DNA of 64,000 nt from Octopus sinensis (taxonomy: Eukaryota). The notes beneath the pieces were generated by a model that ran no database searches, had not been told where the DNA came from, and saw only the letters and a list, made by a program, of their open reading frames with translations. Location: positions 44,454,001 through 44,518,000 of the forward strand of contig NC_043000.1 in the NCBI RefSeq assembly GCF_006345805.1, in the 5' to 3' direction. This document shows positions 1-64,000 of this stretch, one piece after another (position 1 is the first letter of the stretch; each line of letters begins with the position of its first letter). Made by a program: the position numbers and the translations under genes.

Positions 1-857
1 AACTTTTATCGACTTCCGAAAAGATAAAATTAAAGTTAGCGTCAACCGAGGGGGTGGAAGTCGAAAACATCGACCTCTTTGCTTCCCTGATATTTATTTT
101 ATTGAAACTGAAATGAGAAGAAAGGCAAATGCTGCCAGGGACATGGCAGCGTTTGAATTCAAAACGCAATGACTGGGAAAAGGCTGCGAAGTATTTTAGC
201 TTAGCGTGTTAACGCTTCTCCCTCTACTCCCGCTAGTAATAATTATTGCCAATTAAATGCGGCGATCTTGCACAAAATTTGCTGAGCCGAGTAAAATATT
301 TAGTCATTTCTTCCAGCATTTCTCGTTTCGAGTACAAATGTCATTATTTTAGTGTCGATAAAATGAATACCAGTTGGGAACTGTATTGAATGTAATCGAA
401 TAACCCCACTCTACCAAAAAGTTCAATTTCCACGTTTATAGAAGAAAAATATTATTAATTTTATTAGTAGTAGTTATTGTAGCATTCTACATATTGTTTA
501 AAGTTTTATGAAATTTTGAATATAACCAGCTGCTACAATGTTAATCAAAATATTTAAATTACCGTATCCATTGAAGCAATTTTATACATAATTAAATATA
601 CGCGCCTAAGGTATTAGATTTCTTGCAATAGTTTATCACCGATGCTACAATATCTGACTTTCATAAGAATTTATTGTTACAGTTGCACTTATAAGATATT
701 CCAATTAACTATTGAAATATATCATATTAAAATTATGGAAGGTAATTTATAACGCCGCAAAGAAAGCGTAATTACTCAATATTTGCTCCAGTTTGTATTG
801 CTTGGTTTTCGTTTTAAATAATTGTAATCCACGAGGTTCATATTTTGATAGCAGGTT

Positions 858-1190
858 TTGAAGGAGGGAAATCTACTACATCGACCGCAGTTCTTGACTG
901 GTACACCCAGGAAGGATGAAAGACAAAGTCGACCACGTGGGAATTTGCACCCAGAACGTAAAGACGGACGAAATGCCGTTGAGAATTTTGTAGTTTGCAC
1001 GTCGGACAAAATGCTTAGCAGTATTTTGTCTGATTGTACGTCTGGAGTTTAAATCCCCTCCCCCCGGCAGACTTAAACCTTTATCGTCGTGGATTCGATA
1101 AAATAATACCAGTTGATTTCCGGGTCGATGTAATCGATTACCTACTTCTTAAAAATGTCTGTCTTTTTGCCTAAACGAGAAAGAATTTAT
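858..1190. mobile_element. Two head-to-head fused copies of a tRNA-derived SINE (family A): minus ~858-1000, plus ~1000-1190
   Basis: Left half reads gtcgaccacgtgggaatttgcacccagaacgtaaagacggacgaaatgcc, the reverse complement of the family A head. Right half reads gcacgtcggacaaaatgcttagcag...gataaaataataccagttg...gggtcgatgtaatcga in plus sense. It matches other copies in this window. Confidence 0.7.
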
Positions 1191-2089
1191 TCATAAAGGT
1201 GATACGAAATTATGATATTCAACCTATTCCCAAGTTATATGTAATGATCTTTTGATTAAACTCATTATAAAACTTTATGTCCTTCCTATTAGGATAGTTC
1301 CTGGTGTTGATGGTGGTGCTGTCTTTTTATCATATAATAAGAAAACCAGTGGTGTAAGCGTTAAACAATGATTATTCCATCTTCTCTCAGAACAATCCAC
1401 TCCTGATATCAAGTATATCATTTCTTTTCTATGATAAAGAGCTGTGATTTCATGGGGTATCAGATGCTGTCTCTAGGATATTGTCTGCCCAGTTGATACA
1501 TCTCCTTAATACGTCAAACCGTCAATATTTTCATTAGCAGAAAATTTCGTAGTGTGTAGCTGTTTTTTATATATTTACCCAATAGCAAACGTGTCAGCAT
1601 CTGTTCCATTCATAAAACAATAATTACAATTGAAAAGGAATTTGTTTTGGTGACATTTCAATATGAAATTGCAACAGAGAATACATTTTAAAAATGATTA
1701 AATGTGTAAGATGATGGCATTCTCCATGTGCACCACTGGAAAAACAAGTCATATTTTCCTTTTGACTGGTTCAGCATTAAAATAATCAAGACGCTAATAA
1801 ATTACGGATTCATGCAAACAATTTAATAAAAGTGTATTTACAGTCTGTTTGACATGACTACTGTATCCACTCTTTGGTTATATATTTTTAAGCAGATTTT
1901 AATTGTTATTTCTAGGCCTTTTGAAAGTTTTTGATCAGCTCACATTTACAATTCCGAAAATTGGATCACATACTACATTTTGTATCAGATATTAGGCAAA
2001 TTATGTGTGATTCCTTATATTTTATTGCAAAATATTACTGTATCCATTTAAAATGTATTATGTGCGTATTTTAGCGTAAAGATCTGATA

Positions 2090-2306
2090 TTATTTTCAAA
2101 TTTTGGCACAAGGCCAGCGTTTTATTGTGAGTGGGACATGTCGATTACACCGAACCCAGTGTTCAACTGATAATTGTTTTATAGCTCTCAAAAAATGAAC
2201 GGTAAAATCGATCTTGCTGAAATTTGATCTGAGAACGTAAAACCGGAAAAAATGACAGAAAGCATTTTGTCCAGCGAGCTAGCAAATCAGCCAAGACGCC
2301 GCCTTA
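2090..2306 (-). mobile_element. SINE family A, degenerate copy
   Basis: Same motif order as the copies at 57.3 and 58.9 kb (ggcacaaggcc...gattacaccgaacccagtg...gagaacgtaaa...cgccgcctt). Confidence 0.65.
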
Positions 2307-3135
2307 TTACTGTCAAGATCTTATATTGGCACATGTTATGTTTAAGTCATCAGTTACTAACTCTTTATAATGCTGCATGTAGTTTTAGATGACGAGTTTC
2401 CTAAGCAAGAAAATGTATGCTATAAACTCATTATATTGAATTTCATGGTAAGTTACATAATTCCCAAAGAAGATAAAAGGGAAATTGCGGCGTTTATCTA
2501 TTTTCTCTTGTTATTAGGAAAGTAAAATCTTTTATTAGATTTGCAGAGTAGGAAAGGCATGGCTTGTTATCCTTTTCGGGGCCCCAAGACACTAGGGTAA
2601 ACCGTAAGATGTTATCTCTACGACAAGACATTGACATATATTATACAACAGGATGATAATAAGGCAAGTGGGTTGTGATGTGGTAATGTTAAAACATGAA
2701 AGGTATTAAGGGGCTTCCATCGATGAACAAGAATGCTCCTGCTGACGGATCTCCAAATAATTTTCACATACTAGATGCCCGGCAAAGTAATTTGATAGTA
2801 TCGAGGAATATTTTATGCTTTGGAAATGATTCCAAAATTCGCCAAGGGGAGTTTGAACACAAAAGACGTATTTGCAAAATGAAGTTTTTAGCTAAAAGTG
2901 CCGTCTTCTTAAATACACAGCTTCTCTGAAGTTGGCTCCCATCTAGTAGTGCATACCAAGGTCACACACCTCATTACCCAACTATACAACAAAATAGCCG
3001 TAAGCCAAGTTGAAGTGTTGGGATGTTAAAACGTGAAATGCATTCAGGGGCTTCCATTGAAGAACAGGAATTGTATTGTAATGACATTGTAAGATCGACT
3101 ATATAATGCACGTGTAGTAAAATATTAATCAAATT

Positions 3136-4100
3136 TTATAATAATTCTGCTTGACATTACGTTAGTTAGCCCGTTGGCAACGTTTTCACGCGATTAGAGA
3201 CAAAGAGGGAAAAAGAAAAGGAAAGAGAAAGAGAGAGAGAGAGGGGGATGGAGATATAGGGGTGGGGAGAGAAGGGTGGAGAGAGGGGGAATAGAGATAG
3301 AGTGGGTGGAGAGATGGGGGATGGAGAGAGGGGAATTGAGAGATGGGGGAGTGAGATGATTGTGGTGGTTGTGGTGGTGGTGGTGGTGGTGGTGGTGGTG
3401 TTGGTGGTGGCGTAGGTGTTGGTGGTGCGTGGATCGGGAAAACTATCTTTCCATACACACACAACAAAGGCTACACTTTCAGGTTTTTCGGAAGACGTTT
3501 TCAGAAAGAACCTAATCGGTTTATCATTAATTCCATGAAATATTCACAGGTCCCGTTAGTATTATAATAATTCTGCTTGTCACTCCGTTACTTAGTCCGT
3601 CTGTAAAGATTCCCCGTGAATCTCCTCTATTAATGGAAGGGATAAGTGAGGTAGAGGGAATGATAGGGAATAGGAGAGCAGGGGATGAGAGATAGTGATG
3701 GTGAGCAGAGTGGAAGGGAAGGGGAAAAGAAAGGAGGGAGAAGTTGTGGTGTGTGAAATGTGTAATTTTTTCAACTAATTATTTTATCCGTTACTTAGCT
3801 CGTCTGCAACGCAGTCACGTGATTAATTGACGGGAAAGGTGAAGAGCGAAAGAAAAAGAAACGACAAAAAGAAGGTATGGTGAAGAGTGAGCGAGAAACA
3901 GGTAGAGTGCTGTGTATTAGGTCTGTGAAATAAGTATTCATCGTATTCCAATTTCCTTGCCTTTTCAATGATTAGCTGAAGAGAGATTTTTGATACAGAC
4001 ACAACACAGACTACACTTTCATGGTTTTGTACAAGATTTTCAGAAATAACCCAATAGGTTTGTCGTTAATTCCTTAAAGTATTCACAGCCCCCACTAGTA
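3136..4100 (+). repeat. Head-to-tail tandem of two copies of an element with an internal purine-rich microsatellite, possibly a non-autonomous Helitron
   Basis: Head ttataataattctgcttg..cgtta.ttag.ccgt at 3136 and 3562, partial at ~3789. Tail cacaac..ag.ctacactttca...tattcacag..ccc..tagta ends at 3561 and 4100. Confidence 0.55.
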
Positions 4101-4385
4101 ATCATCATCATCATTGTTCGACCGTGGTCGAGACAATGGAATTTACCATGCTACGCCACACTTCACGGTCTATCATGGCATTACGGAGGCCCTGTTGCTG
4201 GATGCCTGTATCCCTGGAGATAACATCAGGGTAGGGGAGTGTGCGCCCTCTGGTATTGCGAGTAGATGGCTTCCAGAGGAGAAATTACCTCTTTTTCAGC
4301 TCTACGACAATGTCCAGCAAACTGGATTCTCTTACCCTTCACAAGAGATGATACAGGTGGCAGTTTCCCATATATTTGGTCTCTA
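4101..4385 (-). mobile_element. 3' end of an RTE-clade LINE with a (TGA)n tail
   Basis: Frameshifted translation QIYGKLPPVSSLVKGKRIQFAGHCRRAEKEVIS / LWKPSTRNTRGRTLPYPDVISRDTG...AMIDREVWRSMV matches the RTE C-terminal pattern (RRLRFAGHC...W.P...RGRP...M.DR..WR). It is followed by tgatgatgat. Confidence 0.8.
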
Positions 4386-5088
4386 TGTGTAGAATTGCAT
4401 ATGCGACAACAGTAACGTATGCAATAATGAGAAATAAAAATCAATCTTAAAAAGAGAGTACTAATAAGACTTTACATTTCAGTAAATCAGATTAGTCCAA
4501 CAAATTTTAAGTACTCTATCAAAACGTATGCCCCATTTGAAGGCCACCCGTTAGATATGATATCCCTTGATATATAATTGTTGTAGTTCTTTGCTCTTAT
4601 AGCCATCTCTTGCATATGTAATATGTATACACACAAAGACATAAACTTGTGGAACAAAAAAACGTGTTCACACACACACACTGCTTTTCTATTTCTCTCT
4701 CATTTACATACATCCGCCCTGATACACACTCACATAAACATATAGACATCACCGTATTATCCAGTACTGTTGATCAAATTGTCGGAAATCAAAAGCAAAA
4801 GTATTTACGACTTGTGGAAATCTAAGTTTCGTGTTGAATACGATTGATAGCATTGAGTTGCTGTTAACGACAGGACTTAAGGTTCTAGTTACTGCAATGC
4901 TCTCGACACGCACACACACAAATAATATGTGTGTAATTTTCTATAATATGTAGTTTAATATCCTCACATACGTTTCGTTAATATTGGGTGCTTATATATT
5001 TATGACAAACTGTTAAGTTAGTCTATTTATTTGAGAGATGTGTCAGTGACAAAACTTGAGTTTCTATTCACTGTAAAGTTATCGATGT

Positions 5089-5582
<494 letters not shown>

Positions 5583-7312
5583 GTTTATATGTATATGTAT
5601 GTGTGTATGTATATAACATGTGTGTGTATATGTCTATGTTTGTATCTGGGTGTGTTTGAGTGTGAGTCTGCACGATTGGTGTACAACTGTGTATTTAATA
5701 TTCTTTCTTATATTTCGTTATCATTGGGTGCGTAATTATAACAAAATATTATGTTATTCTATTCTCTCTTCTAAATATAGAAACATATATATTTGGGAAA
5801 AAATAATGCGTACTACAATGTTGTGTTGGTTTGAATTGATCAGGTTAAAAATCATGTTTGGTAGTACTCATATTATAACGCATGCATTATTCTTTGCATT
5901 TTCCTTCTGTAATTAATTACGTATTTATCAAACTTATTTCTTTGGTAATTTCTTATGCAGCTTTGACACATCTCTCGTAAAATTATCCGCACCGACTTTA
6001 TCTGTTGTCGTTATTATTTATTCATTTTTTTCGTTCTAATTACTAAACTATAATACATCCATGCATAGAGTAAGTCCACAAAATCTAAGTATATGTAAAA
6101 TTTTAAGCGTGTATCCTTTAATATGATATTTAGCTTAAATTCTGGCTGTTTAGCAGAAATGTACATTTATTTGTGAAATTATAAATTAGGGATGTTTCAT
6201 TATATCATTATGCAATAAAAAATCTTGTCCGTCATTCAGAAATTTCAGAATGAATATTCCAATTTCCAGTATTCATTTGCTTTGATTAACACTCATTGTT
6301 TCCAATATTTAATCAAAGGATATTCTCCAATAAATTTAGAAATGTATTATAATAAATCATTATTGCAGAATTCTAACGATTAAATGCCTGGAACAAAAGC
6401 CAATATGCAAATTAAATATACAAACTAAATAGCAAAACAATACATCATTAATGTTCTTGATCTTTAGAATATAAAAGACATACAAACTTTAGAGATATTC
6501 ATAGGAAGCGCTTTCTGCAGGATTATAAATAACTTGTGAAGTATTGTGAAGTATTGAATTATTTAAACAAATGCATTATTCACAGAGATATTTGATAAAT
6601 ATATAGAAAATATAAAACACAAAATCAAAACTCTTGTTATAGGTATAATAGAACTTCTACTGCGACTAGTTCTGTTGTTATTATTGCTTTGCTGTTGCTG
6701 TTCTGGTTATTAGTGATGATGTAGTTGCTGTTGTTGACCTTTTTGTTATTGTTGCCCTTGTTGTTGTTTATCTGTTACCACATTGCTGTTAGAATTTCAA
6801 TCAGTGTCATTGCAGAAAATCTAAGCCAAGAAGACATTTTCAAATAACAGAGAAGCTGCATCTAATTGTAATTCTAACAATTAAAATTTCGTTAAAAAAT
6901 ATATTTATGGAATCTGTTACGTTCAAGGCAAGCTTTGTGTGCAAGATACATATAGAGATTAAACAAAACACGTATTACAATAAGGTAAATTATATACAAC
7001 GAGAATTCTGTTAAATTCTACAACAATAGAGAGCATATTCCTAGTGGAATGTTAAATCTATTCTAGTAATATTGTCTAAAGCAATCGTTTTGTGCAGATA
7101 TGTTTTGATGTAACGCATTATAATGTGTAGATAAGAGGGAACATCATTATACATGTTGAGGCACTTGAGATACTGGACACAATGCAAAATAAGCTCTCAC
7201 GAATATGGGTTTTGCTTTTAGCGCCAGGTCAGATCTGATTCAGCAGACCCCAGGTCAAATACCCTCCAGACATCATAGTCCATGTTCCTAGCACAATATA
7301 TTTGTAGTTACT

Positions 7313-7485
7313 AAGGCGGGAATTTGCGAGAATCGGTAACGTACCGGGCAGCATACATAGCAATATTTCGTCTGTCTTTACATTCTGAGTGGTAATTCCA
7401 CCATGGTCAACTTTTCCGTTCAACATTTCGGTATCGATAAAATAAGTACAATTTGAAGACTGGGAACAATGTAATCGAATTACGA
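7313..7485 (+). mobile_element. SINE family A copy
   Basis: aaggcgggaatttgcgagaatcggtaacg...tttacattctgagtggtaattcc...cgataaaataagtac...tgtaatcga. Confidence 0.65.
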
Positions 7486-8460
7486 AATTGCAGACATTTT
7501 AACAAAATTTGAAACCAATATGTTTGGGGTTATTTATATTATTATATAGTTAGAGAGACTTTCTTTTGACCTCTTTAGGCACTCGACCGATATTTGATAT
7601 AAGGATTATGATTCTGAAAGATATTGAGTCACATTAAAATATGGCACAGAATTTCGCGAAGTAAAAGACAAAAAGAAAATAAGAGACTCAAGTAACTCAG
7701 TTACCACAACGCAATGAACATGTAATAAACATGTTCTTGACTAGATATTCTTCCATAAACTCTACAAAAAGTGAAAGATGCCGTTTAAGATAGGAAATGA
7801 CAAGAAAGTTGACCATTATATATTAAAGGCGGTGCCCCGGCATGGCTTCAGTCAAATCACTGAAGCCAATAAAAGAATACAAATATATATATATACCTAA
7901 AATGTAGGTTATCAAGATTTTTGTTTTAGAAATTTCACTACCAGTGGCCTAGCATGTATAAAAAGTTTAATAGACAGCATATTCTCAATATAGAATAGTG
8001 TAGTGTACATTTAAACAGGAGAAAAAAACTGCCTTCAACGGGGAGCTTTCACACGCTAGAAGTAGTAAAAAAAAAAGATTAGTTCGGCATTTATTCATTC
8101 ACTGGCGAATGAAACTACGCTTGCCCGGTGAATTTGGAAAATTATCATGTATAACGAGGGGGAACGTGTTATTGGTCTCTTTATTATATGTTAGTGTTAT
8201 GGCGCTGTCACTGAAGAGAAATGTCGCATAGCAAATTATTTTATTTGCTACAAAAATTTGAAACCTAGGTCTGACCGGATTAAAATAACAAGGTAAAAGT
8301 TTATATTAGTCATTCCTTTTAAAGATTGAGGGTAAATCTGGTTTTGGTCATTATGACTCCTTCTTCTAGCGTGTAAAATCTGCCTGTTGAAGGTAGTTTT
8401 CTCTTGTGTTTAAATGTACGCTATTTTATATATAAATAAATATATATAAGTGGTACTAGG

Positions 8461-8825
8461 TCGGTTACGGCGACGAGGGTTCCAGTTGATTCAATCAACG
8501 GAACAGCCAGCTGGTGAACTTAACGTGCAAGTGGCTGAGCACTCCACAGACGCGTGTATCTTAAGGTAGTTCTCGGTGAGTTTCAGTGTGACAGAGAGTG
8601 TGACAAGGCTAGTCCTTTGAAATACAGGTAAACAGAAACAGGAAGAGAGAGTGAAAGTGGTGGTGAAAGAGTACATCAATGTTCGCCACCACCCCTGCCG
8701 GGGCCTCGTGGAGCTTGAAGTGATTTCGCTCATTAAGCCCTCACAACGACCGGTCTGGAAATTGAAACCGCGATCCTTTGACCGCGAGTCCGCTGCCCTA
8801 ACCACTGGGCCATTGTGCCTCCACA
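8461..8825 (-). mobile_element. tRNA-derived SINE (family C tail, alternative middle)
   Basis: Minus-strand head ggaggcacaatggcccagtggttagggcagcggactcgcggtcaaaggatcgcggtttcaatttcc has A/B-box-like motifs. The 3' ~180 bp match the element at 30527-30852. Confidence 0.8.
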
Positions 8826-11800
8826 GATGAGAGCACAATATGAATGAACCATATTCACTGTGCTATAGAATATTTAATTAAATATGTTTGAATAGGAATA
8901 GTGAATTGCATAATTTTGCATTTTGTACTACTGGTTAATGACCAAAAAGTAATTAATTCGCACCAACAATTCTTTTTCTTATTCCACATTTGCCAATATT
9001 TCTTTATTTTACTTTCTCTGATCGCAGAAAAACTCGCAACCGCAGTAACCAGTTACGTAAGTGTGTTATGATTCCTGTGAAGTCTTCAATATATTCCCAT
9101 TAACCTTTTAACTATAGCGAGATGAAAACGAATTCTATGTGCTTGAACGAAGCTTTGAATCTAAAACAAAAATGCATAATGATGTATTGTATTTCACATT
9201 GTCACTTGGATGTTGCATATAAACTTCCGATAAAAGGATATATTACACACCATCTAAAACATTGAAATATTTACGGTATTGTAAGTATGTTATATTGGAA
9301 ATGAATTCGATAATAAACATATTTTGCCGATGACTGCAGGAATTTATATTATCCTGCTATTGTAAGATATTTTGTGCTTTCATTTAGTTTGTAAGGTTTT
9401 TTGATGTGAAAGGGGGTGATGAAATGGGTTTTGTTGTATCATGGAAGGGTCTTTCTGCCCATAATAGACACACGCAAATGCTCTGTTTCACTTATTTTAT
9501 TACAAATAGTTAACTATTACACTACATAATCAATTAACCAGTAGATTGCTTGATTAATCCTTCGTTCTTTCTATCATTCCACTAAGTTCTGAGTGTCCTT
9601 TCGTCGCCATTCAGGATATCAGGATTAAGCAAATAGTTAATAAAACAATCGATTAGTTTATTGCTTAAACGGTTGATATTTGAAGAGAACAAGTGAAACA
9701 AAACTAGTGCGTGTATTTATTATTAATATGATGAACCTCACAAGATACGAAAACGAAGTAATTTGTAGAAGCTTGATGATTTGGATATATAATTTTATTA
9801 TATGGTATCTGTGAAGGCAAATCCTTGATTAATGATTTTGAAACATTTTTATTTGCCTGAAAAGTAGACCATAGGTTTTCGAAGAAATTAGTCATATAGT
9901 CATACATTGAAAGATCGACAAATATTCAAATCCCATATATTATTTATTTATTTATCTATCTAATTTCGTCTGAGATAGATGACACCTATACAAGTAATAT
10001 CCTTCATTAAAGAAAACACAAATATTTCCGCCTTTCATATTCTGCAGAAACATATCTCTATCTCCATTTACTGCTTGATGACTTTCAATTAGTATCCATT
10101 CATTGAATGATCGACATTGGAAGTTTAAGTGGCAGGATAAGTAAAATGAAACATCTACAATTATGAAGAGTACGTGCTTAAACGTCTATTTTCGAAAAAC
10201 ATATACGTCTCTCTGTATCTACACCAATTTATTGAAACTGTTGGCTATATTTCTTCTACTAAACTTCGCTTGATATGCCTTTTTTTAAAGATGTTTAGTT
10301 TTATATATTATCTCAGTACACTAGTCCCTGTAATGTTAAACACTTTCTTGATTTTTTCAACATTTATTTATATGATAAACTCGATTAAACATGATCTTAA
10401 TCACCAGAGATTGTTTATTTCTCAGCAGTAAATCACTTGTGTTTAGAAAACAATTACGACTCTAATGTCAGCATTAAAACTGTTATATTATTTTCATAGT
10501 CGTTGCGTTCGGGATTTACTGCATTGGAAGTTAGTAAGGCTTCTTAGTTCTTACGTCAATGATTCGCTCAAGACAAAATTAAATAACGTTCCGTGACAGT
10601 TACAAATGTGAATTTTTATCTTTTTTACACCCTTCTGTGGCGATTATGCTACTTTTATTTAGTTCAGGAACATTTACTTTTTGCTAGTTACTTAAGACGA
10701 GATACAGTATCCATATATATTTTCAGAAACTTTGGCATAGTTGGACGGCCTCCCCAAACTAAATACCTGACCCGATATCTTGAAATAGTGCAAACTCAGC
10801 TAGAGTAGTCCAAGGTAGTGCAATAAACTTCCACGAATTTTTCCACCATGTAGAGAAACACGACGGAATTTGAAATGAGAATGCGATGGTCCAGTGATCA
10901 ACAATTCAAATGTTGTTATCACTAGCATGTTGTTATGGATGTAGCCAACATGCTTATATGTCTTAAATAATAAACCAATAACGACATAGTGTGACAAAGT
11001 TAGGAGTGAAACAGTACTTTGATTGTGATGTAGAAGAACTGATTATCACTTCTTTCGCTGTAGTCTGAGGAAAGACGCGTTCCTCCATATCATATACCAT
11101 ATCTGTCATTCTCCCAGAACCAACAGTGACATCTAACGACTCTGTGTGACCGGGTAGAAATTGTATTAATTTGTCCCTCATATCATGATATATTGTCAAT
11201 ATAATTCAAAGATACATTGGAAAATGATGACAAGGCGCATTGTCGAATATTCACGTAGTTGATGCATTTCATCTTAGATGTGTTTTCTTTATTGCTGAGA
11301 TGGAACTGATGCAAAAGAAACAAAAAAGAAATGTTTGCTACACTCTTCAGATACTGTTTAGGATTAGTAAACAGCGACTAACACTATAGATTTCAGGACG
11401 AAAGACAGTGAACATAAGTAAAAGACAGTATGTCACTTGACAGACTATAGAAAATAGCCTCTGCTTAATATTATGTCTTACAAGTTACCACATTTTACAA
11501 TCATTAATTTCTTTTCCTTTTGCTAAAAGCCACATTCGTATGAGTGAATTTTATTTTTCGTGTTCAATAGACAAACATAAATACTAAAGAGTGATTAATT
11601 TCACTGACGTATGAATTATTAATGTAAATACGATTATTTTTAATAAATTGTCAGCTTAAAACCTGCAATATAAGAAATATAATTGTGGTACCTTAACAAC
11701 GAAACAGTTTCTTGAAAATTCTGAAAATACAACAAGTATCTTTATCAAAACAAACAAGAATGATACAATTTACCTCTACATTCACAATTCACTTTCTGTA

Positions 11801-12789
11801 ATTCTCTAAAATTTATTCTATGTTCAGTGTATGATTTATTATCCTCTAACAGATGCACAGAAATATACCTAACAGTTAACTTAAATGCTGCAGATGTTAC
11901 ATTGAAATCAAATTTGCATACTTGCAGAACTGGTTTGGATGCATTATTTGTAGTGATACACACATATACTCTGGTCAGCTGTGTATACATATGATAACTT
12001 TAGTCAAAACATCTAGTGAGAGGTACACCAAAGATTTTTCTCCGGGCAAATAAAAATTCCAGCAACAAACACCTACGCACAGACAGAAACACACCACAGT
12101 TAATTTTTACAGAAGAAAGAAAAAGGTTATAAAGTAAGTTCAAAAAAGTACAAGTATGCTTAAAGGTTAAATTATAATTTTTCAAGACTAAAAATATACA
12201 TAGACCCTCGTCGAGTACAAGAGGATCTCCGGAGATAGACAAGGAAAAGAGGAATGAAGGGAAAATAGAAGTGAGTAATGACAAAAATGGGTAGGTATAT
12301 ACGTTCCAGTTATGACTGGCTGGAAGTGAGAATTGTAACCTTAATGGCAAAAGGAATGCCTGTTGGTGTATGCATGTATATGTGTGTATATTTGTGTTTG
12401 AGTACCCGCGTATGAGCGAAGTTTCATATTTCGCAAGAGCGACTATGTACGCATATGTGTGTATGTATAGAAGTTAAGAGCAGTCTGCTTGCATGTATAT
12501 TGTTGAGAGAGAGAGAGAGAGAGAGAGTTTTGTTTGATGATATTAGCAGTGCCTCTGTAAATGCATATGGTTGTGTGTGAGTGGATATATATATGTATGT
12601 GCATCAACGTGTTTATGTGTGAGTGACTTAGTGTGTGGCATTGGTTCGATGTATGTGTATGCTTGTGCACGTGCGTGTGTAGAAACGAAACATAGGTTGC
12701 TAGTGTATGTACACTCCCCAAACAGTCCTATTGCTCAACTACCTTCTGGTACGTATTGGTAACGTATTTCATTGTAACGTATTTCAAAA

Positions 12790-13100
12790 TGTCATCCTTA
12801 GCCATCCCCCTCGCTCCCTTTCCTTCTCCCGGTTTCCACTCCGTCCCGAAGGCAACATGTCTTTCCTGCAGTAATCGAAGCACATGACTTGTAAACCGTA
12901 TCCATTTCTTATTACCATGTCCTGCAACCTTTTCATGCCTGTTCTTCTCGTCAGCTCATTGTTTCCTTGTTCGGTTAAGAGATGCTCAGGACTGAACGTT
13001 GGCAGCGTCTCTGGAACCCATCCAGCAATTGAGAGACCTTCACTGTCTACTTCCAGGGTTCGCATACGTAGTTGGTATAACAAAAGTTGAATATAGTCAC
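12790..13100 (-). mobile_element. Degenerate RTE-like LINE 3' fragment
   Basis: With frameshifts it reads CEPWK*..SQLLDGFQRRCQRSVLSIS*PNK / ELTRRTGMKRLQDM / RFTSHVLRLLQERHVAFGTEWKPGEG, the typical RTE post-RT region. Confidence 0.65.
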
Positions 13101-15118
13101 AGCTTTATCTTTTTTACTGATTCATACATTCATATACATATGATTACTCTAATTCGAACTTATATGCAATCGCCTACGCATCTGCTTATATTTATATGCA
13201 TACAATTTGTGTGCGTACATGTAAATTTCTATGTTTTCTGTGAGTGTAAATATTTGTGCTTGTAATATGTTTGTAGGTAGAAGAATTAGAGAGAAATATA
13301 GAACGATAATAAGAGAGATAAAAAGAGATTAAATGAGACACAGAGAGAGTGAGTGAGAGAGTTGTGCTAAAGTCTGGTAGCTGGTTAGTGTATATGTGTG
13401 TACATACGTACGAATATATATTAATGGTCCTGAATGTGATAATGTATATATGGACCTTTATGGATGTGAACAGAATACATTGTTTTAAAGAGGCATCATC
13501 TTTAAGCATTTAACAAGAAATACAAGTAACGCCTTGAAGTTATGTGTAATGCTTTATCTACTATACTGCATTATATAAATACAAATATCCAAGCTTTGCA
13601 CAAAATAGAAGAGCCTTATAATTATTTGAACTAACGCAGTTCCCTGAATGCTAAACTTCCAGGAAACTGCAGTTTCTTAATACGAGCAACTTCACTCTAA
13701 ACCAAGTCTTACCTAAGCTATCTGATGCACCGTCGTATCCAGATACGTTCTACAAATATGTGAACCGTGGAACACCTCAGAGACATGTATCTACACATAA
13801 AGAATGTCATGATATATATATAACACAACTGTCTGCACCTTTAATTTCTACTCTGTCGAACACTAAACAGTAAGAAAATCCCCTCATCCAACCAAAAGAC
13901 ATAATTTTACCTTAAATACTTAAGCCACAGCACACTACCACATACCTCATATTCTCTGCTATACATCATTCTTTTCTACGATGTTATCATTGTACCAACA
14001 CTACACAGAATTACCAAAGCTCCACCTCACTACTAAAACCTTACCACGTGAACATTTTCTTTCTGATGGTTAATAATGCACTACTAAATATCGTTGAATA
14101 ACCCCTTTTTATACATATTTTTGCATTAAAACAAACATTAATGTGTGTGAGTGTGTGTGAATGAGCGAGTGTGTGTGTGTATGTGTGTGTGTGTGTGCGT
14201 GTGTGTATCCGTGCATGTATATTTTTACATGTATCTTTGTATTAGAATTCACCCTAATATATATGCCACAGTATAGCACAGTAAACACACAGATGGATCA
14301 GCCTCTCCACAGCGACAGGGATTAACTGAAATTTTCAGGAACAATTACTAAAATGTGTCTCCTAAAGGGAATATCATGTTCCTATGAGATATTTAAAATT
14401 TTGTAACCACGTTTTATTTACTCAGATAGTACAAATGTATATATTTAGAATGCGAGGCAAGTTAAACTACATTAAATACCTTGAGCACTAATGAAATACA
14501 GGCACTTTCGTCTGTTATATAAAATAAACCATTTATGCTTCATTACGTATATCTCATCATTGTAATTATTATTCATGTCTATGTAATACACAATAGAATC
14601 GGCAAATTAACACCTGATACAATTTCTTGCATTTGAAACCCCCGAGAACTTATATTTACTTGGAAGCCGACAGCTAAGGCTTAGAAATGAATCATTGTTA
14701 TATATTATTAGTTCTGTTTCATAACAAACTTATATTCAGACCAACCATTGTGTATAGTGAAGGACAATTAATAGGAGTGTGTTTATTGAGGCGTCGTAAA
14801 GCCTAATATTGTAAGAACTGTTTGAGAGTATTAGCAACATTTATTAATAATATGACTTGCTCAAATCAAATGCACTGTGTTGTGCGTTTTACTGTTTAGA
14901 AAACCTTATTCGGATTCTTTTGATCATATTCTATCACATTTTATAACCAACCAGCAAGCCAATTAATTATTTCATTTATTAGTGATAAGCAGACAATGGA
15001 TGTAGCCTGTAACAAGAGAATTTAGCATATGAATGCGGCTTTAAGCAACGGGTTAGCAAATAAATAAATAATTTTGAGAAAATTTGTTGTAGACAAATTT
15101 GTTGTACAGTATGTGCTA

Positions 15119-15162
<44 letters not shown>

Positions 15163-18100
15163 GTGTGTGTGTCTGTGCGTGTGTGTGTGTATGTGTGTAT
15201 TCAATGAAATCCTGATACAAAAAGAAAAAAGGTGTGGCTGGCGTTACAGCAAAGCTGTAGTGCCAGCAAACATTATCATATGTCGCTTTTAACTTAGGGG
15301 GATCCTTACAGGCGTATTTATATACAGAAAATTAGATTTAGTGAAACTTGTATATTAACAGCATGAAAAAGGTGGATTATTTGTTATTATGGATGGCACC
15401 CAAGTTATGGAATTGGTTTTATAAATACATCATGTATATCTGAGGTTTACTATTTGTTTCCCAACTTCCATGCTTCGTATATGCTGGCAATTAGCTACAT
15501 ACATCTTACTATTCATATGATAATATCAAAATTACTTTATTTTCTACACATTAATTATTTTTATGCCGAAAAATATATGAGAAGTTGAATTAGTACAAGA
15601 ACCAGGTTTTGAATTTCAATACGAGTATTCCTAACTATGATAGAAGTATGCATATAGCATCTGATGGCAACTGCTAAAGTATCTAGTTGGTATTCAAATT
15701 TTTCTGTTTCTTCAAGTAATACGAGTAAGATGATGAAGTTTAAATTCTGTAGACTACTAATAGGTTTCATCAAATTTCCGTGTTATATTATGAGAAATAA
15801 AGCTAAACTACTGAAAGCGATATCAAGAATTATATTTTCACTAGAGTCACTGTCACTGGACTCAATCTCAAGCTTATGGATTAGATACTTAAGAGTCTGT
15901 GTTCGTTATTACTGCATTCTCGATCACCGAGAGAACTTATGCGAGGGTATTAAATGTTTTCTTCTAAATGAAGGAAATGGGTGTCATTATTTTGTATGTG
16001 CTGTAAAGTTTTGTTGGTATAGAAAGCATGACAACACAAATAGCCTTGATAGATTTCGATATTAAAAGCAATGCAGCGATTTTCAAATGATGACAACACG
16101 CTCAAGCAGCCCACTTTCTGTAGAATGGTATAAAGTAGAGCAAATACCTTGGATATCCATTATCAAGGATAACAGTAACAGCAGAGGAGGTATACAAAAG
16201 TTCCTGATGTAACTGGACACATCCAGATAAATGCAAGGCAGAAGGCAATTTGGAGTACCTAGAAATGGAAATTCATGGGTAATATCAAGGGAGAAAATGG
16301 GTGGTTCAACGAAAATAGTATCTTGTTTTAGATTTTGTGCTGCAGTGTATACCGGATGCGCTATGTCATCGACTTTTTACCGATGTATAAGTACGAGAAA
16401 ATATTCAAACTGTTGCCCTGTTTTTTCCCCATTACGTTGAAGAATGTTATACGAGCGTTCACTAGATCGTTTTCACGGAATCCGGGCACCAGAGATAGTG
16501 AAAGAAATTGCAACCTCAATATTGCATTTCTTGAAATTATGTGAATGAAAGTTATTGTTGAACTAGTTCCATAACAAATAACATTATAATCTATCTAATT
16601 CCCTGGTACATCTGCCAACTCTTCATCTTCGAATTAACTTACATTTATTAATTGATATTTAGGGTCAAAATTTATGCGACGAAAGAGACACACAATTTAG
16701 TCAAGCTGGTGTGGTTCCCCTCGATAGTATTGACGCTAACCGTAGTGCAGTGAATGACGAGGAATTTGTCTTGAGAATCTGATTTTCTTCATTATATATC
16801 TATAACTTACAATTTGAATGCAGTAAAGAGCTTTTACACATATAATGTCATCAGTGTACATTACGATCAAATATAAGTAAACTCTTCTATAAAATTTAGT
16901 CACCTTTTTCAAGACGAATATTGGAAGAAAGTTTGATCTACTTCATTTCTATAAATAAAATCTGCGGCTCTCATGTAAGTAGCTTCTGTAAAAAGTAGCA
17001 TTATCTTTCGACAAGTATGCTATTAGTCCATTTGAAAAACAATACAACAAATATGTATGAGCTGTTTTGTTTTCCTGCGGAAATGTCTAAATTTAATATC
17101 ACTACACTGGCATAGCAAAACACGAAAATAGGGTTAGGGAATTTTGTGTTTATTGTCTAATACAGCTGCATGGAAAATTAACAGTTGCATTATTCCAGCA
17201 TGCTCTGTCTGTTTATAAACCAATGAATTTATACATGTTTACTTATAGTTTGTTCAATTATGCACAACCGCCTCTTCCTAAAATACGTACGCTATATCAT
17301 TTTTAGATACTAGGAATGTATTTGTACAAACCTCATACTCACCAACACTAAAGTCAATTACAATATTTTGTTTGACACATTCGTATTTAGGTCTCTCTTT
17401 TTGTATCATTTAATTTCTTTTATGTGACACGATTTATCCTACCTATTTCTACTTCTACACCCATCAATAAATTATGCATTAGCAATCTCACATCTTGTAC
17501 ATATTGATAACGTATTCCATTGTTGTCACACATTTCATTTGTCAACTAATACTAAATATTTGGGCCCAAATAGAATACATAAGCTTTGTAATGCCAGAAT
17601 GGCAAAATATTTCGTGCAGTTGTTATCAGTCTCTCTGTGTAATTCAACATCACATACGTCATTGGCGGATTAATTACGATGTAAGAATTAGTACCATAAT
17701 GATATGAGTTCTAATCTTGAACGCAACTTATTCTTCTTTTATCTTTTGTGTTAGTAGCGGACATTTTATCTTCGTATTTCAAACAAATTATTAGTGAATT
17801 TGTCTGCGTGAGAAGCGGGTCTTATTGTTTCCTAGCAACACAGCATTTCCATTAACGGTAGATATAACGGTAGACTTAGAGGCGTTGCTTTTGAGTGTGA
17901 ACTTCGTATCTTCATATTATTCTTGATATTGTGTCTGACTAACATGTTGATTATAGAGTACAGCTCACCTTTTCATACATTTTCTATTTATTTGGTGGCA
18001 ACAGTTTAGAATTAGCTACATCATAATTTGGAGAGAAATTACAAATGCTAGGGAATGTTTTCTGAAGACTCATAATTCGAGATACACATTGATTGTTGGG

Positions 18101-20109
18101 AAGTATGTATAGAACTGCCAGTGGAATTAAATTCCAAAATTAGCTCACAATTTCGTATGGTTAAATGGGAATTATGTCTTCTGCTTGAAGCATTTCCAAA
18201 ACTGAAATTTAACCGCATGAACACAAATATTTCTCAGTGGCATCGAAAGCAATAATTACCATATTACTGTAAAATAAACCCGTGATAAGTGCCAAGAGTA
18301 ATATTTACTGCATTCTCGACTTCGTGAAAAAATACAATGTTACTATCTTACAAAACCAATATCAGCATATCACTTTCTGTAAATGCATTCAAAACACATA
18401 TTTCAGAAAATTGTATCCGTTCTCTTTAAGCATAAATATAAGTGGGACAAAATGTGTAAAATATAATAAGAGAAATTTGCCTCTTAAAGTTTCAAGAATT
18501 ACATTTCCAAACAGGCTCATATACATTAATATCCACCCTTTGTAATGAGAAAGATCAGGAATGCAATAACATTTTAAAGTCATCTTGGTCGAATATAAGA
18601 GGATCATAGAGAAATGAAACATGGTATGAAATTAACAAAGCTCAACTAAATCTGAAATCTCAGCATGAAATATTCTCAACTGTACATCAGTTGATTTTTC
18701 GGTCGTTGTTTAATTTTCTAAGGGGTTCTTATTTTAATGTCACATTCTATTCCGGTACATTATGGAGTTTTATATTGAAGTCATCTCTATTGCAACCTGT
18801 TTTATAGTCATATGTATGTAGATATATACATATTTATCTATATTTATATATACATATATTCATAAATACACACACACATACGCACATATATATGTTATGC
18901 ATATACACATATATACATACGCAGACAAGCATATAACTATAAATATATGTCCTAATTTACGACTTCATGAACTGAGGTATTGCATTTTAACTATTTGGTT
19001 ATAAAATTAATGATAGGTATGTAAAGAGATATGAACGTTTGAGATGTTCCTTTATAACTTGGTATACCATTAATTTGATCATTATTCCAATATTAACTGT
19101 TATTTGCCATGAAGATCTCCGAAAATATACGATCCACTAAATCGGATCGTTGAGAAAAAATATATTACTAGATAAAATTAAAATAGCAAATAAATAAATA
19201 TACACACACATTTCCAAATTGTTAATCACAAAATTTCTCAAATGCACGGGTATACTAAGACGAAAACATGCACTCACACATTGTTACTAGTTAATTTCTT
19301 AATAAGACAAAATGCATTATCACATACAAAAACAGAAATGCACGTCTTGAAACATAATCATTCTAATACATACAACTAGTTAGTTAAAAGAATTACAAGG
19401 CAATTTTGCTGCAGTTACCTTTCGTCTAACATTTCCTAATATAATATATTATGCAAATTTGAATCTGGATACTAAAATATTTAAAGGAATTATGATAAAT
19501 TTGATTTTGGTCAAATAACTATTTACTAATTACATGAGAGCTTGTATAGGATACTTAGTAACATGATTCAGAACTATTAAAGAGAACAAGTACATTTGGA
19601 ATATACTTTAACTTTAAAAAAGAGTGAGGAACTACTCATTATATATAATTTAAAAGATAATGTCATTCTTATTATCATAACTGATACAAAACGACACATA
19701 TTTTCCAATATTTATTGCAATTTTGTAAGCAACATATTTCATTTTTGATTATGAATGACTTAGACAAATAATTGAATTTTACCGTGCTTGAATTTTTAAT
19801 GCAATGAAATATTTAATGCAGTTATATTCTTTTAACTCATTTTACTTGTTCCAATTATCGGGCTGCAGTCATGCTCGGTCATTGTTTTTGCTCATTTAAG
19901 ACTTGTGCTTATTCTTTCAGCCTCCTTGTCGAATCACTGCAACACAAGGAAAGAGAGAACCGAACCAGTTGTCAAGTGGAGCATGGTACAAACACAGACA
20001 GAAATGCATACACTCACACACAGACACAGACACACACACACATATGCGATAGGCTCCAATACAGTCACAATCTACGAAATTTACTTAACATTTATTAATC
20101 AGTTCCACG

Positions 20110-20212
20110 TGTGGTAGACGACTCCTTTTCTAGGCACAGTGAGACTAAGGACAGGATCACGTGGTTGCATCGGGTATTTTTTAACCATAGAGCCACGCCT
20201 GTGTCTATATCC
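20110..20212 (-). mobile_element. Degenerate tRNA-derived SINE head (family D)
   Basis: Minus strand reads ggcgtggctctatggttaaaaa...caaccacgtgatcc...agtctcactg, a tRNA-like head. Confidence 0.45.
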
Positions 20213-20799
20213 ATGCCTTTGTCTTGACATGGAGCGTTATTCGATATGGTACAACCACCGCTCAGGATAAGCTAATATTTCACGAGGTAAAGACAACTCA
20301 TACACATTAACGCATGGTATAAACCAGGTTCACGATGTCAGATGTCTGTTAGCAAAATTCATATCTGCCGACATAGCGTATTTTGATTTATATATTTTGT
20401 CACAATGACAAATCAAACTGTTGCAAATATACATATCTAAAAGATGGTATGTTTCTCGTCTTTCATTCATTTATATAAAAAAGTGGTGGCAATCAGGAAT
20501 TATTTTGTGCACAGATGCCACATGTAATCATTTCTCTCTTTTAAGAAACACAGCTGCAGTATGATTAAGTGGTAGCCATATTTGCAACATTTCATTTTGT
20601 CTGCTTCCTTTAACATATATTTCAATGGTTACAGCAGTGTAATAGAAGCTAAGCATACAAAGAATCCACAATGTATATGCACGTTTTATAAACCATTTAA
20701 ATCAAACCTGTTTTGCATATTGTACGCAATATTTTCTTTACAGCAATTAATTACGATTAAATCTAGAATCAACCAGTATTACCACACACACAAACACAC

Positions 20800-20822
20800 A
20801 CACACACTCACATAGGTATTTA

Positions 20823-20873
<51 letters not shown>

Positions 20874-21016
20874 TAAATAGATAGATAGATAGATAGATAG
20901 ATACACACACATATATATATATATATAGATTTATATATACATACATATTATATATATATATATAGAGAGAGATAGATATAGATATATAGATATATATACA
21001 TATATATACACACATA

Positions 21017-21060
<44 letters not shown>

Positions 21061-21070
21061 AGATATATGC
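20800..21070. repeat. Compound (CA)/(TA)/(TAGA) microsatellite
   Basis: Directly visible; the overlapping IY-rich ORFs are artefacts. Confidence 0.95.
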
Positions 21071-21699
21071 GGTAATGTATACTGCTCATAACTGTGATCA
21101 AATTACACGTATCACTGGAGGTTTCAGGTACTGAAGTTGCAGGCAAGTTAGCTGCGGTGCCCCAGCAAGGCCGCAGCGCTAGAGCTAAAACTATTTAAAA
21201 AGCTAGAGTGATATTGATCTCAAAGACTGATATGTCAGAACATACTCATCCAGAAGCATTCACGCATTTATTACCTCCACCTCCATACATCAACGTTATA
21301 CTCTCACTCTCACTCAAGACTACACATCAGGTCTACAAGAGACAAAAGCAGTGTAAGGTTGATATCAACATCGCCATAAATACATGCTTTTCTCGTTCCC
21401 ATACTGAAAGCAGAGATGTTTCATGTTTGAAATATATCTTAAAAAAGATAGTCCAACTGTTCAATAACCGATCGGAGAATGAAATGCAGAACAAAATCAA
21501 GCATAATAAGACCTCCTTTAAAAGAATTCACAGACATTTTGAGAAAATTCGACCTTGATTTTCTTCAACGAATGTTTAATAACAACGACAGCAACAAAAA
21601 ACAAAGCCAATGCAACAGTAACTATCACTACATGACCTGCGGCCCTGTTCAGTCCTCAATTCTAGCGCAATGGGTCAGCTATTAAACTCTACATTCAAA

Positions 21700-22540
21700 A
21701 GCGTTTTACATTCCACGTTTTCTCTGTCCTGTCCAGTCATCATCATTGTTCTGATCATGTTTACAAATTTTTCTGTGCAACCTATTTTCGTTAGAATTAG
21801 CCACAGAGCATTTCGTTTAATATAATCGAATGCTTTTCTCAAATCAATAAAGCAATGGTAACGGGCAAGATTCTTTTCAATGGACTTCTCTTGCAATTGT
21901 CTGATAGTAAAGATACAATCAGTTGTACCCCTGGAGGAGCGAAAACCACACTGAGACTCAGACACCATATTTGGAACTGTGAAGGTATTTAAACGTTCTA
22001 ACAGAATGCGGGCAAGTACCTTTTCAACCACAGACAAAAGCAATATCCCACGAAAAATGCCATACAGATCCTTTGGACCCGATTCATACAAGAAGACTAA
22101 AATGGCATCAATCCAATTTCGAGGCACTTTCTCAGTGCTTCAAAAGAAACAAATTAATATATTTAATAGTTCAAGTATTTTGTCATCCCCATATTTCAAG
22201 ACCTCTGCACAGATTCCGTCAGACCCTGAAGACTTATTGTTATTCAGCTTATTCACAGCTAAACAAATACCATTTAGAGGTGGCTGAAATGTCATCTATT
22301 CTATAATTGGAACGTGTTCTATTTTTTCTATCATGTTCATGTCAGCAGGTGATGGTCTATTTAAAAGTGCAGGAAAATGTTCTACCCAGCTATAATGTAT
22401 AGAAGTGATGTCAGTAAAAAGCAAACGTCAATGTGCTATTCTCACTGGAGCTATTGAAGAAGATTTTGGGCCATGTACCTTCTTAACATAAGAGTACAAA
22501 TCATTGGCGTCATTTCTATCAGCTGCTTCTGGTGCCCCTG
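21700..22540 (-). mobile_element. RTE-BovB-like LINE fragment (pre-RT and N-terminal RT domains), pseudogenised
   Basis: KVHGPKS / NKSSGSDGICAEVLKYG / WIDAILVFLY...FRGILLLSVVEKVLARILLERL...ESQCGFRSSRGTTDCIFTIRQLQEK...FIDLRKAFD. Confidence 0.9.
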
Positions 22541-24629
22541 TTAGTCTATCATCCCAGCATCCCTGTTTAATTTTCCTTACAGCAGTCTGCACTTTCCCTT
22601 TCAGCCTTCCGTTAGCTTCGATTGCATCGGGTTCAATGACTGAGAAAGAATTGTATTGCCTAAGTTTTGTGTTTCAAAAACTACATCATGAATTTCAGCC
22701 TAGGTATCTGAGAACCAGTTACATTGCAAACAAATGAATTCATTGAAATCTATCTTCAACACGATTAAATTTGCATAAGCTAAATGTTAGTTGAATAATC
22801 CGATATTGATAATAGTGCAACGTACACTATAACCAAAATAAGAAAGAGTTCGTATTTACGTGTATCACAGACATTCAGTGCAGATCATACCGCTTTACAA
22901 GAAGATATATTTGGAACTGTAAGTTGTAGTGCATATACCGCTTTCATGCATGACATTTTTGTAATAACTGACCAGGAAATAGAACAATCACATGCATTAC
23001 TATAAAATTCATATCTTAAGGAACTGAGAAAATATATAACAATTTAGAGGAAAGTTGTGTTAAAATTTCTAAATGTTCGTTTATAACTTTTTTCACATTC
23101 TGGGGAATGTAAAAGCTACAGAATATGAACAGATGTTTCAAAATGTATTTCGCCATAATTTGGTTGACCCATCACAAAAGGTTTAAGAGAAAAGGAAATT
23201 TAAATGATTCTTACTAACAACAAATCCATTGGGATTAAACCTGAAGTAACATTCTAATTTGAAAATGTGTCTGAAAGAACGAAAGTAAATGGAATCTATT
23301 GATTGAATAGCAAAATATCTTAAAAGAAATGATAGATCATATAATAGTTTTTAATATGTCCTTGCGTTAAATCTCAAATGTTTCTTATATTAATACGTTT
23401 TCTTATCTTCAGTAATTTCCACGAAAATGTATGACTAGTCTACTAAATTTGATATAACTCTATTTTGTTACTTAGCTGATATATATAAAATCAACAAAAA
23501 TATTGAGCACCCGCACATTTCACTTGTTCATATAAATAGGTGCTATGAATAAGTGAAGCGATAATTGCGCAATTTCACATATACTCTACGAAGTAGATAT
23601 ATGCGCTTTCGCGTACAATAAAACAACGTGTAGCAATTAGGCTAACGCTCAATTTGGGTTCTGTCACAATATTTTAATTGTTTATAAAACTATCTGACAT
23701 TTCGAAAATCTATGAGAATCTATAGTACTTTGTACCCATAGCAATAAGTAACAGTATTTTATCCTACTATTAGTTACCTTGAAAATCCTGACCAAAATTA
23801 TATAGCTTTGAGCATACGAACGCTTGGAAAACATGAACAAAATTATATAGCTTTGAGCATACAAAAGCTTTCCTCCAACGTTTATTTCTCATGTAATAAG
23901 ATTTCGCTTGTCGAATAACCGTACCTCCACAAGGCAGCACACATACAGACATGCAAACATACATACATTCATACATGCATCCATGCATACATTCATGCAA
24001 ATATACATGCACACATACATATATACACGCATGTATAGATGTATTAGCTTATATACATGCATATACATATATATACATACATATATACAAATACATATAT
24101 ATATATTTATTTTCAAATTACACATCTTTTACTTTATATATATATATATGTGTGTGTGTATGTGTGTTATTTACATTTAAATCTTGATTATATTTTTAAA
24201 TCACCTCTTACTTTTTTGCATGTATGAATGAACTACACTGCCTTGGACACAGGTGTGATATTTGATCACTTTATAGCGTTTGGGTGTCGGTTTCGTGTCG
24301 GAATTGGAATAACGTATCTCATGGGCAGGTAGAAGCTCTTTAACCTTGGTTGGTAATCTACATCGAAGAAAGAAATCCCTGAAATAAAACCTGAGGCCTT
24401 GGAAGTTCTTAGTTTCGTCAATTTACATGTCACACCGGCAAACGTCTTATTGGGCCAATAGGTGGGGGTGGTGCAGTGCAAGCTGCATCCACTGAAACTT
24501 ATTCATCTGCACAGGTACTTCTTGTACACCAAATCTTAGTAAACTCATTGAATTGATTGGTTGGCAGAAACTTAAAATGCACTTGTAACTTACTCTAAAA
24601 TGTCTCAAACATATCCAATAGATAGCAAA

Positions 24630-25140
24630 AAACGGTTTTATGACGATCTAGCACACTTATTAAGGAAAGTACCAATTTCTGACAAGGTGGTCATATTGAG
24701 AGATTTCAACGCGAGAGATGGAAATGACTACGTTTCATGTCCTGTTTTAGGCCATGAAACATAGTATCTCTTTTGACGTTTTGAACTGAGAATAATCTGG
24801 TTGTTACCAGCACTTTGTTTAAGCAGAAAAATAAATACAAAACCACCTAGATGCACTCACGATCTAAAGACTGGCATCTCATACATTATATTTTGATGAG
24901 AAAACGTGATATGAAAGATGTTTCTAACGTTCGGGTCATGAGAGAAGCAGAGAGCTGGACTGGTCATCGCCTACTGCGTGAAAAAATAAATTTTTCGATA
25001 ATGCCTAAAAGTCCACAGTCTGGCCCTAAGGTACACAAAAAGATAAATGTTGTAAACTTATGTTGTAAAATTACCAAGGAAAGATTCCACCATGCTATAG
25101 AAAGTATCAATCTTGACCCAAACAATTTATGAGAATATTT
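24630..25140 (+). mobile_element. RTE-BovB-like AP-endonuclease fragment, pseudogenised
   Basis: YDDLAHLLRKVPISDKVVILRDFNAR / TSTLFKQKNKYKTT*MHSRSKDWHLIHYILMRKRDMKDV...WTGHRLL, matching the GDFNAR, T.W.HPRSK.WHLID and SDH-like APE motifs. Confidence 0.85.
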
Positions 25141-25393
25141 AAAAACAAATGCATTTCAGACTGCGATTTCGTCCATTCTGTAGCACTTGTATTCTTATTC
25201 GCCTACCTTGAAATATAATAGGAACTGTTTTCAGATTATTGCATTTCGGCTCGAAAATCATCCACAACCTTCCATCTCAAAAAAACCACAAGTGTTCCTG
25301 AAAATTTGTTTTTTTAATATTTACTACGGATTGATTGAAGCTAACTTTCTCCCTACGCTTCGATCCCTCGACATTACTCACACACACACACAC

Positions 25394-25439
<46 letters not shown>

Positions 25440-25450
25440 CAAATAAGCAA

Positions 25451-25492
25451 CAAGGATATCCAGAGGTAATGCATTACCTCTGGATATCCTTG
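25451..25492. repeat. Perfect 42-bp palindrome
   Basis: caaggatatccagaggtaatg|cattacctctggatatccttg. Confidence 0.95.
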
Positions 25493-25599
25493 CTGGTTAT
25501 TTTATTATAATCACCACATTTTGAATTATATGGATAATACCATACTAAATTCTGATGCCTTTAACTTAAGTACCGTATTCATCTAAATCTAAATTTTGC

Positions 25600-25822
<223 letters not shown>

Positions 25823-28800
25823 TTAAATAAGTTGAGTAAATAGAGCTAAATTATCCAGGCGGGAACTGTACTAGATCTCAAGTATATTCCAGATTACGTC
25901 TAAATCCATCAAGTAGTAATAAACTTCTGCGTTCGTGTAGTTTGAATACTCCCAGTGTAATTCTGATTGCTAACTCCTGGTTCACTTCTCTGGATTATGA
26001 ATATTATCAAAAGAATACTACGGTGACTGGTACATCTTCAAATTTTTCTTCTAGTTTTCTAGTTTGTCATACAACATTAGCTATGACATTTAATATCTAG
26101 AAATAATAATAATGTCGACCAGTTATGTAACAGTGATAATGGTGCCTCACACAGCACAGCTTCTGACATTGCTTAGTCCACAGATAAGGTATGTTCTAGC
26201 AAACTTACGAGTAGGAATGTTTCAATGTTAGTCACTCTATCTTTTTAAACGTGTCAGAGTAAAGGACCAAATATCATTTATTGTCTTACGATATCTGAAT
26301 ATGACTTGAAGGTGCCTGTTTACTTTTCTCAGTGGATCGTGAAAGTACGTGGAATTCTTTTGCGATCGTACGTAAATATGAATATGTTAGATAAATAAAT
26401 AATTTGAAATTAGCAATTTCGATATGCAAACGGAACACGGTAATTTCAATATATTTTAAATGCTTACTTTCATCTTGTGAATATTGCACATGTCTACAGA
26501 GAATGAAAGGGGTCAATAGTATTGATTGTGAGCGTAATGACTTTAGAATGTTTAGCACATCAGCAGTTCTTAAATTATCTCCATCTTTACATGAGCATTT
26601 AGAATCATTAAATTAGAAAATGTAGCATCTTATTTCAGTAATTTGAAACACATTAGCTAAATTAACTTTAACTACAAAACGAGATTGAATCACTGTTCCT
26701 AAATTAACATTCCAGCATGGGAACACATTTGTAAGGTTCAAGATGTTCAAGTGTGGAAATTAGTCTTTGTCCTGTTCTTCATTCATAATATGACATTGTC
26801 AAGCGCAAAACGTGGGAACATGATGTGGGTTGCTATTTTGACGTAACTGGAATTTAGCTCTTGCGTTCCATCCACTTTTTGATTAAAAGGAAACTATCTT
26901 AAAATGTATTACCAAGATTATGTGTGATAATCCGAATGTTTGTCATGAATACGAAATCTGCATTCACAAGATAAAAGATTAATTGCTAGATTGATAGACA
27001 CATGCATCTTATTCCATAAAAGGCATGAGTGTGTGGAATAAAGTGATAGAGAAAGTGTTTCATATTTTATTGTTTTGCTGGCTATAAATTTCTGTCAATG
27101 ATGCAAACCAATAATCAGATGCAATCTATGTGAGATTCTCTACTTGTTAGAAATATCAGCTAAATCTCCTTAAATCTTACCCAACCAAATATGACCCCGT
27201 TTGAAATAACTTTGAAATGAAGTATGCATATCAGCATGTTAATTTTCATACGTGGATCAAAATATCACCAAATGATGATATCATTGATTAAATATAATAT
27301 CAGGAAAACTATTAACATTGCAATAAAACATGCGAAAACAACAGTAGGGAACATCATGAAACTGACATTATACCTGAGTAACCGGCGTGTAAATTAAAAA
27401 GGCATTAAATCAGAATGACTCTCCTCAGACACAGCAAAATTCTATCTATGTTTTCATGTTAAGTCCAGGCTTCAACTTATTATGACTGACTAAATGTAAA
27501 ACATACATGCATTTTAATGAACGTAAAAATAATTTTTTTATATCGCATTTGAAGAAAAAAACTACGAAGAATGCCAGAAAAAACAACACAAACTTCCATT
27601 CTACAAATGTAGTGTAAATGTGGTTAATGAATACTAGCTTTCAGTTATAGTTATAGCCCCATATCAATACATATCCTGAGCGAACGAAACATAATCTATG
27701 TGGTAATGTGATTTGGAAATTTAGCAGGTAATTTTCCCTCGTACCATAACCTAATGTGTTAAAAACAGGAATATAATGAATATTCGAGGCTCATTATTTG
27801 TTTGTCTTTATTATGTATTTTCAACGATATACTCAAACGTTTGAAAGTATTCACTAAATATTTATTATTTTATTCGTTGGACAGAGGCCAACGTTGGAGC
27901 GCTAAGATGAAGGCTTTAAATTGATAAAATCAACAGGAGTACTCATCAATAGGTTAAAACTTTAGTAAAGGAGAAATCCGGTGAGCGTATTGCTTATTCA
28001 AAGACACATAGCAAAAGCGTTTAAACAAAATGTTACGCAAGTAATGGAAATTATATGATTACTAAACATATCATTATAAATCAATATACTTACGAACTTC
28101 TACTACTGTCTGCATGAGTCAAATACTTGATGCTTACTGTAAGAAACCTGTCCCGATATACGTAACTGATTATTGCTTGCATTTATCTACTAGCCTTGCC
28201 AATATACAAAAAATAGGATGGAACGTAAAGTGTGACACAAAAAAAAGACTAAAATAAAGCTCAAATGTTGTAATCCGTTTGAAAGGTGATCAGCCCAACA
28301 AGTCTTTCACGTTTGTCAACTTGGTGGATATATCATCTTAAATTCTTCAAAATTACACCCTACCATCTTACATAAATGAAGGTTACAAGGTCAAATGTAT
28401 TCCAAGATATCCCAGTGGCAGACAACTTAGATTAATTGTATCTCTTTTTATACCATAAATCTGCTGCACCAGAGTTGATTTCAATGATAGCGATTCACTA
28501 CTTTTGGAATCCTAAAATTATTCAACATATCAATCATGATATGCTAGTAAGCCTCCTTTCCTTATTAGGTAGTTCCTACGTTTTCCAAATAATATTGAAT
28601 ATGTCTCAAAACTCGTACAAATGAAATCATACAACAAACGAGTATTGTGTTCCGTAAATACAAAATGATATATCACGTCAACTGCAACGAATTAGCAAGA
28701 AAGCAATAAAATATATAACATATAAATATATCAGCATATCAGATTCTGTAGTCTGCTTTTAACTTGATATAGACTAAAATTGGCTTTTTATTTCAAAAGT

Positions 28801-29239
28801 AGAGTCAGTTTTCGTCTGTTATATCAAGTTTCTTCTCAATAGCTTACTCTATAATTAAGCGCAATTATATTCGTTTGCCAAAAGTAATAGGGATAGTCAG
28901 CTGCTATTATTATTATTTTATTATTAACATTAGGGAACATTTTCGAAACAACCTTTGTCTTGAGTTTTGCAATCAGTATTATTGCAATTTGATGGTATGG
29001 GTCCAGAAGTGCCTCGAGAAAATTTTATTGTGTTAAATTCTTTGGTATAAGAATTCATATTTAACAGCAATTCTCACTTTTGCCATTAAATGAAATAAGA
29101 AAATAACACAATTTAATTAGAACATTTTTTCTTTGTTTAAAAAACATATTACACAAAGTGTTTAATTATACATTTTATAATATATTTTTTCTGTCAAACT
29201 GAAGTCTCAGCTACACCAGGAGTGAACATATTCTTTGCA

Positions 29240-29515
29240 TCACATCAGTATTTTTGCAGAGACGAGCTGTAGACATCCATCAGGCTTGTGTTCCACCTGC
29301 GCGGGTACCTAGCCTCCATGGTCTCAATATCTTGGTGGAATATTTCTCCTTACTCATCACATTTTGTACAATAATTTTCGTGGAAGTTCTCCAGATGACT
29401 AAGCAGGAAATGTACTTTGATATCCTTGCTGAAGCCAAATGTTGAAAAGATGGTGAACGGGTCTTCCACAAGTTTTTCATAATTTTATTACTTCTTGTTA
29501 CCCAGAAATCAGACA
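29240..29515 (-). mobile_element. Relic transposase C-terminus, Chapaev3-like (CMC superfamily)
   Basis: A frame absent from the ORF track reads FLGNKK**NYEKLV...FGFSKDIKVHFLLSHLENFHENYCTKCDE*GEIFHQDIETMEARYPRRWNTSLM. From memory this resembles the Chapaev3 motif K.HFLHSHLDFFP.N....SDE.GERFHQDI..ME.RY.G.W. Confidence 0.65.
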
Positions 29516-29679
29516 TAACTGAAGCAAAAGCATTCCATAGTCTCTAAAATCTATTATTTATAGTACATTTCTTACCAAGATAATATTTAAATAAATGTGA
29601 TCGGATTTGCCCAATATTGGTATTAATTATTGTATATTTTTTAACCTCTGGACACACACACACACACACACACACACAC

Positions 29680-29766
<87 letters not shown>

Positions 29767-29976
29767 TATATGTAAATATGTGGGTATGTGCGTGTTTATT
29801 TTGTTCATATGGAACACATATATAAGCACGCATACACACTCATACACACATATGAATGTATTTATGTATGTATGCATCTATGTATTTAAAAATGTATGCT
29901 AGAAATTTAGAGAAATTACTAAATTTCTATCAGTGCCAGACATTCTGAATTGCATAAGATATTAACTTTTGTATCT

Positions 29977-30036
29977 CAACAAACTTGTTATAAGTATATC
30001 CTTTGTAGAAAGGATATACTTATAACAAGTTTGTTG
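29977..30036. repeat. Perfect hairpin with 28-bp arms and a 4-nt loop
   Basis: caacaaacttgttataagtatatccttt-gtag-aaaggatatacttataacaagtttgttg. Confidence 0.95.
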
Positions 30037-30526
30037 CAGAAATACAACGTAGCGCAATTGTTACTTATATACTCGATATTACCTCTGGTTTAAATAGCTG
30101 TCTAGCGCAGAGTGAAATCTTGTTCACGTTGCTAATCATTAGATATGTAGTAGCTTGAAATAAAGGGAGTTTTTTTCCAAATAAAGGCATCACCTGAAAC
30201 ATGATTAGAACAAACAATTTCGCCATCATATATCCAGTACTCCTATCATCTTGATGTCATGTCTTATCATACATCAAAATAATTACAACAATGGGAAGTT
30301 GTATTTAAATACTAAGCATAACATTGAAAAGTGTCAAACTCTGTAAGCTTTGCATAACCGAGTGTTTAGATATCTCCTTTTCCAAAGTCCCCATTTTATT
30401 TAAACATAGGGAACGAAAACGTCATCAACCCAGAATTTTCATAACAAATATATACTACAGTTCACAGTCTCTATTCATTTTATTCATTCTTTGGTCCGCA
30501 CAAAATACTGTCGTATTTTCCATATA

Positions 30527-30852
30527 GTGAGGGCGCGTGGCTTAGTGGTTAGGGCATTCGGCTCATGATCGTAAGGTTGTGAGTTCGATTCCCGGCGACG
30601 CGTTGTGTCCTTGAGCAAGACACTTTATTTCACGTTGCTCCAGTCCACTCAGCTGGCAAAAATGAGTTGTACTTGTATTTCAAAGGGTCAGCCTTGTCAC
30701 TCTCTGTGTCACGCTGATTATCCCCGAGAACTACGTTAAGGGTACAGGTGTCTGTGGAATGCTCAGCCATTTGCACGTTAATTTCACGAGCAAGCTGTTC
30801 CGTTGATTGTATCAGCTGGGACCCTCATCGTCGTAACCGGCGGAGTCTTAGA
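30527..30852 (+). mobile_element. Full-length tRNA-derived SINE (family C) with a 12-bp TSD
   Basis: A box gtggcttagtgg, B box gagttcgattccc, core-like tgtgtccttgagcaagacact. TSD attttccatata at 30515-30526 and 30853-30864. Confidence 0.9.
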
Positions 30853-31435
30853 ATTTTCCATATATATCAAAATCTAGATATAGATGTATATTGAAATCTC
30901 GAAATTCTTAGTGAATTTTAACTAGAATATATTTTTATTCGTTATTTTGCAGGTTCTCCAAATAAATATTACATTAGTTTCTTCTAGTTAGTTAATGGAT
31001 TCCTCTAATTTCTCATATTTTATTAAAATTAAACTTTTCGTTAACCAATATGAAGCGAATAACAGAATTTCCTAGCGTATAATCGACTGCATTCTTTCCC
31101 TAGCTCCCATCTAATCGCTTAAGACCTACAGCAGCGTAATCTAATGATTTAATGGATTTTGATTTTCTCCTTTGAAAACTTATTCAAATTTAATTTTTTA
31201 GTTGCTATTACATGAAATAACAATATACCACTGACTATTGTACGTATGTCTGAACTAATTATAAATTTATTTTAAATATATTTTGTTAGAGAAAGTATGG
31301 TAGATAGGCAGAATCGCTAATGTGTCAGATGAAGTTCTACACGGTATTTCTTCTAGATTCTGATGTTAATTCCAAACACTACTGAACTAAGATTTGCGGT
31401 TCATTCCTCCAAGCTAAATTGAATTCAAATTTTGA

Positions 31436-31634
31436 CACATGGCCAGCAAGTTCAGAGAAAGTTCTAATAGATTACATCGACCCCAGTGCTCTACTGGTAC
31501 TTTCTTTCATCAACCCCTGAATTATCAAAAGGCAAGTCGATCTAGACAGCTTTTGGACTCAGAACGCAAAAGCTAACAAAATGCTGCGAAGCATTTTCTC
31601 CGGCGTGCTAACGATTCTGCCAGGTCGTCGACTT
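31436..31634 (-). mobile_element. SINE family A copy
   Basis: gattacatcgaccccagtg...ggactcagaacg...ccggcgtgctaacgattctgccag. Confidence 0.7.
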
Positions 31635-32414
31635 ATATCGGACAGATATTCGTGTCCATATCGTCGATTAAGCCAATCCCCTCATAATTGCATCTGAATT
31701 AGTAAAATTTGATTTGATAACAAGGATTTCCATATTATCATTTACATCTATTTAATTTTTATTTATTATTGATAAATCTTTATTTATTTTACTCCTTGAA
31801 AACTTAAAAGATTTTATAGAAATTTGCCGTTGTTAGAAAAGTATTCTATTAACTTCTATCAATTGCTTTTTACATTGTTATTTATTAATTAATTTTGCAC
31901 GATTCCCTATAATTTATAACCCGATTACATTATGCAAACACGCACTTAGTCGTTGCTTATTTTCAATACTTAACACTAACAATTGTGTATTACAATTACT
32001 TTAACTAGACATTCATCAACTATTCTATAGACGTTAATTTGAAATATCCAAGATTTTGATATTAAATAACCATACCTTGCAGGCATTATAGTTTAACAAC
32101 TAAATACACAAACAATATCGACATACATTTCTAATTGTGACACAATTTTAAAGGTTGACGTATTTATATTTCTATGTAAACTTACCTAAAATATTTTAAA
32201 TATTTACATTCCAGTAATCCTAAAGTTTTTCTTTATATTTTCCCCCATAAACACACATATTATTACTGCGCAAGTTGCCAAATTTGAGAAATTTACTGCA
32301 CAGTATTTTATTCCGACATAGCTGTACTACAATATTTTAAACAATCAACATTTCACAGTGACACAGTATAAAGTTAGTACAGGTATATATGTATGTATAC
32401 ATATATATATATAT

Positions 32415-33565
32415 AGGGAGATTTCACAACAAAAACAGAAGACGAAAACAGGTAGTGTAAAAAACAACCATGTATTAGTTTAACACTTGGGAAGTGAAAC
32501 AATCTTTAACGCTTCGAGCCATCGCTCTTCGTTAGAAAGGAACACAGAAAGAAACTAGGAGAGAAAATAAAGAATGTGTAGTGAGTAGCGATCTATCATG
32601 GTGAACTTGTGAATAAGGGTAGACAATTTGGTCATTATCTTGGATTGACTGTAGGTGTTGATCTTTTTCATAGTAGCTATTGTCTCGAAGGAAGATTAGG
32701 GTAGTGTTTATGTATTTTTTCTGAGTCCATGATAACTACAGTACTCCCTTTGTCAGTTTCTATTATAATTATTGTGTCATCCTCCTTGAGATTATTGATG
32801 ATTTCACATTTTTCTCTACTTGTATTTGTTTTAAATTTTGGGGTTGGGAGTAAATTGTAGCGGTAACTGGATATCACATCACAAAATTATCCAGAGTTTG
32901 ATTTTTTTCGCTTGTCGGACAGTAGTTACTTTTATTGTGAAGAATTGATTGATCATTATTCACTTTATCCAGCAGTTCTTCAGTGATGCGAAGTTTTCTG
33001 CAGAAATCTTGGATATCATTTTGTATATCGTTTATGTTCGAACTTTGTGGCGTTGAGGTGCACTTCAATCACTTAGCAAGAATTTTGATTTCCTGGTTCG
33101 AAAGAGCTTTATGTGAGAGTTTTATAACCTTCGAAATCTCATATTTGGTTGGTGCCATCGAGTGTCCCTGTTGTGGCCCAGTTTATCTAAAAAATGGTTA
33201 GTCTGGTATAAGGAGTTCCTGTTAGTAGTCCTTCCACAAGGATCTATTCTGGTCGGCTCTGAGTGCGGTTGTCTTACTAGTTATATTTTTATTGGAAGAG
33301 CTGGTTATTGTGGAAGAAATGTCTCGAACGGGAGACCTTCCTACTTCGTTCGTCATGTTCGAAGTCTTCTCTTTGTGAGATGTGTCTCGGACATGGGGAG
33401 TTCGTATTTCTCTTATATTTCTGTCCCAAAAAAGTATTCATGAAGATGTTTCTGTACGTTTGAGTGAGGGTGCTTTGTGCGTGGTGAAGTGTTCAATGGA
33501 ATTTCCCATTTCGTGTTTTTGATGAGTATTTGGAATCCTGGGGAGGGTATTGGTTATTCTTCTGT
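32415..33565 (-). mobile_element. Internally deleted Penelope-like element (N-terminal RT region plus terminal repeat), between (TA)n tracts
   Basis: LSHKALSNQEIKILAK*LKCTSTP...DIQDFCRKLRITE...KSNYCP / IINNLKEDDTIIIIETDKGSTVVIMD matches the PLE pattern NLS..LT..E..L.KGL.F.PTP...F.R.LRL and I.IK.ADKG..VV.M. The terminal segment 32415-32560 carries a hammerhead relic. Confidence 0.8.
32504..32539 (-). ncRNA. Degenerate minimal type I hammerhead ribozyme in the PLE terminus
   Basis: Minus strand: cttt-CTAACGA-a-gagc-gatg-gctc-GAAG-cgtt-aaag. Stems I and II pair, but both core boxes are mutated (CUGAYGA to CUAACGA, GAAA to GAAG). Confidence 0.55.
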
Positions 33566-34112
33566 ATATATATATAAATATTTATATATATATATATATA
33601 TATATATGGTGACTGATACATCTTGACAGATGACTACCGTCTTTTTGTTTATTGTTCTGTAGTGGCATTTCACATTTTTCATTTATGACCTCGCAGAAAT
33701 ATATTCACTCGCTTACATATCTGCATGATTTGCAATTTAGGTGACAGACTAAATTTGTAACCTATTCTACAATTCAACTGTTTAGATCTGCACACGTCAC
33801 CTCACTTCTTTCGCTTTAGGACTCATAGTAGATTGGCTGACAAATGAAGTCATCATGTAACTACCAATACATCATCGGGTTAGTGTGATAAGCATTTGTA
33901 TAGCACTAAATCCACTCTCTGAATCTCTGTGATTAGTTTGTATAGTTGTGCCATAGCAAAATAACCAGTAATCACGTGAAACCACAGGATTTAGATAAGA
34001 ATCTTCTCCTTCTATACAGATTCTGTGACAAACGTGTGGGTGTCTTACAACCTGCAGATTTTAATGCTCGCTCTGACGCAAAGCAAGATTATTTCTGCAT
34101 TCACGCACTTAC

Positions 34113-34189
34113 ATGTGGTATCATCACATATACTAGTAAACCCAGAGTTAAGAACCTGACACGTACTATTACTCCAGGTCGGAGTATAC
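34113..34189 (-). CDS. Candidate internal exon of an unidentified host gene (YTPTWSNSTCQVLNSGFTSICDDTT)
   Basis: Acceptor catattgttcgcag|, donor CAT|gtaagt, 77 bp, open frame, non-repetitive. No homology recognised. Confidence 0.3.
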
Positions 34190-34524
34190 CTGCGAACAAT
34201 ATGTCTGTGCGTGTGTGCGTATATGAATACATAAAACACACATTGATATATGTATAAACAGGTGCGCATATACACACATACATATAATTCAAATTTAACT
34301 AGTTTCGTTTCATTTTTGAACGTTTTACTTAAAATGAGTTAAAATATTATATACATATATATACATAAATACGTATACACACACACACACATACGAATCT
34401 ATGTATGTATATGTGTATAATCATATATATATATATTGAGAGGTAGAGAGATAGATATATGGTGTGGTGGTGGTGGGATGTGGGGGAGGCGAGATTGGGG
34501 AAAACATGGGTTAGGTGTGGGTTA

Positions 34525-34606
34525 GGCTGATATATCCTCCAGCTTTCGTCAGGTGTCTTGGGGAAATTTCGAACCCAGGGTTCTCATTCTTATGGTATTT
34601 TTCGAT

Positions 34607-34648
<42 letters not shown>

Positions 34649-34707
34649 TTCAGGTCACTGCTTTGAATCGAACTTGGATTCTTGGGTTTAGTAGGCCGCG
34701 CTGTTAA
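34525..34707 (-). mobile_element. tRNA-headed element with (AAT)n middle and a Penelope-type hammerhead tail (copy 1, 3'-truncated)
   Basis: Minus strand: gttaacagcgcggcctac...aagttcgattca (B box)...gtgacctga-(aat)n-...gaaaaatacc..agaatgagaacc..ggttcgaaatttccccaagacac-CTGACGA-aagctg-gaggatatat-cagcc, then it breaks off. Confidence 0.7.
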
Positions 34708-34926
34708 CCCCAAGATTCCGAGTTCGATTCCAAGCAGTGACCTGAATAATAATAATAACAACAACAACAAAAACGACAACAATAATAATAATAATAATAA
34801 TAACAATAATAATAATAATAATAACAACAACAACAACAACAATAATAATATTCATAATAACAATAACAACAACAATAATAATAATAATATAATAATAATA
34901 ACAATAACAACAACAACAACAACAAC

Positions 34927-34994
<68 letters not shown>

Positions 34995-37845
34995 GATATC
35001 CTTGCCAAAGCACAAAGGATCCGCCGGCACAAGAAACGCCAACGTTTCTTTGAACAAAACAAACAGTCCAACTCCAACCTCAAAATGTTCTACCAAGAAC
35101 TTGGCAAAAATAAAATAGAAATCACTGCAGCACCAACGGCAGAAGAACTGGAAGAATTCTGGAGAGAAATATGGACGGGGAACGAACAACCAGAAAAATG
35201 GAGTATTAAAACAACAAACTCAGCATCTGAGCAACTTTGGACCCCCATAACAACTGAAGAGGTTACCCAGGCACTGCAAAGGCTAAGCAACTGGAAGGCA
35301 CCTGGGCATGACAAGATCCCAACTTCTGGTTGAAATATCTAACAGGAATGCACAAAAAGCTGGCTGAAAATTTTAACAACATACTGGCAGAGCCAGAGAC
35401 AATGCCTGAGTGGCTCACGAAGGGGAAAACAATCTTAATTCCCAAAACAAATGAGGCAGCAAAACAAGAAAACTACAGACCTATAACCTGTCTCCGTACA
35501 ATGTACAAAGCATTTACTGCAGTGATATCGCAAAGATTGAACAAGCACCTGGACGAAAACAACCTGTTTCCAGAAGAGCAGAAAGGATGCCGCAAAGGCT
35601 CATATGGCTGTAAAGATCAACTATTGATCAATAAAGCCATAACTGAAGACAGCCACAGAAAGAAGAAAGGCCTTATTATGGCCTGGATCGACTACAAAAA
35701 GGCGTTTGATAGTATCCCCCACACATGGATCCTCGAAACACTAGCCATGAACAAAGTTGCACCAACAATTATAAAATACATAGGACACTATGAATAAATG
35801 GCAAACGGTGCTACAGCTCCAAACAAAAGAGGGACTTGTGAAAACTAAAGCCATCCCCATTAGAAGAGGAATATACCTGGGAGATACGCTCTCTCCACTC
35901 CTTTTCACCTCTATCGGATATGCTAAACAGAACTGGATGCGGATATAAATGTTACGGCAAAACAATCAGCCACCTTTTATATATGGATGACCTAAAATTA
36001 TACGCTGCTAATGACAAACAGCTGCAAACACTACAAAAGATAGTTCATGGATTTACCAAAGAAATAGATATGAAATTTGGATTAGAGAAATGCGCCAAAG
36101 TAACCCTGGAAAGAGGAAAACTAGTTAAGAGTAGCAACATCACACTAGATAAAACCAATGAAATAAAAGAATTAGACCAAAGCCAAACTTACAAATACTT
36201 AGGAATCCATGAACTAGATAAGACACAACACACACAAATGAAAGAGAAAATAAAAAAAGAATACTATAGACGAGTTAGATCAATACTAAAAACAGAGCTC
36301 AATGCTAAAAACAAGATAATAGGCATCAACACTTTAGCCGTCCCAGTTATAAGTTACAGCTACAATATCCTTAACTGGACACTAAATGAACTGACCAAAA
36401 TAGATAAGAAAACAAGAAAAATAATGACAGGGTCTAGGATGCATCACCCAAAATCTGACATAGAAAGGCTATATATACAACGTATAGATGGGATGGTGGT
36501 AGAGGCCTTATACAGCTGGAAAACTACTATAAAATAACAACCATAGGACTGCAAAAAATATCTACTTCAGAAGGAAGGAAAACTGATACAAATAGCGGCA
36601 AAACACGAGTAAAACAAAAAACTGTTCTCAGTATTTAAGGAAGCTGACATATACAAACAAGAAATCATACCACCTAACAAATATGAAGAAGAAGAAGAAG
36701 ATGAAGGTACAACAAAAGCTATAAAACAAATGAAATCCAAACTGAAAATAGAACAGCAACGAACCATGATAAAACGATGGCAAGAAAAGCCCCTTCATGG
36801 TAAATACTGGACTAAACTAAATGCAAAAGAAATAGACAAAGAAAAATCCCAATAATGGTTGAGAAGCTCAGAACTCAAAGCAGAGACAGAAGGATTTTTA
36901 ATTGCAGCACAAGACCAAAGCCTCCCCACCAGAAATTACCAAAGACATGTAATGAAATGAAATATAACAAGTAACTGCAGAATATGTGGAGATGGACAAG
37001 AAACAATGAATCATATTATCTCTGGCTGCCCAGTCCTGGCTAAGAAAGAATATATTCATAGACACGACAGAGTTGGGACTTATATACACTGGATACTATG
37101 CCAACATTATCGAATAACAACAGAAAAAAAGATGGTATAGGCACACACCAGAAAAGGTCACAGAAAACGTGAAAGCAACCATACTCTGGGATATGCCAAT
37201 ATACACAGATAGGGAAATGAAGGCCAACAGACCAGATATATTTGTCAGAGATCATGAAGAAAAACAATGTTTTCTAATTGATGTATCAATACCAGCGGAT
37301 GACAACGTATCTCTAAAAGAAATGGAGAAACTTTCAAAATACAAAGACCTTGAAATAGAGGTAACCAGAATGTGGAATCTAAAAACAGAAACAATTCCTA
37401 TCATAATAGGTACATTAGGCATGATAAAAAAATATTCAAATACATAACAAAAACACCAGGACTTCCAAACACATATAACATACAGAAAATTGCACTACTA
37501 GGCACTGCACACATCCTATGCAGAACGCTTTCCATACAATAACCATCAGAGCATCACAACAAATCACAGCACATACCCAAGGCACACAGAGCTGTGATCG
37601 GTATTGAAGTGAAAGCATGATATAAAAAATATACTACTGAATCATAATGATAATAATAATAATAAAATAATAGTAATAATAATAACAACATCAAAAAATA
37701 CCTTAGGAATGAGTACCCAGTGTTCGAAATATTTCCAAGACAGCTTTTCAAGGCTGGAGGGTATGTCAGCCGAAACGTTGTGTTAACAACAAACAAGATG
37801 AGGACAAATATCTGTCAAATGCAAATAATGTAAATAATGTACATA
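34705..37845 (+). mobile_element. Copy 2 of the same element (head 34705-34745, tail ~37640-37845), split by a LINE in its (AAT)n middle
   Basis: Head taaccccaagattccgagttcgattccaagcagtgacctga. Tail caaaaaataccttaggaatgagtacccagtgttcgaaatatttccaagac...ggctg-gagggtatgt-cagcc-GAAAC-gttgtgtt aligns with the reverse complement of 34525-34610. Confidence 0.7.
34995..37640 (+). mobile_element. 5'-truncated R4/Dong-clade non-LTR retrotransposon (RT, CCHC knuckle, restriction-like endonuclease) with frameshifts and stops
   Basis: NWKAPGHDKI, ENYRPITCL, EEQKGCRKGSYGCKDQLLI, WIDYKKAFDSIPH, SHLLYMDDLKLYA, CRICGDGQETMNHIISGCPVLAKKEYIHRHD, NRPDIFV...FLIDVSIP...EKLSKYKDL. (TAA)n flanks both sides. Confidence 0.92.
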
Positions 37846-37981
37846 ATACCCCATCTCTTAAATATAGAGCTGTAGTTTTATTACTATTCACTCTATCTGA
37901 AATTCTCTGAATTCTCATAAACTTATGTAGAAATCCTTTGCAAATGTATGTTTCAGTCCTGAAAATACATGTTAATATTAC

Positions 37982-38029
37982 TTGATCCTTTAAATTGTCC
38001 ATATACTCCTTCTCCGCGTCAAGATATTT
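37982..38029 (-). CDS. Candidate internal exon (KYLDAEKEYMDNLKDQ), phase 0-0
   Basis: Acceptor ttttacctatactatttcag|, donor CAA|gtaata, 48 bp, protein-like composition. Confidence 0.35.
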
Positions 38030-40297
38030 CTGAAATAGTATAGGTAAAACTCTTCCATATACATACACCATTCTTTAATAATCCATTAGATATCTTTATT
38101 TAACCTATATTTTACATAAACATTTAAAACATTTATATTTCATCATCATATTTTCGCAACATTGCAAAATATAACCTATTACCTATAATAAGGAATTCCA
38201 TATTGGGATTCAAGTAATAAAGGTTTACGTTGTGCACGCTTTTTTCTAACATGCTTTCATGGTCAACGTTTTTTTTAATGTTCTGGATGCGTGTTCTCTT
38301 AAATTCATATTTCAAGCCGTTGTAATTTCGCTGGGAGACCCTACGGAGAACCCGGATGCATCTCTCTATTTCTTTTGCTCTATTTCTCTATATCTCGCTC
38401 ATTGTCTCCCTATCTCTCTAGATCGATCTATCTATCTATAAATCTCTATCCAACTAGTTATGTGTGTTGACGTGCCGCGCATTTGGGTGCTCATGTGTTG
38501 TGGACAGTGTAGGTATGTATGTACGTATGTATATATGTGTGTGTGTGTATTTTTGCGTGCACTTGCATATGTGTATTTATGGATGCGTTGGTTATATAGG
38601 GGATAAAATGGCACAAGTGATACTTAGACACAATTCAGTTTTGTATAATTTAACTAAACAATTGTTTAAAAAATTCTTGTCATATATGTTTGTTAACCTA
38701 TGAGTTGCCTTTTTTTATTTGTTGCCTGAATCCTGTTTACGTTTGACGATTTTCATTTTATCTACTAAACACTAAAAATCAAATACTAGACAATGTACTT
38801 TAGACATCATAATTGAAGGTGCCTTTGAGACGATATTCTGGAGACAGTTTAGGAATGAGTGAATAATGTTATTTTCTGTGTCACTGAAGATAGTAGGAAA
38901 CAGGAAGTGTATTATGAAGAAAATCTGTATCTATTAATAACAAAATAATGATTTAAAAGGTATGGAAATCATAAATATGCATTGATCATTATCTATCGGA
39001 AAGAAAATATGTCATTTTGTGTGAATGTATGAATGTATATATGTTTCTGTGTGAGTATAAATCCATGAGCATATGTGTTCACCACTAGACAAAATCTTTT
39101 TACTTTGATATCTTTGAACACGCTTGGGAAACTGTAATGCTACCAATAAATAGACTCACTAAGAGGATTTAGCTATTTAAAATAAAAAACATTATTTATA
39201 TCATTAATATTAGGACAGTTTTTGATATGTACAATGATGATAGTGCGAAAGCTGTCACAGATAAAAAATGCCAAGACTTAGTACATTCTACAGCTACATA
39301 CATATCAAGGCGTACGTCTGAGACAATCTGGCGCTAATATAAAAGACAGCAGTAGCCATTACTAAAATGCATTTGAACAGAGATGTTTTCTACAAAGTAG
39401 CCTAGATGTATGTAAACACAGAAATGAAGTGGCAAAAGGCCATTCGATCCGAAAAACTTCACATCCCAGCTACACACTATCATTTTAGTAATAAAGAACA
39501 CATTGGATCGCATAGTATCAGGCCTGAACAAAAGACAGGGTAATGACTAATGGAACGTCAAGATGATTCGACGCACACTCGATATAGACCGACATCGTTC
39601 TAAACAATAGCAACTATAAACACAAGGCAGTCTTTCATAAATTACTGGTGCTATAAGATGTGGGTTTTAGAATATCTTACGACAAAATCCGTGAAATAAT
39701 GCTAAAACAAGAAAGAAGCATTATTTTTTCGGAGATACGTCTTAAGAACATCCTATATTGTAATATGTATATTTTGCTCACGTTGACGGTAAGTGGTGAC
39801 AAATTATTATAGAAGCTGGTTGATAACATTTCCTTTAAAATTATTAATGAATGTAGCTGCATTTGGAAATCATTAAACTTGCAATATTTATTTGCATTTA
39901 ACTACTTCCCACAGCTCAACACAGCAACGTATTTTGATGGGGAGTTACCCAAAGAATATATCACTTGACTAATTCAATGTACCTAGCATAATATATTATG
40001 ATTATGATATGAAGGATTGTGATTGTAAAGAAATAACATAGTATTTCGAAATGAATATTCATCAAGCTTTGTACTTGTACTGAGATATACCAGAAGTACG
40101 CTTCTACTTTCTGTTGCAAATAGTTTTAAAAACATTTTAAATCAGAATTAATCTTTGAGGCGATGAAGAAATTTGAATTTTAGTTTCCTGAATCCGCGAA
40201 CAAATAATGGTTATACTTATAATGAGGTACGGAAATAATGCGATTTTTCGTGCATATTACAATTACTTAAGTGACGGATAGAAGTCACAGAACTTAC

Positions 40298-40353
40298 AAT
40301 TCCTTTAGCGAGTGCAACGGAATATGTTGCGTTATTTGTCCCGACGATGCTGT
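40298..40353 (-). CDS. Candidate internal exon (xSIVGTNNATYSVALAKGI), phase 1-0
   Basis: Acceptor cctttttgttacacttag|, donor ATT|gtaagt, 56 bp. Its end phase is compatible with the exon at 37982-38029. Confidence 0.4.
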
Positions 40354-41604
40354 CTAAGTGTAACAAAAAGGACGTGAATTTCAAGCCTTGAATGTTTTCG
40401 AGCATATGTTAGCCTTATCAAGACTGACACGGAATGAATGTCATCTTGATAACAATTTCTCAGGACCCTAGAAGCATGAGGCAGGTCACATACATAAAAA
40501 TTTACCTGGGCATACCTCTTTCATAATTATTCTAAAGTCATCCATGAGAGCATCATGTAATTTTCTACCTAATGATATAATCTGCTTATGTATTTTTCCA
40601 TATTCTTTGTGCTTGGTTTATTTTACACCAATTCTGTCATTTTAGAATTGTTCCTGGAAACCAATATGGTGTGTTCTTTTTTAGTTATAGAATTTGACTT
40701 TTCACTAAATAGATTTGTAAGAAGCTCAGAAAGAGGAAGGGAGGAATTTCTAATGCAGCTAGGGAGTGCTTATATGTTTATCGATAAATGACGTACAATC
40801 GAATTGATGTAGAACCGAATTGCTATACAACCAAAAGCATACATTCGATTCGACATGAAGAAAATATACTACAGAGCTAGTTTACTTTGACAAACAACAA
40901 GCAAAATATGCAACAGTGTAAAAGGGCAAAAACAAATAGCTTTTAGTTTTAAATTTTATACCGAAAAAAAACATTCAAATGAACAGTTTATATTTACATT
41001 TGCTGATAACTTATCCCAATAACTGGAAGTTATCCTTTATAAAATATATGCGTTAATTAAATAAATTTATATCGTTTTCAATGTAACTATTTCACTGAAT
41101 TATATTGTTTAGTTTTTCATGACATCTATAAATAATCTGCACTCTATTAAATAAATACGTTTATCTTGAAACATTGCCTCCAAATTTGTGACAGTTATTA
41201 GAATACTTTATGATGAAAATGTAAAATCATTCAACAATTCTGGAAAATCTTGATGTAGTATGCAATAAAAATATGAAACACCGCTCAAAGAACAAAACGC
41301 GAAATAAAAAAAACAATTTTGATAAACGAATGAAACTGCCATATTTCATAGTTTATTTTAATGGAATCATGAATTATGAAACATGGGCTGGAATACTAAT
41401 GGCATATTCAGTGACATCACTTCCAAATCATTACTTTTATATGTTATATTATTTTGATATATTACTAGCATATGATAAGAACAGTCTGTAACATACAAAA
41501 AGAAAATAATAACAACGACAAAGCTGGGAAACGTCTATTTAAAAATACAGAGCAAAACACTTTCATCGGGATAATAGAAATGAATTAATCTGAAGACAGT
41601 TACA

Positions 41605-41820
41605 TAAAATATTAAGAAAATAACAAACGATAATTGAAATAAGTTTGATACTTGTGGTTGTTCCACATTGATCATCTGTGACTATAAAACTCCATATGTT
41701 TCCTTAGACTTTAATAAAATATTAAGAAAATAACAAACAATAATTTAAACAAGTTTGATAGTTGCGGCTATTCAACATTGATCTTTTGTGACTATAAAAC
41801 TCTATAAGCTTGCTTAGTTT
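41605..41820 (+). repeat. Diverged tandem duplication, ~110-bp unit x2
   Basis: taaaatattaagaaaataacaaac.ataatt.aaa.aagtttgata.ttg.gg...tgtgactataaaactc is repeated. Confidence 0.85.
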
Positions 41821-42879
41821 TTCATAATGCTTAAGCAAAATGTTATGCTATTTATTTTGTCTGATGGATGATTTCTGCTAGAAATGAAATGTAATCATCT
41901 ATAATACTGATGTGTTCATACGTCATCTGTTCGGACTGGACAACTACAACTTAGAGTCTAATAACAATCGTATGCTATCACATAGAGATATTTCCAGCGA
42001 TTTTATGGAGTGTGTGAAATACAGAGTATGGAAGTGTGTAAATTGAAAAGAAGAGCAGAGATAAGCGTGTTTGGTGAGCCAGAAATAAAATGTATGCAAC
42101 AAAAAAGATCAGAATATCAGAGTGTGGTAAGATAAACAAAAAAATTCGACTGCATGTCTGTGAAGCAGAAGTTGTCGTATGTGATCCAAATCTTTAAAAC
42201 TTCTCGCGTCAATGATATTCATAACAATAATGTTCAAGTTAATGAATGGCAAACCCATATAGATTGATGCATAGATAAAATAGATGCTTGGTTTAGAGAA
42301 CAATTACAGAGGGTGGAAAAACATTATGAAATCTATGGGTGATATGTTTTGTATAAATTTTCTACAATTATATTTACCTTTATTTCTTTTTATTTGATTA
42401 TACGTCTACCAGTAATACTCTAGAACAGATTATATCAGTAAAACGAAAGATCAGATTCAATCAGTTCTCTTAAATTTTATTCACGTCATAAAATTGTCTC
42501 AGTTTCTTACATTAGAGGTTAAAAAGAAAATTAAAAAAAAAGGAAAGGCGTTTACATTCAGCAGCGTTAATGCATGTTTTTCATATTTTCAATCATATGC
42601 GAATTAAATTAAACCCACGCTGGAGTAAATCCATTTTTATGAACATGTCTCAATGGAAACCAATATAATAGTATTTTTTGTTCTGTAAATGGGAAGTTTG
42701 AAAGAAATTGTGGGCTATCAAAAAGGAGCTATAAAATATCTATCTTACTTCTTCTAAACTCTTGTTTTATTATCCTCCACACTGGCCGTTAAAAGAAGTG
42801 CGAGGTCCCTGTCATTGATGGTTTATTTAATAATTTTATACACAGCTTTGTAGAAGCCTAATAAGTAAACATAACGATC

Positions 42880-43290
42880 GGATCTTTTCGGTTTTGAACG
42901 GCAGTTTTTCTAGCGGTGCCATATGAAATTGTCACCCATAATTATGACCCTAGAATGATATATTGCATTTCAATAACATTTAGGGTTAGGGTTAGGGGTG
43001 GGGGAAGGGTAACTATTTTATTCACAAATGTAAATAAAGCCAATCTGTTTCTTAAACGAGGGACATAGTCATACGGCACAGAATGCTTTTTAACTCAATA
43101 GACATCACTGATTGGTTGAAATTCCAGAAATTGAAGAAAAAAACAACAAATATCTAACAAACTATAGAATTTTCTCAATAAACCAAGAGAAAAAGGTGTT
43201 TTATAAACACATTCTACCAGTATATGAAGTTTAAAACTTTTAGTTACCTAGAAATTATGTTAAAAACTGCCGTTCAAACCGACAAGATCC
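42880..43290. mobile_element. MITE with ~30-bp TIRs and 8-bp TSD (Merlin/IS1016-like or hAT)
   Basis: Left TIR ggatcttttcggttttgaacggcagttttt, right TIR aaaaactgccgttcaaaccgacaagatcc. TSD taacgatc at 42872-42879 and 43291-43298. Internal ttagggttagggttaggg. Confidence 0.9.
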
Positions 43291-45754
43291 TAACGATCTT
43301 TCTCCCATAACCTTTTTTTCTCTGCATTTAATTCTAAATATTTATAGCGTTAAGTAATCTGGAGATGTTATAAGGATATCCTTGAAGTGAAGTTAAATAG
43401 CAGATAGGACAATTTATCATTTTTTCGTGCTTCATTAATATATAAAAGAACGTTTCATTCCGATGATAAACACTAAATAATTAATTATTCACGTAATAAA
43501 TTTTAATTTCACGTTTTATGTTTATCAATCGTTACGCTTTATATATTAAAGCAAAACAAAATTTATTTTCTTGAATTAAAATTTTCTAAATCAGAGGTGC
43601 CGAACGCCTGAAAGAAAAAAGAAAAAGCTTAGAAATATGTTTCATATTACAACGATTTTACATTTTCAAATATGAAGCCCCCGTGTGTTGGTTCATGCTC
43701 ATTAATCACATGTAAATATACACGTATTTACATATACCCCACGACTATTTACCCAATCATTTGCATTAACATCAGCGTTTTAGGTCATTAGCTCGAAGAA
43801 CATGCTTATGCATGACAACGAAGATCTAGTGATAAATAGTTCTATTTAGTAACCACTCCGTCCAGCATTTCATCCCACTATTCGGATGTTTGGGGAAATA
43901 AATTCTACTATTGTTTTCTTTGACGAAAATTTGAGAAAGTGATTTCCGGGGCTGAAACTGTGAGGTATCCACTAGGTGTGTGTATGAGGGTGGGGGGGTG
44001 AAGGGGTGTATGTGTGCAGGTGCGTGTACGTGTACGAGCGCTCGAGTGTGCTATAAATATAGTGTGTGTATTTATGTTATGGTATTCGTGCGGCGTGGAT
44101 ACAAATGTTTGTGCGGGTGCGTGGTGTTGTATATATGTGAGCGAATGAAATTGATAATTCAGTCGCTTCTTCCATAGATTTTCAAAATATAAAGGAATTC
44201 TGTCTGAATGCGACTGACTGCTAAAAGGTTAAGAACGCAGAAAGAACTGTCTCTGGTTGAAGCATCTTATTGATTAGTGTATATAAATTTGATATATTCA
44301 GGCCCCTTTATAGAGACACTGAAATTCAAATGTGGTTGCTTAAATTTACTATTATATTTGGTCGAAATTTCCAATGCTGATCTTATAACCACTCTCAATT
44401 AGATATTGGGACTACAATTGTTCAAATCGTCGTGTTTGCTTTTCAGTTGTACATGTTCTTTATGTTATTGCGAAAAACAATTCTCCAATAATTACATCGA
44501 ATATATTTTTCCTTGTATTCTTTATATTGAAGTGAGCATCAGCTTTAGATAGGTGCTTGTCAATGACACCGCCTATATCCTTGCGATCCGGAAGGTTATT
44601 CAAACCGGCAAATAATGCAGATTCTACAGGCTTCCATCCACGTTTCAATATTTGAATCTGAGTGAGATTGTAGGACCTTCAGTTTCAGACATAGGCCACC
44701 CGCGCATAATTTTTTAAATGCAATTCTTTAGTAGAAAGCTCAGTTCTTTTAGTGTTTGAATTCTGTTTCAAAATACTGGAAGTGGTTAGTAATTTTTATA
44801 TACTCTTTCGATGTCCCCATTGAAGCGTTGACAGCTAATAAAGGTCTATAGTTAAGTTCATCACTTTCAACTGCTAGATATATATTTGGATGAGGATTTT
44901 CAGGTTATGCTTTGTATACTAGCCTTTTACGTTGTTTCTCTATTTATTCATGCCTTGGACATGCGTAGTATGGGAGAAGTTGAATATCATCTGTATAATT
45001 TAGATATTATGGGTTTTGTAAACTTAGTTATAATATTTATGAAGAACCGGCATTTTTTTACTGTGTATACATTGCATCCCAAATGAACATTGGGATGTCA
45101 GATATCGTGTTACCCTTATCCTCTGTCACGGCAGAAACCAATACATGTCATTTGTAATGATACTGATGTAAATACCGCTGATTACAGAAGAATATCTCGC
45201 GAGTTCAAATGCTCTCAGAAGGAGAGATTTAGATACAGATGTTAAAAGTTTATTCACAGTCTTCATCTAATCTACACTGGTATTTGTAAGTTGATAGTTA
45301 ATGCTAATGGCACTGTTCAAAATATTTTCCTTAAATCTCCGTATCAATTTCTTGACTTATATGTATTTTAGTCTCTGAGGTAGACGGTCCTCTTCATAAT
45401 AGGTAATAGCAATCTTACTGTAATTCATTATTGCATACAACTCATTATATATACATTGTCCACAGAAAAATATATTAAATCCAATTTTTTTCCGTGTTAG
45501 ATAATATCCTATCAATTTACTCATAAAGTTCGCACACTTTTTCAGCGAAACTATACGAACATTACCCATTGCTGCTAGTACAAAATACATTAAACATGGG
45601 ATATGAACGCTAAAACCAAGTGCACATGCACAGCAGAGATCTATGTCAATTTTTGTCAAGCTCGTTGTTTCCTTTGTGTGCTTTAGCTGCATTCTGGACG
45701 CTTATTGATCAGACGCCGTATATGTATTTGTATATCTGTGCATTTATATGCGTG

Positions 45755-45788
<34 letters not shown>

Positions 45789-45792
<4 letters not shown>

Positions 45793-46009
45793 ACAGCTGT
45801 ACACAGACTACGTGACAAGAAACTAAACTGGTACTCATTTCCATGTATGTAAGAGAAGCAAAGGGGTAAGAAAGCAGCGTAAAAAGTAACAACGTTGATA
45901 GTGGAATGTATACATTATCACTTAGTGAAGTGGGTTCACAATTACATACATCGATACGTTTACATACATATACATGTAGATATTCATGTGTGTGTATGTA
46001 TGTGTATAA

Positions 46010-46040
<31 letters not shown>

Positions 46041-46254
46041 AACATATATACACACATATTTATACACATATATAGTATTTATACGTATCGATGTATGTAA
46101 TTATGAAAGTACTTGACTAAGAGATAATGTATATATTCCACTATCATAATTATTACCTTTTACGTTGTTCTTCTTACCCATTGCTTCCCTTATACACATG
46201 AAAATGAGTACAAGTTTAGTGTTCCTGTCACATAGTCTGTGTACAGGTGTCACA
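45789..46254. mobile_element. Fold-back/MITE with ~180-bp inverted arms and a microsatellite spacer
   Basis: 45789-45965 is the diverged reverse complement of ~46083-46254. Ends are tgtgac...gtcaca with TA on both sides. Confidence 0.8.
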
Positions 46255-46715
46255 TATTCAATCTTCAGATTGGTCACAAGAGAAAAAGGAATAAATGCAT
46301 AGGCACCTACAGGAGTTAGCGAACGCTGTGAGCATACCAACTCACCATGCAAGTGGTGCATTGATAACAAATGCATCAGAATTATTACTTGAACTCAATT
46401 CATATATTACAATGTATTTTATATTTACTTCCTGACTTCATTCCAAACACATACCTGATGCAAATAGGATGAAATAAAATCGTGCTTCTCCGAACCACAT
46501 CTTGGCTTGATTTATCTGTGTGTCAATGCCAATCACTTCTTCAGTTAAAACCATACATCCATTTCAATTATGTAACATTAAGGAACGAAAATTGCTAAAA
46601 ATGAATATGGGTCTGCCATTCTCTCTAGTAATACGCGTGCATGAGAGTATATGTATGTATATGGGTGTGTATACATATATGTACACACATATATGCACGC
46701 GGACATATATGTATG

Positions 46716-46786
<71 letters not shown>

Positions 46787-46807
46787 ATATATATATATAT
46801 GTATGTG

Positions 46808-46852
<45 letters not shown>

Positions 46853-47026
46853 ACATAGTGCAGGAGGTAATTAATGACCAGTTAAATGAAGATTGTTGGC
46901 ATGTATTTAAAAACGTTTGCAGATAATTTATAACGCTATGAACAACGCCATCAAAAAGGAAATGCCAATATTGCATGCCCATCTTATCTACACCAATAGG
47001 TAAAACGCACGCATGTACATGCTTAT

Positions 47027-50000
47027 TATTACGATTAGACAAAAGGAAACAGTAAATATGACAAACAAGTCCATAATAATTCAATTATGCATTGTGAAAG
47101 AAATGTTGCAGGAATCCACACCAAACTAAGCGAAAGCTGTCAATATTTTAGAGTTCCCGGCACAAAGCCGTCACAAAATGTGAGAGCTTGAACTAGAGCT
47201 GTAATAAATAGATTTGAGTTTGCCAGTCATTACTGTTTGAAAATCTCGTGTTGGAGATCGACGTCGTCAATTTCCTTGTTTCATTCCAAATTCTCAAAAA
47301 GGAGTCTGATCTTTTTATCTCCTTGTGTTTGTACGGTGTTTACGTTGGTTATAGTAGTATGTAGATACTGACAGCGAGATAGAGGCGAAAGACAGAAAGA
47401 TGCAATCATTCTGCTGGTCATTTTAGCAGCGACATAGAAAGAGAGGATGACCCTTGTCATACTAAAGCGTGCTAGTGTAAGTTGTAAATATCATAGTCGT
47501 CTCCTGTCGTCTTCATCCAACCAACTCCTTCTACTCACTAACTTTGGCTTATGGAATTTTGGTATGTATAATTATCGCAGAAAAATGAGAAAAAGAGAGA
47601 GATGTCACCGAGAACAATGGAAAACATTTGTAGGTGCCTCTTATTTAATTTCAGCTTTTTCTGCCATAGGAGAGGTCAAAAATGTCAAGTGGGAAATATA
47701 TGAATTTATTTGGCAGGCCATGTGTTGAGCGTAACTGCTGTCAACCATTGCATTTTCCGTGAGAAAAGGCCGTTGTAAGGGGAGTTCTATAAATTCAGGT
47801 TCGCATCTACATGCCGAAACAGAATTCACTGTCTCCTATTTCCAAGGAAAACACACTTTCCTAACACTCACACCCACTTAGGGTAACGAAAGTATCACAA
47901 ACGCTTTCTGTAACAATAACAGTGATAATACACTTAACATCGTAAGTAAAACACTGAAGTATGATATACAATGCAGATACAGAAAACAAAATCCTTTGCA
48001 ATCACAAGAGCGGCAATCCTACGAAGAGGAATAGCTTGAGGAAATCTGGCAGAAGCACATATGATAGTGAGAGGACACCAAGTAACAGAGTTAGTCTTAG
48101 GTAAGTAATCAACATGACTGAAATGTTTTCTAACAATTTGGCATGCACGGCAGTTTTTACAAAATTCAGCCACATCTTGATCCAAACTAGGCAAAACGAA
48201 ATATACCAATTTTTTTCAGATGCTTTATCTGCCATGGGACCTTCATGTGACACTGAAAGCACATGATTCCGAAACAATTTAGGTACCACAATTTGATGGT
48301 ACACTTTCCACACATACCCCGCGGAAATGTCCGGTGGTCTATATTTCCTCATCATAATATCATCCCGAAAGCAGTAGCAAACTGGAATCTAGCTAATCTC
48401 CTCAAAAGAAATAGCCTTATTAGCTAACTTCTGTAAGTCAGCATTCTCACTCTGCGTACTAACAAATTGCTCTCTAGAAAGAATGCTTATACCTTGCAAA
48501 AAGAATGATCCATGAAATTACCTGACAAATCACAAATGGATTACTTAGGTAAAGAAGACTTGGAAGAGATGTCTTTCGACATCGAACGAATAACTTCACA
48601 AGAAAGAAAAATACCGGAAAAATCCTCCTCTATCTTTTCTGTACTAGCTGAACTCTCTGGAGAAACAGTGATCATGGGATCAGCAACACATTGGATCCCA
48701 TAAGATCACTTCTAATCAATAAATCGACACACGGAACTGGAGGAGAGTCAAGAACACCTACTTTCGCCTCACTAGAAATCAAATCTGCTGTTAAATTGAC
48801 AAAATGGAGGGGAGCGAGAAAATAGCCACCTATAGTCTGAAGCGAAACCTCTGAGTTCGCTGAAAGGAAATATATCCTTCAATATCAGGGACTGGAGAGT
48901 TCCAGTATCCCGCAAAATATTAATGGCAGAATTATACCCATGACACGGAACTTTTGTAAACAAAGGACAAAAGCTTCCGAACTATGGAATCTGGAAGTTC
49001 TCTTTCACAATTAAAACTCTCCAAAGAGAAAGGATTAGGTGCGACAGAAACAAAAGCATTTGGGAAAACCGTGGACTGATATGTTTGAGACATGCCGGAA
49101 TCAAATGACCTGGCCTCTTACAATATGCACATACAGGACCGAAACCAGTGGGAATCCTAGAATTAAGCTAGGGTGAATGGGACCGCCTCTCCGAAAAAAA
49201 GTGATCTCGTTCTATCACCACTGGAACCTGCAAGACCTGAACTCCTACCCGGGAAAAAACCCTTTTGAACCAGAAGACGATGATCAAAAGAATCGCTGTG
49301 AGTCAGGTAATAGTCATCCGCCAACATAGCGGCATTATGAGAAAACACCATCCTTTCTTTCATCCAAATATATCCTGAGATCGGAATGAACACTCTGTTT
49401 GAAATCCTCCATCAAAACTGCCTCAAGATATCAACATATGTGACCACCTTAGAACTACACCACCAATCAAAGAAAGTTTCTCTCTTCCTAGCAAACTCTA
49501 CAAAAATCTCATTGTCTCTTTTATGAGCATTCCTGAATGTTTGTTGATAAGCTTTGAGTACTAACTCATAAGTGTTTAGTTATGTCCCCTTAACCAGATC
49601 ATAATCTGAACGCTATTCTGCAGATAAGGCCGTAAATGTGTATTGAGCTTTACCTGGCAACATACTTTGCAGTCGCATAGTCCACGACTCCTTAAGCCAC
49701 TTGATGTTTTCAGAAACCTTTTCGACATGTAGAAAATACTTCTCTACCTCTTTTTCATTGAAAGGAAGAACTAGTCTGGCATATCTCGCAACTTCGAAAC
49801 AGGGAAGATTTGAGGGAGGAAAAGAAGTTTCTATCTTTTAAGCTCAATTTCTTTTCCTAACTTCATTTCTAATTGGACCTGAAGCCTTTTTTATTTCCAA
49901 ATCATCTGAAGGTTCTTCCGTTACTATCTCTAAAACATGATGTTCAAAGTCTACTTCATCGACGAAGTGATTCAAAACAATTTTCAAGATCTGACACTTC

Positions 50001-50465
50001 CTCATAGCAGGTTTAGCCCTAAATTTGAAGTGCGCCGAAATGTCCGACAGATCCGATTTGCGCAAGGTACCTACTGCCTCACAGATAGGGGACTTTAGAA
50101 AATCCTACAGTTTAAAAGACATTTTTGTTTTATTGGTTTCAGTCAAAAAAAAAGTGGTTATGCAGAAAAATGAAATAGATCTTTTTTTTTGGGGGGGGGG
50201 ATGTCTCTTCGATATCCCTGAGTAGCCCCCACGTTTGTTACGGTTAGACAAAAAGGAAATGGCAATTATACGAAACAAGTCCATAATAATTCAGTTATGT
50301 ATTAAGGAAGAAATATTGCAAAAACTCACATTGAAGTCAGCGAAAGCTATTACAATATTTTAGAGTTCACGGCAAAAAGCCGTCACATAATTAATTTAGA
50401 GTTCTAAGCAGAGCTGTTACAGATAGATTTGAGTTTACCAGTCCTTATTAGTTGAGAATCTAGTT
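47027..50465 (-). mobile_element. Degenerate Gypsy LTR retrotransposon, Gmr1-like lineage, RT/RNaseH missing
   Basis: Homologous LTR segments at ~47027-47250 and ~50236-50465. gag: ARLVLPFNEKEVEKYFLHVEK...LQSMLPGKAQ...KAYQQTFR. Knuckle CAYCKRPGHLIPAC. Protease ILRDTG at 48901-48918. Integrase begins IVVPKLFRNHVLSVSHEG...DVAEFCKNCRACQ...TIICASARFPQAIPLR, with no RT between protease and integrase. Confidence 0.85.
50214..50231 (-). promoter_or_regulatory. Primer-binding site, tRNA-Pro-like
   Basis: Minus strand TGGGGGCTACTCAGGGAT next to the LTR end (…ccgtaaca). It is 15/18 identical to TGGGGGCTCGTCCGGGAT, the complement of the tRNA-Pro 3' end. Confidence 0.75.
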
Positions 50466-52069
50466 ATCTTCTTGTGAGTTTATATACTTCAAATTTTACT
50501 TACATATGTGTTAACACACACACGCGTGGACACACACACACACACACACACATATATATGTATGTATTTATCGAGTTTCACATAGACGCACACCTACCCA
50601 CATATGTGTGCGCATGTGTTAATTTCTGTACATTTTGTATGTTTATATGCAGTATGTATAAAGTTATATGTATCGGAGAGATAAGAAAGATATTTCTGCT
50701 CACATGCTTAAATTTATATGCATGTACAGGTTAGATGTAATAAATACATTTCATTTATATATATATATATAACATGTGTACAAATGTATGTGTATGTGTG
50801 CGTGTGTATGTGAGTATGTACATAAATATTTCTGTAAATGTTTCTACATCTATTTGTGTAGGCATCATATATACTTGTCTATGAATAGGTATTAGACTTT
50901 CAAGTTCAATTATTTGCTAATGTGTATTCACGTATCCCTGCGTCACGGTGAGATAAATCGTTCGTCGTTGTGTGGGAAAATATGTAATGTTTATGATATG
51001 AACAAATGAAGTGTGAAATTTCTGAACTGGGAACAGATTCTGCATTTGTCGCTCGCTCCATGGAATGATTTCAACTTTGGCTTCTGCTTTAATACTTGCA
51101 ACAAACCTAATGTAGCACAAGTTATTTCAGTGCTTTAAAATATCGAGCGTTATCGGTTGAAAAATGAAAACTAACGCATCAAAAGTTATTTCTACATCAC
51201 CCAAAGTTGAGGATTTTTTCGTTATAAAATATGGAAATCTGAATAAAATGTAACTTCTGAAACTGTTATACATGCATAGATGAATATAATCAAGCAAGCA
51301 CACACAGACACACACACACACACACACTCACACAGACACGCGCGCGCACGCACACGCATATAAAACTATTTCTGAATTGATCAGATGTTACCGACACAAG
51401 CGAGCATGTATTTATGTTTATGAATATATATATATATATTTATATATACACACATATATATATATTGTGTATATACATATATATATTTATATATATGCAC
51501 ACGCACAGATCTATGTATATAATGGATATTTATATTTATACACACCTATCCATGTAGATATATATGTATATACTCTAATGTCTATGTATATATACATTGA
51601 TAAATAAGTATTAATATAGATTAGTATATATATGCAATTTTACATTGAAGTGGTGCATATCAGTTTGTACCTACGTGTACTGTATGCTTGCATAAATATA
51701 CAAACAAGATAAAAAAAAACTTATAGATTCATTAAAAGCACAGCAGTCAATTATGCTGCTGTGTGGTTAATTTCATTTTAAACTTTGTGAATGCAGTAAA
51801 CACCGATAGCTTGTACTGGACATGTCAGAGAAATGTTGAGTGTAAAAGAGACTTTGTTTAAGGATTTAACATAGAAAGCATTACCTATAAACTAAAGACG
51901 TATTTATTTATTTTTAATCAATTGGAATTTTGTCTTTTCATTTGAGAGCACAACGTGGTTCTTAAGTTTGTTTGCGTAGTTTATTCTATTACAAGTATGT
52001 TTCACAACTCATCAAATTGCTGATAACTTTCGCCCTTCGTCATAGATAAGAACAATGACTGTATAGATT

Positions 52070-52440
52070 GTTGTATAGTACTATTCCAATCTGAATATAG
52101 TTTTGTAGTGTCAACTTGGATAAGTGTCTTCAATTACAGCCTCGGCTGACCAAATCCTTGTGGGTGCGTTTGGCAGACAGTAACAGAAAATAGCATGCAG
52201 TGTGTGTGTGTGTGTGTGTGTGCTTGTCTTTGTTTATCTTTGTGTCTCACGACGTCCCCCACTACGGTTTGACAACAGTGTTGTGTTTATATCTGAGTAG
52301 CTTAACAGTTCGGCGAAAAAAGAAACGATGGAATAGGTCTCAGGCTTAAAAATATATAAGTACTGGGGTTGCTTCATTCAAGTAAACATTCTTCACGGCG
52401 GTGCCCCAGCGTGCCATAGTCGAAATCTGAAACAATTCAA
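52070..52440 (+). mobile_element. SINE family D copy (core-like ttggataagtgtcttc, internal (GT)n, tail ggcggtgccccagc)
   Basis: Tail motif is shared with fragments at ~7825-7880 and ~21150-21190. Confidence 0.65.
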
Positions 52441-54577
52441 AGATTCCTGCTTCAATTAGGTAGATGTTGGTTTGTTAATAAAACATTTTTTCTATATGGA
52501 ATCGTGAGTATTGTCAAACTTAATTTTAAATAAGGAATTAGAACTGAATGTTATGTTTCTCAGTTTATGTTCCTCACTATGATCAATTGTTGTCCTTATC
52601 ACTGAATTAATTTTGTTGTCCAATTTTGTTTTCAATTATGAAAACACTACTCGAAAAAGAAATGCATACCTTATACTTCAGGCTAAATATAGCGTACTCA
52701 TATCCCAGCCCTAAAGAGTTAGACTAAAACCAAGCAAATCAAATAAGTATTTTACCCTATATCATTGTTTCACATACATCTGAGATAAGTATTTAATACT
52801 AAGTGTATCTATTTAGACAAAAGAGATTTCAACTTTTCGGCCACGAAAATATAGCAATGTATTGAAAACTTCCAAATGCCATACACGTAAATATGAGTGG
52901 TTACTGTCCTTCCACAGATATATTGTCTATTGATATATAAGTCGCATATTTCAGTGCCTCATTGTCAGTCCTTCCCACTGTTCCATAAAGACAGAATGAA
53001 TAGAATGCCAAGCTATTAGGAAGACTAGTCAACACTTATATGTTACACAAGAAGAGATGACATGATTTGTAACCCAGACAATTCTCTTTTTTTCCCTCTA
53101 ACGCTAAGCTATGTTTGCATTGGTTGTCCCCATTTCAAATTTCTTTCATTGTGCTAGTAGCAAACTCGATATTATGATCATGTCAACCATCATAACATTT
53201 AAAAAAGATAACATGAAAAGTTATCTCTAAGATTTAACATAGTGCTGAGTCTAATATACACAAATCTCTCATGATAAGTGAAATAATTTGCAACGTCAAA
53301 ATTACTCTCCCTAGACGATTCATTGGCCATACACAACTGCTGATCAATGGAAATTAAGGAGACTTCTTTTAATCTACTGAGATATCTTCAGAATATAATT
53401 TATAATATCCTTATTAACACTAACTTATGAACTATTTTAGGATAACATGTTGCAAAATATTCCAAAGCTGCAACAAATTTGTATCGTTTTTAGAACTCTG
53501 CATGATTTCTGAATTTTTCCTGGTGTCACGTAAGATGAAATGCATAGAGGTCTGCCAACACAATCAAAAAACGAAAACGTCAGAATCCTTTAAAGTTCTA
53601 TGACGCGCAAAAATGTCCCCGGAAACTCATCGGGAATATGATTGCGATAATCCATTACTTTTTGTTTATCTTTTCAAGTTAATCAGATTCACTTTTATTA
53701 CATGGCATTACTAATTAGGAATATTTCTATTGAGATTAATTGTTATGAAAGTTTAAAAACATTATATGGGGATGACGTTTACAGTATTAAAATGTCAACG
53801 TACTGGTGATTGAAAAGCCTTCGATTATATACGAATTACCTATTTGATCAACGTGAATCAACTGTTTAACAACACACACACACACACACACAAAAGAAAA
53901 AATCCTTATTATAATTCTCAAATATGCTCAAACTTTGTTTCTCCTGCTGTCAGACCTGGAAAAGCGAGCCCTCTTGGACAGTGAATTTCGAAATGTCTTA
54001 GAGTAACATTTAGTGCAAGGTTTTATTAATGAAACATGTGGTGAAAACGAAACTTCATGATGCAGTGTTTTCAGAAACGCTGAAGTAACCTTAATACAAT
54101 AGAAATGCAATAGTACCTGAAAATATAAAATAACTTGTTCAATATTGCAGCGAAATTTTGTATCGGATGTGTGTCGCTGACGGTAAATTTAAAACCTTGT
54201 GTCAGATGACTAGAAGATAGAAACGGAAACGTATGTATGTACAATAATAGTATATCATGCTTTGAATCAGTGAAGAACATCAATTAGACGGAATGTTTTT
54301 ATCAATGTTTTAAATCAAACGTTGCAATAATCGCAATAATTTTCATTGGAATTCTTTTATGAAACGTTGCGATAATTGAACAAAAACTTAAATATTAGAA
54401 GAGTCAATTATACTTGAAGGCTATGTCTGATAGGCAGAAATACAAAACAAAAAAGATGATCAATTTAAATGCATAGTTACGATAAAAAGCTGACACGTGG
54501 TTGTTTTTGGCGAAAGAAATCAGCGGAAAACATTTTATTTCTAAAACGAAATGTTATATGCTGTCATATATATATTT

Positions 54578-54627
<50 letters not shown>

Positions 54628-54894
54628 GCAATTAAGGACAACTACTTAATAAGGAAACCTTAACAAGAAATTGTCAGGTAGATAGCGTGAAAACCTCATA
54701 AGAGAAAAAATTTCGAAAATAATTATTTCTTATTGAACATATTAATTTATATATAGAGAGGGCATTATACATACATGCCAGAAGGCATTATACATACAAG
54801 CCACACGCTAAGAGGGACAATTAGTCATTTCTACCAAAAATATTACTAATCCCACCGAATGCAATTTTTCAAAGTAAGACATTTAAAAAAATAT

Positions 54895-54942
54895 AGACCT
54901 GTATCACAGTGATTTCATACTTACGTACTCATCAGCAGGCCT
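54895..54942 (-). ncRNA. Type I hammerhead ribozyme
   Basis: Exact reverse complement of 55893-55940. Confidence 0.82.
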
Positions 54943-55375
54943 GAATGTATTATAAATAAACAACAACCCTGCCTCGCTTAAGCCGATCAGCTAACTGATC
55001 AACATCAACGAAGCACATGGGTGAGTTTACATATATTACATCCGGATAAATGGCAAACTTTTACGAATTGCATTTCGGGAGACGAAAAGTTTTTTCGGAA
55101 TAAAAATTTAGCAATTAAGGACAACTACTTAATAAGGAAAACTTAACAAGAAATTGTCAGGTAGATAGCGTGAAAACCTCATAAGAGAAAAAATTTCGAA
55201 AATAATTATTTCTTATTGAACATATTAATTTATATATAGAGGGCATTATACATACATGCCAGAAGGCATTATACATACAAGCCACACGCTAAGAGGGACA
55301 ATTAGTCATTTCTACCAAAAATATTACTAATCCCACCGAATGCAATTTTTCAAAGTAAGACATTTAAAAAAATAT

Positions 55376-55423
55376 AGACCTGTATCACAGTGATTTCATA
55401 CTTACGTACTCATCAGCAGGCCT
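55376..55423 (-). ncRNA. Type I hammerhead ribozyme
   Basis: Exact reverse complement of 55893-55940; 481 nt from the previous copy. Confidence 0.82.
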
Positions 55424-55892
55424 GAATGTATTATAAATAAACAACAACCCTGCCTCGCTTAAGCCGATCAGCTAACTGATCAACATCAACGAAGCACATG
55501 GGTGAGTTTACATATATTACATCCGGATAAATGGCAAACTTTTACGAATTGCATTTCGGGAGAGGAAAAGTTTTTTCGGAAAAAAAATTTAGCAATTAAG
55601 GACAACTACTTAATAAGGAAAACTTAACAAGAAATTGTCCGGTAGATAGCGTGAAAACCTCATAAGAGAAAAAATTTCGAAAATAATTATTTCTTATTGA
55701 ACATATTAATTTATATATAGAGAGGGCATTATACATACATGCCAGAAGGCATTATACATACAAGCCACACGCTAAGAGGGACAATTAGTCATTTCTACCA
55801 AAAATATTACTCACCCATGTGCTTCGTTGATGTTGATCAGTTAGCTGATCGGCTTAAGCGAGGCAGGGTTGTTGTTTATTTATAATACATTC

Positions 55893-55940
55893 AGGCCTGC
55901 TGATGAGTACGTAAGTATGAAATCACTGTGATACAGGTCT
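55893..55940 (+). ncRNA. Type I hammerhead ribozyme
   Basis: aggcctg (stem I)-CTGATGA-gtac-GTAA-gtat (stem II, GNRA loop)-GAAA-tcac-t-gtga-TA (stem III, AUA site, predicted cut after 55933)-caggtct (stem I'). Confidence 0.85.
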
Positions 55941-56376
55941 ATATTTTTTTTAAATGTCTTACTTTGAAAAATTGCATTCGGTGGGATTAGTAATATTTTT
56001 GGTAGAAATGACTAATTGTCCCTCTTAGCGTGTGGCTTGTATGTATAATGCCTTCTGGCATGTATGTATAATGCCCTCTCTATATATAAATTAATATGTT
56101 CAATAAGAAATAATTATTTTCGAAATTTTTTCTCTTATGAGGTTTTCACTCTATCTACCTGACAATTTCTTGTTAAGTTTTCCTTATTAAGTAGTTGTCC
56201 TTAATTGCTAAATTTTTTTTCCGAAAAAACTTTTCCTCTCCCGAAATGCAATTCGTAAAAGTTTGCCATTTATCCGGATGTAATATATGTAAACTCACCC
56301 ATGTGCTTCGTTGATGTTGATCAGTTAGCTGATCGGCTTAAGCGAGGCAGGGTTGTTGTTTATTTATAATACATTC

Positions 56377-56424
56377 AGGCCTGCTGATGAGTACGTAAGT
56401 ATGAAATCACTGTGATACAGGTCT
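56377..56424 (+). ncRNA. Type I hammerhead ribozyme
   Basis: Identical to 55893-55940, 484 nt downstream. Confidence 0.85.
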
Positions 56425-56559
56425 ATATTTTTTTTAAATGTCTTACTTTGAAAAATTGCATTCGGTGGGATTAGTAATATTTTTGGTAGAAATGACTAAT
56501 TGTCCCTCTTAGCGTGTGGCTTGTATGTATAATGCCTTCTGGCATGTATGTATAATGCC

Positions 56560-56599
<40 letters not shown>

Positions 56600-56744
56600 T
56601 CTGTGCATGAAAAGATAGCACGATGGACAAGGTTTGAATAAATTAGGTCATACATTCTACTCATTCAAGGAATTATTTCCCTCAATGAGTAGAATGATGA
56701 TAATGATGATGATGATGATGATGACGACGACGACGAATAATAAT

Positions 56745-56850
56745 AACAAAACAACCATACACTGGGAAATGCCAATACACACATATAAAGAAAACAAAGC
56801 TCTCAGACCAGATAGTGTCGTCCAGGACCACCAAGTAAAGGGTGCCTTCT
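56745..56850 (+). mobile_element. Short R4/Dong-like RLE-domain fragment
   Basis: KTTIHWEMPIHTYKENKALRPDSVVQD aligns with KATILWDMPIYTDREMKANRPDIFVRD of the 35-37.6 kb LINE. Confidence 0.6.
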
Positions 56851-57267
56851 AATCAAATGACAATGTATTTCTAAAAAGAACAAAAAGTCTGGAAATTTAA
56901 AACTCTGGAAATAGAGTTAAGCTTAATACGGGGTCTGAAAAGAGATATAATCCCTATAATAATAGGTGCATAAACTATTCTTAAAATGCACACAGAAAAT
57001 ATATATCTAAAATACCATGTCTTACGAATGTATATAAGATGCAGAAAATAGCACTGCTTGGCCTGCACATAGCCTGCATAAAATATTTTAAATATACAAA
57101 AATAACTCCTAAACAAACGACAGCATATACTCAAGGCACCGGGAGGAGCATTCAGTGGGGTACTAAAAGCACGTGATATAAACACGAGAACTGAATAATA
57201 ATGATGATGATGATGATGATGATGACGACGACGACAACGACGACGACGACGACGATGACGACGACAA

Positions 57268-57474
57268 TGATTTCAAATTTTGGCACTAGGCTATCAATTT
57301 CAGAGGAGAGGATAACTCCATTACATCGACACCGGTTTTCAACTGGAAATTATTTTATCGACCCAGAAAGGCAAAGTAGAAATCGGTGAAATTTGAACTG
57401 AAAACGTGACGACGGACGAAAAGCCGTTAAATCATTTCTTCCAGCGTGTTAATAATTCTGCAAGCTCGCAGCCT
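57268..57474 (-). mobile_element. SINE family A copy
   Basis: ggcactaggc...ttacatcgacaccgg...ttttatcgacccagaaagg...gaaatttgaactgaaaacg...ctgcaagctcgcagcct. Confidence 0.7.
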
Positions 57475-57534
57475 AGACGATGATGATAATGACCATGATG
57501 ATGATGATGGTGATATTAATAATGATAAAGCGAT

Positions 57535-57990
57535 AGCCTATTACCATTGTTTGTGATTTGTATGGTAACCCTTCACACAGATACTTCTGTTCTAGAGCAC
57601 AACAGACCGAACCTATCGGTGGTGGACAAGGTGCTCTACATATGCTATACAGTTGACGTTGCATGTCCCTTTGACCCACGAATATTCAAGAAGGAAAGTG
57701 AAAAGATAGATAGATATGTACGAAATAGCCCGGCTATAGAAAATGAAAGTGAAAATAGTGCCAATTATTGTTGGGTCCTTAGGAACAGAATCAGAAAGCA
57801 TCATGGGTAATATAAAGGAAATTGGAATAGAGTTCCCAGTAGAACTGTTGCAAACGGTTTGCCCCTTGGCACAGCCAGAATAATCAAGAAAGTGCTAGAA
57901 AAGAACGAATAGCATGTTACCGTAAGTCTCAATAGTAATCCCGCTATGCATGCAAGACTGCAGGAGCCCCACAAGACCTCCGAGGTCTAT
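57535..57990 (+). mobile_element. 3' end of a second RLE-type (R2/R4-like) LINE
   Basis: TLHTDTSVLEHNRPNLSVVDK...TVDVACPFD...EKIDRY / IVPIIVGSLG...LGTARIIKKVL with stop at 57910-57912, then a putative 3'UTR. Confidence 0.75.
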
Positions 57991-58934
57991 TTTAGCTTTC
58001 ATCCTTCAGCAATAGATAAAACGTTACCAGTTGAGCACTTGCCGGCCTTCTGCCAAAATTTGTAATTATTATTACTACCATCATCATCGTCGTCGTCATT
58101 GTTCTAAGTGTTCTTAAATATCATTGTGAAAATCTATGACTTCATCTTGATCCTGGGAATTCGGATTTATTACTAAGCACAAGAAAATATTTGCATGTAG
58201 CGGATAATTCGTTATACTGTTTTTCATGTCTACCATATGTCAGTGACATAATGTTTGTCCTTTGGGGCATACTTTATTTTTCTGTTTCTGTCAAAATTGA
58301 AAGAAAGATTGCTTCTCGTCAGACAAACACCCTTTCAAAACAGACAAGTGAACATAATTAAACAATGTGCAGGAGATAAAAGGAAAGCAAATTTAATTTC
58401 GAGCACAATGTACGCATGTAAATAAGTACATCATAACGATTACAAAACAGCAATGTCAGCAGTTTTAGTAATACTGATAAGAATAATAAGAGAAGCATCA
58501 AAAACAAGAACTAGAACAACAAGGGTAGCAGCTGCATCGGCAATAACAAAAAATGCAGTCATTTGCCACAGAAAAAAATCTAATTTGAGTCAAAGAAGGT
58601 GTTTTGTTCTCTGACACATACAACATAGTGAGCAAATCTTTCTTTCACGATGCTCGTGTATACATGTAAGATGTTATGAATGTGAATGGGAACTAGCACC
58701 GAAGTATATGATTTGCTGCTAAGGTAATAGCGATGCACCAGAGACATTACTAATCATTGAATTCAGACCAGTAGCATAACGTCAGCTAATTTGGTAGTAT
58801 AGCGACAGGAAAACTCATTGCCTACATTCTCTTCCGTTCTCTCCATCCCTCTCTCTCCTTTCTTTCTTTTCCTCTCTCCGTTTTATGGAATTAGAACTAC
58901 TGATTCTGCCAAGGCAACACTCAAACAAAAACAA

Positions 58935-59151
58935 CAATCCTTTCTACCATATACACAAGGCCTGAACTTTTAGGGGAGGGGACCTGTTGATTACATCGAC
59001 TCCAGTGTTTCACTGGTACTTAATTTATTGAGCCAGAAAGATGAAAGACAAAGTTGACCTCAGCGGAATTTGAACTCAGAACTAGCAGGCAGACGAAATG
59101 TTGCTAATCACTTTGCCCGGTGTGCCAATTGTTCCGTCAGCTCACCGCCTT
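58935..59151 (-). mobile_element. SINE family A copy
   Basis: cacaaggcctgaac...gattacatcgactccagtg...gttgacctcagcggaatttgaactcagaac...cagctcaccgcctt. Confidence 0.75.
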
Positions 59152-60009
59152 AATAACGTTAGTCACTCACGTCGATTTTGACGTATGAATGTTTGAAATA
59201 AAAATATTAAAAAAATGATTATAAGGCAAAATAAGAGATGTTGCATCTATTTGCGTTGGGGGTGTGAATACAATTTGAGTCCAGGTATTGCTTTTGCTTT
59301 AAAGTAACAATAGAGACGTTGAAGATTATGGTTTGCCAGGGAGTGAATAAATATGACTGTTGATTGCAGGATATAATCCTTTAATTGTTCTGTTTTTCCG
59401 GTTGTTTAGCTGCCACATGACACTTTGTACGGTACTTACGTCGATGTTGATAATACATTTCGAAAGATGCTTAAACAAGATGTAACGATTTTAGAGATTG
59501 TTTCAACTGTTCCTTAAACCTAAGGACAGGTCTGCTTTACCACACAATCCCTCTATGTGTTGGCCATATAAAAGAATTTTCGGAATGCCATCATCTTGCA
59601 TACGAACAACATGTCCTTACCAAATGCATTGAATTCTGAAAAGCATGCTTTCGATGGTGGAGATACATTTTACGTATTTTATGTATTTTATGTGGAAGAT
59701 ATTGCGCAGACAGCACATGTGAAAAGTTTCAAGTTTGTTTATATGTTTGTAATAGAGAGTTCGTGTTTCAGTCTCGTACAAAAGCGTGCTCAAAATAAAT
59801 GATGTATATACACCTGTTTCAGTTTTAAAACTGACGTCGTGTTAATTCCATTAAGGAAGAGAAAGTTTTCCAAAAGCACTTGTAGTCTTAAATATTCCGA
59901 CATTGATTTCGTCATCAAAAGTACTCTTAGATTTTATTGTACTTTCAAGATATTTAAATGACGTAATTTGAGTGGCTTATTGTCACATACGAATCATCAC
60001 TATAATCTG

Positions 60010-60490
60010 TCCCCGGCCTTTGTTGGAATAAAACGTCTTTCTTCTGAATGCTAATAGTAAGCCCAAATGCATGAGCTGCAGCAGCAAATCTGTCAGCTAT
60101 TTTCTGAATTCCCTCAAATATATGAGAAATCACAGCGCAATGAGCAGCTAACAGAAATTCACTTAGAATCGCTTCCTTTGTCTTTTTCTTGGTCCCGAAG
60201 CTTTGTCCATTTACATGTAGTAGATCTCCATCTGTACAATACTCAAATTTTGCAGTTTCATAGTAATCCTTAAAAGCATGTTGGGAGCATCATCGAAAAG
60301 AATATGGCAACAGTACAGGAGCAAAACAAAACAGCCCTGCTTAGTTCCAGTAGAGACAGAAAATACCTCTGGACATTGACCGTTAGTTATCACTGTTGCT
60401 ATAACTCCTTCGTGTAGAGATACTGTTACCTTCATCAATTTATTATTCACTGTGTCAAAGACCTTGGGCAACTCGACAAAGACCATGTAG
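60010..60490 (-). mobile_element. RTE-BovB-like RT fragment (central domains)
   Basis: FVELPKVFDTV...LHEGVIATV...FSVSTGTKQGC / LLAAHCAVISH...IQKIADRFAAAAHAFGLTISIQK. Confidence 0.8.
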
Positions 60491-61109
60491 AAATTAATAT
60501 TTTGCTTGAATTGCCTAACGGCATTATTTATGTCCCAAATCGATATTGAGATTAATAATACATGCGGTTTAATACATGCTTATTGACGCAGTTAAGAAAC
60601 ACTGTCGAAAATATTTTTCCAGCAATTCACAGCAAATGTATTCCCTTTTTATTATCAAATAAAATATTCTTCCCTTTGTTTAAATACAAGTGTGTTATAG
60701 TTGCATTTTTTTAACTGTTGGAGAACAGATCCAGTTTCCCAGATCGAACAGATGAATCTGGGTAAATTTCTTACAAGCTGCCAACTGTGATGCGTGTAAA
60801 CGTCTTTGAGAATATCATCCTGTCCAAGAGCTTTACTATTGCAATTTTTATTTTATTTAAATAGCAGTACTTATCTTTTCGTAGGTAGTATCTTCTGCAA
60901 ATTACTCAAGTTAGATTATGAAAGATTTCATTGATTACTTCAGGATCAATAGAGAACTTTTGATTGAATGCGAATTTGAAGTGTTCAGTTCAGTTTTTTC
61001 ATAATTTCAACTTTACTACTTAAGAGATTTGACCTGCCATTTAAAATGATAGGTTTCATAACGAACGTTTTTTGGGGAATTTCATCTTACTGCTATGGCG
61101 GCATCAGAA

Positions 61110-61120
61110 TCAGCAGTAGT

Positions 61121-61200
<80 letters not shown>

Positions 61201-61322
61201 GTGGAGGAGGTGGAAGAGACTGAGGGGAAGGAGAAGGAGAAAGAGGAGGAGAGGAGGAGGTGCTTTTGTTGTGGTTATAGTAATAGTAATTGTAGCAACA
61301 GCAGCAGCAGCTGCAGCAGTAC
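61110..61322. repeat. (AGC)/(AGT)/(AGG) trinucleotide low-complexity tract
   Basis: Directly visible. Confidence 0.9.
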
Positions 61323-61679
61323 CCTAGTTAATCTTGTTGAAGGATAAGAACGAGAAGAGAAAGATGAGATTAGGGAATTTCATCTCCTTATTGCTATGGG
61401 TCTAACTTTATGAATTGATCGTCCATTTAAATTTGAACTAGTTTTGAACAATTACAAAAGCGGTTCAGTAATAGGTCAGATCGAATGTGTTATTTCTCGG
61501 TTCTTCATGTCAATCATACTTCAGAAATCTAGAATACTCTATTTAACACGATACTCATACTACAAGACTTGCAAATATTTTAAACATACTTTCAAACAAT
61601 TTATAAACTTTTAAACATTTACAACAATAATAGAGTGAAATCCATTACTGATTCTAATATATAAGAGCATATCGTAACT

Positions 61680-61840
61680 AGCGAACTAGCAGAATCGTTA
61701 GCGCGCCGAGCAAAATTCTTTGCAACATTTCATCTGTCATTATGTTCTGAGTCAACTTTCCTTTTCATCCATTTGGGGTCGATAGAATAAAAATCATTAG
61801 AACCTGGAGTTTGTGTAATCGAGTTAAGCCCTCATCCTTC
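61680..61840 (+). mobile_element. SINE family A copy
   Basis: gcgaactagcagaatcgttagcgcgccgagcaaaa...gttctgagtc...ggggtcgatag. Confidence 0.65.
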
Positions 61841-63044
61841 TGTCAAAATCTGAAAACGATATATAGTATATTGTTCAAATATATCTTCCAATATAAACGT
61901 GAAATGATGTCATATCATTGCAGAAGAGAAGGTGCGGAATCAATTATACAGCCCTATATACAATTTACATTTAACATACTAAATGCGTAGACATAATTGT
62001 TTTTGCAAATGCCACAGCAAAAATTTCCAGGCAACGTGTAGCTTGCAGCAACGAGAAATAAGAAAATATAATGAGGCAAATACGCACCATGCAAGACAGG
62101 TCTTTTTGAACTGTTGTTAGGTTAACCAATTTATTCACGGGTAAATCGGTGAAGGTTTTTACTTACAATTTCAGAAGAAAAGTAAGTGAAACACGAAATG
62201 AGAAAACCCCCAATCATTACCGTGAAAGCGTAATGGCATCATAACTGTTTGTAAAGATGTTTTCAGTGTCACTATTGTGATAGACAAAGGCGAAGAATAT
62301 CAACGAAGTTTTGCAAACATAGAGAAAAAAGAATAAACAACTGATTTGAGAGAGGGAGATATTGAAACTAAAAGTTTCTAATGATTCGTGAAAACAGTAT
62401 TGTAAACGTTATTCCATCGATCAAGCAATGAATATTTGCATCTCACGTGGTAATTAGGATTACTTTTAATGCGATAACAGCCGTTGCAATCCATACTTAT
62501 GTCTTCATTATCTTGCTTATTATAATCACAAACATCATCAGCTACATCATCGTTATCCTTACTATATACATCGTCATCTACATAATCTTCGGCGTCACCG
62601 TCATCATAATCATGATATATATTCTTCATTACCATCAACGTCATTCACACCATAAATATCATTAGCAGTATTAAATGGTCTTTTTCGCATTATGATACTT
62701 ATAAACACAATAACGTTTCTCTCACTATCAACCTTAAATATCTGACTTTAATATCATAAATATACCCAGCAATTTATTTATTATTAATATCATCGTCACC
62801 AGCAACTTCACGCAGTCGTTATTGCTGCTAACTTCGCTGCTATCTTTGTGGTTGTCGCACAATGGCAGTAGCTTCCATTGTCATTACTGCAATCATCATC
62901 ATTCTCATCATCCTCATCCTCATCAGCAGCAGCATCATTAAAATTATTTTAATGTCCAGAAGGCAAAGAATTAGCAGAGTTGCTGAACTTCGGTAAAATT
63001 CCTTTACATCTTATCTTCTGCTGCTTTAAATGCTGAGTTTAAAT

Positions 63045-63157
63045 CTGTGAATGGTAAAGTAGACCCTGGTGGCATTTGAACTCTGAACGTAAAGATGGAC
63101 GAAATAGCGCTAAGCACTTGGTTCAAGGCACTAACGTTCCTGCCGCCTTGCCGCCTT
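63045..63157 (-). mobile_element. SINE family A 5' part
   Basis: ggcatttgaactctgaacgtaaagatggacgaaatagcgctaagcac...ctaacg...gccgcctt. Confidence 0.65.
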
Positions 63158-63279
63158 AATAACAATAATTATGATACTAACACTAACAACAATAATAATA
63201 TTTCATGTTACTGCAGTAGAGATTTAAGAAAAATATAGCTGAGAATTCTTTCTTATCGTAAATTCTCTCTTTATTCATT

Positions 63280-63640
63280 GACATTAGTGAAGATGGTGGT
63301 GGTGGTGGTGGTTTTGATTGTGGTTGTGGTGGTGGTAATCATGATGATGATGATGATGATGATGATAAGCGGGAAGAAGATAAAAAACATCGAAGGCGGA
63401 GTCTGCAATGCTGGCATCAGGAGCATTTACTGCAGTTCTGATGATAATGCTGATGATGATCCTGGTGTACTGGTGGTGATGGTTGTGGTGGTGGTTGGGA
63501 TGATGACGACGAAGACAACTGTGACGAAGACTATGACGATGATGATGATAATGACGACAAAGTTCATTATGATTGTTGTAACGACAACGATGATGATGAT
63601 GATTGGGACAAACACAACGACGACAACGCAGATCCATCCA
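63280..63640. repeat. (GGT)/(GAT)/(GAC) low-complexity tract
   Basis: Directly visible; it generates spurious poly-H/V/M ORFs. Confidence 0.9.
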
Positions 63641-64000
63641 ATTAAATTTCTAAATTTCTCTTCCTTACTAGAATTTAGATGATTAATAAACTTAACAAGA
63701 TAGCTGATAAGACCATAAAATTTAATTGAGATATTCATACCAGTAGAATTTTTAATTGAATTCGAACCGCTTACAGCCGCGGATTATCTTTTGTTTTATA
63801 TTATATTGATATTATTTGGAAATTTGGAGGAACTATTATAACTTTATCCATTAATTTCAACTAGTAAAATATATCTCCGTTCTAGTTTTTGTAGTTGTTT
63901 TTCTTGATTTTATTGTTTATAACTGAATGAATTCTTATTTCGTCGCTACCGTTAATTATTATTATTCAATTTTAATGTAAAACATTAAGATTTTAGATTT

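What the first reader, a model, noticed from the sequence alone, without database searches (positions are those of the whole stretch)
54627..56580. 482-bp tandem repeat carrying a complete hammerhead ribozyme: a candidate cephalopod non-LTR retrozyme
Seen: near-identical ~482-bp non-coding units. Four copies contain aggcctg-CUGAUGA-guac(GUAA)guau-GAAA-ucac-u-guga-UA/caggucu, with all conserved core nucleotides, a 7-bp stem I, a GNRA-capped stem II and an NUH (AUA) site. Known: short tandem repeats with one type I hammerhead per unit define metazoan non-LTR retrozymes, which are transcribed as multimers, self-cleave to monomers, circularise, and are thought to use Penelope-like RTs. Inferred: this array would yield 481-484-nt monomers or circRNAs, longer than the roughly 170-400 nt I recall for described animal families. 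It is young, and I know of no description of this family.
Basis: partly seen in the sequence, partly recalled or inferred. Interest (0 to 1): 0.93.

Follow-up and report, generated by a model that had tools for sequence, protein, structure and literature searches.

The report
Hammerhead-bearing retrozyme array, inserted head-to-head
A young, non-coding 482-bp repeat with one complete hammerhead self-cleaving RNA motif per unit sits in a TA microsatellite as two opposed arrays, which fits a new family of a known kind of small circular-RNA retrotransposon (animal retrozymes), though cleavage, expression and copy number remain untested.

Summary
Four identical 48-nt hammerhead (HHR) motifs lie 481-484 nt apart in a 98-100% identical, non-coding, 33% GC repeat. 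A matching descriptor occurs 0.0004-0.002 times per shuffled window.

One correction: this is not a single tandem array. There are 2.46 units with the HHR on the minus strand (54628-55811) and 1.57 units on the plus strand (55812-56565). Their 5' ends are joined head-to-head at a 3-nt microhomology. Both 3' ends run into one split (TA)n microsatellite. That is the published insertion signature of Penelope-like elements, the proposed mobilisers of animal retrozymes.

The sense monomer RNA folds far better than shuffles (z -8.2; antisense -4.5; 14 control windows averaged +0.25).

Weak points:
- Rfam does not call the motif (best 16.6 bits against a threshold of 52).
- Helix II closes with a G.U wobble instead of the conserved G-C pair.
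- Helix III is unstable alone and probably needs a dimeric double hammerhead.
- No other copy, Penelope-like element, transcript or host taxon could be retrieved.

The size is not unusual: published units reach 972 bp, and pDo500 is about 500 bp.

Verdict: probably a new member of a known kind, of moderate interest.

The parts
54566..54627 (.). Left half of the (TA)n target microsatellite, about 31 repeats
   Evidence: TRF; sequence. It abuts the 3' end of the left arm (...CCTTAATTGCTA|TATATA on the sense strand).
54628..55811 (-). Left arm: 1184 nt = 2.46 units, HHR-sense on the minus strand. Its 5' end is truncated at unit position 56; its 3' end lies at unit position ~274 (GCTA).
   Evidence: TRF period 481, 98% matches; alignment of units; blastn of the unit; coordinates.
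54895..54942 (-). Hammerhead motif copy 1 (48 nt, helix I to helix I); predicted cleavage after the base complementary to 54902
54902..55382 (-). Complete 481-nt monomer, from one predicted cleavage site to the next
55376..55423 (-). Hammerhead motif copy 2; predicted cleavage after the base complementary to 55383
55809..55811 (.). Head-to-head junction. The 3-nt microhomology ACT is shared by the 5' ends of both arms (left arm unit position 56-58, right arm unit position 360-362).
   Evidence: The junction is asymmetric, so this is not a simple fold-back palindrome.
55812..56565 (+). Right arm: 754 nt = 1.57 units, HHR-sense on the plus strand. Its 5' end is truncated at unit position ~360-363; its 3' end lies in the unit's own CTCTCT-ATATATA patch (unit position ~148-155).
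   Evidence: the repeat finder D3 and I1-I9; alignment; blastn
55893..55940 (+). Hammerhead motif copy 3; predicted cleavage after A55933
55934..56417 (+). Complete 484-nt monomer. The predicted RNA is 66% paired, MFE -137.1 kcal/mol, z -8.2.
56377..56424 (+). Hammerhead motif copy 4; predicted cleavage after A56417
56566..56599 (.). Expanded (CT)n followed by the right half of the (TA)n target microsatellite, about 12 repeats
   Evidence: TRF; sequence

Best explanation
This locus is one insertion of a non-autonomous, hammerhead-bearing retroelement of the animal non-LTR retrozyme type, with a 481-484-nt unit.

Shown by the sequence:
- Two arrays of the same unit (2.46 and 1.57 units) face each other.
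- Their 5'-truncated ends are joined at a 3-nt microhomology.
- Both 3' ends run outward into one split (TA)n microsatellite, at internal UA-containing positions of the unit (about 274 and about 150), not at the ribozyme cleavage site.
- Each unit carries one complete type I HHR core.

Inferred life cycle:
1. Elements of this family are transcribed as sense multimers.
2. Two neighbouring HHRs pair through the palindromic helix III (AUCAC-U-GUGAU) into a double hammerhead. [quoted passage not shown]
3. A host tRNA ligase (RtcB type) closes the monomer into a circle of about 482 nt. The circle folds into a compact branched structure in which the single HHR is disfavoured, so it is not re-cut.
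4. A Penelope-like element's GIY-YIG endonuclease opens a (TA)n site. Both exposed 3'-OH ends anneal to UA patches of the template and prime reverse transcription.
5. The RT travels more than once round a circular (or along a multimeric) template.
6. The two cDNAs are joined by microhomology, giving the head-to-head tandem arrays seen here.
For: 1. The motif is complete and unlikely by chance. C3-A9, G12-A14, A15.1-U16.1 and H17=A are all present, with helix I 7 bp and helix II 4 bp plus a GUAA loop. Chance expectation is 0.0004-0.0024 per window.
2. There is exactly one HHR per unit and at least two consecutive units per arm. This meets the operational retrozyme definition.
3. The unit is non-coding and AT-rich: at most 54 aa stop-free, 32.6% GC. 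That matches the family description.
4. The RNA structure is strand-specific. Sense MFE is -137.1 against shuffles -92.5+-5.4 (z -8.2). Antisense z is -4.5. Fourteen control windows gave mean z +0.25, minimum -2.5. The global MFE contains helices I and II of the HHR. Retrozyme circles are described as highly self-paired.
5. Helix III alone is worth 0 to -0.2 kcal/mol but -12.1 as an intermolecular duplex. Co-folding two HHRs yields the double-hammerhead topology at -30.5 kcal/mol. This matches the dimer-dependent metazoan type I HHRs.
6. The architecture matches the published Penelope-like element hallmarks: tandem plus inverted 5'-truncated copy, and (TA)n targets that obscure target-site duplications. 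The asymmetric junction rules out a simple fold-back.
7. Both arms exceed one unit, and their 3' junctions are internal to the unit. That fits a circular or multimeric template.
8. An arm-specific variant (T7 in both left units, T8 in both right units) fits each arm being copied processively from its own template.
Against: - Rfam covariance models do not recognise the motif: none at gathering score, and the best is HH9 at 16.6 bits against 52.
- The 10.1-11.1 pair is G.U, not the highly conserved G-C.
- Helix II is worth only -1.1 kcal/mol and helix III about 0.
- The local MFE of the 48-mer pairs UGAU of the core with AUCA instead of forming helix III.
- Loop-loop tertiary contacts could not be assessed.
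- Only this one locus is known. There is no other copy in the window, none in the viral or metagenome collections, and no ORF-derived hit in the protein collections.
- No GIY-YIG or Penelope-like RT lies in the window.
- Conservation of the HHR relative to the rest of the unit is uninformative: 0 of 7 variant sites fall in the HHR, but only 0.7 are expected.
- At genome scale (Gb), several to tens of chance descriptor matches are expected.
- There are no data on transcription, cleavage or circles.
Confidence: 0.65

Rival explanations
1. This is an ordinary long-period tandem or inverted duplication (satellite-like DNA) that happens to contain a hammerhead-like string. No ribozyme or RNA intermediate is involved, and the arrays arose by replication slippage, unequal exchange and an inversion in a TA-rich fragile region.
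For: - Rfam does not call the motif.
- Helices II and III are marginal, and 10.1-11.1 is a wobble pair.
- My shuffles imply roughly one equally good chance match per ~160 Mb of genome, so a Gb genome holds several.
- The first-stage scan looked at many windows.
- Another long-period duplication (197 bp x 2.2) also sits in a TA microsatellite at 5149-5582, with no HHR.
- No second copy of the family was found anywhere.
Against: - A chance motif would have to fall inside the one ~480-bp repeat of the window.
- That repeat would also have to show an extreme, sense-biased RNA fold (z -8.2 against -4.5 antisense; controls no lower than -2.5).
- It would also need a palindromic helix III suited to dimer formation.
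- It would also need both outer ends in one (TA)n with 5'-truncated ends joined asymmetrically by microhomology.
- Slippage or fold-back would give symmetric arms and a common phase.
Confidence: 0.2
2. This is a remnant of an autonomous Penelope-like element. The repeats are its pseudo-LTR or 3'-terminal region, which normally carries the HHR. They were left after extreme 5' truncation or internal deletion, and do not represent a separate non-autonomous family.
For: - Penelope-like element pseudo-LTRs carry type I or minimal HHRs, and these elements insert as partial tandems with inverted 5'-truncated copies into (TA)n.
- Retrozyme consensus sequences are homologous to pseudo-LTRs in Xenopus.
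Against: - The repeat is in register with a 481-484-bp period over 2.46 and 1.57 units. The template was therefore itself about 482 nt periodic, not a 3-4-kb element.
- No RT or GIY-YIG coding remnant lies in or next to the array.
- In practice an ORF-less, tandemly templated pseudo-LTR derivative is what the 2026 preprint calls a non-LTR retrozyme, so this rival largely merges with the main explanation.
Confidence: 0.08
3. This is an assembly artefact, for example a chimeric or fold-back long read producing a false inverted repeat.
For: Near-identical inverted arms (99% complementary) are a known product of missed-adapter reads. No reads are available to check.
Against: - The junction is asymmetric: unit position 56 is joined to unit position ~360, and 167 nt of the right arm have no mirror partner.
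- The arms differ at several sites and in length.
- The outer flanks are unique sequence on both sides.
- Even if the inversion were false, the tandem HHR units would remain.
Confidence: 0.03

Closest known systems
Metazoan non-LTR retrozymes (Cervera & de la Pena 2020, PMC7229834; Li, Clavereau & Pollet 2026, bioRxiv 10.64898/2026.07.22.740005)
   Same: - Short non-coding tandem units with one type I HHR each.
- Low GC content.
- No LTR, PBS or PPT.
- Predicted highly self-paired monomer RNA.
- A weak helix III implying dimeric cleavage.
- The size lies inside the 51-972 bp range now reported.
   Different: - No sequence similarity to any described family could be tested.
- The HHR has a G10.1.U11.1 wobble, a GNRA-capped AU-rich helix II and a longer palindromic helix III (5+5 nt around one U) than the usual 1-2 bp.
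- Expression, circles and copy number are unknown here.
- The head-to-head arrangement in (TA)n is not described in the retrozyme papers I read.
- No cephalopod retrozyme was found in the searched literature, and the host taxon of this window is unverified.
Penelope-like elements (PLEs) and their pseudo-LTR hammerheads (Cervera & de la Pena 2014, PMC4209133; Craig et al. 2021, PMC8557442)
   Same: - Insertion anatomy: partial tandems, an adjacent inverted 5'-truncated copy, and (TA)n microsatellite targets that hide target-site duplications.
- HHRs with a palindromic helix III that are thought to act as dimers.
   Different: - No RT or GIY-YIG ORF.
- The unit is about 482 bp rather than 3-4 kb.
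- No 30-40-bp tail was seen.
- This HHR has a full helix III and a short helix II. The minimal PLE variants lack helix III and have a long helix II with a bulged base after A9.
Hammerhead-bearing satellite DNAs: Dolichopoda pDo500 (about 500 bp, PMC2837043), newt satellite 2, Schistosoma Sm-alpha
   Same: Tandem units of a few hundred bp with a single type I HHR that processes multimeric transcripts. pDo500 has practically the same unit length.
   Different: Those are high-copy satellites with demonstrated self-cleavage and cross-species conservation of the HHR. Here only 4 units at one locus are known, and nothing has been shown experimentally.
L1 twin priming (Ostertag & Kazazian 2001; cited from my own knowledge)
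   Same: Both 3'-OH ends at a target break prime cDNA synthesis, and the cDNAs are joined by microhomology, giving an inverted 5' segment.
   Different: In L1 both arms come from one linear polyadenylated RNA and together are at most one element long. Here each arm exceeds one unit and starts at an internal position, implying a circular or multimeric template.

Membership tests
Hammerhead ribozyme (Rfam clan CL00010) | Conserved core: C3 U4 G5 A6 N7 G8 A9, G12 A13 A14, the A15.1-U16.1 pair, and H17 (not G) at the cleavage site | tested here: met
   CUGAUGA ... GAA A...U A|C is present in all four copies. Descriptor matches are 0.0004-0.0024 per shuffled window.
Hammerhead ribozyme (Rfam clan CL00010) | Three helices around the core, with the highly conserved G10.1-C11.1 pair closing helix II | tested here: inconclusive
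   Helix I is 7 bp and stable. Helix II is 4 bp but closes with G10.1.U11.1 and is worth only -1.1 kcal/mol. Helix III is 4 bp with a 3-nt loop and is worth about 0 kcal/mol alone, but -12.1 as a dimer duplex. Conservation of the G-C pair is stated.
Hammerhead ribozyme (Rfam clan CL00010) | Score at or above the Rfam gathering threshold for a hammerhead model | tested here: not met
   No hit at gathering score and none at E<=10 in 2.4 kb. The best is RF02275 HH9 at 16.6 bits against 52, E 0.058, in a 101-nt search with 17 helix I consensus positions deleted.
Hammerhead ribozyme (Rfam clan CL00010) | Tertiary contact between loop II and helix I/loop I; actual self-cleavage | not testable with these tools
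   Needs 3D modelling or in vitro transcription. Only one sequence variant is available, so no covariation test is possible.
Metazoan non-LTR retrozyme | Tandem repeat with at least two consecutive units, each carrying a complete type I HHR with MFE below -5 kcal/mol (operational definition, Li et al. 2026) | tested here: met
   Definition. TRF period 481 x 2.5. Two HHRs per arm lie 481 and 484 nt apart. HHR MFE is -12.4.
Metazoan non-LTR retrozyme | Short non-coding unit, low GC (<45-50%), no LTR/PBS/PPT | tested here: met
   481-484 bp, 32.6% GC. The longest stop-free stretch is 54 aa. No tRNA-like element. The size is above the 150-450 bp of the 2020 paper but inside the 51-972 bp range.
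Metazoan non-LTR retrozyme | Monomer RNA predicted to be highly self-paired | tested here: met
   66% paired; z -8.2 sense against -4.5 antisense; controls mean +0.25, minimum -2.5.
Metazoan non-LTR retrozyme | Many dispersed genomic copies (mobility) and co-occurrence with autonomous PLEs | not testable with these tools
There is no further copy in the 64-kb window and no PLE domain in the window. No hits in the viral, metagenome or protein collections.
Metazoan non-LTR retrozyme | Expression as linear and circular RNAs of unit length | not testable with these tools
   No transcriptome data are available.
PLE-type integration (mechanism, not membership as an autonomous PLE) | Partial tandem plus adjacent inverted 5'-truncated copy; (TA)n microsatellite target | tested here: met
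   Hallmarks as described. Locus anatomy.
Autonomous Penelope-like element | ORF with a telomerase-like RT and a GIY-YIG endonuclease | tested here: not met
   The only Pfam hits in the window are LINE-type RVT_1 at 21678-22139 and 35312-36534, plus a weak Integrase_H2C2. Nothing lies in or next to the array.

The most novel reading that the evidence does not exclude
This locus is a preserved record of how animal retrozymes integrate. Both ends of a break in a (TA)n microsatellite primed reverse transcription on circular 482-nt RNAs at internal UA patches. Each cDNA ran more than once round the circle, and the two were joined head-to-head by microhomology. That would be direct structural evidence that retrozyme circles are copied by rolling-circle, twin-primed, Penelope-type target-primed reverse transcription. 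It would come from a previously undescribed family (possibly cephalopod) whose hammerhead tolerates a G10.1.U11.1 wobble and works only as a dimer.
Probability: 0.35. Interest if true: 0.55.

Novelty: new member of a known kind. Interest (0 to 1): 0.42.

Why it matters
If confirmed, this adds a retrozyme family that standard Rfam-based annotation misses. It would come from a lineage for which I found no retrozyme description; the giant squid genome paper reports only '235 hammerhead 1 ribozymes' and Penelope elements.

More usefully, the locus offers a testable structural link between retrozymes and Penelope-like integration machinery. The 2020 review stated that retrozyme repeats show no motif revealing which autonomous element mobilises them. 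The 2026 preprint argues for PLEs from sequence homology only. Three insertion features could be surveyed genome-wide to test the rolling-circle and PLE model: head-to-head 5'-truncated arms, (TA)n targets, and 3' junctions at internal unit positions.

It does not change the known picture of what retrozymes are.

Tried and rejected
- **Rfam.** Searched at gathering score on the whole window, at E<=10 on 2.4 kb, and on 101 nt. Only the last gave a sub-threshold HH9 hit. There is no ribozyme on the antisense strand.
- **Other copies by DNA pattern.** The exact 23-mer HHR, a degenerate HHR pattern and a 34-mer from the unit's stable hairpin were searched against viral contigs and metagenome contigs. 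All returned nothing.
- **Other copies by spurious ORF calls in the protein collections.** I tried an exact look-up of 10 unit ORFs, a search with the 54-aa stretch, and a search with a concatenate of 22 of the 23 stop-free pieces of at least 17 aa, the 54-aa stretch being left out because one search had already searched it. All returned nothing. This says little about copy number, because such short ORFs are rarely called.
- **Host taxon.** The best relative of the window's LINE RT is 76% identical, in an unannotated NCBI assembly (GCA_024449705.1) that I could not name. Exact look-ups of two window ORFs were not on record. 'Cephalopod' therefore stays unverified.
- **Penelope-like element in the window.** A Pfam scan of concatenated ORFs (a hand-curated subset of the stop-free ORFs of at least 78 aa, 5552 aa in all, with low-complexity microsatellite translations removed) found none.
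- **Literature search for the motif sequence.** No paper contains it.
- **Conservation of the HHR relative to the rest of the unit.** Rejected as uninformative with 7 variant sites.
- **Simple fold-back palindrome or missed-adapter artefact.** Rejected because the junction is asymmetric.
- **The 197-bp duplication at 5149-5582 as a second HHR element.** Rejected; it has no core motif.
- **Circular-fold shuffle script.** One run timed out. It was replaced.
Full report
**Observation**

Reading 54300-57000 confirms a ~482-bp repeat between two TA microsatellites. The string AGGCCTG-CTGATGA-GTAC-GTAA-GTAT-GAAA-TCACTGTGA-TA|CAGGTCT occurs four times, all identical. Two copies are on the plus strand (55893-55940, 56377-56424) and two on the minus strand (55376-55423, 54895-54942).

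Predicted cleavage sites are 484 nt apart on the plus strand and 481 nt apart on the minus strand. Units are 98-100% identical. Seven sites vary (five substitutions and two indels), and none lies in the motif. The unit cannot encode a protein: the longest stop-free stretch in six frames is 54 aa. GC content is 32.6%.

**Correction to the anatomy**

TRF reports a tandem only for 54626-55811 (period 481, 2.5 copies). The remainder is the same unit inverted. On the HHR-sense strand the structure is as follows.
- The left arm (54628-55811, minus strand) is 1184 nt = 2.46 units.
- The right arm (55812-56565, plus strand) is 754 nt = 1.57 units.
- The two 5' ends meet head-to-head at 55809-55811, sharing the trinucleotide ACT. 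The left arm starts at unit position 56 and the right arm at about 360.
- The junction is therefore asymmetric: 167 nt of the right arm have no mirror partner. That excludes a simple fold-back or missed-adapter palindrome.
- Both 3' ends point outward into (TA)n: 54566-54627 on the left and 56575-99 on the right.
- The left arm ends at ...GCTA|TATATA, at unit position ~274.
- The right arm ends inside the unit's own CTCTCT-ATATATA patch, at unit position ~148-155, with the CT tract expanded.
- Neither 3' junction is at the ribozyme cleavage site.

**Is the hammerhead more than chance?**

All core positions are present: C3-A9 = CUGAUGA, G12-A14, A15.1-U16.1 and H17 = A. Helix I is 7 bp with one G.U pair. 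Helix II is 4 bp capped by GUAA.

I wrote a descriptor for this architecture and ran it on 2500 dinucleotide-preserving shuffles of the window (320 Mb, both strands). There were 6 hits at relaxed thresholds and 1 hit as good as the real motif, i.e. 0.0024 and 0.0004 per window. In the real window the only hits are the four copies.

At the scale of a Gb genome several chance matches are still expected. The motif alone is therefore not proof.

**What the curated models say**

Rfam gives no hammerhead at gathering score and none at E<=10 in a 2.4-kb search. Restricted to 101 nt, the best clan member is HH9 (RF02275) at 16.6 bits against a threshold of 52. The core aligns perfectly, but 17 helix I consensus positions are deleted. 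Rfam-based genome annotation would miss this family.

**Weak points of the motif**

- The 10.1-11.1 pair is G.U, whereas G-C is described as highly conserved.
- Helix II alone is worth -1.1 kcal/mol, and helix III alone is unfolded.
- The 48-mer's MFE (-12.4) pairs UGAU of the core with AUCA instead of forming helix III. The hammerhead fold costs -9.4.
- Helix III is a near-perfect palindrome (AUCAC-U-GUGAU). As an intermolecular duplex it is worth -12.1 kcal/mol.
- Co-folding two motifs spontaneously gives the domain-swapped double hammerhead at -30.5 kcal/mol, against -24.8 for two separate monomers.

This dimer dependence is the behaviour described for most metazoan type I HHRs, for newt and axolotl repeats, and for PLE hammerheads: an unstable palindromic helix III, with activity in tandem transcripts as dimers. 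I therefore predict dimer-dependent cleavage. I put the chance of detectable cleavage in vitro at only about 0.6.

**Independent evidence for an RNA-level element**

- The sense monomer (55934-56417) folds to -137.1 kcal/mol, against -92.5+-5.4 for shuffles (z -8.2, 0 of 100 shuffles as good).
- The antisense strand gives z -4.5.
- Fourteen other 484-nt windows from the same sequence gave mean z +0.25, sd 1.4, minimum -2.5.
- The fold is 66% paired, with 18 G.U pairs among 160.
- It contains helices I and II of the hammerhead. Helix I closes a three-way junction that holds the rest of the molecule.

Retrozyme circles are described as highly self-paired.

**Independent evidence for the mode of insertion**

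Craig et al. 2021 describe canonical and new Penelope-like elements as forming partial tandems. [quoted passage not shown] They show a strong bias for microsatellite targets, (TA)n in Neptune and Naiad elements, which hides target-site duplications.

The locus reproduces all three traits. The geometry is coherent with twin priming.
- The plus-strand 3'-OH at the left (TA)n would prime the cDNA of the left arm.
- The minus-strand 3'-OH at the right (TA)n would prime that of the right arm.
- Each would anneal to a UA patch of the template.
- The two cDNAs would be joined at a 3-nt microhomology.

Both arms exceed one unit and begin at internal positions. The template was therefore circular or multimeric, not a cleaved linear monomer primed at its end. 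The poly-U length variant is T7 in both left units and T8 in both right units. This weakly suggests that each arm was copied processively from its own template. These steps are inference from anatomy.

**Comparison with known systems**

The locus meets the operational definition of an 'active non-LTR retrozyme' (TRF tandem, at least 2 consecutive HHR units, MFE below -5). It also matches the descriptive features of Cervera & de la Pena 2020: short non-coding AT-rich tandem units with type I HHRs and no LTR, PBS or PPT.

The 2026 survey reports consensus lengths of 51-972 bp, with an average of 650 bp in ray-finned fishes. The cave-cricket pDo500 hammerhead satellite is about 500 bp.

I found no description of a cephalopod retrozyme. 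The giant squid genome paper lists 235 Rfam hammerhead_1 hits and Penelope elements.

The papers I read do not mention inverted arrangements or microsatellite targets for retrozymes. The 2020 review states that the repeats show no motif revealing their mobiliser.

**What could not be done**

- No other copy of the unit was retrievable from the window, from viral or metagenome contigs, or through ORF-based look-ups.
- Family-level conservation, copy number and covariation are therefore untested.
- The window holds only LINE-type RT remnants and no GIY-YIG domain.
- The host taxon could not be established. The 33% GC, microsatellite-rich, LINE-bearing sequence is compatible with an invertebrate genome, but 'cephalopod' is unverified.

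**Verdict**

The retrozyme interpretation is the best explanation (about 0.65). It rests on four independent lines:
- a complete motif;
- one motif per unit in tandem;
- extreme sense-strand structure;
- a PLE-type insertion signature.

The main rival is a chance motif in an ordinary duplication (about 0.2). This is a new member of a known kind. Its most interesting aspect is the insertion architecture, which can be tested genome-wide.

Noticed in passing
window 34995-37444 (+); 21678-22139 (-); 59957-60579 (-); 47937-48215 (-): Decayed retrotransposon remnants. A LINE-type RT is broken into several stop-free pieces (RVT_1 E 1.4e-21; best relative 76% identical, in assembly GCA_024449705.1). 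A second RVT_1 fragment scores E 4.9e-12. One stretch looks RT-like by eye but has no Pfam hit. There is a sub-threshold Integrase_H2C2 match (19.4 bits against a cutoff of 25.5).
   Followed up: partly
window 5149-5582: A 197-bp unit duplicated 2.2 times at 98% identity, embedded in (AT)n. It is another long-period duplication in a TA microsatellite but has no hammerhead core, so TA tracts here may also promote ordinary duplications.
   Followed up: partly
window 20825-21068, 34745-34994, 25617-25812: Very long microsatellites: (AT)~123, (AAT)~84 and (ATAG)~50. The whole window is 29-40% GC and dense in simple repeats.
   Followed up: no
window 54628-56565 (variant sites at unit positions 217, 227, 245, 285, 303): All five substitutions among the repeat units are transversions (T/G three times, T/A, C/G). 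That is unusual for ordinary decay and may reflect RT errors or assembly errors.
   Followed up: no
window 54628-56565: Read-through transcription across the head-to-head arms would form a hairpin RNA of about 750 bp at 99% complementarity. That is a plausible source of small silencing RNAs against the family.
   Followed up: no
window 55918-55919 and the three equivalent positions: U11.1 is followed by G12. A canonical C11.1-G12 would be a CpG, so the G.U wobble could be a C-to-T decay product inherited from the template copy.
   Followed up: no
window 56690-56735 and 57201-57270: Trinucleotide runs (ATG)n/(GAC)n lie just right of the array. They produced spurious weak Rfam matches (MicF, snoRNAs) that are chance hits.
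   Followed up: yes
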